Origin: Rhizomicrobium sp.
GTDB taxonomy: Bacteria; Pseudomonadota; Alphaproteobacteria; Micropepsales; Micropepsaceae
Direction of reading: 5' to 3'
Length of the DNA: 64,000 bases
Assembly (NCBI GenBank): GCA_049964915.1
Contig: JBMFWV010000001.1
Coordinates: 13,596-77,595 of the forward strand
In this document: one piece after another, positions 1 through 64,000 of the stretch
How the letters are laid out: every line of letters begins with the position of its first letter
Numbering within the stretch: the first letter of the stretch is position 1
Notes under the pieces: model-generated
What the model was told of the DNA's origin: nothing
Seen by the model: the letters and a program-made list of their open reading frames with translations, nothing else
Databases searched by the model: none
Program-made: the position numbers and the translations under genes

Positions 1-618
1 TGTGTACCGGCAGACGCATTTCTGGCTCAGCTCGCGAACCGCAAGGATGTTGTGGCCCTCAGCCTCCCCATCACCTACTGGGACATGCTGGGCTGGAGGG
101 ACACGCTGGCGACACAAGCCAACACCGACCGCCAAAAGGCCTATGCCCAAGCCATGGGGCGCGGCGGCGTTTATACCCCGCAAGTGATCGTTGACGGCCG
201 CAGGGATCTTGTCGGCAGCAAGGATGCGGCCATTGATCAGGCGATCACGTCGCGCGAAGCCAAACTGCCAGATGTTCCCATCAGGCTCTCGCTACTTCCC
301 AATGAAGTGCACGTGGTTGTCAGCGGTGCCAAAATAAATTCGGCAAAGCCGGCAACGATCTGGATGATGACGGTACGTCCCTCCGCAACGGTCAAGATTG
401 GCGCAGGCGAGAATGCTGGACGAACCCTCTCCTATCGGGACATCGTAACCGGAATCAAGGCTGTGGGCCTGTGGAAGGGTAAGAAGGTGACCCTTGATCT
501 TCCCCGCGCGGCGATCGGCGCAGGACACAGCGACGGCATCACCGTCATCGTGCAGCAAGGAGGCTATGGCCAGATCCTCGGCGCCACTCCCATCGACTGG
601 CCCGCTGCCGGCAAATAG
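1..618 (+). CDS. DUF1223 family thioredoxin-like protein, 5'-truncated by window edge
   Basis: Frame 1 is open from base 1 (CVPADAFLAQLANRKDVVALSLPITYWDMLGWRD...VYTPQVIVDG), matching the DUF1223 pattern C-x-PAD...YWDxLGWxD...YTPQ. Confidence 0.85.
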   Translation, partial: CVPADAFLAQLANRKDVVALSLPITYWDMLGWRDTLATQANTDRQKAYAQAMGRGGVYTPQVIVDGRRDLVGSKDAAIDQAITSREAKLPDVPIRLSLLPNEVHVVVSGAKINSAKPATIWMMTVRPSATVKIGAGENAGRTLSYRDIVTGIKAVGLWKGKKVTLDLPRAAIGAGHSDGITVIVQQGGYGQILGATPIDWPAAGK

Positions 619-619
619 C

Positions 620-931
620 ATGTCGCTGTTTTTTGATCAGGCTTGGTTCGATGCGCGGCTGGCGACGCTGGGCTTGAGCCGCGAGGATCTTGGCCGCACT
701 CTCGGACTGAATGCCGAAGACGTTACAGCCCTCTTCAAGGATCAACGCGAACTGTCACTGGCTGAGGTTCGCCTCCTCGCGAGTTTGCTCGCAGTATCGA
801 GCGATGAGGTCGCAAACCGAGCTGGCATTTCCACGCCACGCGAGAGCGGGGATCCATGGCACGCCCGACTGAGTGCGATTGAAGCGAAATTGATTGCCAT
901 CCGCGCCCTGCTGGCAACACGCCGGCGCTAA
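620..931 (+). CDS. Small XRE/Cro-like helix-turn-helix protein
   Basis: ATG 1 nt after the upstream stop; WFDARLATLGLSREDLGRTLGL...ELSLAEVRLLASLL looks like an HTH fold, followed by a helical C-terminus. Confidence 0.6.
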   Translation: MSLFFDQAWFDARLATLGLSREDLGRTLGLNAEDVTALFKDQRELSLAEVRLLASLLAVSSDEVANRAGISTPRESGDPWHARLSAIEAKLIAIRALLATRRR

Positions 932-1107
932 TAAACCGCGTTCAGCTGCTGGGGTGCCTTGCGGTGTGTGGCGCCATAAGCCTCCGCCGCGAGCTGGCGA
1001 AGCAACACGACCTCATCCCCCGCATCTGCCTGCGCGAGCAATTGCGCCAGAAAGCCAGCGTCGATTTTGACGTCTACGCTTTCATCTGTCCCATTTTGGG
1101 ACAACAT
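928..1107 (-). CDS. Small hypothetical protein (59 aa)
   Basis: MLSQNGTDESVDVKIDAGFLAQLLAQADAGDEVVLLRQLAAEAYG..., acidic and helical; converges on the HTH gene with a 4-nt stop overlap; start chosen at the internal ATG. Confidence 0.45.
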   Translation of the reverse strand: MLSQNGTDESVDVKIDAGFLAQLLAQADAGDEVVLLRQLAAEAYGATHRKAPQQLNAVY

Positions 1108-1243
1108 GCGACGACGTTCCCAATGCCGCGACTGCGAGTTGTTCAAATTGGTTGATAAATAAGCGCTATCTACGACACGCGCTGCGTGCGCAGCTTTGGG
1201 CTGCGCCCAATTCGATACAGATCCTATACGCCGCAACGTTGTC

Positions 1244-1259
1244 ATAACCCTATATTAAC
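1244..1259. promoter_or_regulatory. CtrA-like box (ATAA-N7-TTAAC, one mismatch)
   Basis: ATAA CCCTATA TTAAC in the divergent spacer between the 59-aa ORF and the GGDEF-EAL gene. Confidence 0.45.
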
Positions 1260-1379
1260 TCAATATCGCAGTGATGGGGAGAGCTAGGAGGTCCCAAAGG
1301 GCAAAATTTCTGATTTTTTAACAGGCGCCCACCATGATCGGCGCAAAGGCCGCAGAAAGAAGGCCTGGGATGGTGGGTA

Positions 1380-3194
1380 GTGCTTAGTCAGACGCTTCCG
1401 AAGAAGCCCGTCGACGGTATGCGGGCTTTGGCCGCTGCACATGAGATTGACCGGCTGCGCCTATCAGTGGCGGCGGCGCGAGAAGTCTCATTTGATTGGA
1501 CGCTTCACGACGATCGCATCGTGTGGGATGGCGATTGCGAGATTCTGTCCTTGCATACCGATCCCAACCGGCTTTACCGCGGCGACGGACTGCGCCGCTG
1601 GATGTGCGCCAAGGCACAGGCAGAACTTACATGCCTGATCGAAACCAAGGCGCCGAGTGACCGCTCGTTCGAGCTCGAATTCGAGGCCAGTTCGGCCTTG
1701 GGCACTGTGGTCTTTGAAATGCGCGGTGCGCGCATCGCCCGTCCTGACGGACAGGCAGAGCGGTTATCGGGCATCGTTCGTGTCATCACCGAAAAATGGC
1801 GAGAAAACACACGTCTGCACTATCTCGCCACCCGTGACGAACTGACCGGCCACCTCAACCGCACCAGCCTGCGCACCGAACTGGCCCGCGCCATCGATAC
1901 CGCCAAGCGCGAAAACGGTAGTTGCGCCTACCTTGTTACAGCCATCGACCGTCTGGCCATGATCAATGAGGCCTACGGGTTTGGCGCAGCCGACGAGGTG
2001 ATCGTCGCTGTCGGCGAACGCATCAGCAGAATATTGAGGTCTGACGACATCATTGGACGCAGCGCCGGTAACAAGCTCGGCATCATTTTGAACACTTGCA
2101 GCGAACGGGAGATTGCGATTGTCGCTGACCGGCTGCGTGAGTGTGTACGTGCCGATCTGATCCCAACGCAGGCTGGTGAGGTTGCGGTCACCATTTCAGT
2201 CGGCGGAGTTTTCCTGCCACACGCCGCAGCCTCGAGCCAGGAAGCCATGCTACGGGCGGAGGAAGCCCTGGATCGGGCGCGAGCTGGCGGTCGCGACGGC
2301 TTTGCCGCCTATGCCAAATCGCCACAACGCGAAACCGCGCGGTTGCGGCTGATGACAATCGCCGACGAGGTGGTAAAAGCCCTCAAGGAAAAGCGTCTGG
2401 TCTTTGCCTATCAGCCGATCGTCACGGCAGGCGAGCATCTGCCTGTGCATTATGAGTGCCTGCTGCGGCTGCTGCGCACGGACGGGGAAGTTCTCAGTGC
2501 CGGACATTTCATCCCTGCTGTCGAACAGCTTGGCCTGGTCAGACTGGTTGATCGTTGTGCGCTGGAAATGACGATTTCGCAATTGCGTGCCCAACCTTGT
2601 GTCAGTCTGGCGGTCAATGTCTCTGGTACGTCCGCACGCGATCCGGCGTGGCTCGAAAGCTTTGTTAGCTATGTACGCTGCCACCGCGACGTCGCGCGGC
2701 GCATGATCGTGGAGCTAACTGAAACCGCGGCGCTTAATGACTTTGAGGAGAGCGCCCGCTTCGTTAGCAATCTGCGCGAGCTCGGCTGTACCGTTGCCAT
2801 CGACGATTTCGGCGCTGGTTATACCTCGTTCCGCAATCTGCAGATGCTCCACGTCGACATGGTCAAGATCGACGGTTCCTATGTGAAGGGATTGTGCACC
2901 TCGCCCGATAATCAGATTTTCGTACGTACGCTCGTCGACCTCGCGCGAAATTTTCACCTCAAGACTGTGGCCGAGTGGGTCAGTTCCGACGAGGAGGGCG
3001 CCTTGTTGAAGAGCTTTGGCGTCGACTACTTCCAGGGATTCCACTTTGGCGTACCAACCCTGGAGCCGGAATTCGCACGCGCCGTGCCGCTCCACCAGGA
3101 GCGGGGAAGCAAAGCACGGCCGGGATGGCAGGCAATGCCGGGCCAGACACGGCCGATCGCTGTAGTGCGCGGCGCGAGCAAGAGCCTGCTTTAG
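1380..3194 (+). CDS. GGDEF-EAL protein; likely c-di-GMP phosphodiesterase with degenerate GGDEF
   Basis: DELTGHLNR...IDRLAMINEAYG, signature site reads AGNKL; EAL domain has AYQPIV, ECLLR, VELTE, IDDFGAGYTS, VKIDGS, VAEWV. Confidence 0.92.
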   Translation: MLSQTLPKKPVDGMRALAAAHEIDRLRLSVAAAREVSFDWTLHDDRIVWDGDCEILSLHTDPNRLYRGDGLRRWMCAKAQAELTCLIETKAPSDRSFELEFEASSALGTVVFEMRGARIARPDGQAERLSGIVRVITEKWRENTRLHYLATRDELTGHLNRTSLRTELARAIDTAKRENGSCAYLVTAIDRLAMINEAYGFGAADEVIVAVGERISRILRSDDIIGRSAGNKLGIILNTCSEREIAIVADRLRECVRADLIPTQAGEVAVTISVGGVFLPHAAASSQEAMLRAEEALDRARAGGRDGFAAYAKSPQRETARLRLMTIADEVVKALKEKRLVFAYQPIVTAGEHLPVHYECLLRLLRTDGEVLSAGHFIPAVEQLGLVRLVDRCALEMTISQLRAQPCVSLAVNVSGTSARDPAWLESFVSYVRCHRDVARRMIVELTETAALNDFEESARFVSNLRELGCTVAIDDFGAGYTSFRNLQMLHVDMVKIDGSYVKGLCTSPDNQIFVRTLVDLARNFHLKTVAEWVSSDEEGALLKSFGVDYFQGFHFGVPTLEPEFARAVPLHQERGSKARPGWQAMPGQTRPIAVVRGASKSLL

Positions 3195-3234
3195 CGTCAC
3201 CGACGCCAATCTATTGCGGGCTACAAATGGCTCC

Positions 3235-3266
3235 GCCGCCATCAGCGCAGACAGGCTGATGGCGGC
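3235..3266. terminator. 12-bp hairpin between convergent genes
   Basis: GCCGCCATCAGC-N8-GCTGATGGCGGC; no long U tract. Confidence 0.55.
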
Positions 3267-3285
3267 AGACAGAGCCGGATTGCGG

Positions 3286-5985
3286 TTACGCCGTACGGTT
3301 CAGGGCACGCAGAACATATTGCAGGATGCCGCCATTGGTGAAATAGGCCATCTCGTCTGCGGTATCGATACGCAGGAGAAGTGGCAGAGGCCGGCTGCTC
3401 CCGTCAGCGTAGTGGATCGCTGCAGTGATCGAACTGCGCGGCTTGAGGGCGCCGCTCAGTCCTGGAATATCGATCACTTCCGCTCCGGTCAGGCCGTAAT
3501 CCTTGCGTCCCTTGCCTTGCTCGAACACCAAGGGGGCAATGCCCATACCGATGAGATTGGAGCGATGGATGCGCTCGAAACTTTCCGCAATGACCGCGCG
3601 TACACCCTGCAGTTTGGGGCCCTTCGCTGCCCAGTCGCGGCTTGAGCCAGTGCCATATTCCTTGCCACCTATCACAACGACCGGCACACCTTCGTCCCGA
3701 TAGCGCATGGCGGCATCGAAGATTGACATCTCTTCGCCGCTGGGCTGGTGACGTGTCAGACCACCTTCGCGGCCACCCATCATTTCGTTCCGGATGCGGA
3801 TGTTGGCGAAGGTGCCACGCACCATGACTTCGTCGTTGCCACGCCGTGAGCCATAGGAATTGAAATCCTCGAACTTCACGCCGTGCTCAAGAAGATACCG
3901 GCCTGCAGGACTGTCCTTCTTGATCGAACCGGCGGGAGAAATATGGTCGGTCGTGATGGAGTCACCAAACAGCGCCAGGATCCGGGCTCCCTTGATATCC
4001 TGCACGGGAGCCGGTTGTGCCGTCATGCCCTCAAAATAGGGGGGCCGCTTTACATAGGTCGAGCGCTCATCCCAGCCATAGGTGTTACCCTTGTTGACCT
4101 TGACCTTGCGCCAGGCCGCGGTGCCCTCGAAGACATCGCTATAGCGGGTGCGGAAGGCCGTGGGCTTGACCGCCTTGCGTATCGCGGCAGCAATTTCCTG
4201 GGGCGATGGCCAGATATCCTTGAGATAGACCGGTTCGTTGTTCTTGTCATAGCCAACGGGGTCGGTCGTCAGATTGATGTTCATAGACCCGGCCAGGGCA
4301 TAGGCCACCACAAGCATGGGCGAGGCCAGATAATTGGCTCGGACCAAGGGGTGAACTCGGCCCTCAAAATTGCGGTTTCCGGAAAGTACCGATACCGCGA
4401 CGAGGTCTCCGGTGTTGACCGCATCCGATACGGCGTCTGGCAATGGGCCGGAATTACCAATGCAGGTGGTGCAGCCATACCCAACTAGGTTGAAGCCGAG
4501 CTTGTCGAGATATTTGGCGACATCAGCCTTCTCGAGATAATCGGTGACCACCTGGCTTCCAGGGGCGAGCGAGGTCTTGACCCAGGGCTGGACCTTCAGC
4601 CCACGCTCGACCGCCCGCTTGGCAACGAGGCCTGCGCCGATCATCACGCTCGGATTGGACGTGTTGGTACAGGAGGTGATCGCGGCTATGACCACATCGC
4701 CATGGCCAATGGACTTCTCGCTGCCCGCAAGCTTGACGCGACGATTGGCGTCATCCTCTTTGTGAAAGACGTCCATCATCGCGGTAGCAAATTCATCTGC
4801 CGCGTCAGCGAGAGCAACCCTGTCCTGTGGTCGCCGCGGCCCGGCAAGTGAGGGCTCAACCGCGTCGAGATCCAGTGACAGGGTGGTGGTGAAGACGGGC
4901 TCTTCGCTGCGTGGGCCCCGATAAAGCCCCTGCGCCTTGGCGTACTTCTCCACAAGTGCAATCCGCGCCGGCTTGCGAGCGGTTGTCTTGAGATACCGAA
5001 GCGTTTCGGCATCGACCGGGAAAAATCCACAAGTCGCGCCATATTCGGGAGCCATGTTGGCAATCGTCGCGCGATCTTCCAGCGGCAGCTCATCGAGCCC
5101 CGGACCGTAATACTCGACAAACTTCCCAACCACGCCCTTCTGACGCAGCATTTGGGTCACCGTGAGTACAAGATCGGTCGCAGTCACGCCGGGCCGGAGT
5201 TTTCCGGTCAGGCGGAAGCCAACAACCTCGGGAATGAGCATCGAGATCGGCTGTCCCAGCATCGCAGCTTCCGCCTCGATGCCGCCGACGCCCCAGCCCA
5301 GAACGGCCAGTCCGTTAACCATGGTGGTATGGCTATCGGTACCGACCAATGTATCGGGGAACGCATGTTCTTCGACGCCACGGCTGGTCTTGATCTTGCG
5401 CGTCCACACGGTCTGGGCGAGATATTCGAGATTGACCTGATGGCAGATGCCGGTACCTGGTGGCACCACGCGGAAGTTGGAAAACGCCTGCTGGCCCCAG
5501 CGCAGGAAGGCATAGCGTTCGCCATTGCGCTCGAACTCAATCCCTACGTTCTTTTTGAAAGCATCTCGGGTCCCAAAATTGTCGACCATCACAGAATGGT
5601 CGATGACAAGATCGACCTCAGCGAGGGGATTGATCTTCTGCGGATCGCCGCCCAGATCCACCATGGCCTCGCGCATCGCCGCCAAATCGACCACCGCAGG
5701 AACGCCGGTGAGGTCCTGCATCAGCACCCGCGCGGGACGAAAGGCAATCTCGCGATCCGAGGTCTTTTTGGTAAGCCATGCCGCCACTGCGCGGATATCG
5801 GCCGCGGTTACGGTATTGCCGTCTTCGTGGCGGAGCAGATTCTCAAGCAGGACCTTGAGCGAATAGGGCAGCCGGGAAATGCCGGCCAAACCATTTTTCT
5901 CGGCAGCGGTGAGGCTGAAATAGACATATTTCCGGTTGCCGACAGTAAGCGTCTTCTTGGCCTTGAAGCTGTTGGGGTGCGTCAC
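3286..5985 (-). CDS. acnA: Aconitate hydratase A
   Basis: RVLMQDLTGVP, DHSV, GTDSHTTM, ITSCTNTSNP, GCTTCIGNSG, TTDHISPAG, YGTGSSRDWAAKG, SFERIHRSNL. Confidence 0.98.
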   Translation of the reverse strand: MTHPNSFKAKKTLTVGNRKYVYFSLTAAEKNGLAGISRLPYSLKVLLENLLRHEDGNTVTAADIRAVAAWLTKKTSDREIAFRPARVLMQDLTGVPAVVDLAAMREAMVDLGGDPQKINPLAEVDLVIDHSVMVDNFGTRDAFKKNVGIEFERNGERYAFLRWGQQAFSNFRVVPPGTGICHQVNLEYLAQTVWTRKIKTSRGVEEHAFPDTLVGTDSHTTMVNGLAVLGWGVGGIEAEAAMLGQPISMLIPEVVGFRLTGKLRPGVTATDLVLTVTQMLRQKGVVGKFVEYYGPGLDELPLEDRATIANMAPEYGATCGFFPVDAETLRYLKTTARKPARIALVEKYAKAQGLYRGPRSEEPVFTTTLSLDLDAVEPSLAGPRRPQDRVALADAADEFATAMMDVFHKEDDANRRVKLAGSEKSIGHGDVVIAAITSCTNTSNPSVMIGAGLVAKRAVERGLKVQPWVKTSLAPGSQVVTDYLEKADVAKYLDKLGFNLVGYGCTTCIGNSGPLPDAVSDAVNTGDLVAVSVLSGNRNFEGRVHPLVRANYLASPMLVVAYALAGSMNINLTTDPVGYDKNNEPVYLKDIWPSPQEIAAAIRKAVKPTAFRTRYSDVFEGTAAWRKVKVNKGNTYGWDERSTYVKRPPYFEGMTAQPAPVQDIKGARILALFGDSITTDHISPAGSIKKDSPAGRYLLEHGVKFEDFNSYGSRRGNDEVMVRGTFANIRIRNEMMGGREGGLTRHQPSGEEMSIFDAAMRYRDEGVPVVVIGGKEYGTGSSRDWAAKGPKLQGVRAVIAESFERIHRSNLIGMGIAPLVFEQGKGRKDYGLTGAEVIDIPGLSGALKPRSSITAAIHYADGSSRPLPLLLRIDTADEMAYFTNGGILQYVLRALNRTA

Positions 5986-6116
5986 GGGCAGAATCCCTTG
6001 GGCGAACGGTTGAAGGGGAGCGGCCGTGGTTTAGTAATATTTGGGCACGATGCCAAGCCTTGCGCCCCTCATTATTGCCGGCGCAGGCTGGCGGCGGGCT
6101 AGCCAGAGGTGGCGCG

Positions 6117-6923
6117 ATGCACAAATCGGACGACGTACGCGTTGAGATCGACGGAAGGGTGACCACGGTGATCCTGGACCGTCCGCAGCGGCGCAATGCG
6201 GTGGATCGTCCGACCGCTAGCGCCCTTGCGGAAGCCTTTTTGGCCTTCGAGGGCGATGACACGCAGCTGGTGGCGGTGCTCTGGGGCGCCGGGGGGACCT
6301 TCTGCTCCGGGGCAGATCTGAAGGCGATTGCCGCCGGGCAAGGCAACCGCCTGAAGGCGCCAGACGCGGCTGCAAGCCCTTTGTCCAACGATGCCCCGAT
6401 GGGCCCCACGCGGATGAGACTGAGCAAACCCGTGATTGCGGCGGTGGCAGGCCACGCCGTCGCCGGTGGGCTTGAGCTGGCCTGCTGGTGCGATCTGCGC
6501 GTGGTAGAGGAGGACGCTGTCTTCGGTGTGTTTTGCCGGCGCTGGGGCGTGCCTCTGATCGATGGAGGCACGGTGCGTCTGCCGCGGCTGATCGGTCACT
6601 CGCGCGCCATGGACATGATTCTCACCGGTCGGCCGGTCGGAGCCCAAGAGGCGCTCACCTTCGGGTTGGCCAACCGGGTGGTGGGCAAGGGCGAGGCGCG
6701 CCAACAGGCCGAGCGGCTCGCGGCGGAGCTTGCAAATCTGCCACAGCCCTGCTTGCGAGAGGACCGCGCCTCTGCGTGGGAGCAATGGGATCTTGGCTTT
6801 GCCGATGCGATGGCCAATGAATTCCGCCATGGCACCGAGGCCCTTGCCGCAGATCGCGGCCGCGAAGGTGCGGCGCGTTTTGCCGCAGGCAGAGGGCGTG
6901 GCGGGAGCTTCGACGATCTGTGA
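6117..6923 (+). CDS. Crotonase/enoyl-CoA hydratase family protein
   Basis: FCSGADLK, PVIAAVAGHAVAGGLELA, RRWGVPLIDGGTVRLPRLIG; start at ATG 6117. Confidence 0.92.
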   Translation: MHKSDDVRVEIDGRVTTVILDRPQRRNAVDRPTASALAEAFLAFEGDDTQLVAVLWGAGGTFCSGADLKAIAAGQGNRLKAPDAAASPLSNDAPMGPTRMRLSKPVIAAVAGHAVAGGLELACWCDLRVVEEDAVFGVFCRRWGVPLIDGGTVRLPRLIGHSRAMDMILTGRPVGAQEALTFGLANRVVGKGEARQQAERLAAELANLPQPCLREDRASAWEQWDLGFADAMANEFRHGTEALAADRGREGAARFAAGRGRGGSFDDL

Positions 6924-7046
6924 ACAGACGGCCTGTCGGGCGCAAAGCGCCCTCCACATTGTTGCCCGATTCGGCGCCGATAAGCATCATCAAACAGGGG
7001 GGACGCGGCCGAACCGGCCGCCCGGCTTCGCGGGAACGGACTAGTC

Positions 7047-7829
7047 GTGGGTCGAAAGCAAATGGCGAAGTCATGGGCTGTGCTCGCAGCTGCTCTGTTT
7101 GTCGGCTGCCTCAATGTTGCGCCGAGCCGAGCCCAGTCGGTGTTTTTGCAACGTTTGCAGAACGATCGTCTTGGCGCCATCCGCGATGGCACTTATCAGG
7201 CGGGCGACGACATCAGCTTTTCGCTCAACCGTGAGGGCCCCTATTATCTTCTGCGCTTCGCAGGCCAACGCGAGGTCTTCGTCCTGCATTCAAAGAACGC
7301 ATCGCTCGGTGGTCGCGTCCTTAAGTATGATACCGGCAGGACCGTGCTGCAGATCACCGGCTGGGGAGCTATGACGCTCTACACCGATGCCAAGCCCTCT
7401 GGCCTACCGGTCACCCGGACTGGCGATTCTACGCCACCAACCATGCCCCTGGTTTCACTGGACGACGTCAAGGTTGCAGCCAGTGCAGAAGCGCAAAGGC
7501 TCGCCGCGACCCGCGAGCTCTTTTTGACCTTTCATGCATCGTGGCAGGGGCTTGCTGACGACGCGGAGAGCCGGGCCGCATGCCTGGATGCCCTGGAAAA
7601 TGCCGCCAAAGGGATCGCCCGCTTCGCTACAAACCCGGCAGGACAAAGGGCCTTGGCCGCAGAGGTTCAGAGCGTGCGCGTCATTCAGGCTGCCGCGCCA
7701 TCGCTGTACCGCTCGGGCCATGATTTGATCGTGACTTACGCTGCGTCCAAGGGCTTTTCCGGTCGAGCGTCTTCGCGGGCCATCACCCGCGTGCTGCACC
7801 AGATCTTTCACATCCCGGCCGCTCAGTAG
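7047..7829 (+). CDS. Exported protein, DUF4908-like
   Basis: Signal peptide; EVFVL...LGGRVLKYDTGRTVLQITGWGAMTLYT resembles DUF4908. Start may be ATG 7062. Confidence 0.65.
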   Translation: MGRKQMAKSWAVLAAALFVGCLNVAPSRAQSVFLQRLQNDRLGAIRDGTYQAGDDISFSLNREGPYYLLRFAGQREVFVLHSKNASLGGRVLKYDTGRTVLQITGWGAMTLYTDAKPSGLPVTRTGDSTPPTMPLVSLDDVKVAASAEAQRLAATRELFLTFHASWQGLADDAESRAACLDALENAAKGIARFATNPAGQRALAAEVQSVRVIQAAAPSLYRSGHDLIVTYAASKGFSGRASSRAITRVLHQIFHIPAAQ

Positions 7830-7869
7830 CCTTTCCTGCAGGGCTCTCTGGCAAGCCTTGAGCCACCTC

Positions 7870-8337
7870 TCAGGGCCGGAACTGCGCCGGAGCAAGCTCG
7901 AAGCGGTCGAACTCAAACCCGGGCGCGACGGTACATCCCACCAATGCGTAGACTCCAAGCGGACGGGCACACTGCCAAGCATGCGGCGGAACGACCAGCT
8001 GAGGCAGTTCTCCACCTTCGACATCGGGACCAAGGCGATAATAGGTCGCCCCCCGGCTCGCGCACGTGATCCCCAGCTCCAGCGGCGCACCACGGTAAAA
8101 ATGCCAGATCTCGGCTGAATCGATGCGATGCCAGCGTGAAACCTCTCCCGCCCTGAGCAAAAAATAGATCGCAGTACCATGGGCGCGACCAGCAAGATTG
8201 CGCGCATCGCGAAAGCTTTCACGATACCAGCCCCCTTCGGGATGAGGACTGAGCTGCAAAGCGTGGATCAGAGCATCGGCTTCGTCCGAACCGCCGACCA
8301 TCTGATGAGGCCCATCATGACCCTTGTTTTGCGTCAT
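7870..8337 (-). CDS. Cupin_5 (DUF985) family protein
   Basis: LQLSPHPEGGWYRE, TAIYFLL, WHRIDSAEIWHFY, LVGCTVAPGFEF. Confidence 0.92.
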   Translation of the reverse strand: MTQNKGHDGPHQMVGGSDEADALIHALQLSPHPEGGWYRESFRDARNLAGRAHGTAIYFLLRAGEVSRWHRIDSAEIWHFYRGAPLELGITCASRGATYYRLGPDVEGGELPQLVVPPHAWQCARPLGVYALVGCTVAPGFEFDRFELAPAQFRP

Positions 8338-8558
8338 GCCGTTGTTGCCCCTGAGTGAAATTCCGCATGAGTTTCAGCCAGAGACGATGTCGTCAGCAAC
8401 AGAAAATGCCACGGCATAAGCCCGCCTGCAGTCCAGCCGGGATTGGTATCCTCTGCGGACCCGCGCACCGAAGCGGCAACGCCTCTCAGCGCCTGTGGCT
8501 ACCCGCCCCATGCCGTGACTGGGTTACACCGTACCAGCATTAGACAATACCGGCTCCC

Positions 8559-9143
8559 TCAGTCCCTGGATGTCAGGAAAGGGTTTTCGGCACCCTTGCG
8601 CACCAGTGCCCGGATGCCCGCGGCTACAGACCTGGCATCATCCAGCGCGTCGTGGCGCTGTCCAACAAATTCCGCGCCGCACAAAGGTCCGACGTCGCAG
8701 GCATGGCGCCCTTTGGTTTCGATGCCGTTGGCGCGCAGCCATTCGGCGATGTTGAAATAGCGTCGCAGTGTTGGCTCAGTTCGAAGTCCATAGAGCGTGA
8801 GGTTTTCGGCGAGCACGAGATCATCGCGGCCGAAGGCGCACGCCGTGCCGTCAGCGCAAAAGTCAATGAAGGCCTGGTAGGCCGGCACAAAATCAACGCC
8901 CTCTTGAGCAATACGGGCATTGCTGATCCCGGTCAGCTGGACGAGATAATCCGACAACTCCGGATTGAGGCGTGGACGTACCAGCAGATTGCAGGTCGCG
9001 AGCTCGGTGAGGCTTGAACCGTCGAGACGAACCGCGCCGATTTGCACCACTTCCTTGAACTGACCGGGCGCAAGCCAACGCCCCTTGAGCGCTCCTGCCC
9101 AGGAGGTGAATTCGAGATCAAACACAATTGCGGTTACAGCCAC
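8559..9143 (-). CDS. DEDDh 3'-5' exonuclease (ERI-1/KapD-like)
   Basis: VFDLEFT, EVVQIGAVRL, LTGIS, HDALDDA. Confidence 0.88.
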   Translation of the reverse strand: MAVTAIVFDLEFTSWAGALKGRWLAPGQFKEVVQIGAVRLDGSSLTELATCNLLVRPRLNPELSDYLVQLTGISNARIAQEGVDFVPAYQAFIDFCADGTACAFGRDDLVLAENLTLYGLRTEPTLRRYFNIAEWLRANGIETKGRHACDVGPLCGAEFVGQRHDALDDARSVAAGIRALVRKGAENPFLTSRD

Positions 9144-9222
9144 CAGGCCTCTCCTTATTAACCCATGGAGCGTAACAAGACAGCGCTCCGGGCTCGTCTG
9201 GCCCGGGCCGCGCCGTGGATTT

Positions 9223-9237
9223 TTAAGAATTTGTTAA
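9223..9237. promoter_or_regulatory. Perfect CtrA box TTAA-N7-TTAA
   Basis: TTAA GAATTTG TTAA in the spacer between the exonuclease and glutamate dehydrogenase genes. Confidence 0.6.
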
Positions 9238-9283
9238 TCCTGGCGCCGGATCGTGCCACCACGGCGCCAGGAGGATCTCAATC

Positions 9284-9577
9284 ATGGCCCTGCCCCAGCA
9301 TGCAAGTGGAGCTCTGCCATCCTGCCTGGAGACTGTCCATTGCCATGGCCAAGCCGGGTATTCCCGCGGCAGCTCTGCCCAACCCACCAGGTTCCCGCGT
9401 CAAAGCCCCTACCAAAGTGTAACCCAATCCCGAATTCTCCCGGCGGGCCAGGCGCGCCTAGTGCCTCCGCCGGCGCCGATCTTGCAGCCCCTTCATGCCC
9501 CACTGCCTTTTCCTGCCCACCTCCGCCACCTGGGGACACCGCCCTGCCTGTCTATTCTCTGCCACAGCGACCCATGA
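9284..9577 (+). CDS. Possible orphan Pro-rich ORF (97 aa)
   Basis: AGGAGG at 9269-9274, ATG 9 nt later, downstream of a CtrA box; no recognisable family. Confidence 0.25.
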   Translation: MALPQHASGALPSCLETVHCHGQAGYSRGSSAQPTRFPRQSPYQSVTQSRILPAGQARLVPPPAPILQPLHAPLPFPAHLRHLGTPPCLSILCHSDP

Positions 9578-9685
9578 ACGGCATTGGAGCCATGCACCAA
9601 TGCCGTATCGCTTTGTCCTCCGCTTGGGCTAAGACAGGCTCAGATCTGCCGCCCTCCTTAGGGCCATATTCGCCGATGGACCAAC

Positions 9686-12600
9686 ATGACACCTGAAAAC
9701 GCAATTCGCGCCGGATCCGCCGGCGCTGCCGCTGTCGCGTCTGACGAAGATACCAAGGCCACTGCATGCTTGCGCGCGGGCGCAGCCCTGATACCCGCGG
9801 CGCGGCGCGACCTTGCCGCGTTCTTTGACGACTTCTACGCGGGCGCCTCGCCACAGGATATCACCCGTTACACCCCGAAAAGTCTTGTGGAGCTCGCCGA
9901 GCGGGTGTTCGCGGCAACAACCCGCAGAGCCGAAGACGAAACACATGTCGAAATATTCGCGTTTCGCGCGGAGCGTGAGGACGGACCGGTCGATGAGACC
10001 GTGTTACTGGCCGTCAACGACGACCGGCCCTTTCTGTTCGACTCGCTGATCGGCGAGGTGAGCTCACAAGCCGCTCATATTCACGCCCTGTTTCATCCCA
10101 TCCTTACGACAGTACGCGATGACGCCGGACGGCGGGCTACCAGTGGGCGAAAGCTGCGCGAAAGCGTGATCGTGGTGGCGCTGGAAGCAACCACCGACGA
10201 ACAGCGCAAAGCCGCGCTCCTGCGCGGGGCCCAGGAGGTATTTTCCCAGGTACGCGTTGCCGTACGTGACTGGAAGGCGATGCAGACGCGCCTCGCAGAG
10301 ACCATAAGCACCCTGAAATCGGTACCGCCGGCGATCGCCTCCGATGAGTTCGCGGAAACCTTGTCCTTCCTTACCTGGCTGGGTGACAACCACTTCACCT
10401 TTCTGGGCTGTCGCGACTATGCCTATGACGAGGCTGCCGGCAGGCTAGATGCGATCGCCGACAGCGGTCTTGGAGTATTGAGCGATATCGAAGCACGGGT
10501 CATCCACAGGGGCGCTGATCGCGGCGCCCTGAGCCCGGATGTCCGTGAATTCCTCACGGCCCCCTCACCACTTATCATCACCAAATCCAACGAACGCAGC
10601 CTCGTGCACCGTCGTGTGGTGATGGATTACGTCGGTATCAAGATCTTTGATGCCGACGGGCGCCTGACCGGAGAGCGTCGTTTCGTTGGTCTGTTCACTT
10701 CAAGCGCCTATTCCCGGCGCCCCTCGGAAATCCCTCTGCTGCGTCTCAAGGTCCAACGCGTCAAGGCCCGGGCACCGCTGGCACCCGACAGCCACGACGG
10801 CAAGGCACTTTCACATATTCTGGATACCTTTCCGCGTGACGAGCTTTTCCAGGCGACTGAAGACGAAGTCTTCACCACGGCGATGGGTATCCTGCGACTG
10901 GGCGAGCGACCGCAGGTTCGGGTTTTTCTGCGTTTCGACCGCTTCGACCGCTTTGTGTCTGCGCTCGTGTTCGTGCCACGGGACCGCTATGACACTCATA
11001 TCCGGGAAAGTATCCATCAGCTCTTGGCGCGACGCTTCAACGGCCGCGTCACCGCGTCAACGCAGATCCTTGATGATTCCATGCTCGCGCGCGTGCATTA
11101 TATCGTCGGTCGTAACGAAGGTGCGCGCCCCGACGTCGAGCTGCACACCTTGGAAGCCGATATCCGCGCGGCGATCCGCACCTGGCAGGATGGCTTTGCC
11201 GACGCTCTTGCCAACGAACATGGCGAGGCCGAGGGGGGCCGTCTGGCGGCTCTCCATGTCCTGGCCTTCCCGCCACGCTATCGTGACGCATTTTCGCCTG
11301 AAGAGGCAGTTCGCGACCTCGATGAACTGCTTGATCTGGCCAAGCTGAAGGGCGATGCCGGCGTCCGCGCCCGTGCCTACCGCGCGGCACGCGATGAACA
11401 CGGCGCACTTAGACTTAAACTCTACGCGATCGGCTCGGTACTGCCACTTTCCGCCAGTCTTCCGGTCTTCGAAAATCTTGGCTTCCGCGTCATCGCCGAA
11501 GATTCCTACACCCTCGAACTCGATCTTGGTGACAGCAAAACCCCAGCAGCAGTTCTTGATTTCGAGATGATGCGTGCGGATGGCACCGCAGTTGATCTTG
11601 ATGCCATTAAGCAAAGGCTGGAGGATGCCTTCGACGCAGTGGTGTCAGATGTTGCCGAATCGGACGGTTTCAACCGGCTGGTCATTTCTGCCAACCTCTC
11701 ATGGCGTGATGTCACCATTCTGCGGGCGGTAGCCAAATATCTCCGCCAGGCCGGGATCACCTTCAGCCAGGACTATATGGAGGATGCGCTCGCTCGCAAT
11801 CCGGATATTGCCGGTCAGCTGGTGGAACTGTTCTGCACCCGTTTCGATCCGGCCCTCAGCAACAAGAACCGCAAGGAGCGCCAGAGCGACATTGAAAAGC
11901 GCATCGATGCGGCCCTGGCCGACGTTCCCAGTCTGGACGACGACCGGATTATTCGTCGCCTGCGCAATGTCATCGACTGCGCTTTGCGTACCAACTTTTT
12001 CCAGCGTGACGAGAACGGCGCCCCAAAGCCTTACCTGTCGATCAAGCTGGACAGCCGGCGCCTCGACGAGCTGCCCGCGCCGCGTCCGCTGGTGGAGATT
12101 ACCGTGTACTCGCCGCAGGTGGAGGGCGTGCATCTGCGTTTTGGCAAGGTGGCGCGCGGCGGCATACGCTGGTCAGACAGACGCGAAGACTTCCGTACCG
12201 AAATCCTCGGCCTGGTAAAGGCACAGCAGGTCAAAAATGCGGTCATCGTTCCGGTTGGTGCCAAGGGGGGCTTCTTCCCCAAGCGGCTGCCGCTCAATGC
12301 GACCCGCGAAGCGGTACAGGCTGCAGCGATCGAGGCTTACCGAACCTTTATTGATGCGCTTCTGGACCTCACCGACAACATCGATCATGCCGGCCACGTA
12401 GAGCCACCCTGCGATGTTGTCCGCTGTGACGACGACGATCCCTACCTTGTGGTTGCCGCCGACAAGGGTACAGCCACGTTTTCCGATATCGCCAACGCCA
12501 TTGCTGAGGCGCGTGGCTTCTGGCTTGGCGACGCCTTTGCCTCGGGAGGCAGCCATGGCTACGACCACAAAAAAATGGGCATTACGGCGCGTGGCGCCTG

Positions 12601-14563
12601 GGAAGCTGTCAAACGTCATTTCCGTGAACTGGGGCGAGACATCCAGAATGAGGCGTTTACTGTCGTCGGCGTTGGCGACATGTCAGGCGACGTGTTTGGC
12701 AATGGCATGCTCCTGTCCAAGTGCACGCGTCTTAAAGCAGCATTTGATCACCGCCACATTTTTCTCGATCCGGATCCGGATCCGATCACCTCTTACGCTG
12801 AGCGCCAAAGGCTGTTCGCGCTGCAACGCTCGTCCTGGGCTGACTATGATACCTCTCTGATTTCTCCAGGTGGTGGAGTTTATGCCCGTACGGTCAAGGA
12901 AATCGTGCTCAGCGCGCAGGCGAAGTCCTTGCTGGGGGTTACGGCCGAACGGCTGTCGCCACCGGAACTGATACGCGCCATCCTGAAGGCGGATGTCGAT
13001 CTTCTCTGGTTCGGTGGCATCGGCACCTACATCAAGGCCTCTTCGCAGCACAATCTCGATGTCGGCGACCGGGCCAATGACGCCCTCAGGGTCAATGGCC
13101 GCGAGGTACGCGCCAAGGTGATTGGTGAAGGCGCTAATCTTGGCGTCACCCAGCTCGGCCGCGTTGAATATGCCTTGCAGGGTGGGCGCATCAATACCGA
13201 CGCCATCGACAATTCCGCCGGGGTTGATACCTCTGATCATGAAGTCAATCTCAAAATCCTGTTTTCCGGCCCGTTGCGGCGCGCAGAGCTCAACCAGAAA
13301 GAGCGCGATGAAATCCTCTCGGACCTTACCGAAGAGGTGGCCCGACATGTGCTGCAGGACAATTACGATCAACCCCTGGCACTTTCGGTGGCACAGGCCC
13401 GTGGGCCAAAGGACTTTGATGCCTGCAGTCGTCTGATGCGCGATCTGGAACGACGCGGCAAGCTCGACCGGGCAGTTGAGTTCCTGCCTGACGATGAGGG
13501 GTTGCGCAAACGACTGGCAGATAATCAGCTGTTCACGCGACCCGAACTTGCGGTTCTGCTCGCTTATGCCAAGCTCGACCTCGCGGCCGAGATCAACGCC
13601 TCAAGCTTGCCTGATGAACCGTTTTTTGCCGCGGAGCTGCAAAGCTATTTCCCGCCGCAGCTAGTAGAGCGCTTCCGCCACGAGATGGAGCACCATCGTC
13701 TACGCCGCGAAATCGTTACCGACGTGCTGACCAACCGCATCGTCAATCTGGCCGGTCCGGTTTTCATCCATCGTCTCAAGGAGATTTCCGGAGCGCCGGC
13801 GGCTCGTGCAGCCCACGCCTTTGCCCTGGCCGATGGCGCATTTGGCCTTTCTGGACTCAAAAGCCGAATTGGTACACTCGACTACAAGGTCGCTAGCGAC
13901 ATCCAGATCTCCGCAATCTGTGACATCACAGATCTGTTGCGACGTCTCGGCCTCTGGTTCGTGATGAACGTGCCGGAAACTGCAGATCTTGCCCAATGTG
14001 TCCAGCAGTACCGTGATGGGGTGAAGACGCTGACCGGTACCTTTGAAACCCTGGTTTCCGATTTTGAGGCTATGGCCACCGAACAGCGCATCAGCGATCT
14101 CGAAGCTGCTGGCGTGCCACATGCACTGGCCGAGGATATCGCGGTACTACCGCTGCTCAGTGCCGCCCCGGAAATCGTTCATCTAGCCCACACGCGGGAT
14201 CTTTCGATCGATCTTGTCGCTGGAGCCTATTTTGCAACCGGTGAGATCATTGGCTTGGATCGGCTGCGCAGCCTCGCCCTGCGCATCAATGCGAGCGAAC
14301 ATTGGGACCGACTCGCAATCCGGCGCATCGTCGATGACCTCTATGCCGGACAGCGGGCACTGACCGCCAAGGTGCTCTCCAACGGGGATCGGAGAGATGG
14401 CGATCGCGCCGCCGGCGCCGCAGCAGCCGAGGCCTGGGCGGGCCTCAATGCGGACGCCGTGAACCGGACGCGGAATTTTCTTGCCGAGCTTGAACGGACA
14501 GGAGACTTGTCCATCGCCAAGCTAACGCTCGCAAACAGCCAGCTGCATTCACTGGCCGGCTGA
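9686..14563 (+). CDS. gdhB: Large (about 1600 aa) NAD-specific glutamate dehydrogenase
   Basis: DDRPFLFDS, RFVGLFTS, GVHLRFGKVARGGIRWSDRREDFRTEILGLVKAQQVKN, YLVVAADKGTATFSD, GDMSGDVFGNGML, GEGANLG, NTDAIDNSAGVDTSDHEVNLKI. Confidence 0.96.
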   Translation: MTPENAIRAGSAGAAAVASDEDTKATACLRAGAALIPAARRDLAAFFDDFYAGASPQDITRYTPKSLVELAERVFAATTRRAEDETHVEIFAFRAEREDGPVDETVLLAVNDDRPFLFDSLIGEVSSQAAHIHALFHPILTTVRDDAGRRATSGRKLRESVIVVALEATTDEQRKAALLRGAQEVFSQVRVAVRDWKAMQTRLAETISTLKSVPPAIASDEFAETLSFLTWLGDNHFTFLGCRDYAYDEAAGRLDAIADSGLGVLSDIEARVIHRGADRGALSPDVREFLTAPSPLIITKSNERSLVHRRVVMDYVGIKIFDADGRLTGERRFVGLFTSSAYSRRPSEIPLLRLKVQRVKARAPLAPDSHDGKALSHILDTFPRDELFQATEDEVFTTAMGILRLGERPQVRVFLRFDRFDRFVSALVFVPRDRYDTHIRESIHQLLARRFNGRVTASTQILDDSMLARVHYIVGRNEGARPDVELHTLEADIRAAIRTWQDGFADALANEHGEAEGGRLAALHVLAFPPRYRDAFSPEEAVRDLDELLDLAKLKGDAGVRARAYRAARDEHGALRLKLYAIGSVLPLSASLPVFENLGFRVIAEDSYTLELDLGDSKTPAAVLDFEMMRADGTAVDLDAIKQRLEDAFDAVVSDVAESDGFNRLVISANLSWRDVTILRAVAKYLRQAGITFSQDYMEDALARNPDIAGQLVELFCTRFDPALSNKNRKERQSDIEKRIDAALADVPSLDDDRIIRRLRNVIDCALRTNFFQRDENGAPKPYLSIKLDSRRLDELPAPRPLVEITVYSPQVEGVHLRFGKVARGGIRWSDRREDFRTEILGLVKAQQVKNAVIVPVGAKGGFFPKRLPLNATREAVQAAAIEAYRTFIDALLDLTDNIDHAGHVEPPCDVVRCDDDDPYLVVAADKGTATFSDIANAIAEARGFWLGDAFASGGSHGYDHKKMGITARGAWEAVKRHFRELGRDIQNEAFTVVGVGDMSGDVFGNGMLLSKCTRLKAAFDHRHIFLDPDPDPITSYAERQRLFALQRSSWADYDTSLISPGGGVYARTVKEIVLSAQAKSLLGVTAERLSPPELIRAILKADVDLLWFGGIGTYIKASSQHNLDVGDRANDALRVNGREVRAKVIGEGANLGVTQLGRVEYALQGGRINTDAIDNSAGVDTSDHEVNLKILFSGPLRRAELNQKERDEILSDLTEEVARHVLQDNYDQPLALSVAQARGPKDFDACSRLMRDLERRGKLDRAVEFLPDDEGLRKRLADNQLFTRPELAVLLAYAKLDLAAEINASSLPDEPFFAAELQSYFPPQLVERFRHEMEHHRLRREIVTDVLTNRIVNLAGPVFIHRLKEISGAPAARAAHAFALADGAFGLSGLKSRIGTLDYKVASDIQISAICDITDLLRRLGLWFVMNVPETADLAQCVQQYRDGVKTLTGTFETLVSDFEAMATEQRISDLEAAGVPHALAEDIAVLPLLSAAPEIVHLAHTRDLSIDLVAGAYFATGEIIGLDRLRSLALRINASEHWDRLAIRRIVDDLYAGQRALTAKVLSNGDRRDGDRAAGAAAAEAWAGLNADAVNRTRNFLAELERTGDLSIAKLTLANSQLHSLAG

Positions 14564-14580
14564 GCGGCACTAAAGCGTGA

Positions 14581-14611
14581 CCCAGCGTGCAGACGCCGTC
14601 TGCACGCTGGG
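14581..14611. terminator. Perfect 14-bp hairpin between convergent genes
   Basis: CCCAGCGTGCAGAC-GCC-GTCTGCACGCTGGG. Confidence 0.65.
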
Positions 14612-14639
14612 ACATAATTTAGTGGGATGACGTCAAGGC

Positions 14640-15419
14640 CTAACGTGGCGCCATGCGGATGGCACCATCCAGACGTACGCATTCGCCGTTGAAATAGCCA
14701 TTTTCCAGCATCTGAAGCGCCAGAGAGGCATATTCAACCGGATTGCCGAGCCGTGGCGGGAACGGCACCTGTGCGGCAAGGGCTTGTTTGACCTGTTCGG
14801 GGGCACCGGCCAAGAGCGGAGTATTGAACAGTCCGGGCATAATCGTATTGCAGCGTATGCCTTCTTGCGCGAGATCGCGGGCGACCACCAGCGTAACCGC
14901 GTTCACCCCGCCTTTGGAGGCGGAATAGGCGGCCTGCCCGATCTGACCATCCTGAGCGGCGACGCTCGCGGTGTTGACGATCGCACCTCGCTCACCCTGG
15001 ATCGGCTCCAGCGTCAGCATTCCTGCTGCACTCAGTGCAATGCAGCGATAGGTTCCGACAAGATTGATCTGGATGATGCGGTCGAAATCCTTGGCGGCGA
15101 AATGCTTGATCTCGCCCGTCTTCTTGTCCCGGCTCGCCGTCTTGACGGCATTACCGGTACCGGCGCAGTTGACGAGGATCCGCTCCTGGCCATGACGCTC
15201 GCGGGCTTTGGCAAAGCCGGCCTGGACGCTCTCGTCCGAAGTGACATTGACTTCGCAGAAGACGCCGCCGATTTCGGAGGCAACTTTTTCGCCTTTTTCC
15301 TTCTGCAGGTCGAAGATGGCGACACGCACGCCCTTGGCTGCCAATGCGCGTGCGGTGGCCTCACCTAAACCGGAAGCACCACCGGTAATGACGGCGGCGA
15401 TCGAAGAATTCAGTTCCAT
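14640..15419 (-). CDS. SDR oxidoreductase, 3-hydroxyacyl-CoA dehydrogenase type II-like
   Basis: TGGASGLG, NCAG, VNTASVAAQDGQIGQAAYSASKGG, LDGAIRMAPR; start MELNSS at 15419. Confidence 0.92.
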   Translation of the reverse strand: MELNSSIAAVITGGASGLGEATARALAAKGVRVAIFDLQKEKGEKVASEIGGVFCEVNVTSDESVQAGFAKARERHGQERILVNCAGTGNAVKTASRDKKTGEIKHFAAKDFDRIIQINLVGTYRCIALSAAGMLTLEPIQGERGAIVNTASVAAQDGQIGQAAYSASKGGVNAVTLVVARDLAQEGIRCNTIMPGLFNTPLLAGAPEQVKQALAAQVPFPPRLGNPVEYASLALQMLENGYFNGECVRLDGAIRMAPR

Positions 15420-15582
15420 GTGCGTGGGTTCCTTGCTGTGCTGCGCTCCGATCAATGTCATAGACCGCACCTGAGGCCAAAGAAAAGGCTGTCCTAAAGG
15501 CAGCTTTACGGCCTTCAGAAGAAGTCCAGCGGGTAGAGAGGGCTGGCAGTTGCGCGTCCGCAGCCGCCTTCAAGGACACAGG

Positions 15583-16221
15583 TCAGCGGCCTTCCGATAG
15601 CTTGGTTCGAACCGGTCCTGGCACCGCCCCGACGTCGGTAGCGGCCAGCGGAGAGATAAACTCGATCGCAATGCCACGATCGAGATGCTGTGCGACACGT
15701 CCGGCCATCTGCCCGATGATCACCCTTTCGCCTATCGGAGGGCGGTCATCGCTCAACAGCAAAACACCACGTAAGGACAGGTCGGTCACCTCACATTCGA
15801 CGACCTGGCCATTGCCGCGAGTGTAGCGGGCGAGACTGCGCAGCAGTCGCGGCGCAGATTGAGCAAGAATGTCCTCATCAATCCGGTCGCGATTGAGGTA
15901 CAGGGTCAGCCGTTCAGCGATGCGCTCGCGCTTGAGCGTGGAGCAGGTAAATTGGACGCCAAAATCGCCACCCCAGAGCCGCACAACGGTTCCTTCGAAG
16001 CGACCAAAATCACCGACATAAAGAATTACGGTGATCCCCGCGGTTAAGGGCGTTTCGGCCCCAATCCGTGCACCGCCAGGCGACAGGTCGAAGATGTGAC
16101 ATGGCGTCTCGCTTTGGGCATCGGGCAGAAACAATTTGCCCGCAATATTGAGATCAACGCGCCGATAGCGCCTGCGATCGGCGCGTGCCCGGTCAATCAC
16201 CCTGTCCCGATCGATCTTCAT
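15583..16221 (-). CDS. Tandem PilZ-domain protein
   Basis: First domain RRRYRR...DLSPGG; second domain DLSLRG. Confidence 0.85.
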   Translation of the reverse strand: MKIDRDRVIDRARADRRRYRRVDLNIAGKLFLPDAQSETPCHIFDLSPGGARIGAETPLTAGITVILYVGDFGRFEGTVVRLWGGDFGVQFTCSTLKRERIAERLTLYLNRDRIDEDILAQSAPRLLRSLARYTRGNGQVVECEVTDLSLRGVLLLSDDRPPIGERVIIGQMAGRVAQHLDRGIAIEFISPLAATDVGAVPGPVRTKLSEGR

Positions 16222-16409
16222 CGCTGAATGACCCCTTCCCGGCGTGGCAGCGGCAGCACAAGGCTAAGGGGCGAACCTCAATGCCCGGTTTACGTCGGCG
16301 CTACAATCCTCGCGATCGTGGCGGTCCGGCTCCCCCTTACCCTGCACCGCTGCCTTGGGCTATAGGGGGCAGAGGTCCGGCGGGCCAGGTCAGATTGGGA
16401 GTAGCCATT

Positions 16410-17015
16410 ATGGTGTTGCGTTATCGGCTCGCTGCGGGCCTTGCCGTTGCCGGAATCCTTGCGGGCTGCGCGGGCCGCACCCCCTACGAGCAGCTAATGG
16501 CGGCAAAACCAACCGGGTCGGCCTTTTCCCACGCGCTGTATCACGAATATGCGAGGCTGGCTCAGTCCTTACACATCTCGGAGCTACCCGGCCGCACCGC
16601 CTTCGACGCCCGTGGCTCGATCTCACTTTCGCCGGTTTCGCCGAGCGAGGCCCGGCTGGCCATCCATTATGCGCAAAAGGCAGAATCCGCCGCGATCGGC
16701 GAGGAACCCTTGCCCGTGGAATCCCCCGCCGACGACCCCGTTGCAGAAAACGTGCGTCTGGAGCTGCTGAGCATGTTGAGTAGACAGCGGAACAAGACCC
16801 CCCTGGCCGCGGCCCGGGCCCAGGCCAATTATGATTGCTGGATCCTGGATGCGCCCATTGCGGCGCTGGCCGCCACCAGTCGGTCCTGCCACACCGCGCT
16901 TCTTGCCGAACTCACCCGCCTACGTGAGGTTCAGGACACAGCGAAAACTGGAGCCAAAGCAGCCCCAGCCGCCCCCCCTCTCACCACGAAGAAGCTCCCG
17001 ACTCCGGGCAAATAG
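16410..17015 (+). CDS. Lipoprotein resembling the N-terminal region of alphaproteobacterial OmpA-family proteins, without an OmpA domain
   Basis: Lipobox LAGC; GSAFSHALYHEY...YAQKA...AARAQANYDCW; ends in an Ala/Pro/Lys tail. Confidence 0.6.
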   Translation: MVLRYRLAAGLAVAGILAGCAGRTPYEQLMAAKPTGSAFSHALYHEYARLAQSLHISELPGRTAFDARGSISLSPVSPSEARLAIHYAQKAESAAIGEEPLPVESPADDPVAENVRLELLSMLSRQRNKTPLAAARAQANYDCWILDAPIAALAATSRSCHTALLAELTRLREVQDTAKTGAKAAPAAPPLTTKKLPTPGK

Positions 17016-17081
17016 CAAATCCGCGACACAGGCGTCAGCTTTGGCTAAAGTGCAGGCGTATCATTCCTGCCAAGGCCAGCC

Positions 17082-18728
17082 ATGAAAGCATTTGATTATG
17101 TGATTGTCGGTGCGGGTAGCGCCGGCTGCGTTCTTGCCAATCGCCTGTCCGCCGACGGTAGCGCCCAAGTCCTGCTACTCGAGGCCGGCGGTCCTGACAA
17201 ATCGCTCATGATACACATGCCGGCAGGGATCCCTGCCCTCTTGGGCAAGCCCAATCCACACAACTGGTATTTTGACACCGAAGGCCAGCCCCACCTGGAA
17301 GGCCGACGGCTCTACTGGCCCCGCGGCAAGGGCTGGGGTGGCTCGTCATCCATCAATGGCATGATCTACATCCGCGGCCATTCCCGCGACTATGACCGCT
17401 GGCGCCAAGAGGGTTGCGAAGGGTGGTCCTTTGCCGATGTGCTGCCTTACTTCAAGCGGGCGGAGAACTATGAATCCGGAGGCGATGATTTTCACGGCGA
17501 TGCCGGCCCGCTGCATGTCTCCAATGGCCGTTCCACCAATCCCCTGTTCCGCACCTTCATCGAAGCGGGTGTCGAGGCTGGTCATAAAAGGACCTCGGAT
17601 TTCAACGGCTTTCAGCAGGAAGGCTTCGGCCCCTATCAGCTGACCATTCATGAAGGCCGGCGCTGGAGTGCCGCGAGCGCCTATCTGCGTCCCGCCCTGA
17701 AGCGTCCGAATCTGACTGTGCAAAGCCATGCCCTGGTCAGCCGCATACTGTTTGAAGGCACCAAGGCAATCGGGATTGAATATGTGCAGCGGGGCGAGGT
17801 CGTCCAGGTGCACGCCAACCAGGAAATCCTTCTGTGCGGCGGCGCCGTCAACTCACCACAGACCCTTCTTCTTTCCGGGATCGGCGACGAGCAGGTCCTG
17901 CGCAACTTCAACATTCCTGTGGTCGCCCACCTACCGGGAGTTGGACGCAATCTCCAGGATCATCTGGATTGCTCCGTACAGTATGAATGCAAGCTGCCGA
18001 TTACCCTTTACAGCCAGTCCAACCCTCTGGCCGCGGCCAAGACCGGGCTCCAATACTTGCTTTTCGGCACTGGACTTGCCGCCGGGCAGGGCCTGGAATC
18101 GGGCGCTTTTCTCAAAAGCCGGCCAGACCTTGAAACCCCCGATTTGCAGTTTCACTTCATTTCGGCGCTCATGTTCGATCATACCCGCAAGAAGGCGGAC
18201 CGCCACGGCTTCATGGCACATGTCTGTCAGCTGCGACCGGAAAGCCGCGGCTACATCTCGATCCGTTCGACCGATCCCTCCGCGCCGCCGATCATCCAAC
18301 CGAATTACCTGGAAGCCGAGGAGGATCGCCGCGCCCTGCGTGAGGGCGTTCGGTTGGCCCGTGATGTCTTTGCCCAGCCTGCGTTCGATCCGTATCGCGG
18401 CCCCGAACTGATGCCCGGAGCCCACGTTCAGAGCGACGAACTGCTGGACGCCTTTATCCGGAAGACCGCCGAAACAATCTACCACCCGGTAGGAAGCGCC
18501 AAAATGGGGCGTGGCGAGGATTGTGTGGTTGATCCCAAACTCAAGGTCCACGGCATCGAAGGTCTGCGCGTGGTCGACGCCTCAGTGATGCCAAATCTGG
18601 TTTCAGGCAACACCAACGCGCCGACGATCATGATTGCCGAAAAGGCTGCTGACCTTATTTTGGGGCGGGCGGCACCGGCCTCCCAAGCAGTTCGTGTGGC
18701 GGAGGACCTGGAACACAGCGCCGCTTGA
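17082..18728 (+). CDS. GMC family flavin oxidoreductase (choline dehydrogenase-like)
   Basis: VGAGSAG, WPRGKGWGGSSSINGMIYIRG, GVGRNLQDH, YHPVGSAKMG, SGNTNAPTIMIAEK. Confidence 0.93.
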   Translation: MKAFDYVIVGAGSAGCVLANRLSADGSAQVLLLEAGGPDKSLMIHMPAGIPALLGKPNPHNWYFDTEGQPHLEGRRLYWPRGKGWGGSSSINGMIYIRGHSRDYDRWRQEGCEGWSFADVLPYFKRAENYESGGDDFHGDAGPLHVSNGRSTNPLFRTFIEAGVEAGHKRTSDFNGFQQEGFGPYQLTIHEGRRWSAASAYLRPALKRPNLTVQSHALVSRILFEGTKAIGIEYVQRGEVVQVHANQEILLCGGAVNSPQTLLLSGIGDEQVLRNFNIPVVAHLPGVGRNLQDHLDCSVQYECKLPITLYSQSNPLAAAKTGLQYLLFGTGLAAGQGLESGAFLKSRPDLETPDLQFHFISALMFDHTRKKADRHGFMAHVCQLRPESRGYISIRSTDPSAPPIIQPNYLEAEEDRRALREGVRLARDVFAQPAFDPYRGPELMPGAHVQSDELLDAFIRKTAETIYHPVGSAKMGRGEDCVVDPKLKVHGIEGLRVVDASVMPNLVSGNTNAPTIMIAEKAADLILGRAAPASQAVRVAEDLEHSAA

Positions 18729-18851
18729 AGCCGTTCTGGTTATGCTAACCTAAGTTGCGGCAACATGCCGGCTGTGGCGCGGTTCCCACAGCCGGACGCT
18801 TTTATTCCAACACGCTTTCCGTTCTACCGTCATCGGCGTTAGGCTATATCC

Positions 18852-19196
18852 ATGAAAAAGTTCCTGACTCTTCTTGTTCTCCTGCTGATGCCTGCGACGG
18901 CTTTGGCTCAGACCCCGCCTACATCCTACAGTCTACCCGACATGAATTTCGACATGTGGTGTCAGGAAACCATGCATTATTCGCCGCATCGCTGTGACCT
19001 GCGCCTGCCGCGCGACAACAAGAGGTTTGACAAATATCGCTCCGTCGTCGAGCACTTCGAGCTTCTACGTCTGAAGAACCGCCGCGCTGAAGAAGAACGC
19101 AACCAGGTCATCATGCACAATCACAGCCTCGACAGTCCGGGCAACAATGTGCCGACGCTTCCTGGTTCGGCCGGCACAATCCCCAATCCCCACTGA
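18852..19196 (+). CDS. Hypothetical exported protein with a Cys pair
   Basis: Signal peptide MKKFLTLLVLLLMPATALA; FDMWCQE...RCDLR. Confidence 0.7.
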   Translation: MKKFLTLLVLLLMPATALAQTPPTSYSLPDMNFDMWCQETMHYSPHRCDLRLPRDNKRFDKYRSVVEHFELLRLKNRRAEEERNQVIMHNHSLDSPGNNVPTLPGSAGTIPNPH

Positions 19197-19203
19197 CACG
19201 GTA

Positions 19204-19923
19204 TCACGATTGCAAGCCGTTGATTGGCTGTGTGCGATTGCCGTAGAGCACGCGCACAAGACGTTCCATATCGCTTTCGGCATCATTGACCGGCTCCATA
19301 TCCGGCTCTGACGGTGGGGCGGGTATGTGATCGATGACAAGACGCAGATGCGGTGCCCGCGCCGGGCCAGAAGCGTCGGCAAAGTGCAAAGCCGGCCTGC
19401 GCCGCGGCGGCTCCATGGCCAACAATGGCTCATCCTCCTGTACCAACTGCGCATCGGTCAGACGCTGGAAGGCGATCGGCTTATCGGTCAGCTGCGCGCC
19501 ATCACCTAGAATTTGCACCATACCAACGAAGCGCGTGGCCTCTCCCCCGCCAAAGGACACCGGTGCCAGCAAGGTCTCCATTTCGACCACACTCGCCTGC
19601 GGACTCGTACCGAAAGAAGACAAACAAAGAGGCTGGTGGGTCTGCAGGGCCTGCACCAGGAGCGCGGCGAGCTCACGACGCGACCGGACCTCCCAACCAG
19701 CGAGAAAATTGGTACCGCGCAATTCCGAGCCGTGACGTTCGCACAATTGTGTGCCGGCCAGCCGATAGAGTGGACGGGAGGGATCCAGCGCATCAAGAAT
19801 GAGCATATCGGGCAGCATGCGTTTCAGCGCCCTGGGATCAATGTCCGATTGATCCGGAATGGGACGACCTTTGCGTAATCTGCTCCAATACCCCACGAGC
19901 AGATGCGAATTACGATGCTTCAT
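19204..19923 (-). CDS. PAS_5 (DUF1457) domain protein
   Basis: LVGYWSRLR...PDQSDIDP...YRLAGTQLC...ELRG; start MKHRNSH at 19923. Confidence 0.85.
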   Translation of the reverse strand: MKHRNSHLLVGYWSRLRKGRPIPDQSDIDPRALKRMLPDMLILDALDPSRPLYRLAGTQLCERHGSELRGTNFLAGWEVRSRRELAALLVQALQTHQPLCLSSFGTSPQASVVEMETLLAPVSFGGGEATRFVGMVQILGDGAQLTDKPIAFQRLTDAQLVQEDEPLLAMEPPRRRPALHFADASGPARAPHLRLVIDHIPAPPSEPDMEPVNDAESDMERLVRVLYGNRTQPINGLQS

Positions 19924-20027
19924 ATGCTTCCTCCGGTCTTTTCTGTCCGCACTGGCCCAAAATGAGACGCCGATGCGCGGGCTTTGAACAAACGGAGCAG
20001 ACTTCGTGCCAGAACTAACAGAAGATA

Positions 20028-20732
20028 TTAGCCCCAGGGGCCGCGGCGGACATTTCCAAAAAGGCGCACGTGCGACGATTTGAAAAGTGGCGTGAGCAGC
20101 CCACCCGCAAGGAAGCCACCAACATGCGCCCACCAAGCGACACCGGGGTCGCCCGGTCTGGCGAGCATCGCATTCACGAGTTGCATGACAAACCAGAAAC
20201 CGACCACCCAGCCGGCGCTGATCCTCAGAAAGTAGGGCAAAACGCCCAGGGGCACGACCACGCGGATGAGGGCCCGCGGGTAAAGCAGGACATAGGCGGC
20301 AAGAACACCGGAAATCGCCCCAGAGGCCCCAATCATGGGGATGTTCGAGCCGGGGGCCATAGCGGCAAAGCTGAACGCCGCCGCAACCCCGCAGACTAAG
20401 TAGAAGATGAGATAGCGCCAATGGCCCATCGCATCTTCCACATTGTTGCCGAAGATCCATAGGTAAAGCATGTTGCCAGCGATATGGAGCCAGCCCCCAT
20501 GCAGAAACATGGCGGTGAAAATAGTGATCCACGGTGGCACAACGACATAACCGGGGACGCGAACCGCGGTCGCCGCAAGGGAGATCGGGGCAAAGCCAAG
20601 CACATCCAGCGCCGCCGACAGCTGTGATCCCAAAGAAAGTTCCCACACGAACACAGCCGCGCACAACCCGATCAAGGACCAGTTGACCCAGGGGGTAAGG
20701 CGTACGGGATTGTCATCCGAGATCGGGATCAT
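20028..20732 (-). CDS. Rhomboid family intramembrane serine protease
   Basis: MIPISDDNP, FLHGGWLHIAGNMLYLWIFG, GASGA, AWWAHVGGF. Confidence 0.93.
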   Translation of the reverse strand: MIPISDDNPVRLTPWVNWSLIGLCAAVFVWELSLGSQLSAALDVLGFAPISLAATAVRVPGYVVVPPWITIFTAMFLHGGWLHIAGNMLYLWIFGNNVEDAMGHWRYLIFYLVCGVAAAFSFAAMAPGSNIPMIGASGAISGVLAAYVLLYPRALIRVVVPLGVLPYFLRISAGWVVGFWFVMQLVNAMLARPGDPGVAWWAHVGGFLAGGLLTPLFKSSHVRLFGNVRRGPWG

Positions 20733-21126
20733 GGCGCTGTCCGCAGCAGGTCGGCGTCCATCTGTTCCAATCCGGTACATCGCGACGCGAAGCAGCTTCA
20801 GCCGCACCCTGCCGCATCGCAACCAAGATGGCACGCATGATGAAGGGCTATCCGTCGCCGAAGAGCTGATTTTGTCGGCAAATGACGCGCGGGAGCCACA
20901 TTTTCATTGCCCCTCCAGCAGAGAAATGCCGAGGGGCGGTGGCTCCCCATACTCCCGATGCAAAGTCGGCACATTTCGTGGACACTCCGCACCAGAGTTG
21001 TGTCCTCTCCCTGCCGCTCTTGCCGCTGGGTAAGGGCAAGGAGAGCGCCGCTGACGGCGCTCACACCTGCAGAGGACCAACTGCAAGGGACTTTCCATCG
21101 TCACCTGACAGGCGTATGGCGCAGTC

Positions 21127-21154
21127 TTGCACCGCACAACTCCACTGTTATGGT
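21127..21154 (+). promoter_or_regulatory. Putative sigma70 promoter of sucC
   Basis: TTGCAC-N16-TATGGT, about 40 nt upstream of the ATG at 21194. Confidence 0.4.
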
Positions 21155-21193
21155 GCGCCCGCTCAATTTTCTGCTCGCCGCAACGAGGATCCC

Positions 21194-22360
21194 ATGAACA
21201 TTCACGAATACCAGGCCAAGGAGCTGCTTCGCGGCTTCACCGTGCCGGTGCCCAAAGGCTTTCCCGCATTTTCCGTCGAAGAGGCGGTCAAGGCTGCCGA
21301 GAAACTCGGAGGTCCAGTCTGGGTCGTCAAGGCACAGATCCATGCCGGCGGCCGTGGCAAGGGAGGCGGTGTCAAGGTTGTCAAGTCGATCGCGGAGGTC
21401 CGCAAAGAGGCGGAACGTATGCTCGGGATGACCCTCGTCACCCACCAAACCGGCCCACATGGTCGCGTCGTGCACCGGCTTTATATCGAAGATGGCTCCG
21501 CCATCGAACGCGAGCTCTATCTGTCCGCACTGGTAGACCGCGGCACTTCCCGCATCTCCTTCATTGCCTCAACCGAAGGCGGCATGGACATTGAGGAGGT
21601 TGCACACAAGACGCCGGAAAAAATCGCAACCTTTCAGGTGGAACCCGCAGTGGGCTATTCCGGCTATCTCGGTCGCGACATCGCCAGCGCACTCAAACTT
21701 TCCGGTGACGCCGCCAAGCAGTGCGGACAGCTGATCGAGGGGCTCTACAGCGCCTTCCTTGCCAAGGACATGAGCCTGCTGGAGATCAATCCTTTGGTGC
21801 TTACCAAGGACGGACGCCTCGTGTGCCTGGATGCGAAGGTCAACTTTGATGACAACGCGCTCTTCCGTCACAAGGATGTTCAAGCCCTGCGCGATCTTGA
21901 AGAGGAAGATCCCAAGGAAGTTGAAGCCTCAAAATTCGATCTTTCCTACATCAAGCTGGATGGCACGATCGGCTGCATGGTCAACGGCGCCGGTCTGGCC
22001 ATGGCGACCATGGACATCATCAAGCTCTATGGTGAGGAGCCAGCCAACTTCCTCGATGTTGGCGGCGGAGCGAGCAAGGAAAAGGTTACGGCTGCGTTCA
22101 AGATCATTGTCTCAGATCCGAACGTCAAAGGCATTCTGGTCAATATCTTTGGCGGCATCATGAAGTGCGACATCATCGCAGAAGGCATCATCGCCGCAGC
22201 CAAGGAAGTCTCCTTGAACGTACCGCTGGTGGTGCGACTGGAAGGTACCAATGTAGAACTCGGCAAGAAGATCCTCGCCGAGTCCGGCCTTCCTATCGTG
22301 TCAGGCGACGATCTCGCCGACGCCGCCCAGAAAATCGTCAAAGCCGTTAAGGGATCCTGA
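21194..22360 (+). CDS. sucC: Succinyl-CoA synthetase beta subunit
   Basis: [60 protein letters not shown]. Confidence 0.98.
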
Positions 22361-22362
22361 GC

Positions 22363-23241
22363 ATGTCTATCCTTGTCGACAAGAACACACGCGTTATCTG
22401 CCAGGGTTTTACCGGCAATCAAGGCACCTTCCATTCCCAGCAGGCCATTGCCTATGGCACCAAGATGGTCGGCGGCACCTCACCGGGCAAGGGCGGTACG
22501 ACCCATCTGGATCTTCCAGTGTTTGATACTGTGCGCGAGGCCAAGGAAAAGACCAGCTGCACGGCATCGGTGATCTATGTTCCGCCACCGTTTGCTGCCG
22601 ACGCCATTCTCGAGGCCATTGATGCCGAAATCGGCCTGATCGTCTGTATTACCGAAGGCATTCCGGTCCTTGACATGGTTAAGGTCAAGCGTGCCTTATC
22701 GGGCTCAAAGTCGCGGCTAATCGGCCCGAACTGTCCTGGCGTAATCACCCCTGGTGAATGCAAAATCGGCATCATGCCAGGCCATATCCATAAGCGCGGC
22801 AAGGTTGGAATCGTCTCACGCTCAGGCACCCTGACCTACGAAGCTGTGGCCCAGACCACCGCCGTCGGACTTGGCCAGTCCAGCTGCGTCGGTATTGGCG
22901 GCGACCCCGTCAAGGGAACGGAACACATCGATGTGCTCGAGATGTTTCTCGCCGATAAGGAAACCGAAAGCATCATCATGATTGGTGAGATCGGTGGCTC
23001 TGCCGAAGAGGACGCGGCGGAATTCATCCGCAGAAGCCGCGTCAAGAAGCCGATGGTTGGCTTTATCGCTGGAGTGACCGCGCCACCGGGACGACGCATG
23101 GGACATGCCGGCGCTATCATTTCAGGTGGCAAGGGCGGTGCTGATTCCAAGATTGAAGCAATGAAATCGGCGGGCATTCGCGTATCGCCGAACCCTGCAG
23201 CCCTGGGCACGACACTGGTGGAACTGCTCAGCGGCAAGTGA
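22363..23241 (+). CDS. sucD: Succinyl-CoA synthetase alpha subunit
   Basis: [36 protein letters not shown]. Confidence 0.98.
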
Positions 23242-23259
23242 CGCATTTTGCCCTGCCAT

Positions 23260-23300
23260 GAAAGCCCCTCTATAGTCAGAGCGCTTAGGGGGGCTTTTTC
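23260..23300 (+). terminator. Terminator-like hairpin after sucD
   Basis: AAAGCCCC...GGGGC followed by TTTTT, with a large loop; abuts the next ATG. Confidence 0.45.
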
Positions 23301-23714
23301 ATGCGCAAATTTCGTCCGGCAATCATCGCTTCGGCACTGCTGCTCGCAGGTTGCAGCTCCCTGACCAGTCCCTTTGCGCAGCCCCAAAAGCCGCCGCCGG
23401 CCTATGTGGTGTTCTTCCCCGGCCACAGCACGATGTTGTCGGCGAATGCCAAACATATTATTGCTGACGCCGCCACAGCGACAACACAAAGTTCCAACAG
23501 CCTGATCGAAGTCTCTGGCCCCAGCACCAAACTCGCGCCGGGCTATGACCCGCGTTATGCCCAGCCTCGAATCAATGCCGTGATCGACGAACTCCTGGCT
23601 GATGGGGTACCCCAGAACCATATCGCAGAGGGCTCATCCTTGAGTTCGACCCTGGAAGCGGATGTCACGGGCGACCAGCGCGTGGTTTTGCATTTGGTTC
23701 GCGCCTCACGCTGA
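23301..23714 (+). CDS. Lipoprotein with degenerate OmpA C-terminal-like domain
   Basis: Lipobox LAGC; YVVFF...STMLSANAKHII...IEVSG...PRINAVIDELLADGVP. Confidence 0.65.
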   Translation: MRKFRPAIIASALLLAGCSSLTSPFAQPQKPPPAYVVFFPGHSTMLSANAKHIIADAATATTQSSNSLIEVSGPSTKLAPGYDPRYAQPRINAVIDELLADGVPQNHIAEGSSLSSTLEADVTGDQRVVLHLVRASR

Positions 23715-23944
23715 GCCTTGGGACGGGTGCAACCCCGGTCCACTCCTTCGCCCAGGCAGGATTTGACGGCAAATTGTCTCTCTCGCCACCTCCTGTTAAG
23801 CCAGATGTCGCAAAGATAACGTTATCGAAGGCGTGCAATCGCTTTCGGGATGCGCTAAAGGCGGGGGCTTTCTGCACCCGCGCCCTTTCTGATGCGGCTG
23901 TTCGAGGACGGGCCCGACCCAACAAGCCGGCCCAACATGCTGAG

Positions 23945-26878
23945 ATGACGAGTCAATCCGATCCCGCTGTCTCCAATTCGATTCTGGAGACGACGTCCTT
24001 CTTGTTCGGCAGCAATGCCGCTTTCGTTGAAGACCTGTACCGCCAATTTCTTGAAAACCCAGCGAGCGTTGACCCCAGCTGGCGCGACTTCTTCCTCACC
24101 CTCGGCGAGAAGGCACTGTCGCCAACCCAGCTCGGCAGAGGCCCTGCGTGGCGCCGGGATCTTGCTCCGACCCTGGTTCGTGACGAGCTGACCGATGCGC
24201 TAACCGGCAACCTGACGGTCACCTCTGCTTCCCAAGCCCCAACTTCTGCGCTGAACGAGCAGACGTTGCGGGCTGCAGCGCAGGACTCGATCCGCGCCAT
24301 CCAGCTCGTACGAGCCTATCGCATCATCGGCCATCTCGCGGCCAAGCTCGACCCGCTCGGACTAGCGGAAAAGCCTCATCTGCCGCAGCTGGAGCCCTCA
24401 TTCTATGGCTTTGGCGAGACAGATCTTGACAAGCCGGTATTCATGGACGGCGTGCTCGGCCTTTCCATGGCCAAGCCACGGGAAGTCGTCGACCTTCTCA
24501 CCCGCACTTATTGCGGCCGCATCGGCTACGAGTTCATGCACATTACCGATCCGGAACAGAAAGACTGGCTGCAGCGGCGGATCGAAGGGCCCGATAAGGA
24601 GATCTCGTTCACTCCCGAGGGCAAAAAGGCGATCCTGAACAAACTGGTCGAGGCCGAGGGCTTCGAAAAATTCTGCGGTCTGCGTTTCTTGGGTACCAAA
24701 CGTTTTGGCTTGGATGGTGGAGAAGCCGTAATCCCGGCGCTCGAGCAGATCATCAAGCGCGGCGGCCAGCTCGGCGTGCAGGAGATCGTAGTTGGCATGT
24801 CCCACCGTGGACGGCTCAATGTTCTGGCTAACGTTCTTGCCAAGCCTTACCGACAGATCTTTCATGAATTCCAGGGAGGCAGCGCCAATCCCTCCGAGGT
24901 TCAGGGCTCTGGCGATGTCAAATATCACCTTGGCGCATCTTCAGATCGGGAATTTGACGGCAACAAGGTTCATTTGTCGCTCACGGCCAATCCCTCACAT
25001 CTGGAAGCCGTCAATCCCGTCGTCCTCGGCAAGGCTCGCGCCAAACAGCGTCAGCTCGCGGACAATATTGAGCGCTCCAGTGTGATGCCCTTGCTTATCC
25101 ATGGCGATGCCGCATTTGCCGGGCAGGGCGTGGTGTCCGAGTGTTTTGCGATGAGCGGCATCAAGGGCTTCCGCACCGGAGGTACCATTCATGTGATCGT
25201 CAACAATCAGATCGGCTTTACCACGGCACCGATCTACTCACGCTCTTCGCCCTACCCGTCCGACGTGGCGCTGATGGTTCAGGCGCCCATTTTCCATGTC
25301 AACGGCGATGATCCGGAAGCGGTGGTGCACGTTGCACGCATCGCGGCAGAGTTCCGTCAGCTGTTCCACAAAGACGTCGTCATCGACATGTTCTGCTATC
25401 GGCGCTTCGGCCATAACGAGACCGACGAGCCATCCTTTACCCAGCCGCTGATGTATCGGGCCATCAAGGACCATCCTACAACACTTGAGCTTTATGCGCG
25501 TCAGCTCGTCAGCGAAGGCACATTAAGCGACGAGGACGTGAAGGCGATGAGTGATGCCTTCAGTCAGCGTCTCGATGACGAATATCAGGCGTCCAAATCC
25601 CACCGTCCCAATCGCGCCGACTGGCTCGATGGACGCTGGCAGGGACTTTCGGCAGCACCAGAAGGCGACCGCCGCGGCGACACTGCTGTCGCCGATGCAC
25701 TCTTGCGCAAGGTGGGCACGGCCCTGACCACCATTCCCGAAGGCTTCAATGCTCATCGCACCATTGTCCGGCAGTTGCAGGCCAAGGCGCACATGTTTGA
25801 GACCGGCGTCGGGATCGACTGGGCGACGGCTGAGGCCCTCGCGTTAGGAACTCTGCTTGAAGAAGGCTATCCCGTGCGCCTTTCCGGCCAGGATTCAGCG
25901 CGTGGCACATTTAGTCAGCGCCACGCCATGCTGGTCGATCAGCAGACGGCGGCGCGCTACTTCCCGCTCAATCATATCAGTGACAGCCAGGCCGAGTTCG
26001 AAGTGATCGATTCTCTGCTCTCTGAAGAAGCCGTCGTCGGCTTTGAATATGGCTATAGTCTGGCCGAGCCGCGTGCACTTGTGCTGTGGGAGGCGCAGTT
26101 TGGTGATTTTGCCAATGGTGCACAGGTCATGATCGACCAGTTCCTGTCGTCCGGGGAAATGAAGTGGCTGCGCATGTCGGGGCTCGTCCTGCTGCTACCG
26201 CACGGCTATGAAGGTCAAGGCCCGGAACACTCATCCGCCCGGCTCGAACGCTACCTCCAGCTCTGTGCGCAGGATAATATGCAGGTGGCAAACTGTACGA
26301 CGCCTGCCAATTATTTCCATATTCTGCGGCGTCAGATGCACCGCAAGTTCCGCAAGCCATTGATTCTGATGACGCCGAAGTCCCTTCTGCGTCACAAGCG
26401 GGTGGTATCCAGCCTTGAAGAATTGGGACCGGGATCGAGTTTTCACCGCGTTCTGGACGATGGCGCCGAGCGCGATCCCTCCTCCGCCCTCAAACTGGCG
26501 GCGGATTCCGAGATCCGTCGGGTCGTGCTGTGCAGCGGCAAGGTCTATTATGATCTGTTCGAGGCGCGCGAGGAACTCGGCGAGCAGCGCATCCAACTGC
26601 TGCGTGTGGAGCAGCTCTATCCTTTCCCAACCGGACCGCTGGGTCAGGCACTTGAACGCTTTGACCGGGCGCAGATTGTCTGGTGCCAGGAGGAACCGCA
26701 AAACCAGGGAGCCTGGAGTTTCGTCGCACCGCGGATTGAAAAGGTGCTGGCCGATCTCGGACGCAAGGATCGTCCGCGCTACGTCGGCCGCCACGAATCG
26801 GCGTCAACGGCAGCGGGCCTCATGAGCCAGCATGCTGCCGAACTCAAGGCCTTCCTGAACGAGGCGTTGTCACTTTGA
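23945..26878 (+). CDS. sucA: 2-oxoglutarate dehydrogenase E1
   Basis: GTKRFGLDGGE, GMSHRGRLN, GDVKYHLG, NPSHLE, HGDAAFAGQG, GHNETDEP, GQDSARGTFSQRH, PHGYEGQGPEHSSARLER; start set at ATG 23945. Confidence 0.98.
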   Translation: MTSQSDPAVSNSILETTSFLFGSNAAFVEDLYRQFLENPASVDPSWRDFFLTLGEKALSPTQLGRGPAWRRDLAPTLVRDELTDALTGNLTVTSASQAPTSALNEQTLRAAAQDSIRAIQLVRAYRIIGHLAAKLDPLGLAEKPHLPQLEPSFYGFGETDLDKPVFMDGVLGLSMAKPREVVDLLTRTYCGRIGYEFMHITDPEQKDWLQRRIEGPDKEISFTPEGKKAILNKLVEAEGFEKFCGLRFLGTKRFGLDGGEAVIPALEQIIKRGGQLGVQEIVVGMSHRGRLNVLANVLAKPYRQIFHEFQGGSANPSEVQGSGDVKYHLGASSDREFDGNKVHLSLTANPSHLEAVNPVVLGKARAKQRQLADNIERSSVMPLLIHGDAAFAGQGVVSECFAMSGIKGFRTGGTIHVIVNNQIGFTTAPIYSRSSPYPSDVALMVQAPIFHVNGDDPEAVVHVARIAAEFRQLFHKDVVIDMFCYRRFGHNETDEPSFTQPLMYRAIKDHPTTLELYARQLVSEGTLSDEDVKAMSDAFSQRLDDEYQASKSHRPNRADWLDGRWQGLSAAPEGDRRGDTAVADALLRKVGTALTTIPEGFNAHRTIVRQLQAKAHMFETGVGIDWATAEALALGTLLEEGYPVRLSGQDSARGTFSQRHAMLVDQQTAARYFPLNHISDSQAEFEVIDSLLSEEAVVGFEYGYSLAEPRALVLWEAQFGDFANGAQVMIDQFLSSGEMKWLRMSGLVLLLPHGYEGQGPEHSSARLERYLQLCAQDNMQVANCTTPANYFHILRRQMHRKFRKPLILMTPKSLLRHKRVVSSLEELGPGSSFHRVLDDGAERDPSSALKLAADSEIRRVVLCSGKVYYDLFEAREELGEQRIQLLRVEQLYPFPTGPLGQALERFDRAQIVWCQEEPQNQGAWSFVAPRIEKVLADLGRKDRPRYVGRHESASTAAGLMSQHAAELKAFLNEALSL

Positions 26879-27642
26879 GTAGGACCGGCACAACCGTGCC
26901 GCATATGAAGCTCGCCTATCGTGTGGTGGGGCCGCGTCTGTATATCCGCCATCGCGCGAAGCGCGCATGGCGTAAGGCGCGCGACGGCCATGAAGGCGAG
27001 CTAAAGCTACTCTCGTCCATTGTCCCGCGGGATCGCGTGGCAATGGACGTCGGAGCCAATCGCGGCAATTACACATTTTTCCTCTCGCAATTGGTTCCCA
27101 AGACAGTCGCCTATGAACCATCACCGCCCCTGGCGCGCTTTCTGCGCGAGGCTTGCCTGACCGGTGTGGATGTGCGTGAAGCCGGTGTCTCCGATCTGTC
27201 GGGAATGCTGACCTATTGTGTTCCGCTGAACCGACACTCTCGCCCACAATACAATATCGGCTATCTTGGCTCAGGACTTCCCGCCGGTACCCCTGGCATC
27301 GAGCTTCCCGTTCGAGTGGTGCGACTGGACGAGGAAGATCTCGGAGACGTCGGCTTCATCAAGATAGATGTCGAGGGCCACGAGTTCCAGGTGATCGAGG
27401 GTGCCCAGGGGCTGCTGCGCCGCTGCCGCCCCAATCTGCTGGTAGAGATTCTCGAGGGACGCGGGAACAGACAGCAGATTATACAAAATCGTACGGCCTG
27501 CCTGCTGGACCGCCTTGGCTATGAGATTTATGTCTTCGCGCGTGGTGCCTTGATGCCGCTAAGCGATGCCCCGTTAAGCCAGAATACGATGAACTACATT
27601 TTCCTGCCTCGGAACATGGCAGGACCTGGAGACCTTAGATGA
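26875..27642 (+). CDS. FkbM family SAM-dependent methyltransferase
   Basis: [11 protein letters not shown] motif, [22 protein letters not shown]; TTG overlaps the sucA stop and TGA overlaps the sucB ATG. Start could be slightly downstream. Confidence 0.88.
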
Positions 27643-28892
27643 GCATAGAGATCAAAGTGCCCGCCATGGGTGAGTCGGTGACAGAAGCAACGGTTGCCCG
27701 TTGGTTCAAGAAGGAAGGCGAGAAAGTCGCCCGCGACGAAGCCTTGTGCGAACTGGAAACCGATAAGGTGACGGTCGAAGTGCCCGCTCCCTCGGAGGGC
27801 GTCCTCGACGTGATCGCAGTAAAGGAAGGCGAGACCGTTGAGGTCGGAAGCATTCTGGGACGCATTAACGAAGGTGCAAGCCCGCGTGCTGCGGACACCA
27901 AGACCGCAGACGCAGCCGCTCCAAAGGCCCCGGCAAAGCCGGCAGCGCCGTCCGCGGCCAAGGCTGCAACGAAGCCTGCGAGCACTGCCGGCACAACGCC
28001 CGCCACCGCAGCCCAAATGCCATCGGTACGACGACTGGCCGCTGAAACAGGGCTTGATCCAGCCGCGGTTCAAGGCAGTGGCAAGGACGGCCGGGTGACC
28101 AAGGGCGACATGCTCGCGGCACTTGAGGCACGAGCGGGGGCGCGCGAAGCATCGCGTCCGGCCTCCCCTTTGCCTGGGCCACGGGCGAATGCGGAGCGTG
28201 AGGAACGGGTGGCAATGACCCGCCTGCGCCGCACCATCGCCACCCGTCTTAAGGAATCCCAAAATACGGCGGCTCAGCTCACCACCTTCAATGAAGTGGA
28301 TATGGGCCATGTGATGCAGCTACGCGCCACTTATAAGGATGCCTTTGAAAAGAAGCATCACGTTCGCCTTGGCTTTATGGGTTTTTTCGTCAAGGCCTGC
28401 GTAGCCGCGCTGGAAGAACTGCCTAATGTCAACGCCGAGATAGAAGGCAACGACATTATATACAAAAATTACTACGACATCGGAGTTGCCGTCTCGACCG
28501 AGCGTGGCCTCGTCGTTCCGGTCGTGCGGGATGCCAAGCATAAGACGGTGGCAGGAATTGAGGCGGCGATTACCGATCTTGGCAGCCGTGCGCGCGACAA
28601 CAAGTTGAAGCTAGAAGAGCTGCAGGGCGGTACGTTTTCGATTACCAATGGCGGCGTTTTTGGCTCCTTGATGTCGACGCCGATCCTCAATGCCCCGCAG
28701 TCGGGTATTTTGGGCATGCACAAGATCCAGCCCCGGCCGGTTGCCATTGGCGACAAAATTGAAATCCGACCGATGATGTATCTGGCCTTGTCCTATGACC
28801 ATCGCCTGGTGGACGGACGCGAGGCGGTAACCTTCCTCGTCCGCGTCAAGGAATACCTCGAAGAGCCACAGCGTTTTCTTCTCGATCTCTAA
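27639..28892 (+). CDS. sucB: 2-oxoglutarate dehydrogenase E2 (dihydrolipoamide succinyltransferase)
   Basis: Lipoyl [47 protein letters not shown]. Confidence 0.98.
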
Positions 28893-28952
28893 TACCGCGG
28901 GCGACGCCCGGCATAAGTCCGGGCCGTCGCCATCACCAAGAAAGTACCTTCC

Positions 28953-30356
28953 ATGTCCAATAGCTTTGATGTCGTCATCGTCGGCGGTGGGCCGGGCGGC
29001 TACAATGCCGCTATTCGCGCCGGCCAGCTTGGTTTGAGCAGCGCCTGCATTGACAAGCGCGGCACGTTTGGCGGGACTTGCCTCAATGTGGGCTGCATTC
29101 CATCAAAGGCCCTGCTGCACACGAGCCACCTTTATGATGAGGCCTTGAACCACCTGCCAAAGCTCGGCATCAAGACCAAGGTCGAACTCGATCTCGCGGC
29201 TATGATGACCCATAAGACTTCGGTCGTAGGTGAGCTGACGAAGGGTGTCGAGTTTCTGCTCAAGAAGAACAAATCCGAAGCGATTGTTGGACAGGCTCGG
29301 GTGCGAGCTCCCAACCAGGTTGACGTCAAGCTGGCAGACGGCACCATTCGTGAACTGACCGCAAGACATATCGTTATTGCGACAGGGTCGGACAGTGCCA
29401 CCCTCCCCGGTATTGAGATCGATGAGGACCGCATCGTCTCCTCGACCGGAGCGCTATCCTTGAAGCAGGTACCTAAACGCCTGGTGGTGGTTGGCGGCGG
29501 CTATATCGGCCTTGAACTGGGGTCAGTGTGGCGGCGTCTTGGCAGCGACGTCACCGTGGTTGAGTTTCTTGACCGTATCACGCCCGGGCTGGACGGAGAG
29601 ATCGGCAAACAGTTCCAGCGGATTTTATCTCGTCAGGGCATGAAGTTCCAGCTCTCAACCAAAGTGATCGGTGTCGAACGCAGCAAGGACGGCCTTGAAA
29701 TTCGCATCCAACCAGCCGACGGCGGTGAAACCAAGAGCCTGCACGGGGATGTCATGCTCGTGTCCATCGGCCGACGTCCGTATACAGATGATCTTGGATT
29801 GGGTGATGTCGGCGTTGCCCTCGATGCCCGCGGACGCGTCGTCACCGATGTACACTTCAAAAGCAACATACCGGGCATTTATGCGGTCGGTGACGTGCGC
29901 GAAGGAGCTATGCTCGCACACAAGGCCGAGGACGAAGCTGTGGCCTGTATTGACCACATCGCCGGACGCTTCGGGCATGTAAATTATGATGCGATACCGG
30001 CTGTGGTTTACACGGCACCAGAAGTGGCAAGCGTAGGCAAGACCGAGGAAGAGCTTAAGGCCGCTGGCGTCAGCTACAAGATCGGCAAGTTTCCCTTCAC
30101 CGCCAATGCCCGCGCCAAGACCATTGCCGCCACCGAGGGTTTTGCCAAGGTGATCGCCGACGCCAAGACCGATCAGGTCCTTGGGGTGCACATCATTGGG
30201 GCTGAAGCCGGCAACCTCATTCAGGAGGCCGCCCTTGCCATCGAAATTGGCTGCGCCTCCGAGGATATTGCGCGTACCAGCCATGCCCACCCCACGCTGA
30301 CAGAGGCAGTGCGCCAGGCGGCCATGGGCGTGGAAGGCTGGACGATGCAGATGTAA
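28953..30356 (+). CDS. lpdA: Dihydrolipoamide dehydrogenase (E3)
   Basis: GGGPGG, GGTCLNVGCIPSK, GGGYIGLE, MLAHKAEDE, HAHPTLTE. Confidence 0.97.
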   Translation: MSNSFDVVIVGGGPGGYNAAIRAGQLGLSSACIDKRGTFGGTCLNVGCIPSKALLHTSHLYDEALNHLPKLGIKTKVELDLAAMMTHKTSVVGELTKGVEFLLKKNKSEAIVGQARVRAPNQVDVKLADGTIRELTARHIVIATGSDSATLPGIEIDEDRIVSSTGALSLKQVPKRLVVVGGGYIGLELGSVWRRLGSDVTVVEFLDRITPGLDGEIGKQFQRILSRQGMKFQLSTKVIGVERSKDGLEIRIQPADGGETKSLHGDVMLVSIGRRPYTDDLGLGDVGVALDARGRVVTDVHFKSNIPGIYAVGDVREGAMLAHKAEDEAVACIDHIAGRFGHVNYDAIPAVVYTAPEVASVGKTEEELKAAGVSYKIGKFPFTANARAKTIAATEGFAKVIADAKTDQVLGVHIIGAEAGNLIQEAALAIEIGCASEDIARTSHAHPTLTEAVRQAAMGVEGWTMQM

Positions 30357-30454
30357 GGCCCGGCCAAGAGTCGTGCCTGGAGGAAGTTTTGCTTCGTCTA
30401 CGCTGATAACGCGGTATAGTTTTCAGGCACAACGAATCGAAAGGAGGTGATCCA

Positions 30455-30532
30455 GTGTCTCATTGTCATGACCTGCGGCGTCTTGGTGCCGCGAACTGGA
30501 TCGGCGTTTCGGGCGAGGTCCTGGTCGCATAA
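30455..30532 (+). CDS. Candidate 25-aa small ORF (MSHCHDLRRLGAANWIGVSGEVLVA)
   Basis: GTG start directly behind GAAAGGAGGTGATCCA, TAA stop, terminator downstream. Confidence 0.45.
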   Translation: MSHCHDLRRLGAANWIGVSGEVLVA

Positions 30533-30574
30533 AGCAAGCAGTCCGTGCGGGCACCTACCCCGCAGCAGGCAATG

Positions 30575-30608
30575 GAAAGGCGGTCCGCGTCTGGCGCGGC
30601 CGCCTTTC
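30575..30608. terminator. Intrinsic terminator hairpin, probably bidirectional
   Basis: GAAAGGCGG-T-CCGCG-TCTGG-CGCGG-CCGCCTTTC, with A/T flanks on both sides, between lpdA/sORF and the convergent tRNA. Confidence 0.75.
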
Positions 30609-30641
30609 AGATTCTGATACATCTGTTACGCAGGCAGAAAG

Positions 30642-30970
30642 TGGTGCGGGCGGCCGGACTTGAACCGGCACAGGCCTTTCGGCCCTACGGATTTTCATAC
30701 CACTTCGGCTTTCGCCGCCCGCATCGCCTTACCCTTGGGTCTGCGACGGGTTCGTGGTCTGGACTATCCCTTCACCCTGGCGTCGCCGCTTTAGGTGCTG
30801 CCCGTCTAGTCTCTACACCTTCCGCCGGAGCTGCGCTCTGGCGGCTTGGCTCGGGATTGCCAGCAAAGGATTCCCCGAATTTGAGCAGTTCTGCACCGCA
30901 GGTTTCCCTGCGGGCACTCAAGTCAAATGGCTTTTAAGTCCGTTGCGTCTACCGATTTCGCCACGCCCGC
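30642..30970 (-). tRNA. trnL-UAA: tRNA-Leu(UAA), intron-containing: exon 1 30970-30936, exon 2 30695-30642; 89 nt spliced, CCA encoded
   Basis: Acceptor stem GCGGGCG/CGCCCGC-ACCA, D arm GGCGAAATCGGTAGACGC, anticodon stem ACGGA/TCCGT with loop CT-T|AA-AA after joining, long variable arm AGGGCCGAAAGGCCT, T arm GCCGGTTCAAGTCCGGC. Confidence 0.95.
30696..30935 (-). ncRNA. Group I self-splicing intron (240 nt), trnL-UAA/IC3-like, no ORF
   Basis: P1 ACUU/GAGU with U-G splice pair; P2 CCGCAGG-GAAA-CCUGCGG; P3 CUGCUC/GGGCAG; P element AAAUUCGGGGAA, Q GGCAAUCCCGAGCC; R GUAGAGACUA and S AAGGGAUAGUCC (P7 GACUA/UAGUC); ACCAC/GUGGU closing; CGGC-GAAA-GCCG; terminal G. Confidence 0.93.
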
Positions 30971-31177
30971 AGAGCCGGCCCGATACATAGCCTTAAGCGG
31001 GCATAGGGCCAACCCGGCAAGAGCAGATTGTGCGCTGGTTTGCGACGGCCTTCAGCGATGGTGACGGGTGGCCGCCGCTGGTGATTTGAGTTGCGGACAT
31101 AATTTTATACAACCTGCAGTAGATTGCTCATGTCTTTTACGAGTATTATCATATACTTAACGCACTACAGAGCTGCA

Positions 31178-31205
31178 TTGACAGACGCCGCGCCCTGACT
31201 ATAGT
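31178..31205 (+). promoter_or_regulatory. Sigma70 promoter of rpsD
   Basis: TTGACA-N16-TATAGT, about 55 nt upstream of the ATG. Confidence 0.75.
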
Positions 31206-31259
31206 GCGCGCCTTCCGAAGGAGCCCAGCTCCTTCTCCACGCCTATTGTCGGAACAAAA

Positions 31260-31877
31260 ATGTCCAAACGTAGTACGACCAAATACAAGCTTGATCGCCG
31301 CCTGGGTGAAAACCTTTGGGCCCGCCCCAAAAGCCCAGTCAATAAGCGCTCATACGGTCCAGGACAGCATGGCCAGCGCCGCGCCAAAAAGCTCTCCGAC
31401 TACGGTACCCAGCTGCAAGCCAAGCAGAAGCTGAAGGGCTATTACGGCAATATCACGGAAAAGCAGTTTCGCCGCTACTATGCCGAAGCTTCCCGTCGTC
31501 CCGGCGATACTGGCGAGAACATGATCGGCCTGCTTGAAAGGCGGCTCGATGCAGTGGTGTTCCGCGCCAAGTTTGTGCCCACCCCCTTTGCGGCCCGGCA
31601 GCTCGTCAATCACGGCCATGTCAAGGTCAATGGCCGGCGCGTCACGATTTCCTCCTACCTCGTGAAGGAAGGTGATGTCCTGGAGCTATCCGGCAAGGCC
31701 AAGGAGATGGCCCTTGTCATTGAGGCGTCAAAATCCGCTGAACGCGATACGCCCGACTATATTGAAGTCGATCATAACCACATGACCGCCAAATATCTGC
31801 GGACGCCGCGTCTGGGTGATGTGCCTTACGCCGTGCAGATGCAGCCCAGTCTCGTGGTCGAATATTATTCGCGCTAA
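31260..31877 (+). CDS. rpsD: 30S ribosomal protein S4
   Basis: [53 protein letters not shown]. Confidence 0.99.
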
Positions 31878-31903
31878 ACGCCGCGATCCACACTGGTTAA
31901 GCC

Positions 31904-31932
31904 AAGGCCGTGGGCATTGCCCGCGGCCTTTT
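31904..31932 (+). terminator. Rho-independent terminator of rpsD
   Basis: AAGGCCGTGGGC-ATT-GCCCGCGGCCTTTT. Confidence 0.8.
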
Positions 31933-32047
31933 GCGATTGAGCATCGCCGTGCGGTGGCAGTCTCTGGCCCACCATACGATCGGTCCGCGCCCCGCCAGCA
32001 TCGGCAAGACCTATGCTCCCAGATCCTGCTCTGGCTGACTGCATGGT

Positions 32048-33628
32048 TCAAACGACACCGCTGGTGGCACCGGACAAGACGTCCAGCTCACGTCGCATCT
32101 CCTGCGTGAACTCTGCGTCGGAACTTACAGGGCGCAGCCGCTCAACAAACTCAAAGCCACAGGCCTTAAGCGGAGTGAGGTCACAATCTTCTTGCACGCC
32201 TTCAGCAATGGTAGCGACACCAAGTTCGCGGCACACCGTAACCAGACCACGCACCAGCGCAAGCTGCCGGGTACCTTGATCAAGCCTCTGCATCAGGCTG
32301 CGGTCAAAGCTTACGAAGTCGAGGTGAACCTCTGGCAGCCAGCGCAGAAGTTCTGCGCCAGAACCCGTCTCTGCAAGCCCGACTTCAATACCCAGCTTCT
32401 GCAACAGTGTCACCACGTGCGAAACGCAATCCAGATCTTCAATCCCTTCACTGCCAGTGATGATGATCTTCAATCGTCCACACAGTCCAACCTGCGCAGC
32501 CAAAAAGCTACAGAGAACGCTACAGCCAAAGGGAGATGCCAGGGTCTGTCCTGATATGTTGAGCGCAAGTTTGGCATCAGCACAGGCAGCCAGTGCCGCC
32601 AGGCTTCGGCTCACCAGTGCCAGATCAAGGATGTCCGCCGGACTGACCAGTTCCGCAGCATCGAGAATTGCCTTCGTGTCCAGATCAAGGTCGAGATGCG
32701 CGTCCGTGCGGTGATGGACGGTCACCCCGTCACTGAGGCGAATGACCGGCATGACGACTACGTGAAGATGGCTCTTCAGCACTGTCTCCGTCAGATGGCG
32801 CAGATGGCCATCAATCTCATCAACCATTTGGGCAAACGCCTGACCAATACCAAGCCGAGCTTGAGACGGCGGACGGACATGTGTCACCAAGCGCGCGCTA
32901 TGGCGTACGGCCAAAAACCTCTGTTCCTCGCTGAGTTCGTCATCAGAAAGATCAATCGCACACTGAGCAAGCTGAAGATGCCCAAGCTCTTCTTCATCCA
33001 GAACGTTCCCGAGGGCTTCGTCCAGATGTACCGGGCCGCTGGCCGAACAGATCACTCCGAAGGTCGAGGGCCCCAGCTGTCCTGCTCCACAACAGCCAAC
33101 GCCACGCAGAACTGCCCCCAGGCGCGCCAGCAGGCGCTCTGCCCGCGCCGAGGACAGCTGTGCCAGTGCCTCGCCAAAGCCGTGAATATCGACCAGAAGC
33201 AGAACCGTCTTGTCCGTGCCCAACTGACTGGCCAGCTGCAGAAAGCCTTCGTTCTCAATAAGGCCGGTGCGCGCATTGATGGTACCAGCTGCACCACGGC
33301 GGCTTCCAGGATGGCTCAGTGTACAAAAAATATGGTCACCGTCTTGTGGCAGACGGCACAGCGACAACAGTCTCGTGCGTCCATCGGTAAGTCGAACAGC
33401 GATGGGCCCAAGCCTTCCGGCCTGCGGCAGATCCCGAAACAGGGCCCTTACCTTGATAGCATCGACCGGTGCAAAAAGGCTCGCGATCTCTTGTCCCGGA
33501 GCAATACTGCCCGCAGCGAACTCGTTCAGTGCCCCAGCGGCAAAGCTGATCTGCAACGCCGCATCGACTTCCACGAGCATGTCTGCGCTGGCGAAGGCAA
33601 AGCCAAGGAAGCGGATAACAGTCGACAT
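32048..33628 (-). CDS. Degenerate GGDEF-EAL protein
   Basis: Retains EAL scaffold (LALNISG, FDRS, TIAEGVQ) but lacks EAL, ELTE and DDFG; N-terminus RFLGFAFASADMLVEVD is sensor-like. Confidence 0.75.
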   Translation of the reverse strand: MSTVIRFLGFAFASADMLVEVDAALQISFAAGALNEFAAGSIAPGQEIASLFAPVDAIKVRALFRDLPQAGRLGPIAVRLTDGRTRLLSLCRLPQDGDHIFCTLSHPGSRRGAAGTINARTGLIENEGFLQLASQLGTDKTVLLLVDIHGFGEALAQLSSARAERLLARLGAVLRGVGCCGAGQLGPSTFGVICSASGPVHLDEALGNVLDEEELGHLQLAQCAIDLSDDELSEEQRFLAVRHSARLVTHVRPPSQARLGIGQAFAQMVDEIDGHLRHLTETVLKSHLHVVVMPVIRLSDGVTVHHRTDAHLDLDLDTKAILDAAELVSPADILDLALVSRSLAALAACADAKLALNISGQTLASPFGCSVLCSFLAAQVGLCGRLKIIITGSEGIEDLDCVSHVVTLLQKLGIEVGLAETGSGAELLRWLPEVHLDFVSFDRSLMQRLDQGTRQLALVRGLVTVCRELGVATIAEGVQEDCDLTPLKACGFEFVERLRPVSSDAEFTQEMRRELDVLSGATSGVV

Positions 33629-33670
33629 GGATAATTTCCGGGGGCCGGGTGCAGATTGGCGGACGTGGTA

Positions 33671-33685
33671 TTAGGGTCGGGTTAA
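33671..33685 (-). promoter_or_regulatory. CtrA-like box upstream of the degenerate EAL gene
   Basis: Minus strand TTAA-CCCGACC-CTAA (one mismatch), about 45 nt upstream of the start. Confidence 0.45.
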
Positions 33686-33745
33686 AATGGTCATCAGCCT
33701 ACGTCAATCTTGGCCAGGGCAGATGATGGTAGCCGCTGCCTTGCC

Positions 33746-34492
33746 CTATCGGCGAGCAGCAAGGGCCCGCCCAAACGCCGCAAAGAGCGTCCGGCTTTCG
33801 AGATTTTCCGACCACTGCCATTCGGGATGCCATTGCACCGACAGGGCAAAATTTGGTGCCCTCTCGACTGAAATGGCTTCGATGGTGCCGTCATCGGCCA
33901 GGGCCTCGATCCGCAGACCAGCGGCCAGGCGATCGATTGCCTGCCCATGCAAAGAGTTGACGGCAAAGCGCCGCCGTTCCAGCAGCGTTTCGAGCACTCC
34001 ACCGGACTGAACGGTTACGTCGTGTGCAGGAGCATACTTCGCCTCGATCCCCTGTTTGGCGTCATCGCTGTGATCGAAGCGGCCGGGCACCTCTCGCACG
34101 TGCTGGAACAGCGTGCCCCCGAAGGCAACATTGAGCTCCTGATGTCCGCGGCAAATGAACAGACAAGGCTTGGCTGCGGCGATAGCGGCGCGGATTAGCG
34201 GCAGAGTGGTGGCGTCGCGGTGTGTATCGGCAAGATTTCCGGGACGAGGCTCATCACCGCCGTAATAGGCAGGATCGACGTTCGATGCCGAGCCCGTCAG
34301 CAACAGGCCGTCGACATGTGCCAGCACAAATTCGGGCTCAAGCGCCGGATCAAGAGAAGGAATAAGAAGCGGAAACGCCGCAGCACCATCGCGTATCGCA
34401 GAAATATATTTTTCGCCGGCCATATGAAACGGATGGCCGTTTAAGGGTCTGCGATCGCAAACAATGCCGACAAGTGGTGGCTGACGCGTCAT
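33746..34492 (-). CDS. Gamma-glutamyl-gamma-aminobutyrate hydrolase family (peptidase C26, PuuD-like)
   Basis: DGLLLTGSASNV, FICRGHQELNVAFGG, VNSLHGQAI, VQWHPE. Confidence 0.92.
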   Translation of the reverse strand: MTRQPPLVGIVCDRRPLNGHPFHMAGEKYISAIRDGAAAFPLLIPSLDPALEPEFVLAHVDGLLLTGSASNVDPAYYGGDEPRPGNLADTHRDATTLPLIRAAIAAAKPCLFICRGHQELNVAFGGTLFQHVREVPGRFDHSDDAKQGIEAKYAPAHDVTVQSGGVLETLLERRRFAVNSLHGQAIDRLAAGLRIEALADDGTIEAISVERAPNFALSVQWHPEWQWSENLESRTLFAAFGRALAARR

Positions 34493-34532
34493 GGTGAGCG
34501 GCTAGCACGGCAGTCTCCGGCCGACAAGGGTG

Positions 34533-35153
34533 CTAGTCTGACTGCCCCTTGGTAAAGCGGTTGCGTTCCTCCAGCACAAACAGGGAGGGTTTTAACTGGA
34601 CAGCAATTTCAACGTTCTGCAGAGCGATGGTGGTCTTAAGGCCCTGCGGGTCGAGCACAGTCCACTGACGCAGCTCATAGCCTGGATCTGAGAAGACCAA
34701 CGTGACGGTTCCGGAGACCTTCTTGTCCGTCGAACGTGCCTTGACGATGAGCGAGCTGCCCTCGCGATTAACGGCAATGATGTTGGGATTGTTAGCCAGA
34801 TCGAGTTTGTTGGACAGCACCAGATCAAGCGGGGTCGAGACCAGTGGATAGCGGTCGACGGTATCAAGTTTGGTGTTCTTGACCGCTACCGTCACCCCAT
34901 TGGAAACAATCAGTGTGTCTGAAGGCGAGGCATATGCAAAACGGACTCGTCCAGGCTTTTCGATCCAGAACTTGCCATTTTCCAGACTGCCATTGGGATC
35001 GATCTGTACGAACGCTCCCTTCATGGTCTTGATCGAGTTGAGGGCCTGCGAAAGTTTGTCGAGTTCAGCTTTCTGAGCCGCATCAAAGCCCGCAGCCCTG
35101 CCAGCAGTGGCAGAGAGAGCAAGGAAAAGGGCAGCTATAACAAGCGAGCGCAT
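34533..35153 (-). CDS. lolA: Outer-membrane lipoprotein carrier LolA
   Basis: Signal peptide; KGAFVQ, GKFWIEKPGRVRFAY, LIVSNG, YPLVSTPL, LRQWTVLDPQG. Confidence 0.88.
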   Translation of the reverse strand: MRSLVIAALFLALSATAGRAAGFDAAQKAELDKLSQALNSIKTMKGAFVQIDPNGSLENGKFWIEKPGRVRFAYASPSDTLIVSNGVTVAVKNTKLDTVDRYPLVSTPLDLVLSNKLDLANNPNIIAVNREGSSLIVKARSTDKKVSGTVTLVFSDPGYELRQWTVLDPQGLKTTIALQNVEIAVQLKPSLFVLEERNRFTKGQSD

Positions 35154-35193
35154 GGCCCTACTTAGGATCAGATTGTGGCGGGAACAAGAGCCC

Positions 35194-35826
35194 TCAGGCA
35201 GGTACTGTCGTTACGCGACCGTGGCGCTGGTGAGCCTGGCTCTGCGGACAGATCCCCTGGATGAGGAGTGTCAGAACGCCCTCGAGTTCGCGCTCCAGTG
35301 CGGGCAATGTGAGCTTCGACCACAGCTGCGGGTAGCGGAATTTCATGGTTGCTGCTTGCACCATTTCCGCGACGTACTCCTTGTCGTCGCAGTTCAGCTC
35401 TCCACGCCGCTCGGCCTCCTCCAAAAGTTCGACCAGTATCTTGCGCTCCGTAGCCAGCATCCAGTTGGCAAATTCCGGACGCTCCCGGGCGATCACGCTG
35501 GCCATTTCATAGGCGCGCGGATCCTTTTCCAATTTATGATAGGTGCGACGCAACTCCTCAAACAGCAGATCGTGCAGCCGCTGGCGGGTATCTCGGGCAG
35601 GTGCCACCGCCACCTTGCGCAGTGACGTCAGGTGCTTTTCAAAGTCTTCGGTCGCTATGGCTTCGGCGATGTCGAGCTTGCCAGGGAAAAACCGGTAAAG
35701 ATTGCCAGGCGACATCGCACAATCCGACGCCACTTCGGCCATTGTGGTCTTGCCATAGCCAAAATGGGAGAAGCGCTTTTTCGCCGCCTCAACGATCTTG
35801 CAGCGGACCGTGTCCTTGCCCGACAT
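35194..35826 (-). CDS. TetR/AcrR family transcriptional regulator
   Basis: AAKKRFSHFGYGKTTMAEVA...SPGNLYRFFPGK. Confidence 0.93.
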   Translation of the reverse strand: MSGKDTVRCKIVEAAKKRFSHFGYGKTTMAEVASDCAMSPGNLYRFFPGKLDIAEAIATEDFEKHLTSLRKVAVAPARDTRQRLHDLLFEELRRTYHKLEKDPRAYEMASVIARERPEFANWMLATERKILVELLEEAERRGELNCDDKEYVAEMVQAATMKFRYPQLWSKLTLPALERELEGVLTLLIQGICPQSQAHQRHGRVTTVPA

Positions 35827-35948
35827 TGCGCCTCCTTTAAAACCACGATTGTCTATCTAGCCAAGGACATGAAGGTAGCACGAAAACCTAAATGTTCAAC
35901 AATTCGTTCAATCTTCGCAGTGCAGCATGGGTCGGAGCGGCATAAAAA

Positions 35949-36938
35949 ATGAGCGTTAGTCCAGAGGCTTACCAGAGCATCGGCGTCGTGGGTGCGGGTG
36001 CTTGGGGCACCGCCCTGGCGATCACCGCGGCGTCAGCCGGCTGCCGCGTTAGCCTCTGGGGACGCGACCGTGCCCGCATGCAGGAACTGGCCCGCGAGCG
36101 CGGAGCCCACCGGAGCCTGCCCGAAATCCGACTCCCCGACGGGGTGATGCCTACCGCCGAGCTTGCTGAGGTCTGCGCGAGTCAGGCGCTGCTCATTGCG
36201 GTGCCGGCGCAGCACTTGCGCGCATGCGTCCTGGCCCTGGCGCCATTTACTCCTGCGCAGTTGCCGGCGGTCATCTGCGCCAAAGGGGTGGAGCAGCAAA
36301 GCGGTCTGCTGATGAACGAAGTGCTGGAGCAGGCGGCTCCCCAGCTACTCCCGGCGATGCTCTCCGGCCCCTCCTTTGCGCGCGACGTCGCCCTTGGCCT
36401 GCCCACAGCCGTGACCATCGCCGCGCAAATCGCAACCGCCGAGCGCCTGCAGGCTACCCTCAGTTCAAGTTCTTTTCGCCCCTATGCCAGCGACGACTTA
36501 ACCGGAGTCGCGCTCGGCGGAGCGGCAAAAAATGTCTACGCGATTGCCTGTGGCATCGTCGAAGGCCTGCACCTGGGCGAGAGCGCGCGCGCCGCCCTGC
36601 TGGCCCGCGCTTTTGCCGAACTCACGCGCTTGGGTGAGGCTTTGGGGGCGCGGCGTGAGACCCTGATGGGACTATCCGGCCTGGGTGATCTTGTCCTGAC
36701 CGCAACCAGTCGCACGTCACGGAATTTTTCACGCGGTATTGCCATCGGTGAAAGGCGGGCTCAGCCACCTCACGCATTGGCGGAAGGCGTTTACACAGCA
36801 CCCGCCCTGGTGACACGGGCACAAAGACATGGCATCGAGCTGCCGATCGCAGAAGCCGTTGCCGACATCCTAAGTGGCAAGCTTGCACTCGAGCACGCCG
36901 CGGTCCGGCTGATGCAACGGCCACTCAAAGCGGAGTAA
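35949..36938 (+). CDS. gpsA: NAD(P)H-dependent glycerol-3-phosphate dehydrogenase
   Basis: GAGAWGTALA, CAKGVE, LSGPSFA, GGAAKNVYAIA, GLSGLGDLVLT, SRN. Confidence 0.96.
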   Translation: MSVSPEAYQSIGVVGAGAWGTALAITAASAGCRVSLWGRDRARMQELARERGAHRSLPEIRLPDGVMPTAELAEVCASQALLIAVPAQHLRACVLALAPFTPAQLPAVICAKGVEQQSGLLMNEVLEQAAPQLLPAMLSGPSFARDVALGLPTAVTIAAQIATAERLQATLSSSSFRPYASDDLTGVALGGAAKNVYAIACGIVEGLHLGESARAALLARAFAELTRLGEALGARRETLMGLSGLGDLVLTATSRTSRNFSRGIAIGERRAQPPHALAEGVYTAPALVTRAQRHGIELPIAEAVADILSGKLALEHAAVRLMQRPLKAE

Positions 36939-36946
36939 ACTCCCAC

Positions 36947-37237
36947 ATGCTTTTCGTGATTTCTTCTCTCGACCGCAAGGATGCCCTTGAGCTGCGCCTG
37001 GCCACCCGCCAGGCCCATCTTGCCTATGTGCGCGACAACCAGAGGGTGCGTCTTGGCGGTCCATTCCTCGATGAGGCAGGCAATATGGTGGGTAGCCTGA
37101 TCGTGTTCGAAGCAGATGATCTTGCCCAGGCGCAGGCCTTTGCTGCGAATGATCCCTATACCAAGGCCGGCCTCTTTGAGAGCGTCTCGGTAAGACCCTG
37201 GAAGTCCACGATCAACGCCTGCGGAGCAGAGCTCTGA
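36947..37237 (+). CDS. YciI family protein
   Basis: RLATRQAHLAY, GGPFL, GSLIV, NDPYTKAGL. Confidence 0.92.
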   Translation: MLFVISSLDRKDALELRLATRQAHLAYVRDNQRVRLGGPFLDEAGNMVGSLIVFEADDLAQAQAFAANDPYTKAGLFESVSVRPWKSTINACGAEL

Positions 37238-37650
37238 TGGCGTTCTGGCTGTTCAAAAGCGAGCCCTCCAGCTGGTCTTGGGAGCAACAGCTGCAAAGAG
37301 GTGCTGCGGGAGAGCCCTGGAGCGGCGTACGCAATTTCCAGGCCGCCAATAACATGAAGGCGATGCAGCTAGGAGACCGGGGCTTTTTTTACCATTCGGT
37401 GCACGAGAAGCGGATCATGGGGATCGTGGAAGTCATTGGTCCCTATCGGCCCGACCCCACCGATAGCTCTGGCCGATTCGGCCTCGTCGATGTCAGAGCA
37501 GTCTGTGCCCTGCCAACACCAGTAACGCTGGCCGAGATCAAGGCCAATCCTCGACTTTCCGGCATGGCGTTGCTGCGGCAGTCCCGTCTCTCGGTACAGC
37601 CCGTGGCGGAGAAGGAATGGCGCGAAATCTGCCGCATGGGCGGAGTATGA
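37237..37650 (+). CDS. EVE domain protein
   Basis: FWLFKSEP, WSGVRNFQAANNMKAM, FFYHS, LLRQSRLSVQPV; TGATG overlap with yciI. Confidence 0.95.
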   Translation: MAFWLFKSEPSSWSWEQQLQRGAAGEPWSGVRNFQAANNMKAMQLGDRGFFYHSVHEKRIMGIVEVIGPYRPDPTDSSGRFGLVDVRAVCALPTPVTLAEIKANPRLSGMALLRQSRLSVQPVAEKEWREICRMGGV

Positions 37651-37675
37651 TACCTGCCGGCCCCCGGTCACGTAG

Positions 37676-38137
37676 TCAGTGCCGCTCGTAGATTACCCCG
37701 CCACTTTTACCGCCCTGTGTCACTGCGAAGAGTGAAAGGCACTTGGCGTTCTTAAGGTCCGGACAAACAAAATCACCAATGACGCCATAGAGCGCCGCCG
37801 GCGTGCGGGCGATGCACAGATAGCGTCCGGGCTTGGACGTGCGGCGGGGACGTTTTTCGACCAGGGTCGCATAGGATGGCAATACGCCCAAACTCTTGGC
37901 CTGCTTGACAGCCTCGGGGCAAAAATCATGCGCGGCGGCGTGCATCTGCTTTTCCGTCTTCTGTTCGGCAGCGATCTTGCGGGTGACCTGCGCACGCAGG
38001 AGCAAAATCTCGCGCCGCGCCGCCACGCCCAGATAGGTCCCCACGCCAAGCGCCATGGTAAAACCGATGAGCAGCACCAAACGCGTCACCAGCCATTCCC
38101 GCTTCAACGCGGGCAAAACATCATCGGGTTCACTCAT
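37676..38137 (-). CDS. Hypothetical single-pass membrane protein
   Basis: N-terminal hydrophobic segment, coiled region, four Cys in the C-terminal half. Confidence 0.6.
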   Translation of the reverse strand: MSEPDDVLPALKREWLVTRLVLLIGFTMALGVGTYLGVAARREILLLRAQVTRKIAAEQKTEKQMHAAAHDFCPEAVKQAKSLGVLPSYATLVEKRPRRTSKPGRYLCIARTPAALYGVIGDFVCPDLKNAKCLSLFAVTQGGKSGGVIYERH

Positions 38138-38293
38138 TGACTGACCTTTAGCACCACCAGCAAATCACTCGTGGCGGGGGAACATAGCAGGCGCGCAGTC
38201 ATGCGCGAATTGGCTTGGTGAAAGCTACACACAAAAAGACGGCCGCAGCCTCAAGTGGGCGCGGCCGTTGAGGGGGGAGCTGAAAGGGAAGCC

Positions 38294-38668
38294 TCAGGAG
38301 GCCTTGCCGACACCCACGCTACGGGACAGCGTAATCTTGCGTCCACCATCGACCAGGGAGCCACGGAAACCGTGCGCCGATTTCTGAAGCACGGCCACAA
38401 GCGAGCCGGCATTTCCCGAAAGTTCGAGATTCGAGCCAATAAGATGCCAATGGGTCACGGTAAATAGCCCACCGGGACAGTTGGCAGCGGAGGTAATTTG
38501 GCCCCGCCCACCGTCCGCGTCCGAGCTCAGCGTCACAGTGCAGGACGTGCTGCCGCTAACATGATAGGTCCATGCCCCGGCAAGGCCCTGTGCTGCGGAG
38601 GCCGAAACCGATCCAAGCCCTATTCCGAGGACCACACCGGCAAACATTAGTGGTAATTTTCTGGTCAT
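38294..38668 (-). CDS. AprI/Inh family (I38) protease-inhibitor-like exported protein
   Basis: Signal peptide; LAGAWT...CTVTLS...C...W...LEL...ITLSR pattern. Confidence 0.7.
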   Translation of the reverse strand: MTRKLPLMFAGVVLGIGLGSVSASAAQGLAGAWTYHVSGSTSCTVTLSSDADGGRGQITSAANCPGGLFTVTHWHLIGSNLELSGNAGSLVAVLQKSAHGFRGSLVDGGRKITLSRSVGVGKAS

Positions 38669-38824
38669 TTAAATAACTTCTTTAGCATTCAGGATTCTCA
38701 CCTATACGGCTCGAGGAGGCTCCTGAGAATTGCAAATTTGGCATGGCCAGGATGAGCGTGGAGCAGAGCAACCCGTGCTCCGCGGCCAGTTCTGGCCTCC
38801 CCCCTTGGCGGCAGGGAACGGACC

Positions 38825-39607
38825 TCAACCGTGTGGCGGCGCGTGCATGTAGCTCGCAACGAGGGAGCCCGCCACCAGGCGCCAGCCATCGACCAGCACG
38901 AAAAAGATGAGCTTAAAAGGCAGGGAAATGACCACTGGCGGCAGCATCATCATGCCCATGCTCATCAATATGGATGCAACCGCCATGTCGATGATGAGGA
39001 ACGGCACAAAGAGTAGAAAGCCGATCTCAAAAGCGCGCTTCAGCTCGGACAGCATGAACGCCGGGGCCAGTTCGGCAAAGCCTATAGCGCTCGGCGTCTG
39101 CGGTCGCTTGGCGGTGCTCATGTCAATGAACATCTGCAAGTCTGACTTGCGCACATGGGCCAGCATGAACTGCTTGACCGGACCACCGGCTCTATCCAGC
39201 GCCTGCTCCGTCGTGATCTTGCCTGCCACGAGCGGCGCCACGCCTGCGTTGTAGGCTGCCGTAAGTGTAGGGTTCATCACAAAGAATGTGAGAAAGAGCG
39301 AGAGGCTGATAATCACCGAATTCGGTGGTGTTGTCTGCAAACCAAGTGCCTGCCTCAGCAGCGACAAAACCACTACGATGCGAACAAAGCTCGTCATCAT
39401 GATGAGAATGGCCGGGGCTATCGACAGGATGGTTATCAGCGCAATGATCTGCATCAGCCGGTTAGTGAAGAGGCCGCTGCCAGAGAGCGATATATTCAGA
39501 CCACTGCCACTAGCCGGCAGGCTACCTGCCGTCGCCGCAAATACCGGATGGGAAAAACTCACCAGCAATGCGAGCATGACGAGACTGAACATCGCCAGAC
39601 GCTTCAT
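38825..39607 (-). CDS. fliP: Flagellar export protein FliP
   Basis: MMTSFVRIVVVLSLLRQALG, PAFMLSELKRAFEIGF, MMMLPP, KLIFFVLVDGW. Confidence 0.97.
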   Translation of the reverse strand: MKRLAMFSLVMLALLVSFSHPVFAATAGSLPASGSGLNISLSGSGLFTNRLMQIIALITILSIAPAILIMMTSFVRIVVVLSLLRQALGLQTTPPNSVIISLSLFLTFFVMNPTLTAAYNAGVAPLVAGKITTEQALDRAGGPVKQFMLAHVRKSDLQMFIDMSTAKRPQTPSAIGFAELAPAFMLSELKRAFEIGFLLFVPFLIIDMAVASILMSMGMMMLPPVVISLPFKLIFFVLVDGWRLVAGSLVASYMHAPPHG

Positions 39608-39888
39608 AGTGTGCGCCCAGGGATAGAACTGCTCTGACTGCTGCTCTCGATCGCTGTCGTTCCGTTGGGACCGATCACGATGAGGTGCTCTGTATCGTCC
39701 CGGCGCAGCAATATAGCCCGGTGCCGGGCATCGAGCATTAATGTCTCCGCGACCACTAACCGCCGGCTTCCCTGCGGTGCCACCACCCCGGGAAGACCAT
39801 ATTTGCGGGCGACCACAAACGCTGTGCCGAGCAATCCCAGCACCACTGCGAGCGCTCCCACGTAGCGCATGAGGTCGACCACATCCAT
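39604..39888 (-). CDS. fliO: Flagellar protein FliO/FliZ
   Basis: One TM segment, then RRLVVAETLMLDARHRAILLRRDDTEHLIVIG; overlaps the fliP start. Confidence 0.85.
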   Translation of the reverse strand: MDVVDLMRYVGALAVVLGLLGTAFVVARKYGLPGVVAPQGSRRLVVAETLMLDARHRAILLRRDDTEHLIVIGPNGTTAIESSSQSSSIPGRTL

Positions 39889-39932
39889 GCTTAACCCGCT
39901 CTTCGACGAAGCCGAGACTTGCGCCGTTAAGC

Positions 39933-39947
39933 TTAATCGACGGTTAA
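39933..39947. promoter_or_regulatory. Perfect CtrA box
   Basis: TTAA-TCGACGG-TTAA upstream of fliO. Confidence 0.75.
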
Positions 39948-39986
39948 AGAGCGGAAATTCCTGCCCGGCAAAAAGGTTCACCGTCG

Positions 39987-40001
39987 TTAAGCGGCAATTA
40001 A
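39987..40001. promoter_or_regulatory. Perfect CtrA box
   Basis: TTAA-GCGGCAA-TTAA upstream of flgB. Confidence 0.75.
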
Positions 40002-40060
40002 TGCGCCGGGGTCATGCTGCCCTCTGTTAGGGCTAATAATCCGTGAAAGGAGGTCTCGCC

Positions 40061-40471
40061 GTGAACTTCACCAGTACTCCGTTGCTCAAGATGCTCGATG
40101 AGCGCATGACCTGGCTGAATGCCCGCCAGGCCGTATTGAGCGAGAACGTCGCGAATGCTGATACCCCCGGCTACATGGCCAAGGATCTCAAGCCCGAGAA
40201 CTTCGCCTCCTATTTGAACAACGGATCCGCTGGTCTGCCTACACCTGCCCTCGAACGCACCAATCCACGTCACCTTCCCGGTGTCACCCAACCGGGTCAG
40301 CACTTCGCTGAGACGCAATCGCCCGACGGCGAGGCCAATCCCACCGGCAATACCGTCAGCATCGACCAGGAGATGATGAAGGTGTCCAAGACGCAGGAGG
40401 AATACCAGGCGGCCTCCGATCTTTATGCCAAGAGCATCGTCATGATGCGTACAGCTATCGGCCAGCCGTAA
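40061..40471 (+). CDS. flgB: Flagellar basal-body rod protein FlgB
   Basis: SENVANADTPGYMAKD, GNTVSIDQEM; GTG start behind GAAAGGAGG. Confidence 0.95.
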   Translation: MNFTSTPLLKMLDERMTWLNARQAVLSENVANADTPGYMAKDLKPENFASYLNNGSAGLPTPALERTNPRHLPGVTQPGQHFAETQSPDGEANPTGNTVSIDQEMMKVSKTQEEYQAASDLYAKSIVMMRTAIGQP

Positions 40472-40492
40472 TCGTAGAGGAGAAACAGCACC

Positions 40493-40903
40493 ATGGACCT
40501 GACAACCTCAATGGCCATCGCGGCATCTGGACTTACCGCCCAGAGCGACCGTATGCGTGTCATTGCAGAAAACCTTGCCAACGCAGACTCCACGGCCACC
40601 GCTCCAGGCGGCACGCCCTATCGCCGGCAGGTGCCGACCATCAGCAGTCAGTTCAGCCAGCACCTCGACGCCACATTGGTGAAGGCCGGAAATCCTATCC
40701 CGGATCAAAGTCCGTTTCGTACCAAATATGATCCCGGCAATCCGGCGGCGAATGCGCAAGGATATGTCCAGCTTCCAAACGTCAATCCGCTCATCGAAAT
40801 CATGGACATGCGTGAAGCGCAGCGTTCCTACCAGGCGGATCTGACGGTCATGGACGTTTCCAAGACCATGCTCTCACAGACCATCAATCTGCTGACGAAA
40901 TAA
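40493..40903 (+). CDS. flgC: Flagellar basal-body rod protein FlgC
   Basis: RMRVIAENLANA, YDPGNPAA...GYVQLPNVN, AQRSYQA. Confidence 0.96.
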   Translation: MDLTTSMAIAASGLTAQSDRMRVIAENLANADSTATAPGGTPYRRQVPTISSQFSQHLDATLVKAGNPIPDQSPFRTKYDPGNPAANAQGYVQLPNVNPLIEIMDMREAQRSYQADLTVMDVSKTMLSQTINLLTK

Positions 40904-40926
40904 CTTTATTCGTTCGGAGTTCTGCC

Positions 40927-41256
40927 ATGGCTATTGCACCTGCCGCTGCAACCTCTGCCTATCAGGCCATCGCCAAAATCGGCGCAAGTGGTACATCGTC
41001 CGCTGCGACCGCAACGATGGGAACAGGTACAACCGCACCAACAACGTTTTCCCAGTTTCTCGACGGAGCGGTCAAAGACGCGCTTCATACGATTAGACAG
41101 GGCGAGACAATGACGTCCAAGGCCGTTGAAGGCAAAGCCAGCATGGTCAATGTCGTCAATGCAGTTAACAATGCGGAACTCACACTCGACACAGTGGTGG
41201 CCGTTCGCGACAAGGTGATCTCTGCGTATCAGAGCATCATGCAAATGCCTATTTGA
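40927..41256 (+). CDS. fliE: Flagellar hook-basal body protein FliE
   Basis: AELTLDTVVAVRDKVISAYQSIMQMPI. Confidence 0.95.
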   Translation: MAIAPAAATSAYQAIAKIGASGTSSAATATMGTGTTAPTTFSQFLDGAVKDALHTIRQGETMTSKAVEGKASMVNVVNAVNNAELTLDTVVAVRDKVISAYQSIMQMPI

Positions 41257-41266
41257 AAGAACACGA

Positions 41267-41530
41267 ATGACGCCCGCGGATACTCTCGACTTCGCCAGAC
41301 AGGCTATGTATGTGCTGCTTGAGGTCTCTGCACCAGCAATGCTGACAGCACTGGTGGTCGGCCTGGTGATTGGCTTGCTTCAGGCACTGACACAGATCCA
41401 GGAAGCGACGCTTGTCTTTGTACCAAAGATTCTCGCGATATTTCTGGTTCTGCTGATTTCCCTACCCTTTGCGGGACAGGCGATGCAGGGCCTGATGAAC
41501 GATATCGCCGCGCGAATATCCCAGTTCTGA
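41267..41530 (+). CDS. fliQ: Flagellar export protein FliQ
   Basis: GLVIGLLQALTQIQEATLVFVPKI. Confidence 0.96.
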   Translation: MTPADTLDFARQAMYVLLEVSAPAMLTALVVGLVIGLLQALTQIQEATLVFVPKILAIFLVLLISLPFAGQAMQGLMNDIAARISQF

Positions 41531-41541
41531 CAGGAGTTGGC

Positions 41542-42309
41542 GTGGTCATTCATCTTGCCAACCTATCGGGCATCGTCCTGGTCTACCTGCTTGGTTTCAG
41601 TCGCATCGGTGCGATGGTTATGCTGCTGCCGGCGATCGGTGATACTGCGGTACCACCCATGATACGCCTGGTGCTCGCACTCGCGATTACCTTCGCCATA
41701 GCACCGATCATAGCTCACTACTATCCTGCTACGCCGCCAGCCAGTGTAATGGCGTTGGTGCTTATGATCCTCAAGGAAGTTGTAATCGGTCTGCTCATTG
41801 GCGTGATGGCGACCATCATCATGAGCACTCTTCAGGTTGCGGGCTCGATCATTGCCTCGCAAATTGGCTTGTCGTACTCACAGAGCTTCGATCCAGCATT
41901 TGGTGGCGAGGATACCTCGATCAGCAACTTCATCAGCTTGCTTGGAACAGTGCTCATATTCGCGACCAATCTACATCATCTGGCGATCGGCGCGATCATC
42001 GGCAGCTATCACATCATGCCTCCTGCCGCCGGCCTTCCTGCGGCGGATATGGCACGTCTGTCCGTCCGTCTTGTCAGTGCCAGCTTCGCGCTGGGCCTGC
42101 AACTTGCGGCGCCATTTGTGGTCTTTGGCTTTGCCGTAAATATCGGGTTCGGCTTTCTGGCAAAAATGATGCCCCAGCTTCAGGTTTTCTTTATCGCCAT
42201 GCCCTTGAACCTCCTGGCTGGCTTTTTCCTAATGATTCTTCTTATCGGCACGATGATGACTGCGTTTCTGAACTTCTTCGGCACGCAGATGGCCCACTTT
42301 ATGGGGTAG
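41542..42309 (+). CDS. fliR: Flagellar export protein FliR
   Basis: FSRIGAMVMLLP, AGSIIASQIGL, KMMPQLQVFFIAMP. Confidence 0.95.
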   Translation: MVIHLANLSGIVLVYLLGFSRIGAMVMLLPAIGDTAVPPMIRLVLALAITFAIAPIIAHYYPATPPASVMALVLMILKEVVIGLLIGVMATIIMSTLQVAGSIIASQIGLSYSQSFDPAFGGEDTSISNFISLLGTVLIFATNLHHLAIGAIIGSYHIMPPAAGLPAADMARLSVRLVSASFALGLQLAAPFVVFGFAVNIGFGFLAKMMPQLQVFFIAMPLNLLAGFFLMILLIGTMMTAFLNFFGTQMAHFMG

Positions 42310-42312
42310 GAC

Positions 42313-43389
42313 ATGGCCGACGAAACCGATGATGCCGAACGCACAGAAGAACCAACAGCGCGAAGACTTGACGAAGCAGCGAAGCATGGCGACGTCATCA
42401 AGAGCCAGGAAGTTACCACTCTTGTTGTCCTTGCGGCGGGAACGCTGGCGTTTAAGCTGTTTGGACCATCCGCCGGGACGCATTTTATTCTCGGCCTTAA
42501 GGTATTTCTCTCGCGACCGGATCAGATTGCCGTTGATCCGGATAGCATCATGGCCGTTGCTCGGCACATTGGCTGGACGCTGCTGATCTTGCTCGGCGCC
42601 CCGCTCAGCCTGCTCCTGGGCGCCAGCATCGCCGCGCACGTCGTGCAGGCCCGTCCGGTGTTTGTGGCAGAAAAAATCAAGCCAGACCTTTCCAAGCTTG
42701 CCCTCACTCAGGGATTTCAGAGACTTTTCGGTAGCGAAGGCTGGATTTCATTGCTCAAGGGGACGGTCAAAATGGCGCTTGTGGCCGGGGCGCTATGGGC
42801 AGTGCTTTGGCCTGACCGCATGGAAGTTCTCGCGGTTTTGCAGCAATCACCGCGCGATCTTGTTGGCAACATGATGAGAATCGCGGAGCACATCGCACTG
42901 GCCACGCTTTCCGCCATGACCTTGATTGCCATTCTTGACTATCTCAATCAGCGCTTTCAATTCCTGAAGCGCAACCGAATGAGCCGGCACGAGATCAAGG
43001 AGGAACTGCGTCAGTCGGACGGTGATCCCCTGATCAAGGCGAAAATACGCCAGATAAGAATGGAGCGCTCGCGACAACGCATGATGGCCCGGGTGCCGCA
43101 GGCGACGGTAGTCGTGATGAACCCAACCCACTACGCCGTCGCCCTGCAGTATGAGGCCGGAACGATGGCTGCCCCGGTTTGTGTGGCCAAGGGTGTTGAT
43201 GCAGTCGCCTTGCGCATCCGCGACAAGGCGAAGGAAAACAAAGTTCCTGTTGTGGAGAACCCGCCTCTCGCACGAGCCCTCTATGCTGCCGTAGATATCG
43301 ATGAGAGCATTCCTCCCGAACACTACAAGGCTGTGGCGCAGGTGATTGGCTACGTGCTGAAGCTCTCGGGCAGGATGCGACCCAACTAG
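42313..43389 (+). CDS. flhB: Flagellar export protein FlhB
   Basis: TEEPTARRL, KEELRQSDGDP, autocleavage motif NPTHYAVAL, ENPPLARAL. Confidence 0.97.
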   Translation: MADETDDAERTEEPTARRLDEAAKHGDVIKSQEVTTLVVLAAGTLAFKLFGPSAGTHFILGLKVFLSRPDQIAVDPDSIMAVARHIGWTLLILLGAPLSLLLGASIAAHVVQARPVFVAEKIKPDLSKLALTQGFQRLFGSEGWISLLKGTVKMALVAGALWAVLWPDRMEVLAVLQQSPRDLVGNMMRIAEHIALATLSAMTLIAILDYLNQRFQFLKRNRMSRHEIKEELRQSDGDPLIKAKIRQIRMERSRQRMMARVPQATVVVMNPTHYAVALQYEAGTMAAPVCVAKGVDAVALRIRDKAKENKVPVVENPPLARALYAAVDIDESIPPEHYKAVAQVIGYVLKLSGRMRPN

Positions 43390-44420
43390 CTCACCACCAT
43401 CACCTTGCATTGACCGCTCGGCTTGCGCAGGGCTTCAAAAGCTACGGGCAGGCTGTCCAGATCTATCGTGTCGGTAATCATGCTCTCGCCATCGATCCGG
43501 CCAGAACCAAGCATCGCTATGACATAGTCGAAGTCGGCTGGGCGGTAGCCAAGGACAAATTGCAGGTTAAGCTCTTTGGCGATGCCCGCGAGCGGAAAGA
43601 TGGTGTCGGGCTGCTGGCAGACTCCCGCAACCACAATGCGTCCACCCCGCGGTGCCTCAGCCATGGTCTGTGCGATCATGCCGGGTGCACCTACGCACTC
43701 GAAGATGACGTCCGGACCGCGTCCGGTCAGGCGCTCGACCTGACCGGCGAGTGGTTCATCCGGATTGAGTGCATCGCTTGCGCCGAAACGCGCCGCCATC
43801 TGACGCCGTACTGCTGCCCGTTCGCTGACAAGAACGTGACGTATGCCGAGGAATCTTGCCCACATGATCACTGCGAGCCCAACCGGTCCCGCGCCAACAA
43901 CGAGGACCACAGCATCGCGATCGAGCTTGGCCATATCGACGGCATGCAGCCCAACGGCCAAGGGTTCAACCAATGCTCCGGCGCGATAGCTCATTCCTCC
44001 TGGAAGCCGGAATGCTGCATTTGCCGATATACGAACATATTCGGCATAGGCGCCATGGCGCTGTCCTAGTCCAATTCCTGCGCCGCGTGCGCAAGCGCCT
44101 GAGCCAAGCCCCAAGGTAAGATTGGGGCATGGTGTTTGCTCTCCACAACACAGATAGGGGAAACCCACAACCGCCGTTCCTGTGCTCCACTCGGCTCTAA
44201 CGGCGCTGCCAGCCTCCACCACTTCACCACAAAATTCATGCCCCATGACCGCGCCCGAGGGCAGCCCCAGTACCGAGCCGGGTTCGGTCATATGCAGATC
44301 CGAGCCACAGATCCCGCAGGCGCGAACCTTCAATATCAAATCATGCGGTGACGGACGGGGTTCGTCGATCTGTTCGATGACGAGGGGCTGACCTGCTTGA
44401 TGAAACACCGCGGCCCGCAT
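43386..44420 (-). CDS. Zinc-binding alcohol dehydrogenase (MDR) family protein
   Basis: CGICGSDLH, GHEFCGEV, EPLAVGLHA, GAGPVGL; start MRAAVFH at 44420. Confidence 0.92.
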   Translation of the reverse strand: MRAAVFHQAGQPLVIEQIDEPRPSPHDLILKVRACGICGSDLHMTEPGSVLGLPSGAVMGHEFCGEVVEAGSAVRAEWSTGTAVVGFPYLCCGEQTPCPNLTLGLGSGACARGAGIGLGQRHGAYAEYVRISANAAFRLPGGMSYRAGALVEPLAVGLHAVDMAKLDRDAVVLVVGAGPVGLAVIMWARFLGIRHVLVSERAAVRRQMAARFGASDALNPDEPLAGQVERLTGRGPDVIFECVGAPGMIAQTMAEAPRGGRIVVAGVCQQPDTIFPLAGIAKELNLQFVLGYRPADFDYVIAMLGSGRIDGESMITDTIDLDSLPVAFEALRKPSGQCKVMVVS

Positions 44421-44489
44421 GGCTTCCTCCACTTTGCTCGGCGTGACCAGCTTATGCCATTCTGGGCAGGTGGGAAGTCGGAGATCGCA

Positions 44490-45920
44490 ATGAGTGTTCC
44501 TTACGCTACGGCAAGACAGATGCTGGACGATCTTGCCTCTCGACGCATATCGGCGCTTGAACTTCTTGAACAGCATGTCGCCCGGCAGCGCAGTCATCAC
44601 GGCAAATTGAATGCCGTCATCACAGAGGATTTGGAGGCAGCTCGCTCCGCAGCCCGCGCACTCGACGACGCCCGCGTTCGCGGCGTGGAACTCGGGGTGC
44701 TCGCCGGCCTGCCGATGACCATCAAGGATGGCTTCGACGTTAACGGCATGCCGGCGATATCAGGCAATCCGGAATTTTCCGCTCGGGAGCGATCCTGCGC
44801 TGACGCCGACCTGGTGGGCAGACTTCGCAGTGCAGGAGCGGTGATCTGGGGGAAAACCAATGTGCCGCTAATGCTTGGCGATTTTCAGAGTTACAATGCA
44901 GTTTTCGGCACCACCAATAATCCTTTTGATCTCTCCCGAACCTCGGGAGGCTCGTCAGGCGGTGCTGCCGCGGCCCTTGCTGCTGATATCACGCCACTGG
45001 AACTTGGTTCCGACATAGGCGGCTCCCTGCGTCATCCGGCAAATTTCTGCGGGGTTTGCGCGCTCAAGCCGAGCTGGGGAGCGTTGCCCCTGAAAGGTCA
45101 CGTTCCCCCTAGCCCCGGCATGAACCAGGAGATTGACCTGAATGTGGCCGGTCCCATGGCCCGGAATGTGAAAGACCTCAAGTTGATGTGGGATGTATTG
45201 AGGGAGCAGCCCGTCGCAGAGCTGCGTCCAGCCGGACAGGCACGTATCGCGGTCTGGAATGCGCAGCCGGGATGGCCTCTCGCGCAGTGTGTAAAGGATG
45301 CCGTCGAACAGACCGCAAAATGCCTTTCCGATCTTGGCTTTTCAGTCGATTATGCCGTTCCGGATTTCAATGCCGACGCATTGCTCCAGAACTATCTCGA
45401 CCTTCTAACCGCGACTGTCGCTGCGAATTTTCCTGCTCATTTGCGTGACGCGATGGCAGCACGGCGCGAGGAAGACATACGGCTTGTCAGCGAAGACCGC
45501 GACGTGACCGGTGAAGCCCGCTATCGTCTGCGGGCCAGTGCCACAGAAGAGCAGCTCGATGCGGCAAGGCGCAAACGCGACAATTACAAGCGTGTCCTCG
45601 ATGGTTTCTTCCGGCAGGGATATGATGCGATACTTGCTCCGGTCACACCAGTTACCGCCTTTCTACATGACCATTCAGCGCCTATGAATGCTCGCACGCT
45701 CTTGGTCGACGGCATCGCGGCTCCCTACATGTCAGCCCTCAACTGGATCTCGGTCGCGACCGCACTTCATGCTCCCGCTCTGGTCCTTCCTGCCGCTCGA
45801 CATGCTGGCCTACCAATCGGTGTTCAACTGATTGGGCCGCAAGGTGGCGAATCCAGGCTATTTGAGGTTGCCCTAGCGGCAGAGTTGGCGATTGGCCCCT
45901 TCCCGCCGCCTACGCTCTGA
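44490..45920 (+). CDS. Amidase signature family protein
   Basis: MTIKD, GKTNVP, GGSSGGAAAA, GSDIGGSLRHPA. Confidence 0.93.
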   Translation: MSVPYATARQMLDDLASRRISALELLEQHVARQRSHHGKLNAVITEDLEAARSAARALDDARVRGVELGVLAGLPMTIKDGFDVNGMPAISGNPEFSARERSCADADLVGRLRSAGAVIWGKTNVPLMLGDFQSYNAVFGTTNNPFDLSRTSGGSSGGAAAALAADITPLELGSDIGGSLRHPANFCGVCALKPSWGALPLKGHVPPSPGMNQEIDLNVAGPMARNVKDLKLMWDVLREQPVAELRPAGQARIAVWNAQPGWPLAQCVKDAVEQTAKCLSDLGFSVDYAVPDFNADALLQNYLDLLTATVAANFPAHLRDAMAARREEDIRLVSEDRDVTGEARYRLRASATEEQLDAARRKRDNYKRVLDGFFRQGYDAILAPVTPVTAFLHDHSAPMNARTLLVDGIAAPYMSALNWISVATALHAPALVLPAARHAGLPIGVQLIGPQGGESRLFEVALAAELAIGPFPPPTL

Positions 45921-45959
45921 GACACACTGGCCAGGCGAAATACTAAAGAAGGTTCCATC

Positions 45960-47132
45960 ATGACGATGCGACTGCGAAGCGGCATATTTCTGGCCCCCTT
46001 TCATCCCGTCAACGAAGATCCCACGCTTTGTATCCAGCGGGATATGGAGTTGATCGAGCATCTCGATCGGCTTGGCTATGATGAAGCGTGGATTGGAGAG
46101 CACCATTCCGCTGGCTTCGAAATCATCGCCAGCCCTGAGCTCTTTATTGCGGCCGTTGCGGAACGTACCCGCCGCATCAAATTGGGCACCGGTGTAGTAT
46201 CGTTGCCATATCATAACCCGCTTATGGCAGCCAACCGGATCATTCAGCTCGATCATCAGACACGTGGGCGCATCATGTTTGGCGTCGGACCTGGCCTGCT
46301 GCCATCGGATGCGTTTTCCATGGGCATCGACCCTTCTGTGCAGCGCACACGCATGGTTGAAGCCTTGGAAGTCATCGTGCGGCTATTTCAAGGCGAACGG
46401 GTGACTATCAAGACCGATTGGTTTGAACTGGTAGATGCAACCTGTCAGTTGCGCCCCTTCACTTATCCCTATCCAGAAATTGCGGTTGCATCTTCGGTAA
46501 CGCCATCCGGGGGCAAACTGGCCGGGAAGCATGGCTTTGGCATGTTGTGCGTCGCAGCAACCCAGGCGGGTGGTTACGATGCTCTGGGCATCAACTGGGA
46601 TATCGCACAAAAAACTGCGGCCGAGCACGGCCGCACGATGGATCCTGACCGTTTAAGGCTGGTCGGCCCTGTCCATCTTGCCGAGACCCGCGCGCAGGCC
46701 TTTGAAAACTGTAAATTCGGCTTCGAGCAATGGCAGGGATATTTTTCTGGTATTAGCGCCGTTGCTGGACGAGAAACCGCGGAGAACCGGTCGCTCAGCA
46801 CGCTCGTCGAAGAAGGTGTGGCGGTGGTTGGCACTCCCGACGATGCCATCGCCCAGATCCGAAGACTGCAAGCCAAACAGGGCTCGTTCGGGTGCTTTCT
46901 GCAGCTCGCACATAACTGGGCAAATTTCGAGCAGACCCGTAAATCGTATGAGCTTTGGCAGCGCTACGTTGTTCCCGCCATCAATAACACCAATCAGGCG
47001 CGCGAAACCGCCTTGTCGTGGGCCAAGGACAACAAGGAGCGCTTTATTGGCGCCGCCATGTCAGCCGCAATGCAAACCATTCAAAAGCATCACGAGGAGG
47101 AAACCGCCAAGACCGCCTCGCGAGGAAATTAG
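45960..47132 (+). CDS. Luciferase-like (LLM) flavin-dependent monooxygenase, limonene monooxygenase-like
   Basis: FLAPFH, EAWIGEHHS, IKLGTGVVSLPYH, GVGPGLLPSDA. Confidence 0.9.
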   Translation: MTMRLRSGIFLAPFHPVNEDPTLCIQRDMELIEHLDRLGYDEAWIGEHHSAGFEIIASPELFIAAVAERTRRIKLGTGVVSLPYHNPLMAANRIIQLDHQTRGRIMFGVGPGLLPSDAFSMGIDPSVQRTRMVEALEVIVRLFQGERVTIKTDWFELVDATCQLRPFTYPYPEIAVASSVTPSGGKLAGKHGFGMLCVAATQAGGYDALGINWDIAQKTAAEHGRTMDPDRLRLVGPVHLAETRAQAFENCKFGFEQWQGYFSGISAVAGRETAENRSLSTLVEEGVAVVGTPDDAIAQIRRLQAKQGSFGCFLQLAHNWANFEQTRKSYELWQRYVVPAINNTNQARETALSWAKDNKERFIGAAMSAAMQTIQKHHEEETAKTASRGN

Positions 47133-47166
47133 CGGAAGTAGGCTTGCCAGCCTGGCGCCATACTGT

Positions 47167-47652
47167 TCAGGGAACGCAGGTTATTGCCGGCGCTTGCCGC
47201 GGTCGTACGGTTGAAAGAACGACAGGAGAGGAAACCGCCCGGTAGAGCAAAACCGGGCGGGAGGCTCCTTTGGCAGCCAGCCGGATGAGGTCAGCGGCGG
47301 CGTACGCCAAATCATTCGGAGCGCCCGCGCTGAGCGCCTCTGCCGTGCGGCGCAGCCAGATGAGATCCTCGACGCGGCGGCGCCCTTCGTCAAAATGTTC
47401 TGCGACTTCGCGCAGCCTCTCGCTGCAGGATGGAGCCTGGCTCTGTGGCAAGAGGCTTGCCGCTTCTCGCAGCAGACAGGCCGCCCCGATCACTGTAGTG
47501 GGCTCGGTCGCGATGAGACGCTGATGCAGCATTGCGATCCGCGCAAGCTCGCTACGGGTAGCGCGCAAATCATCTACGTCGCGGGCCTCGGCGAGTGCCA
47601 TATAGGCCCGCTCGATTTCATCCATCAGGGCTATGACCGGATCGACGCGCAC
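47167..47652 (-). CDS. Hypothetical helical protein
   Basis: 161-aa ORF fills the gap between convergent genes; no family recognised. Confidence 0.6.
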   Translation of the reverse strand: MRVDPVIALMDEIERAYMALAEARDVDDLRATRSELARIAMLHQRLIATEPTTVIGAACLLREAASLLPQSQAPSCSERLREVAEHFDEGRRRVEDLIWLRRTAEALSAGAPNDLAYAAADLIRLAAKGASRPVLLYRAVSSPVVLSTVRPRQAPAITCVP

Positions 47653-47820
47653 GAAGTTACTCCGCGTTTCGTCTCCAAAACAGCTAACGCAGGAGCCGGT
47701 TCCCTGGAAAGTGGCTGAGGGCAGCTAAGGCGGACTTATCCCCTCTTGATCACGCCCAGCCCCGCCGGCGAGAGCCGACTGTCCCAAATCTGGACAGGTG
47801 CTGTCGCCAGCTCGAATGGG

Positions 47821-49206
47821 TCAGATATGGATGGCGTGACCCAGTGCGCGCAACGTTGCCTCGTGCAGCGCTTCCGACAAGGTCGGATGGGCATGGATGG
47901 TTCCAGCAATGTCCTCGAGCACCGCGCCCATCGCCAGCGCATGGGAAAACTCTCCGGAGAGCTCGCTGACGTGTTCGCCGACCGCCTGAATGCCGACAAC
48001 GCGGTGATTGTCCTGGCGTGTTACCACCCGCACAAAGCCCTCCCCTGCATCCATGGAGAGGGCTCGGCCATTCGCGACGAAGGGAAACTGGGCCACCACT
48101 GCGTCTGGGCCAGCCTCCGCTGGTGACAGACCACAGCTGACAATCTCTGGTTCCGTAAAACAGACCGCTGGAATGGCAGCTGGCTCGAAGCTGCGCCGCC
48201 GGCCGGCGATAATTTCGGCGACCATTTCGCCTTGAGCAGCCGCCTTGTGCTCCAGCATCGGCTCACCGACGAGATCTCCGATGGCCCAGACGTTTTTCAT
48301 CGATGTGGCACAGCGCGAATCGACCCTGACAAAGCGTCCCGCCAGATCGACTGCCATGTTTTCAAGACCCCAGCCGGAGGTGTTAGGCTGGCGCCCGACG
48401 GTTACCAGGATGCGATCAGCCTCAATTTCGATCGTCTTCTGATCCGAGGTTTCAACGACAAGCGCCTCGCCCGCCAATCCCTTCGCGTGGGCCGACAGGT
48501 GAACAGTGACATCATGACTCTTTAGCCATTTTGCCACCGGGCTCACCAGTTCACGATCATAAAGCGGCAATATCTTATCCTGCGCCTCGATGATGGTAAC
48601 CCTGCTGCCAAGTTTGCGAAATGCGATACCGAGCTCAAGGCCAATATAGCCCGCTCCAATGACAAGCAGGTGTGCAGGGAGCTCCTGCAAATCGAGAGCC
48701 TCACTGGAGGATATGATCTTATTGCCGAAGGGCAGAAAACCAAGTTCAACTGGTCTGGAGCCCGCAGCCAATACCACATGCTCGGCCTGTATGGTTATGG
48801 GGCCGTCTTTGGTATCGACGTGCAGGGTCTTGGCATCCGAAAAGCTTCCCCACCCTGATATCACCCGGACCTTGGCTTTCTTCAGAAGGGCTGCGACCCC
48901 ACTGTTAAGTCTGTTGACGATGCCGTCCTTCCACGCGACAAGAGCGCTCAGATCAAGTACCGGCCCGGTCGCCAATGAAATCCCGGTACCGGAGTTCGCA
49001 GCAACAGCGGCCATCTGCTCGAACTGGCCTGCACGCTGAATAATCGCCTTGGATGGAATGCAGCCGCGAATGAGGCAGGTTCCTCCCAGCCGGTCAGCCT
49101 CGACCAGCACGGTGTCAAGGCCAAGCTGTCCACAACGAATCGCGCAAACGTAGCCACCAGGGCCGCCTCCCAATACGAGAACTTTGGCCTGGACAGTCTC
49201 GGACAT
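47821..49206 (-). CDS. lpdV: Dihydrolipoamide dehydrogenase of the branched-chain complex (LpdV-type)
   Basis: GGGPGG, GGTCLIRGCIPSK, GAGYIGLE, HAHPTLSE; last gene of the bkd run. Confidence 0.9.
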   Translation of the reverse strand: MSETVQAKVLVLGGGPGGYVCAIRCGQLGLDTVLVEADRLGGTCLIRGCIPSKAIIQRAGQFEQMAAVAANSGTGISLATGPVLDLSALVAWKDGIVNRLNSGVAALLKKAKVRVISGWGSFSDAKTLHVDTKDGPITIQAEHVVLAAGSRPVELGFLPFGNKIISSSEALDLQELPAHLLVIGAGYIGLELGIAFRKLGSRVTIIEAQDKILPLYDRELVSPVAKWLKSHDVTVHLSAHAKGLAGEALVVETSDQKTIEIEADRILVTVGRQPNTSGWGLENMAVDLAGRFVRVDSRCATSMKNVWAIGDLVGEPMLEHKAAAQGEMVAEIIAGRRRSFEPAAIPAVCFTEPEIVSCGLSPAEAGPDAVVAQFPFVANGRALSMDAGEGFVRVVTRQDNHRVVGIQAVGEHVSELSGEFSHALAMGAVLEDIAGTIHAHPTLSEALHEATLRALGHAIHI

Positions 49207-49208
49207 GC

Positions 49209-50492
49209 TTACTCCATAAATAGTAGCGCTGGGTGCTGCAGCAGAGACTTTAGGCGCTGTATGAATTCCGCCGCATCATAGCCGTCAACGACGCGATGAT
49301 CGAAACTGGACGAGAGATTCATCATCTTGCGAACGACGACTTGCCCATTTCGTACGACCGGGCGTTCAACTATGGCATTGGGACCGATGATGGCCACTTC
49401 CGGATGATTGATCACCGGGGTGGTAACCAGTCCACCCAAGGCGCCGAGGCTGGTGATCGTGATCGTCGACCCCTGAAGCTCTTCAGCCTTGGCCTTGTTT
49501 TCCCGGGTCGCCGACGCCAGCCGAGCAACCTCGGCTGCACACTGCCATATATCAAGGGATTCGACGTGACGTATTACCGGCACGACAAGACCATTTGCAG
49601 TCTGGGTTGCAATTCCGACGTGTACCGCCTCGTGGCGGTGGACAATCCCTGCCTCATCGTCGAAGCGGGCATTGATTTGCGGATAGTCGGGCAGCACCTT
49701 CGCCAGAGCACGCATGAAAAAAGGAAGTACACTCAGTTTCGGAAGATCCGGCCTTTTGCTCGCATTAAGATGGGAGCGCAACGCTTCCAATTCCGTCATA
49801 TCGACTTCATCTACGTACGCAAAGTGAGGAATCCGCCGCTTGGCCTCCTGCATCTTCTCGGCGATCTTCCGCCGCAGGCCAATAACCTTGATGTCTTCAA
49901 CGCCCTCGCGCACCACCCTGTGACCGGACATGACGGCGTAGCGTCCGCCACTGGCCACAAACGCATCCAGATCGTGATGACTTATGCGCCCGCCTGGACC
50001 AGTACCGGGCACAAACTGCAATTCAATACCAAGCTCACGGGCCCTTTGCCTTACGGCTGGAGATGCTACAGGCCTTTCAGCCGCACTGCGTGTCACAAAG
50101 GCTGCCTGTGCCGGCAGACTGCTGGTTTGCGCAGGCAAGGGCTTTGCTGGCACGGCCTCCCTCCCGGGTGGCACTGCAGTGTGGGTGGATGCAGACGGCA
50201 CTTCCGCGGCAGGCTGAGACGTCGGTGGCGAAGGCTTGGCAGCCCCTTCTGTGCCAATATCAAATTCAACAAGAGGAGCGCCGACCGCCGCCATTTCACC
50301 TGGAACACCGTGAAGCGCGATAATCCTTCCTGATACAGGTGACGTCATCTCTACGGTCGCCTTGTCTGTCATGACATCGACGAGATTTTGATCTTCCTCG
50401 ACAACGTCTCCGACCTGAACATGCCACGCTACGATCTCAGCCTCTGCGGTCCCTTCCCCGACATCAGGCAGCTTATAGACATAGGTACCCAT
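49209..50492 (-). CDS. bkdB: Branched-chain 2-oxoacid dehydrogenase E2
   Basis: Lipoyl MTDKA, ASPAVR, TPVINHPEVAI, FDHRVVDG. Confidence 0.93.
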   Translation of the reverse strand: MGTYVYKLPDVGEGTAEAEIVAWHVQVGDVVEEDQNLVDVMTDKATVEMTSPVSGRIIALHGVPGEMAAVGAPLVEFDIGTEGAAKPSPPTSQPAAEVPSASTHTAVPPGREAVPAKPLPAQTSSLPAQAAFVTRSAAERPVASPAVRQRARELGIELQFVPGTGPGGRISHHDLDAFVASGGRYAVMSGHRVVREGVEDIKVIGLRRKIAEKMQEAKRRIPHFAYVDEVDMTELEALRSHLNASKRPDLPKLSVLPFFMRALAKVLPDYPQINARFDDEAGIVHRHEAVHVGIATQTANGLVVPVIRHVESLDIWQCAAEVARLASATRENKAKAEELQGSTITITSLGALGGLVTTPVINHPEVAIIGPNAIVERPVVRNGQVVVRKMMNLSSSFDHRVVDGYDAAEFIQRLKSLLQHPALLFME

Positions 50493-51506
50493 TCAGTCCT
50501 CCAGCACCCGGCGCATGGCAGCGGTCACCCGTTCCGGCCCAGGGAAGTACTCCCATTCGAAAGCATGGGGATAGGGTGTATCCCAGCCCGTCACCCGTTC
50601 GATTGGTGCTTCAAGGTGATAAAAGCAGTGTTCTTGAACCAGTGCCGAAAGTTCTGCGCCGTAGCCGCTGGTACGAGTCGCTTCATGTATGATCACACAA
50701 CGGCCAGTCTTTTCGACCGACGCGACGATGGTCTCGATATCCACGGGCAAGAGAGTGCGCAAATCGATCACTTCTGCGTCGATCCCCGACGCTTCGGCAG
50801 CAGTAAGGGCAACATAGACCATCGTGCCATAGGCAAGGATGGTCATCTGCTCGCCGGAGCGCAAAATATTGGCCCGACCAAGTGGCACAGTGTAATAGCC
50901 TTCCGGTACCTCGCTCGCGGGATGCTTGGACCAGGGCACAACCGGTTGATCGTGGCGCCCATTGAACGGTCCGTTATAGATGCGCTTGGGCTCCAGAAAA
51001 ATCACTGGATCATCGTCTTCTATGGCGGAGATCAGCAATCCCTTGGCGTCATACGGGGTCGATGGAACCACCGTCTTCAGCCCCGTGACATGCGTGAAGA
51101 TAGCCTCCGGACTCTGGCTGTGCGTCTGTCCACCGAAAATTCCGCCACCATAGGGCGTACGCACGGTCATTGCCGCCGAGAAATCGCCCGCGGAGCGATA
51201 GCGCAATCGCGCAGCTTCAGAGACAAGCTGGTCAAACGCCGGATAGATGTAATCGGCGAACTGAATTTCAACCACAGGTCTTAGACCATAGGCCCCCATG
51301 CCAATGGCAGTCGCAATAATGCCGCCTTCGCCGATGGGCGTGTCGAAGCAGCGCGTGACGCCGTACTTCTTTTGCAACCCTTCGGTTGCACGGAAGACGC
51401 CACCGAAATAGCCAACATCCTCACCAAAGATGAGTACATTGGGATCACGCTCCAGCATGGTATCCATCGCGGAGTTGAGCGCCTGGATCATGTTCATTGT
51501 CGGCAT
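50493..51506 (-). CDS. bkdA2: Branched-chain 2-oxoacid dehydrogenase E1 beta
   Basis: GEDVGYFGGVFR, EIQFADY, GGQTHSQSPE, DTPYPHAFEW. Confidence 0.94.
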   Translation of the reverse strand: MPTMNMIQALNSAMDTMLERDPNVLIFGEDVGYFGGVFRATEGLQKKYGVTRCFDTPIGEGGIIATAIGMGAYGLRPVVEIQFADYIYPAFDQLVSEAARLRYRSAGDFSAAMTVRTPYGGGIFGGQTHSQSPEAIFTHVTGLKTVVPSTPYDAKGLLISAIEDDDPVIFLEPKRIYNGPFNGRHDQPVVPWSKHPASEVPEGYYTVPLGRANILRSGEQMTILAYGTMVYVALTAAEASGIDAEVIDLRTLLPVDIETIVASVEKTGRCVIIHEATRTSGYGAELSALVQEHCFYHLEAPIERVTGWDTPYPHAFEWEYFPGPERVTAAMRRVLED

Positions 51507-51508
51507 GA

Positions 51509-52738
51509 TCAGACTCCCATTTCCTGGCGCTGCTTGCGGATATGCCAGGGCATGTCCTTATAGACATCTTCGAACATCGTTTTGATGCTGGGCTTGGCCT
51601 GACCAAGCGTCCCAAGGGCCGAGGCTTCACGATCGGAGGCGCGCACTTGCTCAACCGCGTCCTTGTTCGCAGCTTCGTGTCGTACCTCATCCCATTCGCC
51701 GAGCTGGATCAGATGATTTTTCAGCCGCTCGATCGGATCTCCTAACGGCCAGGCCTTCGCCTCATCCTGCGGTCGGTAGCGTGAGGGATCATCGCTCGTG
51801 GAGTGACCTTCGACGCGGTAGGTATAGAGCTCGATCAACGTCGCGCCCATATTGCTGCGGGCTCGCTCCGCGGCCCACTGCGTGGCCGCATAGACGGCCA
51901 GAAAGTCGTTCCCATCTACACGAATGCCTGGCAAGCCATAGCCGATGGCGCGGCTGGCAAATGTCGAGTCATCTCCACCGGCAATGCCGGAGAAGCTCGA
52001 AATCGCCCATTGGTTATTTACGACGTTAAGAATGACCGGGGCACGGTAGACCGCGGCAAAGGTACACGCATGATGAAAGTCGCCTTCTGCGGTAGTACCT
52101 TCACCAACCCAGCTTGCTGCGATCCGATCGTCGCCCTTATAGGCAGATGCCATCGCCCAGCCGACAGCTTGAGGAAACTGCGTACCGAGATTCCCGCTGA
52201 TCGAGAAGAAGCCATAATCCTTCGCCGAGTACATGATCGGCAGCTGTCTACCCTTCAGCGGGTCGGCAGGATTGGAGTACACCTGACACATCATCTTGAA
52301 CAGCGGATAACCGCGTGCGATCAGGATTCCCTGTTGGCGATAGCTCGGAAAGCACATGTCATCGCGCTCAAGCGCAAAGCTTGCTGCAGTTGCTACCGCT
52401 TCCTCGCCGGTACTCTTCATGTAAAAGGATGTGCGTCCCTGGCGCTGCGCCCGGTACATGCGATCATCATAGGCCCGGGTTAGAAGCATGGCTTGTAAAC
52501 CACGTCGCAGTGTTTCGGGATCTAGCTTGGGATCCCAGGGGCCGACCGCGCGATGGTGCGAATCGAGTACACGAATCATTCCATAGGCCAGATCCGCAAT
52601 GTCATGTGGTCTTACGCCAATGTCAGGCCGACGCACACTACCGGCCTCCGGAACTACCAGTCCTGTAAAGTCCGGACTGTCACCCGGCCGATATTTGGGT
52701 TGGGGTACGCGCAGGCTGAGCGGTTTACGATTCTTCAA
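51509..52738 (-). CDS. bkdA1: Branched-chain 2-oxoacid dehydrogenase E1 alpha
   Basis: QRQGRTSFY, GRQLPIMY, GEGTTAEGDF...NNQWAIS, GHSTSDDPSRYR. Confidence 0.94.
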   Translation of the reverse strand: MKNRKPLSLRVPQPKYRPGDSPDFTGLVVPEAGSVRRPDIGVRPHDIADLAYGMIRVLDSHHRAVGPWDPKLDPETLRRGLQAMLLTRAYDDRMYRAQRQGRTSFYMKSTGEEAVATAASFALERDDMCFPSYRQQGILIARGYPLFKMMCQVYSNPADPLKGRQLPIMYSAKDYGFFSISGNLGTQFPQAVGWAMASAYKGDDRIAASWVGEGTTAEGDFHHACTFAAVYRAPVILNVVNNQWAISSFSGIAGGDDSTFASRAIGYGLPGIRVDGNDFLAVYAATQWAAERARSNMGATLIELYTYRVEGHSTSDDPSRYRPQDEAKAWPLGDPIERLKNHLIQLGEWDEVRHEAANKDAVEQVRASDREASALGTLGQAKPSIKTMFEDVYKDMPWHIRKQRQEMGV

Positions 52739-52920
52739 GCAGCGCCCTCCGTGACCATACCGACGATTGCACCGTCGTAAACTTGTTATGGGCGCGGAAT
52801 TATCTTGCGCGTTAGAGCGCCGTCAAGCTGCGATATTGGCACTGCCAAAGTCCGCAATAAGCACATAGGACAGATGCACAGGCTGGCAAGAAGCACATCG
52901 CGTGGATGGGGTTAGGCGCA

Positions 52921-53769
52921 TCAATGCATCAGGAGCAAGGGCACTTGTGCGGAGCTCGTAAGGTCAATCGTGTTGCCACCGAACAAGGTTTCACCAAGCC
53001 GGCTGTGGCCATAGCCACCGGCGACGATCAGGCTGGCTCCATCAGCTTGCGCGCCATGCAGGAGTGCGAGGCCCGCACTGCCGCCCTCAGGTTCGAGCTC
53101 GCGCAAACCGGCCTCAATTCCGTGCAGTCGCAAATAGTCGCGGGCAGCCTCGGATGTCGGCCTGTGTCTGGCCCCAACGGTGTAGAGCGTCACTTTTGGG
53201 CTCTTTTTCAGGAATGGCAGTGCCGCGCGCAATGCATGAGCTGCGACCGCTCCACCATCCCAGCCCACGGCGCAATGTGCTGTAAGGTCACCGATGGCTA
53301 CGTCCGGAACCAAAAGAATTGGCCGATGGCTTTTTGTCAGTAACTCTAGAAATACACCATGGGCATCGCCCGGCGCAGCCGACGCTACAACGAGATCGGA
53401 AAGCTTGGATTCTGCAAGCAGAACTGCGGCTGGCAGGCCGAAAACAGTACGAAACGTGCAACTGACACGGGACGGGTCCCGAGATTTGGCATCGAGGTCG
53501 ATATTGCGGGCGGCGGTAATCGCACGGATGGCCGCGCGCGCGCGTTCTGCCTCCTTGCGGGCCATCATCTCCGCACTGTCAATAACCTGCTGGACCACCT
53601 CAGGGGTCATCGGGGCCCCCATGGCAGGCACAGCAGTGCGCGGATCGGGATAGGCAAAGAGCGCCGTTACATGTCCCTGAAACGGCGAGGCAGCGGCAAG
53701 CGCGGCTTCTATTACAGCCTTGTCGTCAGCCCCACCATTAACCGCCGCGATGATCGCCTTATAGCCCAT
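52921..53769 (-). CDS. Tandem universal stress protein
   Basis: Two USP-like halves; VGWDGG..AAHALRAALP, GGYGHSRLGETLFGG. Confidence 0.92.
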   Translation of the reverse strand: MGYKAIIAAVNGGADDKAVIEAALAAASPFQGHVTALFAYPDPRTAVPAMGAPMTPEVVQQVIDSAEMMARKEAERARAAIRAITAARNIDLDAKSRDPSRVSCTFRTVFGLPAAVLLAESKLSDLVVASAAPGDAHGVFLELLTKSHRPILLVPDVAIGDLTAHCAVGWDGGAVAAHALRAALPFLKKSPKVTLYTVGARHRPTSEAARDYLRLHGIEAGLRELEPEGGSAGLALLHGAQADGASLIVAGGYGHSRLGETLFGGNTIDLTSSAQVPLLLMH

Positions 53770-53775
53770 GATGGC

Positions 53776-54471
53776 CTATTCCCCGCCTTCGGCCACATCC
53801 TCTAGAGCCGCAAGATTGCGCAATTCAACATGATGCCGGTCGGGAATTTCGATCAGCCTTTCACGCTTCAGGTCCGTGAGCGCGCGACACACGGTTTCGA
53901 TGGTCAATCCAAGATAGTCAGCAATATCCTGACGTCCCATGGGCAGCAGCAACGGATCCCCATCACCGGCATCGCGCCGATTGGCAATGAGCAGAAGAAA
54001 TGACGCCACTCGCTCCTTGGCAGTCTGCCGTCCCAGCATCACGAGATGCTCCTGGGCTGCAGACAGCTCACGACACAGCATCGCCATGAGTTCCTTGCGC
54101 AGGGTGGGCAATTCCTCGGCCAGCCGTTCAACCTGACCGCGCGGCCAACGCAGGACGATTACGTCTCCCAGAGCCTCTGCGGTCAGCGAATATTCCTCAT
54201 CCAATGCAAAGCCAAAGACGTCCCCAGGCAGGATGAATTCTGCGATCTGGCGTCGCCCGTCAGGACGAATCTTGCACAGGCGCACACCACCCTCGAGCAG
54301 CTTGTAGGAATATCGGGCCGCGTCACCTTCGTTGAAGATTGTCTGGTTGCGGGAAAAGTGAAGCGACGTCGACACGGCCTTGAGGGGGAAAAGCGCGTCG
54401 CCCTCGTGGAAGACAGGCTCCAGGGATGTGCGGACGCTGTTTGAATAGGCTGGCTGGACGTGGAAAGACAT
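53776..54471 (-). CDS. fixK: Crp/Fnr regulator of FixK type
   Basis: No N-terminal Cys cluster; QTAKERVASFL, RQDIADYLGLTIETVCR; downstream of fixLJ. Start could be GTG 54498. Confidence 0.85.
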   Translation of the reverse strand: MSFHVQPAYSNSVRTSLEPVFHEGDALFPLKAVSTSLHFSRNQTIFNEGDAARYSYKLLEGGVRLCKIRPDGRRQIAEFILPGDVFGFALDEEYSLTAEALGDVIVLRWPRGQVERLAEELPTLRKELMAMLCRELSAAQEHLVMLGRQTAKERVASFLLLIANRRDAGDGDPLLLPMGRQDIADYLGLTIETVCRALTDLKRERLIEIPDRHHVELRNLAALEDVAEGGE

Positions 54472-54542
54472 GGGCGTCGGCCTTTTTTCTTCCCGCAAAT
54501 CCTGCCCCTGACAAAGATTAGAAAAAAGTTAGGATTGTCCCG

Positions 54543-54558
54543 TACGTAGAGTTGCGTA
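54543..54558 (-). promoter_or_regulatory. Repeated motif copy 1, candidate FixJ site
   Basis: Minus strand TACGCAACTCTACGTA upstream of fixK; 12/16 identical to the copy at 55048-55063. Confidence 0.5.
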
Positions 54559-54561
54559 GTC

Positions 54562-54966
54562 CTAATGACGCACTGCCGGGACGTCGCTGCGTACCGAGAA
54601 GGCACGATCGATCCAAAACTTGAGATCATCTGCCAGCACTGGCTTGTGCAGTAGCTTGAGCACACCAGAATCCTTGGCCCGCTGGGCCGCCTGATCGTCG
54701 TGACGACCGGTCAGGAGAATCGCCGGCGTCTGCACCCTCCTGCGACGGAGCAGCTCGATCAGCTCAAGACCATCCAGCCCCGGCATGTGCAGATCAACGA
54801 TGAGGCAACCAGGCTCTACCGCCGGTTTGGCGCTCAGATAGGCGGCGGCGCAGTCAAAATCAAACACCGTGAGTCCGTAGGACTCCAGAAGTGCCCTAAG
54901 GGAATCACGCACGGCATCGTCGTCATCTACGATACAAACCATGAATGAAGCGCATTCCATCGCCAA
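54562..54966 (-). CDS. Single-domain response regulator (FixT-like)
   Basis: IVDDDDAVRDSL, LIVDLHMP, LLTG, KP; no output domain; lies between fixJ and fixK. Confidence 0.85.
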   Translation of the reverse strand: MAMECASFMVCIVDDDDAVRDSLRALLESYGLTVFDFDCAAAYLSAKPAVEPGCLIVDLHMPGLDGLELIELLRRRRVQTPAILLTGRHDDQAAQRAKDSGVLKLLHKPVLADDLKFWIDRAFSVRSDVPAVRH

Positions 54967-55047
54967 TCATGACCTCCGCCCGCATCCCCCCGGAACAGGA
55001 GTACCGTCGTAAGTGGGCCATTATGCGCTGTTGCAAGAAGGGTGGTA

Positions 55048-55063
55048 TACGTAAGATTGCTTA
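55048..55063 (-). promoter_or_regulatory. Repeated motif copy 2, candidate FixJ site
   Basis: Minus strand TAAGCAATCTTACGTA, starting on the fixJ stop codon, upstream of the FixT-like gene. Confidence 0.5.
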
Positions 55064-55681
55064 GGTACGGGCTCCCAGGGCTACAACCATCCGAACCAGC
55101 TCGGCGAGGCTGTGGGCCCGCATCTTCTCCATGACCCGGGCCCGATGGATCTCAACCGTACGTGGTGAAATCGTCAGCTCATAGGCTATGACCTTGTTCG
55201 GCTTGCCGGCAGCCAGCAGCTGAAGAACCTGGCGCTCACGCTCGGTGAGGGTTTCGAGACGAGTCTGAAATTCGCCAGTTGCAGCCGTTTGCGAGGCGGA
55301 CGTATGAGCCGCCTGTGCCCAGCGCGACAGCGTGGCAAGCAGCACCTCCTCATCATAAGGCTTCTCCAGAAAATCGATCGCCCCAGCCTTCATGGCACGG
55401 ACGGCCAAGGGTACATCGCCGTGCCCGGTAACCATGATGATCGGCAGCTTGACTTGCCTCCGGTTGAGCTCCTCTTGGAGCTCGAGGCCATCCATATCCG
55501 GCATACGTATGTCGGCGATGAGGCAGCAATTGGTCGAGGGTGCGTAGTTGTCGAGGAAGTCTTGGGCCGAGGCAAAGGTTTGGGTGTCATAACCCTCAGC
55601 GCTCAGTAGCGCAGCGAGTGAATTCCGTACCGCCTCATCGTCGTCTACCACAAATATTTTTACCGGATCAGCCGTGCTCAT
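55061..55681 (-). CDS. fixJ: Response regulator FixJ
   Basis: VVDDDEAVR, DIRMPDMDG, GAIDFLEKP, LTERERQVL...NKVIAYELTISPRTVEIHRARVMEKM. Confidence 0.95.
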   Translation of the reverse strand: MSTADPVKIFVVDDDEAVRNSLAALLSAEGYDTQTFASAQDFLDNYAPSTNCCLIADIRMPDMDGLELQEELNRRQVKLPIIMVTGHGDVPLAVRAMKAGAIDFLEKPYDEEVLLATLSRWAQAAHTSASQTAATGEFQTRLETLTERERQVLQLLAAGKPNKVIAYELTISPRTVEIHRARVMEKMRAHSLAELVRMVVALGART

Positions 55682-56826
55682 GCGTCGGTAACCTCGACTA
55701 CGGGCAGACGAAAAGCAAATTCGGCCCCACCTTCCTTGCGGGCGGTCACCCAAATTCTTCCGTTGTGCGCTTCAACGATGGCTTTGCAGATTGTCAGCCC
55801 CATCCCCAATCCCTTGGACTTCGTGGTCGAAAATGGAATGAAAAGATTGGGCATGATCTCAGGAGGTATGCCGGGCCCGCTATCAGCGACGCTAACCTGC
55901 ACAAAATCTGGTGCCGGCCGCTGGGTGCGTATCACGATCTGACGCACATCGGCGTTCTCCAAGGCCTCAAAAGCGTTGCGCATGAGATTGATCATCACTT
56001 GCTGCAGCTGAATGCGGTCGATCACAACCGGCGGCAGGTCATCTGCCAGCTCCGTCGTTATCTTTATGTCACGATCCGTGGCGCCCACCAGTCCGAGGGC
56101 TATGGCCTCTTCGACACAGCTATTGAGATCTTCGGGCAAGCGGTCCGAATCACGCTTCTCGATGAAATTACGCAGGCGCCGGATGATCTGGCCGGCGCGC
56201 TGCGTCTGCGACACCGCCTTGTCCATGAATTCACGCACTCGCCCGATCGCCTGTTCACCGCCTGCATCGAGGGTTCTGCGGGCAGCGTTGAGATAATTCA
56301 TGACGGCGGCCAGCGGCTGATTGAGTTCGTGCGCCAGCGCCGAGGTCAACTGGCCCATCGCCGTCAAGCGAAGCGCATGCAACAATTCGTTTTGGAGTTC
56401 CTGGAAGTCCCGCTCGCGGCTGGTGCGGTCTGTCAGATCGTGGAGGATACCGAGGAAAACCCTCACCCCGCCGATGCGGTCCTCACCAACCGACAGATAC
56501 ATCGGAAAGGTCGAGCCGTCCTTGCGCTGGGCGGCAACCTCCCGTCCGATCCCAATGATACGCTTTTCCCCCGTAGCCATGTAGCGCTGCATATAGCCAT
56601 CATGGTGCGAACGATACGGCTCCGGCATCAACATGGAGATATTGCGACCGAGCACCTCTTCCGGCTTATAGCCAAAGAGGATCTCGGCGGCCCTGTTGAA
56701 CAGTAGCATGGCTCCGGCCTCGTCGATCACGATGATGCCATCGACAGCCGTGTTTATGACGGTATGAAACAAAACCTCGTGGTCCGCCCTGCTGAGCGAC
56801 CCCGCCACTAGATCTTGAGAACTCAT
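55678..56826 (-). CDS. fixL: Heme-PAS sensor histidine kinase FixL (short soluble form)
   Basis: PAS LMPEPYRSHHDGY...RIIGIGREV, ALAHELNQPL, NLMRNA, DSGPG, GLGMGLTIC. Confidence 0.95.
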   Translation of the reverse strand: MSSQDLVAGSLSRADHEVLFHTVINTAVDGIIVIDEAGAMLLFNRAAEILFGYKPEEVLGRNISMLMPEPYRSHHDGYMQRYMATGEKRIIGIGREVAAQRKDGSTFPMYLSVGEDRIGGVRVFLGILHDLTDRTSRERDFQELQNELLHALRLTAMGQLTSALAHELNQPLAAVMNYLNAARRTLDAGGEQAIGRVREFMDKAVSQTQRAGQIIRRLRNFIEKRDSDRLPEDLNSCVEEAIALGLVGATDRDIKITTELADDLPPVVIDRIQLQQVMINLMRNAFEALENADVRQIVIRTQRPAPDFVQVSVADSGPGIPPEIMPNLFIPFSTTKSKGLGMGLTICKAIVEAHNGRIWVTARKEGGAEFAFRLPVVEVTDA

Positions 56827-56907
56827 GCGCGCCTCGGTCACGAGCCTCCTTTAGCAAATACCAGTCGCCTTGGCGATAAAGTTCCGTTGCCGCACCCAAC
56901 CGTGCCA

Positions 56908-56921
56908 TTGACGCAGATCAG
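56908..56921. promoter_or_regulatory. FNR/FixK box
   Basis: TTGAC-GCAG-ATCAG (consensus TTGAT-N4-ATCAA) between divergent fixL and the flavodoxin-like gene. Confidence 0.55.
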
Positions 56922-57154
56922 AGGGCCACGGCCAAGTCGCACTAGGCTTTTCCTGATAACCACGAGGGTTTTCATAGCTATAGGCCCTGAGGGGCCGGGT
57001 TCCTGCACGCCCTTGTTAACCGTGAACGCTGGCCGGCTTATGGGGTGGGACCAAATGTCCTGCCACAAGCAGCGCACAGGGGCTGGGACTGGCCGCCTGG
57101 ACAATCCGCCGGTAGGGCGCATTCTTGGTGCACCGAGCCTCGGAAGGAAGCTGT

Positions 57155-57739
57155 ATGAAGATCGCATTGATTGCGGCCCATCCCGATCCTGAAAGCTTCA
57201 CTTTGTCGGTCGCCCGCACGGTGCGGGAGGCCGCCAGCGCCCGCGGCCATTCCGTCGAGCTGCGCGATCTATATGCCATGGACTTTGAGCCGCGCCTGAA
57301 GGCCAGCGAGATCGTTGGCCGGCCCGGATTTGGACCGGCCCCCGACGTAAGCGCTGAGCGCACACGTCTCGCCGATGCCGGCGCCTTCATCTTTGTCTAT
57401 CCATTTTGGATCAATGCAGCTCCCGCAATCCTCAAAGGCTATATCGACCGCGTGTTCGGATTTGGCTTTGCCTTCGGACCAGGCCCCGGCGCCAACACGC
57501 CTCTGCTGACCGGTAAGAAGCTTCTCAGCTTCACCTCATCGGGCGCACCCGCGGACTGGGCAGAACGGACCGGGGCGCTGAATGCAGAGCGCACGATCTT
57601 CGAGCACCACATTGCTGCCCTCGCGGGCCTCACCGTACTCGATCACATCCACTTTGGCGGTATTGTACCGGGCATCCGCAGTGACGTCGTGATGCGGCAT
57701 CTGCAGACAGCCCGAGCCACCATCGCCGCACATTTCTGA
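57155..57739 (+). CDS. Flavodoxin-fold NAD(P)H-dependent oxidoreductase
   Basis: AHPDPESF, RDLYAMDF, YPFW...PAILKGYIDRVFG. Confidence 0.9.
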   Translation: MKIALIAAHPDPESFTLSVARTVREAASARGHSVELRDLYAMDFEPRLKASEIVGRPGFGPAPDVSAERTRLADAGAFIFVYPFWINAAPAILKGYIDRVFGFGFAFGPGPGANTPLLTGKKLLSFTSSGAPADWAERTGALNAERTIFEHHIAALAGLTVLDHIHFGGIVPGIRSDVVMRHLQTARATIAAHF

Positions 57740-57768
57740 ACACCCCTACAAAATGGCAGGCTGGCATC

Positions 57769-59292
57769 ATGATTGATGCGCAGGATGACACGATCAGATT
57801 TCTGGCTTCGCCGCAGAGCTATGGTGTCGATCAGGTGACAACTGTCCGCACCCATGGGGCGATCGTCTTCCTGGCTGGCGAGCGCGCCTACAAGCTCAAA
57901 CGGGCGGTGCGCTATCCATATATGGACTATTCAACCGTTGAGCGACGACGAGCCATGTGCCAGCGCGAGCTCGAGGTCAACCGGCAGCTCGCACCCCAGC
58001 TCTATCTGGGAGTAAGAGATATTGTTCGTGGCCAAGACGGCCTGCTGCATTTCTCACCCCCTGCCTCAGGAGAGATCATCGACAGTGTCGTCGTCATGGT
58101 GCGCTTTGAGCAGAGTGCACTGTTGAGCCAACTGTGCGCCAACCACAAAGCGGACGCGACGCTGATGCGTGCCCTCGCCGGGGAGATTGCAGCGTTTCAC
58201 AAAGCCGCCGAGCAGACACCAGCGGTCGATTTTGCTGAAGTGACGCGGGCGGTCGTCGACGAAAACATACTGCTGCTGGAAGGCGCGCGGTTCTTTGATG
58301 AGGCCTCCGTCGGGCGATTTGCAACAGCGCTGAGACATAGTTTCCACCGCGCAGAATCACTCCTAAGAAAGCGTAGCCTTGGAGACTCAATACGGCGCTG
58401 TCACGGTGATTTGCATCTGAACAACATTGTCGTTATCGACAATAGTCCCGTGCTTTTTGATGCCATAGAATTCAATGATGATTATGTTTTTATAGATCCG
58501 GTTTATGACATCAGTTTCCTGATCATGGATCTCGAGCGAATCGGCGAACGCGAGCTTGCCCATGTGTTATTCAACCGCTATTTCGAACTCCTTCCGGACG
58601 ATGACGGGCCAGCCCTGTTGCCACTTTACCTTTCCCTGCGGGCCGCAATCCGAGCTCATGTTGCGCTTTCGCGAAGCCGCGCGGGCGATAGTACTGCGAC
58701 AGAAGAGGCTCAGCGCTGCTTCGCCCTGGCGCAGGACTTCCTCGTTGCGCACCCTCCACAACTGATCGCCATTGGCGGCTTTTCGGGAAGCGGAAAAACG
58801 ACGCTCGCACGCGCACTGGCCCCGAACATCGGTGCGGCACCCGGAGCCCTCATCCTGCGCAGCGACATTATACGCAAGTCTCTGATGGGCGTGGGTGAGC
58901 TGGACCGCCTGCCGCAATCGGCCTATAGCGATGCCGTAAATGCAAGGGTGTTCGCCACACTTCACGAGCGTGCGCGGGCGCTATTGGCATGTGGTCATAG
59001 CGTGGTTATGGACAGCGTCTATGGCCGGCCAGAAGAGCGAGCCCGGATCAAAGAGGTTGCGCAGGCGACCGGTGCGAGATTTCACGGCTTCTGGTTGGAA
59101 GCGCCACACAATACGCTTTCCCAGCGAATCACAGGCCGCAGCAACGACGCCTCGGATGCGACTCTGGCCGTGCTTGACCTGCAGATGCGAGCTCTCTCGC
59201 CGCCTTCCGACTGGTATAGACTCGACGTAGATCGTTCCCCAGAAGCCGTCGCGGCGCTCGCCGCAAAGCATCTTTCCAAAAACAAGGTCTGA
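57769..59292 (+). CDS. Aminoglycoside-phosphotransferase-like kinase fused to P-loop AAA_33 domain (Rv2004c-like)
   Basis: AYKLKR, CHGDLHLNNI, FDAIEF; C-terminal GGFSGSGKT, LRSDIIRK. Confidence 0.88.
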   Translation: MIDAQDDTIRFLASPQSYGVDQVTTVRTHGAIVFLAGERAYKLKRAVRYPYMDYSTVERRRAMCQRELEVNRQLAPQLYLGVRDIVRGQDGLLHFSPPASGEIIDSVVVMVRFEQSALLSQLCANHKADATLMRALAGEIAAFHKAAEQTPAVDFAEVTRAVVDENILLLEGARFFDEASVGRFATALRHSFHRAESLLRKRSLGDSIRRCHGDLHLNNIVVIDNSPVLFDAIEFNDDYVFIDPVYDISFLIMDLERIGERELAHVLFNRYFELLPDDDGPALLPLYLSLRAAIRAHVALSRSRAGDSTATEEAQRCFALAQDFLVAHPPQLIAIGGFSGSGKTTLARALAPNIGAAPGALILRSDIIRKSLMGVGELDRLPQSAYSDAVNARVFATLHERARALLACGHSVVMDSVYGRPEERARIKEVAQATGARFHGFWLEAPHNTLSQRITGRSNDASDATLAVLDLQMRALSPPSDWYRLDVDRSPEAVAALAAKHLSKNKV

Positions 59293-59293
59293 C

Positions 59294-61966
59294 ATGTCCA
59301 TCCGAAATCTCGACGCTGTGTTTCGTCCACGCTCGATCGCCCTTATCGGAGCCAGCAACCGCCCGGATTCGGTCGGGCATGTCGTTGCCCGCAATCTCTT
59401 GGAGGGTGGGTTTGAGGGGCCAGTCATGCCGGTGTCGACAACACATAGTTCTGTTGCCGGGATTCTCGCCTATCAGGACGTGGCACATCTTCCGGTAGTG
59501 CCAGATCTTGCCGTTATCTGTACGCCTCCCAACACCGTGCCTGGTATCGTGGCCGATCTTGCTGCTCGCGGGACAAAGGGGGCGGTCGTAATCAGTGCCG
59601 GCTTTAATGAGTTGGGTACCGAAGCCGGAAAGGCGCTTGAGCGAGCAATGCTCGAGGCCGCCAAATCATCCCTGCTGCGCATAATTGGTCCCAACTGCCT
59701 GGGTATTATCTCCACCACCGTCCGGCTCAATGCCTCCTTTGCTCCGGTTTCGTCTCCCTCGGGGGGAGTGGCGTTCGTCGCCCAGTCCGGGGCGATGCTG
59801 ACCACCATTTTGGACTGGGCGGCCGCGCGCGGTATCGGCTTTTCACACCTGGTGTCGCTTGGCGACATGACCGACGTCGACTTCGGCGACATGCTGGACT
59901 ATCTGGCACTGGATCCCAACACGCACTCAATCCTGCTCTACATCGAGACCATAACCCAGGCGCGCAAATTTCTCTCGGCTGCGCGCACGGCGGCTCGACT
60001 TAAACCCGTAATTGCCATCAAGGCCGGACGACACGAAGCAGCAGCCAAGGCTGCAAGTTCTCATACCGGTGCCATGGCCGGCGTTGACGCCGTGTACGAC
60101 GCCGCCTTTCGCCGGGCTGGTATTTTGCGCGTCAACGATCTCGACGAGGTCTTTGATGCCGTCGAAACACTCGCCAGACCGATCAAACTGGCAAGTGATC
60201 GCCTCTTCATCCTGACCAATGGTGGCGGTCTTGGCGTTCTGGCCACCGATGCGCTTATTGATCATGGTGGCGCCATGGGTGCGCTAACACCGCAACTGAG
60301 CGATGACTTGAACAAGGTCCTTCCGGCGACCTGGAGCCATGGCAATCCTATCGACATCATCGGTGATGCCAGTCCCGAGCGCTATGAGGCAGCCCTGCGC
60401 TGCCTTCTGCAGGCGCCAGGACCAGAAGCGGTGCTTGTGCTCAATTGCCCGGTTGCGGTTGCCTCCAGCGTGGAGGCGGCACATGCGGTTGCCCGAGCGG
60501 CCCAGGCAAGTCACAAGCCGGTGTTCGCGAGCTGGTTGGGTTCAGCAGAACGTGATCAGGTCCATGGGATTTTCGCGGAGGCCAGGATTCCAGCCTACGA
60601 TACGCCGGACAAGGCGATCCGCGGCTTTTCCTATCTGGTGGGCTATCAGCGTGGCCAGGAAACGTTGATGGAAGTGCCTCCCTCGCTGCCCGAACACTTT
60701 TCTCCCGACGATGCGGCAGCCAGGCAGATTGTGCTGCGCGCTCTGAAGCACAGTGGTGAGGGCTGGCTGTCCGAAAGCGACATTCATGCCATCTTTGACT
60801 GCTACGGCATCCCCCATGTGCGCTCACAGGCGGTGACAAGCCCGCAGCAAGCCGGCCAGCTGGCCGCAGCATGGAACGTACCCGTCGCGCTCAAAATTCT
60901 TTCTCCTGACATCACCCACAAATCAGACGCCGGTGGTGTTGCGCTCGGCCTTGTCGGCGAGGCCGCAGTTCGCGATGCCGCAGAGGCCATGCAGCGGCGC
61001 ATTGCGCAAGCGCAGCCAAACGCGCGCCTTCAGGGTTTTACCGTACAGGAGATGGTGCGCCGTCCTGATGCAATTGAGCTGATTGTGGGCATGGCGACCG
61101 ATCGCCAGTTTGGACCCTTCTTGCTCTTTGGTCGTGGCGGCACAGCCGCGGAAATCATCAATGATCGCGCCATCACGCTGCCGCCACTCAATCTCACCCT
61201 CGCCCGTGAAATGATGAGCCGTACCCGCGTCTGGCGGCGTTTGAAGGGATATCGTGACGTTGCGCCCGCGGATATTGATGCCATTGCGCTTTGCCTCGTG
61301 CGTTTGTCGCAACTGATCGCAGATGTGCCACAGATCGTCGAACTCGACATCAATCCGCTGATAGCCGATGCAAAGGGCGTCCTTGCGCTGGATGCCCGCG
61401 TCCGTGTGGAAAATGCCACTGAGGATAGTGCACGCTTTGCCATTCTACCCTATCCGAAGGAGCTGGAACGTTACGAAACGGTTGACGGGCTGGGCCGCCT
61501 GTTGCTGCGTCCCATCCGCCCGGAGGATGCGCCAGGGGTCGAAGACCTGTTTGCGCAGCTGACGCCCGAGGATATTCGGCTTCGCTTCTTCACGCCAATG
61601 CGACAGATCCCTCCTGCCCTTTTGGCACGCCTGACGCAGATTGATTATGACCGCGAAATGGCATTTCTGCTCGTACGGCCGACAGATGGCAAGGTCCTCG
61701 GTGCGTCCCGTTACAGCGCCGATCCGGACAACATCAGTTGTGAGTTCGCCATCAGCGTCAGAAGCAGCCTTAAGGGTCTTGGCCTCGGCAAACTGCTCAT
61801 GGAACGACTGATCTCATATGCCAAATCCCGCGGGACCCAGCAGATGACCGGCGAAGTGCTGGAAGAGAACGAACGCATGCTTTCGCTATGCCGCGAACTT
61901 GGCTTTTCGCTAACGCCAAGCGCCGGTGAGCGTGGCGTGATTTGTGCGAGACTCAAGCTGGCCTAG
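59294..61966 (+). CDS. Acyl-CoA ligase (NDP-forming)-GNAT fusion, Pat/PatZ-like lysine acetyltransferase
   Basis: PRSIALIGAS, GPNCLG, AQSG, SHTG, TNGGG, HKSDAGGV, ELDINPL; GNAT with RFF and KGLGLGKLLM. Confidence 0.92.
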   Translation: MSIRNLDAVFRPRSIALIGASNRPDSVGHVVARNLLEGGFEGPVMPVSTTHSSVAGILAYQDVAHLPVVPDLAVICTPPNTVPGIVADLAARGTKGAVVISAGFNELGTEAGKALERAMLEAAKSSLLRIIGPNCLGIISTTVRLNASFAPVSSPSGGVAFVAQSGAMLTTILDWAAARGIGFSHLVSLGDMTDVDFGDMLDYLALDPNTHSILLYIETITQARKFLSAARTAARLKPVIAIKAGRHEAAAKAASSHTGAMAGVDAVYDAAFRRAGILRVNDLDEVFDAVETLARPIKLASDRLFILTNGGGLGVLATDALIDHGGAMGALTPQLSDDLNKVLPATWSHGNPIDIIGDASPERYEAALRCLLQAPGPEAVLVLNCPVAVASSVEAAHAVARAAQASHKPVFASWLGSAERDQVHGIFAEARIPAYDTPDKAIRGFSYLVGYQRGQETLMEVPPSLPEHFSPDDAAARQIVLRALKHSGEGWLSESDIHAIFDCYGIPHVRSQAVTSPQQAGQLAAAWNVPVALKILSPDITHKSDAGGVALGLVGEAAVRDAAEAMQRRIAQAQPNARLQGFTVQEMVRRPDAIELIVGMATDRQFGPFLLFGRGGTAAEIINDRAITLPPLNLTLAREMMSRTRVWRRLKGYRDVAPADIDAIALCLVRLSQLIADVPQIVELDINPLIADAKGVLALDARVRVENATEDSARFAILPYPKELERYETVDGLGRLLLRPIRPEDAPGVEDLFAQLTPEDIRLRFFTPMRQIPPALLARLTQIDYDREMAFLLVRPTDGKVLGASRYSADPDNISCEFAISVRSSLKGLGLGKLLMERLISYAKSRGTQQMTGEVLEENERMLSLCRELGFSLTPSAGERGVICARLKLA

Positions 61967-61979
61967 CGGTTGTAGATCG

Positions 61980-61993
61980 TTGTTCCAGGTCAA
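61980..61993. promoter_or_regulatory. FNR/FixK-like box upstream of the DUF3775 gene
   Basis: TTGTT-CCAG-GTCAA about 52 nt before ATG 62046. Confidence 0.45.
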
Positions 61994-62045
61994 TGACCCC
62001 CAGCGCATCTGCGTCTAAATGCGGGTTCTATGACGGGAGACCCCC

Positions 62046-62465
62046 ATGCCTAAAGGCCCCCCACTAACGATTGCGCCGGAGAAAGTCGCCTATATCATAC
62101 TTCTGGCGAAGGCCTTTGACGCCAAGGATGTGCTGACCGATCCGGGCGATTCCTCGGACGGAGCCGATGATCATATGATCCGGGTCCTTGAGGAGCACAG
62201 TGATGATGCGGTCGGCCAAATTCTAGCTGATTACATTGATGAGCTTTCGGTCGATGAGCAGATTGATCTGGTGGCGCTGGCGTGGCTGGGCCGCCAAGGC
62301 AATGAGGCCTCGGACTGGCCGTCATTGCATGCGCAGGCCCGCCGGGCCCATCGTCAGCCGACGTCGCCCTATTTGCTCGGATCGCCGCTTCTTGGTGATG
62401 AGCTGTCTGAAGGTTTGAGCATTCTTGGGTATCAGCCCGAAGAGCTTGAGTCTGATCTGCCCTAG
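62046..62465 (+). CDS. DUF3775 domain protein
   Basis: IDELSVDEQIDLVALAWLGR...YLLGSPLLGDELSEGL. Confidence 0.88.
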   Translation: MPKGPPLTIAPEKVAYIILLAKAFDAKDVLTDPGDSSDGADDHMIRVLEEHSDDAVGQILADYIDELSVDEQIDLVALAWLGRQGNEASDWPSLHAQARRAHRQPTSPYLLGSPLLGDELSEGLSILGYQPEELESDLP

Positions 62466-62592
62466 GTCTGTTTGTCGCCGAATTGGCGGCTGCGGGTAGC
62501 ATCAGCCCTGCATATGCGTCTGATACCGCCCGACATGGATAGCTTGTCGGGCGACTGGCGGTTCCAAGCTCTGCGCCTCCCGCCACACCCGC

Positions 62593-64000
62593 TCAGATCT
62601 GCACCTCGATCAGGCGCGGGCCCCGCGCCGCCATTGCCGAGGCGAACTGATCGGCAAAGCTCTCCAGGGTATTGGCTCGACTTGCTTCCACCCCCATGGC
62701 CTGCGCCAGGGCCACAAAGTCGATCTCTGGATTGTGCAGATCGAGCATCGACAGCGCTCGGGGTCCAGGATTGCCGGCACCGACCCGCGCAAGCTCGATG
62801 TTCAAGATGGCATAAGAGCGATTGGCAAAGAGCACCGTGGTGACATCAAGCTTCTCGCGTGCCTGTGTCCACAATGCCTGCACCGTGTACATGGCGCCGC
62901 CATCTCCAGACAGGCAGACGACCTTGCGGTCGGGACAAGCGACGGCAGCGCCGGTCGCAAGGGGCAGGCCCTGGCCGATCGAACCGCCGGTTAGTGCCAA
63001 CCAGTCATGAGGTGGCGCCGCCGCAGTGGCCATGTAGCTTCCCAGTCCGTTGGTGGCCCCTTCATCGGACACGATCGCGTTCTCAGGAAGGAACTGTGCT
63101 ATGACCTGGCCAACGCTGAACTGGTTGAGTGGACCTTGTGGTATGCCCGGCCGCTGCAAAGTGGCACATTGCGGACTGGACCACGCTCCCAAGGCATCCG
63201 CAACTGCAGTGAGCGCGGTTGTCCCATCCTCATGAGGATGGGCGAGGTAAAGGATGTTGCAGCCTTGGGGTGCACACCAGCTCGGCTTGCCGGGGTAAGC
63301 GAAAAACGCCACAGGAGGCTTGGCACCAACCAGGATCAATTGCTCGAGATCAGCGAGGAACTCGACAATCTGTTCGGCAAAATAGGGAATTCGCTCCGCT
63401 GCAACGCGGCCGGCGCCACGTTGCAGCCGCGGCACGAATGTATCTACCAGGAGCCTGGCACCGGTCGCCTCGGAGATACGTCCAGCAGCCTCAAGGCCAG
63501 CCTGCCGGCAGCTCGTACCGCGCAGCAGGATCGCGGTGCGCTTGCCATTGCGTAGAGCGTCGACCGTGGCGGCAATATTTGCATCAGAGACTGTTGCCGG
63601 CTCCAGCCGCGGCAATGGCGGGGCAGGATTGAGCGCCTCGTTCCATGCCGTATCCGCAGGCAGGATCAAGGTTGCGATCTGGCCCGGAGGCGACAGCGCT
63701 GCCTGCACCGCGCGCGCGCCATCGGCGGCAGCCGTACTGGCACTGACGCTTGTCTGCACCCAGGCTGACACAGTGCGCGTCAGTCCGTTGACGTCCGAGG
63801 CCAGCGGCGCGTCATACTGGGCGTGATAGGTGGCATGATCGCCAACAAGATTGACGATTGGGGTGCTGGCCCGGCGTGCATTGTGCAGATTGGCCCAGCC
63901 ATTGCCAAAACCCGGACCAAGGTGGAGCAGCGTCACCGCTGGCTTGTCAGCCATGCGCCCATAGCCGTCCGCAGCCCCCGTAACCACACCTTCGAACAGC
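62593..64000 (-). CDS. Thiamine-diphosphate-dependent enzyme, acetolactate synthase large subunit-like; 5'-truncated by window edge
   Basis: GAADGYGRM, LLHLGPG, TGGSIGQG, ThDP motif GDGGAMYT...N. Confidence 0.9.
   Translation of the reverse strand, partial: LFEGVVTGAADGYGRMADKPAVTLLHLGPGFGNGWANLHNARRASTPIVNLVGDHATYHAQYDAPLASDVNGLTRTVSAWVQTSVSASTAAADGARAVQAALSPPGQIATLILPADTAWNEALNPAPPLPRLEPATVSDANIAATVDALRNGKRTAILLRGTSCRQAGLEAAGRISEATGARLLVDTFVPRLQRGAGRVAAERIPYFAEQIVEFLADLEQLILVGAKPPVAFFAYPGKPSWCAPQGCNILYLAHPHEDGTTALTAVADALGAWSSPQCATLQRPGIPQGPLNQFSVGQVIAQFLPENAIVSDEGATNGLGSYMATAAAPPHDWLALTGGSIGQGLPLATGAAVACPDRKVVCLSGDGGAMYTVQALWTQAREKLDVTTVLFANRSYAILNIELARVGAGNPGPRALSMLDLHNPEIDFVALAQAMGVEASRANTLESFADQFASAMAARGPRLIEVQI

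What the first reader, a model, noticed from the sequence alone, without database searches (positions are those of the whole stretch)
30438..30608. Mini transcription unit: 16-nt complement of the 16S 3' end, self-occluding hairpin, 25-codon ORF, terminator
Seen: GAAAGGAGGTGATCCAG (30439-30455) is the exact reverse complement of the conserved 16S tail CTGGATCACCTCCTTTC, far longer than a normal SD. It leads into GTG and a 25-aa ORF. The coding sequence can fold back on it (GATCCAGT 30449-30456 with ACTGGATC 30495-30502; CGAAA 30438-30442 with TTTCG 30507-30511), hiding SD and start. A TATAGT element lies about 20 nt upstream and a strong terminator downstream. Inference: a regulated small peptide gene (type I toxin-like logic, although the peptide is not strongly hydrophobic), or an RNA that traps 30S subunits; the antisense strand would mimic the anti-SD. 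Its position between lpdA and the intron-bearing tRNA, near rpsD, is suggestive only.
Basis: partly seen in the sequence, partly recalled or inferred. Interest (0 to 1): 0.65.

Follow-up and report, generated by a model that had tools for sequence, protein, structure and literature searches.

The report
Ribosome-docking mini-mRNA of rre/CC2171 family
This is a real, conserved gene for a small RNA of about 180 bases whose front end matches the whole free tail of 16S ribosomal RNA ahead of a 25-codon reading frame, but it belongs to an already described alphaproteobacterial family (rre small mRNAs, Rfam CC2171) whose function is still unknown.

Summary
GAAAGGAGGTGATCCAG (30439-30455) is a 17-nt perfect complement of the 16S 3' end found in same-genus genomes. 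Its last G starts a GTG-initiated 25-codon ORF (30455-32), followed by a strong hairpin (30575-30608).

It is not new. The unit is a full-length, sub-threshold match to Rfam RF01867 "CC2171" (63.5 bits, E 1.5e-12). It has the hallmarks of the "rre" small mRNAs of Hahn et al. 2016 (PMC5711450): they bind 30S subunits tightly, are translated weakly, and decay in a start-codon-dependent way. Their function is unknown.

- The start codon is only ATG, GTG or TTG; CTG occurs in no alphaproteobacterial element.
- The frame is 14-27 codons in 128 of 133 elements, against 22-23 of 133 in the other two frames.
- Variability shows no codon periodicity and changes between close relatives are mostly non-synonymous. 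The frame is kept; the peptide appears not to be.
It covaries at its one free position across the wider family, independently of 16S.
- The fold-back excludes an equally conserved closing helix that leaves the ribosome-binding site open.

Type-I-toxin logic is not supported. Verdict: new member of a known kind; modest interest. No transcript data could be obtained.

Novelty: the reader's own criterion applies. There is a match to an already characterised family.

The parts
30415..30420 (+). -10 promoter box TATAGT; no convincing -35
   Evidence: Sequence. It aligns with the conserved CTATAT box of same-genus homologues, where CTTATC lies 17 nt upstream. The consensus scan did not call it.
30427..30611 (+). 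Predicted small RNA of about 180 nt; both ends are inferred
   Evidence: Rfam RF01867 aligns full length to 30431-30605 (63.5 bits, E 1.5e-12). The 5' end is inferred from the -10 box and the 3' end from the hairpin. No RNA data were available.
30439..30455 (+). 17-nt extended Shine-Dalgarno ('17c-region'), GAAAGGAGGTGATCCAG
   Evidence: Perfect complement of the 16S 3' end of same-genus genomes. Unique in the assembly. The core is invariant in 24 of 24 homologues. Predicted duplex with the 16S tail is -35.2 kcal/mol.
30455..30532 (+). sORF: GTG start, 25 codons, TAA stop (MSHCHDLRRLGAANWIGVSGEVLVA)
   Evidence: The ORF is 19-30 codons in all 24 homologues. Frame 0 is 14-27 codons in 128 of 133 elements, against 22-23 of 133 in the other frames. 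The start is never CTG in alphaproteobacteria.
30449..30455 (+). Helix B, 5' arm (GAUCCAG): 3' half of the SD plus first base of the start codon
   Evidence: RNAalifold consensus gives 7 bp in 21 of 21 sequences. 99.3% of cells pair. The base before the start codon covaries with its partner.
30496..30502 (+). Helix B, 3' arm (CUGGAUC): an internal copy of the first 7 nt of the 16S tail. It is also the 5' strand of hairpin 2
   Evidence: Invariant in the genus. It pairs alternatively with the downstream SD-like GAGGUCCUGG in hairpin 2 in 21 of 21 sequences.
30461..30467 (+). Helix A, 5' arm (CAUUGUC, codons 3-5)
   Evidence: Closing helix of the Rfam consensus. It is in the minimum-energy fold. 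99.3% of cells pair.
30568..30574 (+). Helix A, 3' arm (GGCAAUG)
   Evidence: Helix A crosses helix B, so the two exclude each other.
30474..30493 (+). Hairpin 1 (UGCGGC ... GCCGCG) inside the sORF
   Evidence: Rfam alignment. Genus members carry deletions of 12 or 15 nt here, both multiples of three.
30495..30525 (+). Hairpin 2 (ACUGGAUC ... GGUCCUGGU) inside the sORF
   Evidence: Local folds form it in 21 of 21 genus sequences with different partner sequences. Inner pairs show compensatory changes.
30546..30564 (+). Hairpin 3 (UGCGGG ... CCCGCA) after the stop codon
   Evidence: Rfam alignment and sequence.
30575..30608 (+). Terminator-like hairpin: 15 bp, -27.8 kcal/mol, weak U-tract
   Evidence: 6 of 11 consensus pairs show compensatory changes in the genus. 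The terminator scan did not call it.

Best explanation
Window 30427-30611 (+) is a stand-alone gene for an rre-type small mRNA, on the CC2171 (Rfam RF01867) branch of that alphaproteobacterial family.

Proposed mechanism:
1. The RNA is transcribed from its own promoter to a hairpin terminator.
2. Its 5' part carries a 17-nt complement of the 16S 3' tail that ends in the G of a GUG start codon. The free 5' bases (GAAAGGAGGU) act as a toehold by which a 30S subunit docks very tightly.
3. Docking is gated by RNA structure. A fold-back helix (GAUCCAG:CUGGAUC) covers the 3' half of the site and the start codon. It is the minimum-energy fold of the first 76 nt, so it probably forms first during transcription.
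4. That helix competes with a closing helix (CAUUGUC:GGCAAUG), which leaves the site open but buries codons 3-5.
5. The 25-codon frame is probably entered only weakly. Ribosome engagement at the start codon probably sets the RNA's lifetime.
6. Selection appears to keep the start codon and the frame length, not the amino-acid sequence.

Shown here: family membership, 16S complementarity, the constraints on start codon and frame, and the two exclusive helices.
Taken from experiments on rreB: 30S binding, weak translation, start-codon-dependent decay.
Inferred: the order of folding and the toehold step.
Unknown: the cellular role.
For: Family membership:
- Full-length RF01867 match at 63.5 bits, E 1.5e-12.
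- One copy in the genome.
- Present in 19 of the 25 genus genomes searched (the window's own plus 18 of 24 others) and in 5 of 16 other families. Seven hits lie above the 75-bit cut-off.
- Named loci grade from Methylobacterium 96.7 and Brevundimonas 91.1 bits down to rreB 42.1 and rreR 35.8 bits.

16S complementarity:
- 17 nt against same-genus 16S ends.
- The core is invariant in 24 of 24 homologues.

Start codon and frame:
- Start codons are GTG, ATG or TTG in all 24 hits from the unbiased search.
- With CTG at that position the whole collection gave 9 hits, none alphaproteobacterial. With A, G or T it gave at least 120.
- Frame 0 is 14-27 codons in 128 of 133 elements. Frames +1 and +2 reach that range in 22 and 23.

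RNA-level rather than peptide-level constraint:
- Entropy by codon position is flat: 1.02/1.11/1.07, 0.82/0.72/0.66 and 0.83/0.87/0.70 in three subtypes.
- Differing codons between close pairs are non-synonymous to synonymous 18:4, 71:17 and 26:19.
- In L009 and L019 the invariant CTGGATC is read in a different frame.

Helix B (fold-back):
- 7 bp in 21 of 21 sequences.
- The partner was located with position N masked. The nucleotide opposite N was then T in 36 of 46 located partners where N=A, A in 5 of 5 where N=T, and G in 1 of 1 where N=C. For N=G it was C in 3 and T (wobble) in 2 of 10; the other five did not pair.
- 16S is unchanged in two of these variant genomes.

Helix A (closing helix):
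- 99.3% of cells pair.
- It is in the minimum-energy fold of 14 of 21 sequences. The median energy difference of B over A is about +4 kcal/mol, and +5.1 for the window.
- The first 76 nt alone fold into helix B.

Published experiments on rreB (PMC5711450):
- Northern detection and co-sedimentation with 30S.
- Ribosome association depends on the 5' extension of the SD.
- Very weak translation.
- Replacing GUG by UAG raises the half-life from 10 to 37 min.

CC2171 was detected by Northern blot in Methylorubrum.
Against: - No transcript, ribosome or structure-probing data exist for this organism.
- The Rfam score is below the curated cut-off (63.5 against 75 bits).
- No -35 box or U-tract meets the consensus scans.
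- Within the genus, helices A and B are invariant, so neither shows covariation there.
- The covariation for helix B rests on one base pair and roughly five independent events.
- For single sequences, the longest complement to the SD region is no longer than in shuffles.
- The codon-level tests are confounded by RNA structure and by relatedness of the sequences.
- 30S binding and weak translation are extrapolated from a homologue that scores only 42 bits with the same model.
Confidence: 0.75

Rival explanations
1. It is an ordinary, if tiny, protein-coding gene. The 25-aa peptide MSHCH...WI...A is the functional product, and the giant SD and the RNA structure only tune its synthesis.
For: - The start codon and frame length are conserved.
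- Peptides look alike within lineages: MSHCH..(N/T)WI(L)..AA in the genus, Methylobacterium and Rhizomicrobium.
- RreB-EGFP is made, weakly.
- Hahn et al. read the clade-wise conservation as conservation of a small protein.
Against: - Variability shows no codon periodicity, and about 80% of differing codons between close relatives are non-synonymous.
- The conserved codons TCT CAT TGT CAT all end in T and are invariant. GC3 of neighbouring genes is 0.65-0.67. This fits pairing in helix A.
- CTGGATC is kept where the frame over it shifts, in L009 and L019.
- W changes to R or G exactly where the non-coding partner base changes.
- Peptides of different orders are unrelated.
- Synthetic RreB and RreR are unstructured, and overproduction gave no phenotype.
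Confidence: 0.17
2. It is a type-I-toxin-like module: a small toxic peptide whose translation is held off by the fold-back, possibly with an antisense RNA.
For: A short ORF has its SD and start codon hidden in a fold-back, inside a stand-alone unit.
Against: - The peptide is not hydrophobic: GRAVY 0.35, and no 11-residue window scores above 1.52.
- No Pfam hit.
- No promoter-like site on the minus strand within 30000-31400.
- It is single-copy and vertically conserved across orders, unlike most toxin loci.
- Overexpression of rreB was not toxic.
Confidence: 0.03
3. It is a cis-acting part of a neighbouring gene: the 3' UTR or terminator region of sucB-lpdA, or a leader-peptide attenuator for a downstream gene.
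For: - It starts 83 nt after the lpdA stop.
- A short ORF followed by a terminator resembles an attenuator.
Against: - lpdA directly adjoins the element in only 3 of the 20 same-genus loci, the window's included. The neighbours differ elsewhere.
- The next gene downstream is a tRNA-Leu on the opposite strand.
- rpsD has its own 11-of-12 consensus promoter at 31178-31205.
- A conserved -10 box precedes the unit.
- rreB has a mapped transcription start and is a discrete 165-nt RNA.
Confidence: 0.03
4. It is a chance match or a decayed fragment of a 16S rRNA gene on the minus strand, without function.
For: The 17-mer is identical to the reverse complement of the 16S end.
Against: - Identity stops exactly at 17 nt. 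The flanks do not match 16S or the spacer.
- The whole 180-nt unit is conserved across orders of Alphaproteobacteria.
- A given 17-mer is expected about 4e-4 times in 7.4 Mb of two-stranded sequence.
Confidence: 0.01

Closest known systems
rre small mRNAs: rreB (Bradyrhizobiaceae) and rreR (Rhodobacterales), Hahn et al., RNA Biol 14:1353 (2016/17), PMC5711450
   Same: - A 17-nt perfect complement of the 16S 3' end whose last base is the G of a GTG start codon.
- A short sORF in a stand-alone RNA of about 165-180 nt with its own promoter and terminator.
- Part of the complementarity region is hidden in a conserved hairpin, with 5' bases left free.
- Single copy, with variable genomic context.
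[quoted passage not shown]
   Different: - The sORF has 25 codons, against 14 in rreB and 18 in rreR. Its peptide is unrelated to both.
- The 3' architecture is that of CC2171: a closing helix around three hairpins.
- rreB and rreR score only 42 and 36 bits with the model that gives 63.5 bits here.
- No experiments exist for this branch beyond Northern blots.
Rfam RF01867 'CC2171', a Caulobacter crescentus sRNA. The attribution to Landt et al. 2008 is from citations only; the paper itself is not held. Northern-validated in Methylorubrum extorquens (bioRxiv 10.1101/2022.01.24.477521)
   Same: - Full-length alignment to all 159 model positions, including the invariant GAAAGGAGGUGAUCCAGUGUCUCAUUGUCAU block, the closing helix and the terminator.
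- Same-genus homologues exceed the cut-off.
   Different: - This copy is below the gathering score (63.5 against 75 bits), so Rfam-based annotation does not call it.
- Rfam files the family as a non-coding sRNA. Its consensus does not include the SD-occluding helix B.
Type I toxin mRNAs whose SD is sequestered by a fold-back (for example hok or tisB; named from memory)
   Same: A small ORF whose ribosome-binding site is occluded by intramolecular pairing in the nascent or full-length RNA.
   Different: No hydrophobic peptide, no antisense RNA and no toxicity on overexpression. The site is a 17-nt super-SD, not a normal one.
STAB-SD, the orphan Shine-Dalgarno stabiliser in the cryIIIA 5' UTR of Bacillus thuringiensis
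   Same: An SD-like sequence whose pairing with the 16S 3' end serves something other than efficient translation: 30S binding that affects RNA stability.
   Different: STAB-SD has no start codon behind it, sits in the leader of a long mRNA in Firmicutes, and stabilises that mRNA. In rreB, ribosome engagement at the start codon shortens the half-life.

Membership tests
rre small mRNAs (Hahn et al. 2016) | [quoted passage not shown] | tested here: met
   17 nt (30439-30455) match ...CTGGATCACCTCCTTTC of two same-genus and three other alphaproteobacterial 16S genes. Caveat: the window's own assembly has no 16S gene.
rre small mRNAs (Hahn et al. 2016) | The last base of the complementarity region is the first base of the start codon (GTG, or ATG in some lineages) of a short ORF | tested here: met
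   G30455 is both. The ORF has 25 codons. The family range is 14-27 codons in 128 of 133 elements.
rre small mRNAs (Hahn et al. 2016) | Stand-alone small transcript with its own promoter and terminator, in a context that is not conserved | tested here: inconclusive
   A conserved -10 box and a strong hairpin are present and synteny is variable. The scans called no promoter or terminator, and no RNA data were available.
rre small mRNAs (Hahn et al. 2016) | Most of the complementarity region and the start codon can be sequestered in a conserved hairpin, leaving 5' bases free as a seed | tested here: met
   Helix B GAUCCAG:CUGGAUC pairs in 21 of 21 sequences. It covaries at the position before the start codon. 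It is the minimum-energy fold of the first 76 nt. It is not in the full-length minimum-energy fold.
rre small mRNAs (Hahn et al. 2016) | Tight binding to 30S subunits, weak translation, start-codon-dependent turnover | not testable with these tools
   Known only for rreB of Bradyrhizobium.
Rfam RF01867 CC2171 | Score at or above the curated gathering threshold (75 bits) | tested here: not met
   63.5 bits, E 1.5e-12, model positions 1-159. This is an operational cut-off. Same-genus homologues score 63-86 bits, five of them above 75 bits.
Rfam RF01867 CC2171 | Conserved 5' block, closing helix CAUUGUC:GACAAUG, internal hairpins and a terminator, in the model's order | tested here: met
   Alignment to the model. 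The closing helix pairs in 99.3% of cells and the terminator covaries.
Type I toxin-antitoxin | Small hydrophobic, membrane-active peptide | tested here: not met
   GRAVY 0.35, no transmembrane-length hydrophobic stretch, no Pfam hit.
Type I toxin-antitoxin | Cognate antisense RNA | tested here: inconclusive
   No promoter-like site on the minus strand. No transcript data.

The most novel reading that the evidence does not exclude
The rre/CC2171 RNAs may not be genes for small proteins at all. They may be gated 30S-docking riboregulators. On this reading the reading frame is kept only as a start codon and a length, while the peptide drifts. An internal copy of the 16S tail (CUGGAUC) toggles between the real SD (helix B) and an internal SD-like decoy (hairpin 2). 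Helix B in turn excludes the closing helix A. Capture of a 30S subunit would then depend on folding state and on free, mature 16S 3' ends. The RNA would sense or buffer the pool of idle 30S subunits, or their 3'-end maturation, in a class of bacteria where most genes lack an SD.
Probability: 0.3. Interest if true: 0.6.

Novelty: new member of a known kind. Interest (0 to 1): 0.3.

Why it matters
As a discovery it matters little. The element type was published in 2016 and has been in Rfam for longer.

It does matter as a reminder that a near-universal, single-copy alphaproteobacterial RNA with the strongest possible ribosome-binding site still has no known function.

The comparative results here give concrete handles for experiments in Caulobacter or Methylorubrum:
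- The start codon and the frame length are under selection, while the peptide sequence appears not to be.
- The SD-masking helix covaries independently of 16S.
- That helix excludes a second conserved helix.

The results also link the Rfam "non-coding" family CC2171 to the rre "small mRNA" literature. The two do not cite each other in the texts read here.

Tried and rejected
- ARAGORN found no tRNA or tmRNA in the window.
- Rfam at gathering thresholds found nothing in 64 kb. Only the E-value scan revealed CC2171.
- The promoter and terminator scan called nothing at the unit.
- The own assembly has no rRNA genes, so 16S had to be taken from relatives.
- The first alignment (A1) mixed strands and was discarded.
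- Testing each sequence for the longest complement to the SD region against shuffles was uninformative. The median fraction of shuffles reaching the observed length was 0.2-0.7.
- The alternative ORFs across the unit (74 aa on the minus strand, 56 aa on the plus strand) have no NCBIfam or Pfam hits.
- The organism could not be named. The best named LpdA relatives are only about 65% identical, and records near the window's genome are withheld.
- Landt et al. 2008 is not held.
- Schrader et al. 2014 was searched for small ORFs in sRNAs without a specific hit. It gave only the context that 75% of Caulobacter genes lack an SD.
- Searches for follow-up work on rreB and rreR found none in the library.
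- A covariance model of my own was considered. It was not built, because the competing helices make one consensus structure misleading.
Full report
**1. The observation**

- GAAAGGAGGTGATCCAG lies at 30439-30455. It is 17 nt, not 16.
- Its last G opens GTG at 30455-30457 and a 25-codon ORF ending in TAA at 30530-30532, encoding MSHCHDLRRLGAANWIGVSGEVLVA.
- GATCCAGT (30449-30456) is complementary to ACTGGATC (30495-30502), and CGAAA (30438-30442) to TTTCG (30507-30511).
- TATAGT lies at 30415-30420.
- A 15-bp hairpin spans 30575-30608, with a predicted energy of -27.8 kcal/mol.

The window's assembly has 264 contigs and 59.5% G+C, and it contains no 16S gene. I therefore took 16S ends from two same-genus genomes and three other alphaproteobacteria. 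All read ...CCTGCGGCTGGATCACCTCCTTTCTAAGGA. The 17-mer is a perfect complement of the last bases of 16S.

The predicted duplex with the 16S tail is -35.2 kcal/mol. The 17-mer is unique in the 3.7-Mb assembly. The next-longest match is a 13-mer inside coding-looking sequence on another contig.

- The hairpin is followed by UUUCAGAUUCU, not a U-tract.
- Only a -10 box is recognisable. The consensus scan called neither a promoter nor a terminator here.

**2. What it is**

Rfam at gathering thresholds reports nothing in the window. A permissive scan aligns 30431-30605 over the full length of RF01867 "CC2171", a Caulobacter sRNA, at 63.5 bits (cut-off 75) and E 1.5e-12. The model consensus begins cAAcaAucGAAAGGAGGUGAUCCAGUGUCUCAUuGuCaU, so the giant SD and the first codons are the hallmark of that family.

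The family is widespread.
- The genome holds one copy.
- 18 of the 24 other same-genus genomes and 5 of 16 genomes from other families have it. Seven hits lie above the cut-off.
- In the alignment of 24 homologues, AAGGAGGTG[AG]TCC and TGTC after the start position are invariant.

[quoted passage not shown] I then found and read it (PMC5711450). It describes exactly this design.
- A 165-nt RNA, rreB, carries a 17-nt "17c-region" ending in the G of GTG and a 14-codon sORF.
- The RNA is enriched in the ribosome pellet and co-sediments with 30S. This depends on the 5' extension of the SD.
- Translation is very weak.
- The half-life rises from 10 to 37 min when GUG is changed to UAG.
- Overexpression gives no growth phenotype.

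The paper never mentions CC2171 or Rfam. CC2171 was confirmed by Northern blot in Methylorubrum, again with no function assigned.

Scoring named loci with RF01867 links the two literatures:

| Locus | Bits |
|---|---|
| Methylobacterium | 96.7 |
| Brevundimonas | 91.1 |
| Rhizomicrobium | 69.8 |
| this window | 63.5 |
| Bradyrhizobium rreB | 42.1 |
| Ruegeria rreR | 35.8 |
| Mesorhizobium | 35.0 |
| Sphingomonas | 32.6 |

The window's element belongs to the CC2171 branch of the rre family.

**3. Surroundings**

- Upstream lie sucB (27639-28892) and lpdA (28953-30356).
- Downstream on the minus strand is a tRNA-Leu(UAA) gene split by a group I intron (30645-30970).
- Then comes rpsD (31260-31877), with its own near-consensus promoter at 31178-31205.
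- An EAL-domain gene follows on the minus strand.

lpdA directly adjoins the element in only 3 of the 20 same-genus loci, the window's included; in a fourth locus it lies about 1.4 kb away. The intron-bearing tRNA is a neighbour only in the closest relative. Position therefore carries no functional hint, as Hahn et al. also found outside the Bradyrhizobiaceae.

**4. Is the ORF real?**

Most were alphaproteobacterial. Each lineage has its own short peptide:

| Lineage | Peptide |
|---|---|
| This genus, Methylobacterium, Bosea, Brevundimonas, Rhizomicrobium | MSHC..., 23-25 aa |
| Rhodobacterales (rreR) | MSRKVLERGVGT..., 18 aa |
| Sphingomonadales | MSHGSA..., 18 aa, ATG start |
| Mesorhizobium | MSSDFV..., 23 aa |
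| Bradyrhizobium (rreB) | MSFIKRCHLAGIAR, 14 aa |

Three results show that a start codon and a frame are selected.
- The 24 homologues from the unbiased Rfam-model search start with GTG, ATG or TTG only.
- The same pattern with CTG at that position gave 9 hits in the whole collection, none alphaproteobacterial.
- Frame 0 runs 14-27 codons in 128 of 133 elements, against 22 and 23 of 133 in the other two frames.

The amino-acid sequence does not look selected.
- Column entropy is flat across codon positions: 1.02/1.11/1.07 for the 25-codon MSHC group, 0.82/0.72/0.66 for rreR, and 0.83/0.87/0.70 for the sphingomonad group.
- Differing codons between close pairs are non-synonymous to synonymous 18:4, 71:17 and 26:19.
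- The invariant codons TCT CAT TGT CAT all end in T. Neighbouring genes have a GC3 of 0.65-0.67.
- In L009 and L019 the invariant CTGGATC is read in a different frame.

These tests are confounded by RNA structure and by relatedness of the sequences. Taken together, though, they favour constraint on the RNA and on the act of translation, not on the peptide.

**5. Structure**

The Rfam consensus and the single-sequence minimum-energy folds instead use a closing helix, CAUUGUC (30461-30467) with GGCAAUG (30568-30574), which I call helix A.

- The two helices cross, so they exclude each other.
- Both pair in 99.3% of cells and are nearly invariant within the genus. Neither is proven by covariation there.
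- The terminator shows 6 of 11 pairs with compensatory changes.

Outside the genus, the one base of helix B's 5' arm that varies is the base N between TCC and the start codon. I located the partner segment with N masked. The opposite nucleotide was then as follows:

| N | Opposite nucleotide |
|---|---|
| A | T in 36 of 46 located partners |
| T | A in 5 of 5 |
| C | G in 1 of 1 |
| G | C in 3, T (wobble) in 2, no pair in 5, of 10 |

This amounts to roughly five independent events. For N=G the non-pairing cases are mostly sphingomonad elements, where the located segment is probably not the homologous helix. In one N=T genome and one N=G genome, 16S still reads CTGGATCACCTCC. The internal helix is therefore maintained on its own account, even at the cost of the 16th base pair with 16S and of a W-to-R or W-to-G change in the peptide.

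CUGGAUC is a copy of the first seven bases of the 16S tail. In helix-A conformers it pairs instead with a downstream SD-like stretch (GAGGUCCUGG here). This forms hairpin 2 in 21 of 21 sequences, with variable partners.

Energetically, helix A is favoured in the full-length RNA.
- The difference of B over A is +5.1 kcal/mol for the window and about +4 kcal/mol at the median.
- In that state the SD and GUG are mostly unpaired.
- The first 76 nt alone fold into helix B together with CGAAA:UUUCG, at -28.8 kcal/mol.

**6. Most likely mechanism**

Shown here:
- a conserved stand-alone unit;
- a 17-nt 16S complement;
- a selected start codon and frame length;
- two exclusive conserved helices, one of which masks the 3' half of the SD and the start codon.

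Taken from rreB experiments:
- tight 30S binding through the 5' extension;
- very weak translation;
- ribosome-dependent decay.

Inferred:
- The nascent RNA first masks its site with helix B.
- The free GAAAGGAGGU serves as a toehold for the 16S tail.
- Docking, or refolding to helix A, exposes the site.
- Codons 3-5 buried in helix A keep initiation inefficient.
- Engagement at the start codon limits the RNA's lifetime.

The cellular role remains unknown. Titration of ribosomes is unlikely on stoichiometric grounds.

**7. Rivals**

- A true small-protein gene is the main rival (see section 4).
- Type-I-toxin logic fails on hydropathy (GRAVY 0.35), on the lack of any antisense signal and on non-toxicity in Bradyrhizobium.
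- A cis-element of lpdA or a leader for a downstream gene fails on synteny and gene orientation.
- A 16S gene remnant fails because identity ends at 17 nt while the whole unit is conserved.

**8. Novelty and verdict**

The feature is real and striking, but it is a new member of a known kind: the rre small mRNAs and Rfam CC2171. Notes from earlier agents of this scan on other genomes reached the same family. I read them only after my own identification, and they are not independent evidence.

The modest additions here are:
- the explicit link between CC2171 and rre;
- the start-codon and frame-length statistics;
- the lack of peptide-level selection;
- the covariation support for the masking helix and its exclusivity with the closing helix.

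Interest 0.3.

Noticed in passing
window 30645-30970 (-): A tRNA-Leu(UAA) gene is split after U34 by a group I intron of about 240 nt (Rfam RF00028, 41.3 bits, below the cut-off of 50, plus two tRNA half matches). ARAGORN does not find it. The intron is present in the closest relative (L013). L014 has an intronless tRNA-Leu next to its rre element. An earlier agent judged it an already catalogued intron class.
   Followed up: partly
L025:5402-5420(-), L035:1347-1365(+), L047:7834-7852(+), L134; L059:1713-1731(-): Four Gemmatimonadota genomes carry rre-like units: AAGGAGGTGATCC, a TTG start, a 20-codon ORF, a shared GGGCAAGCGATCGCC motif and a distal GC-rich hairpin. A Planctomycetaceae genome carries one with a GTG start, 10 codons and a terminator. 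Hahn et al. list only Alphaproteobacteria. RF01867 does not score the Gemmatimonadales copy.
   Followed up: partly
L121:3613-3810 (-): One CC2171-type element of an uncultured proteobacterium contains an internal GGGATCACCTCCC. This includes an 11-nt copy of the 16S tail that could mask its whole Shine-Dalgarno core.
   Followed up: no
window 30430-30438 and the 8 nt before AAGGAGG in the 120 loci: An A/C-rich motif (ACAAC, CAACA, ACAGC) lies directly 5' of the 17-nt region in nearly all alphaproteobacterial subtypes and in the Rfam consensus (cAAcaAuc). It may mark the transcript 5' end or act as a CA-rich enhancer.
   Followed up: no
window 30474-30479 with 30559-30564 (alignment A4 columns 46-50 with 143-147): UGCGG of hairpin 1 can alternatively pair long-range with CCGCA of hairpin 3. 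This extends the closing helix in the constrained folds of 11-13 of 21 sequences, with 87% of cells paired. It is a second possible structural alternative within the RNA.
   Followed up: partly
window 31178-31205 (+): A near-consensus sigma-70 promoter (TTGACA, 16 nt, TATAGT; 11 of 12) lies 55 nt upstream of rpsD.
   Followed up: no
G000, whole assembly (264 contigs): No 16S rRNA signature sequence is present anywhere in the assembly, so the rRNA operon was not assembled or binned. Comparisons with 16S had to use relatives.
   Followed up: yes
G000:C110:8794-8806 (+): The only other copy of AAGGAGGTGATCC (13 nt) in the genome lies inside coding-looking sequence (...VWTEGGDPRAVVEARGL..., GatB-like from memory). 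It is probably a chance internal SD-like site.
   Followed up: no

Follow-up and report, generated by a model that had tools for sequence, protein, structure and literature searches.

A group I intron of the Leu.3Ug class predicted in the tRNA-Leu(UAA) gene of a Rhizomicrobium species

The tRNA-Leu(UAA) gene of cyanobacteria and plastids contains a group I intron, the Anabaena/Nostoc type, which was reportedly described in 1990 by Xu et al. and by Kuhsel et al. and which is inserted at a site identical to that of the intron analysed here. Other introns, in tRNA-Ile(CAU) of Azoarcus and in tRNA-Arg(CCU) of Agrobacterium and Bartonella, are said to have been reported by Reinhold-Hurek and Shub in 1992 and by Paquin et al. 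in 1999. The first tRNA-Leu(UAA) group I intron found outside the cyanobacteria was reportedly that of a deep-subsurface gammaproteobacterium (by Vepritskiy et al. in 2002), and is said to measure ~231 nt and to possess an 11-nt receptor motif in P8; we liken it to ours by description only, and its host belongs to a different class. The cyanobacterial/plastid type and the Rhizomicrobium intron have the same helices and the core CAAAUUC-GGGGAA...GGCAAUCC-GAGCCAAGCC...AGGUG-AGAGACU-GACGG...AGUCC. However, they are only ~59% identical, their G+C contents are 42% and 60% respectively, and the exons read GUAGACGCUACGG in the cyanobacterial type as opposed to GUAGACGCAACGG in ours. The introns of tRNA-Arg(CCU) and the CAU tRNAs likewise share the IC3 core with our intron, with up to 76-78% identity in the core, and those of tRNA-Ile(CAU) and tRNA-Arg(CCU) also bear GAAA loops on P2 and P9, but they occupy other host tRNAs and are inserted further 3' in the anticodon loop.

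In a survey of 80,413 bacterial assemblies, 5292 tRNA genes were found to be split by group I introns; Leu.3Ug is one of the four classical types, with Proteobacteria mentioned, as is a Proteobacteria-only variant, Leu.3Cg (Williams 2020, bioRxiv 10.1101/2020.01.27.920355). Of the introns in tRNA-Ile(CAU) and tRNA-Arg(CCU), BbgpI self-splices (PMC7717549). Here, we analysed a 64,000-nt stretch of DNA from Rhizomicrobium sp. (GCA_049964915.1 JBMFWV010000001.1:13596-77595), hereafter the window. Its intron agrees with Leu.3Ug in host tRNA, site (CUU/...g/AAAA), U at -1, terminal G, IC3-like size and lack of an ORF; there is no difference of kind, the window allele differing in its longer P6a and P9a, and its genus being represented mostly by metagenome bins. 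Judging from the sequence and its homologues, we give a probability of about 0.9 to the reading that this is a working group I intron of the IC3 type and that the gene it interrupts is resident and the genome's sole tRNA-Leu(UAA) gene.

The split gene and the fold of its intron

On its minus strand, the window has a complete tRNA-Leu(UAA) gene (30642-30970), with the anticodon interrupted as U|AA by 240 nt, just as the initial annotation had read it (Table 1). Exon 1 (GCGGGCGUGGCGAAAUCGGUAGACGCAACGGACUU) comprises the acceptor 5' strand, the D arm, the 5' strand of the anticodon stem and C32-U33-U34. Exon 2 (AAAAUCCGUAGGGCCGAAAGGCCUGUGCCGGUUCAAGUCCGGCCGCCCGCACCA) provides A35-A36, the remaining anticodon arm, the long variable arm, the T arm, the acceptor 3' strand, the discriminator A and an encoded CCA. 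Joined, they form an 89-nt class II cloverleaf, which ARAGORN calls tRNA-Leu(taa); on the unspliced DNA, ARAGORN with intron search (-i) places the intron between U34 and A35 ('gactt-Intron-aaaat'), i.e. in the host tRNA and at the position that define Leu.3Ug. The insert reads AAAAGCC...GUGGUAUG, and its G+C (60.4%) is close to that of the genome (59.5%), in keeping with the host-like composition noted earlier. No homing endonuclease ORF lies inside the 240-nt intron, again as had been claimed: the ribozyme helices take up its full length and leave no room for one, and the sole ORF of >=80 aa overlapping it is antisense and extends over exon 2 as well (30545-30937).

Table 1. Features of the tRNA-Leu(UAA) locus, in window positions
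Feature	Position	Strand	Description
Exon 1 of tRNA-Leu(UAA)	30936..30970	-	35 nt, ends ...GGACUU; ARAGORN -i
Group I intron (predicted)	30696..30935	-	240 nt; begins AAAAGCC, ends ...GGUAUG; terminal (omega) G at 30696
Exon 2 of tRNA-Leu(UAA)	30642..30695	-	54 nt, begins AAAAUCC; ARAGORN on joined exons
P1	30916..30939	-	5' strand 30934-30939 (exon ACUU + intron AA); internal guide UUGAGU 30916-30921
P2 hairpin	30893..30915	-	9 pairs, all with compensatory changes; GAAA tetraloop 30903-30906
P3 5' strand CUGCUC	30883..30888	-	pairs with GGGCAG 30798-30803; pseudoknot with P7
P4 and P5	30851..30878	-	P4 of 6 pairs around a minimal P5 (2 C-G pairs, 6-nt loop); both 100% paired
P6 and extended P6a hairpin	30817..30850	-	P6a 95% paired, 4/5 pairs with compensatory change
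P7 5' strand G-(A)-GACUA	30807..30813	-	pairs with UAGUCC 30761-30766
P8/P8a, GCGA loop	30773..30797	-	P8 99.5% paired
P9 domain	30699..30758	-	P9 ACCAC/GUGGU, extended P9a, P9b CGGC-GAAA-GCCG (loop 30710-30713)
Weak promoter-like TTGGCC-17-TATGTA	30984..31012	-	13 nt upstream of tRNA 5' end; inferred by reading
G+C-rich hairpin	30578..30612		between convergent lpdA and tRNA gene; read from sequence

We drew helices P1 to P9b by hand on the window sequence and tested them on an alignment of 98 homologous tRNA-Leu(UAA) introns. The fold is far beyond chance: across its 62 pairs in 13 helices, standard pairs occupy 94.1% of the cells as against 83.9% in shuffles, two-sided compensatory changes are seen at 38 of the 62 pairs versus 24, and none of 500 shuffles attains any of the observed pairing measures. 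Sliding the partners by 1-3 columns lowers the pairing to 29-43%. The minimum-energy fold of the intron alone (RNAfold; z = -3.3) reproduces P2, P4, P5, P6a, P7, P8, P9a and P9b, with all non-knotted helices reappearing in it.

The elements of the group I core listed in the initial annotation (P7 GACUA/UAGUC, the terminal G, the U.G pair at the splice site and the GAAA loops on P2 and P9b) are all present. P3, P4, P6, P7 and P8 are paired in 99.8%, 100%, 100%, 100% and 99.5% of the cells, with P3 and P7 forming the pseudoknot; compensatory changes are found in four of the six P3 pairs, and P8 shows a swap of A-U to G-C in 25 sequences. In P7, which is invariant in five of its six pairs across the 98 sequences, the GACUA/UAGUC helix is extended by one G-C pair beyond a bulged A. 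P7 of group I introns is the guanosine-binding site, and the same is therefore expected of the predicted P7 here. The CCUAA...GG segment of P8 is presumably a variant of the 11-nt GAAA receptor, many homologues having the canonical CCUAAG...UAUGG in its place.

At the 5' splice site, U34 (30936), the last base of exon 1, pairs as a U.G wobble with the G of the guide UUGAGU; the intron ends on G (30696). This U.G pair is found in 98 of the 98 homologues, a set selected to have U at -1 with G as the last intron base; both features occur together in 101 of 104 tRNA-Leu(UAA) calls made by ARAGORN. P1, earlier given as 4 bp, in fact has six pairs, four from the exon (including the wobble) and two from the first intron bases; 97.9% of its cells are paired and two pairs have compensatory changes. 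The very short P5 was correctly described, as it consists of only two C-G pairs, and so was the extended P9 region, where P9a is ~25 nt longer than in most genus-mates. P9 (94% paired) and P9b (99.7%) both have compensatory changes, with P9a being variable and 56% paired as aligned. P6a, too, exceeds that of most genus-mates by ~12 nt; the longer P6a and P9a arms are common to the window and to two relatives, G072 and G015. In the literature, IC3 introns are delineated by a length of ~200-300 nt, lack of a P5abc extension, GAAA-capped P2 and P9, and absence of an ORF. Our intron, with its 240 nt, two-pair P5, GAAA loops at 30903-30906 and 30710-30713 and no ORF, conforms to this description; lengths in the tRNA-Leu(UAA) intron family range from 201 to 336 nt. 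The intron is predicted to be catalytic, whether by itself or with protein assistance, and to be spliced out in the cell; the minimal P5 and the poorly conserved P9a leave room for such assistance.

Genomic setting, need for splicing and detection

The gene lies between lpdA and rpsD, with a sucA-FkbM-sucB-lpdA operon converging on it and rpsD diverging from it 290 bp away. The adjacency to rpsD is common to genus-mates with and without the intron, which identifies this as a resident tRNA-Leu site. A competing explanation is that it is instead a 'spare' tRNA-Leu with an intron, brought in on an integrative element by which the host's own gene was destroyed. Precedents can be cited for such an event: in the genus-mate G023 the 5' half of a tRNA-Leu breaks off after CUUAAAA, with an ORF for an integrase SAM-like domain behind it; in G071 there are additional intron-bearing copies together with a remnant of the window-type allele; and a complete intron-bearing tRNA-Leu is found on more than 1200 plasmids. 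However, no tyrosine integrase (PF00589) is encoded anywhere on the 98.7-kb contig of the gene, the genome yields just one tRNA-Leu(UAA)-like match and hence no broken half, and the position 290 bp from rpsD is the very site used by intronless genus-mates, with the sucAB-lpdA operon as the other flank. We accordingly regard a spare gene as very unlikely and a resident one as the preferred reading.

The host is an alphaproteobacterium, as had been proposed: the two-piece alpha_tmRNA model (RF01849) matches with 242 bits, and among 14 control genomes it matches Caulobacter only; ARAGORN (-m) gave no tmRNA. The promoter-like sequence listed in Table 1, a site that our promoter consensus scan did not call, has a counterpart in genus-mates, where a TAT(A/G) box recurs at equal distance upstream of the tRNA 5' end. 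The hairpin at 30578-30612 is a possible two-way terminator, though not one called by a strict terminator scan. We also observed, in the window, an ORF for an FkbM-type methyltransferase between sucA and sucB (26875-27642, plus strand; Pfam PF05050, E 3.8e-17) and a near-consensus promoter-like TTGACA-16-TATAGT with 11/12 matches, 55 bp upstream of rpsD (31178-31205, plus strand).

The draft assembly spans 3.7 Mb on 264 contigs, has an estimated completeness of 100% and yields 37 tRNA genes. ARAGORN assigns it tRNA-Leu genes for CAA, CAG and UAG and the intron-bearing gene as the sole one for UAA; BLAST returned one match only, i.e. no second copy or fragment of the tRNA-Leu(UAA) exons in the genome, and the genome has no other match to the Rfam group I intron model RF00028. 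UUA is used sparingly, 1.8 times per 1000 codons, yet occurs in 507 of the 947 ORFs of >=400 codons. With a single tRNA-Leu(UAA) and UUA codons in use, the intron would have to be removed for UUA to be read, although a draft of 264 contigs with 37 tRNA genes could have an intronless tRNA-Leu(UAA) on missing sequence. We propose the following course: the gene would be transcribed as a ~330-nt precursor, in which the intron would fold into the P1-P9 core; free guanosine held in P7 would then attack the phosphate after U34, marked by the U.G wobble of P1. The terminal G (30696) would next occupy that site, whereupon the 3'-OH released on U34 would attack the 3' splice site, joining ...GGACUU to AAAAUCC... 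and restoring the UAA anticodon. RNase P and the usual 3' trimming would complete the tRNA, which is predicted to be the cell's only reader of UUA.

One could argue, to the contrary, that the intron is a relic that no longer works and the gene a pseudogene, with UUA read in some other way or by a copy missing from the assembly. The draft state of the assembly with its 37 tRNA genes, an RF00028 score under the gathering score, and the metatranscriptomes of relatives would agree with this. In the last of these, a 338-nt contig from a 90-95% identical relative, found in two mine-drainage metatranscriptomes, spans the entire unspliced gene, a point that counts in favor of transcription, and no spliced joint was found in the assembled contigs of four runs, these contigs being from relatives, possibly containing DNA and being poor for mature tRNA. 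The organism itself was not found in public RNA runs, the best word share being 0.29. Against a relic, every core helix is intact and all the invariant positions of the 98 homologues are kept; the joined exons form a clean tRNA whose CCA is encoded; UUA is present in over half of the long ORFs and the completeness estimate is 100%; and G072 (95% identical) and G015 (92%) keep the same allele with compensatory changes. A dead gene is thus highly improbable, and we favor a working intron. Separately, a 97-nt metatranscriptome contig (run X29 record 4) matches window positions 30644-30719 with one mismatch, which correspond to exon 2 and the last 24 nt of the intron, and ends in adaptor at the discriminator base; it may represent a 3'-trimmed yet unspliced precursor of a close relative.

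The prediction that standard annotation overlooks this gene was borne out, for default ARAGORN reports no tRNA, and Rfam at gathering thresholds no match, in the whole 64-kb window. Both of the checks suggested earlier find the gene under other settings. ARAGORN with intron search recovers it as a split tRNA-Leu(taa). RF00028 (Intron_gpI) at a permissive threshold gives a match at 30744-30945 over the full length of the model (positions 1-253; E 3.9e-9), which supports the assignment, but its 41.3 bits are under the curated gathering cut-off of 50. In the same Rfam search the halves of the tRNA reach 24.5 and 22.4 bits. Both shortfalls have published parallels: tRNAscan-SE 2.0 'was not designed to detect' such introns (PMC8450103), and the Rfam group I model, built without bacterial seeds, under-scores bacterial introns, and cut-offs of 18-20 bits have been used (Williams 2020, bioRxiv 10.1101/2020.01.27.920355). 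As standard tRNA finders and Rfam thresholds miss the gene, the genome would seem unable to read UUA. The practical value of the find thus lies in annotation, as pipelines would report a genome without tRNA-Leu(UAA); the same gap concerns about 7% of the sampled alphaproteobacterial genomes and 15% of those of the genus.

Distribution and ancestry

Among the 229 species genomes of the genus, 34 have a full-length tRNA-Leu(UAA) gene with a homologous intron; the remaining matching genomes mostly have an intronless gene, and several carry both forms. The nearest alleles are those of G072 (95% identical) and G015 (92%), with all others in the genus being 73-82% identical. Across the class, 27 of 400 evenly drawn alphaproteobacterial genomes (307 genera) have a full-length homologue, a count that includes one copy whose match a longer intron splits in two. 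We further scanned 185,579 species genomes with the core 21-mer GAAGGUGUAGAGACURGACGG and obtained at least 118 distinct matches. Among the matches listed (118 distinct), at least 79 are in tRNA-Leu(UAA), at least 42 of these in Alphaproteobacteria; 13 loci that ARAGORN called 'Phe(gaa)', 'Ile(tat)' or 'Ser', off by one base or arm, were relabelled as Leu(UAA) by exon similarity. The listed alphaproteobacterial hosts include the cultured Bradyrhizobium lablabi CCBAU 23086, Bradyrhizobium sp. RDT10 and LMTR 3, Sphingomonas yantingensis DSM 27244, Rhodovulum steppense DSM 21153, Paracoccus sp. ME4 and Falsigemmobacter faecalis. Other tRNA-Leu(UAA) matches listed are from Burkholderia (cultured members among them), Paraburkholderia, Gammaproteobacteria, Acidobacteriota, Vulcanimicrobiota (Eremiobacterota) and other phyla.

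These counts overturn two elements of the initial annotation, namely that such introns are rare outside cyanobacteria and that this one might be novel, the class Leu.3Ug having already been catalogued with Proteobacteria included (Williams 2020). As its kind is catalogued and common in related bacteria, the find is an ordinary one: the Rhizomicrobium intron is one more member of a widespread class. It adds one datum to the documented picture of a tRNA-Leu(UAA) intron that is common beyond the cyanobacteria, comes and goes among close relatives and moves as whole alleles, and by itself opens no new question.

Besides tRNA-Leu(UAA), the 21-mer matched, among the matches listed, introns in tRNA-Arg(CCU) (at least 8) and in CAU tRNAs (at least 7). 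The former are the loci L042, L046, L058, L077, L110, L125, L137 and L142, and the latter L035, L095, L103, L108, L117, L122 and L131. It also matched tRNA-Arg(UCU) and, by ARAGORN call alone, His, Thr, Asn, Lys and Ser tRNAs, in many phyla.

In the intron tree, the window intron forms a group with those of G072 and G015 (support 100/98), and its nearest relatives are genus-mates and other Alphaproteobacteria. The introns of the genus are spread over several groups, with some mixing of phyla, even as the labels remain clustered (26 changes versus 52.7 in shuffles); the labels of the host tRNAs are clustered as well (22 versus 39.5). Presence of the intron at the orthologous site is patchy: on an rpsD tree of 21 loci it requires at least 5 changes, at least 2 of them imposed by branches with strong support. 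By rpsD the nearest relative is G071 (98% identity, flanks 94-95%), yet at the same site it has a different allele, with a 214-nt intron, a gene that is 79% identical and exons that differ too. We noticed a second copy of this allele on another contig of G071 (L170, L171; G071:C146, G071:C124) and, beside its lpdA, a remnant of the window-type allele made up of the last ~33 intron nt and exon 2 at 94-95% identity. This combination of a different allele with a window-type remnant implies that whole alleles were replaced by recombination. The intron, then, comes and goes at the rpsD-adjacent site in the genus, at least partly by whole-gene replacement.

The initial annotation had offered horizontal acquisition followed by amelioration or an old proteobacterial lineage as alternative origins. 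A recent acquisition from a cyanobacterium or plastid-type source, then ameliorated, would account for the insertion site, which by established knowledge equals that of the cyanobacterial/plastid intron, and for the G+C of the intron following that of the flanks across 100 loci (r = 0.70), loci that are not phylogenetically independent. We compared the window intron with its own type and with 45 metagenome introns of the GGTGCAGAGACTCGACGG / GGUGCAGAGACUCGACGG type, both sets having been picked by pattern: it is 59% identical to the latter (max 63%) as opposed to 76.5% to the former (max 92%), and a single branch with support 100 separates the two types. By their exons and core the GGTGCAGAGACTCGACGG-type introns are presumably of the Anabaena/Nostoc (cyanobacterial) type; NCBIfam gave housekeeping names only for 10 ORFs flanking them, and a literature text search did not find the Anabaena core sequence. 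The identity of 59% to the cyanobacterial type against 76% to its own makes a recent cyanobacterial transfer unlikely and, with the nearest relatives being genus-mates and other Alphaproteobacteria, we hold such an import to be improbable in the extreme. What appears to fit best is an ancient lineage that evolved separately and was often exchanged laterally. The choice between the two origins first offered is thus partly decided: recent import of the cyanobacterial type becomes unlikely, while presence at the site is patchy and whole alleles move among near relatives.

Mobile copies, remnants and a change of host tRNA

An unlikely though conceivable elaboration is that the intron-bearing alleles spread in the genus mainly as whole genes on integrative elements that recombine into the rpsD-adjacent site, with the window allele being a settled product of this process. 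In line with it are the allele replacement between the near-identical genomes G000 and G071, the broken intronless genes beside an integrase-like ORF and the remnants of broken intron-bearing genes. The intron may, moreover, be kept because it splits the anticodon-loop sequence used by such integrases and thereby shields the gene from insertions. However, the broken intron-bearing remnants argue against complete shielding; the window intron itself starts with AAAA, and the DNA at its 5' junction still reads GGACUUAAAA.

Two intronless tRNA-Leu(UAA) 5' halves, L014 (G023:C2, 1500-2166) and L030 (G001:C209), end directly after CUUAAAA, and in L014 an AT-rich stretch separates the half from an ORF whose product has a phage-integrase SAM-like domain (Pfam PF14659, E 2.5e-6). 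Such halves suggest that elements break the tRNA-Leu gene in the anticodon loop. We also found 3' remnants of intron-bearing tRNA-Leu genes at L187, L188, L008, L192 and L193 (G225:C16, G222:C1, G010:C59, G052:C67 and G356:C107), with break points at various places, such as the 3' strands of P7 and P3 and the beginning of GAAGGUG. They look like the debris of insertions or rearrangements rather than the products of one attachment site, and we dropped the idea of a single site-specific attachment site inside the intron, as the remnants break at no fewer than 4 different places. In G014:C31, two intron-bearing tRNA-Leu(UAA) genes (1539-1828 and 11709-12001) are only 10 kb apart, and G210, G133 and G231 likewise have two.

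A complete, unannotated intron-bearing tRNA-Leu(UAA) gene is also present on the plasmid pCTX-M3 (L194, NC_004464.2, 61.8-62.1 kb) and in 1272 other plasmid records. On these enterobacterial resistance plasmids the gene adjoins tmrB (annotated 'AAA family ATPase') and aac(3)-IId. It belongs to the same family and has the same site as the window gene, but represents a different sub-type with 77% identity to the window over two thirds of the gene, and it resides on mobile DNA, in contrast to the housekeeping chromosomal context of the window copy. Together with its flank, the plasmid gene is 90% identical to its counterparts in two MAGs, one of Bradyrhizobiaceae and one of Novosphingobium.

In an alphaproteobacterium of another family, a homologous intron (~70% core identity) follows U34 of tRNA-Lys(UUU) (L012, G034:C38, ~1391-1689), with the junctions ...CUGACUU|CGUUACGG...GUGGUGGAG|UUAAUCAG...; by its sequence this is a predicted switch of host tRNA at the equivalent anticodon position. 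Finally, matches to the intron core were seen in two phages: an unannotated one in Gordonia phage Daredevil (NC_048021.1, 41897-42011; 85% over 115 nt) and one in the annotated psbA group I intron of Synechococcus phage S-CBWM1 (NC_048106.1, 112527-112582; 88% over 61 nt).
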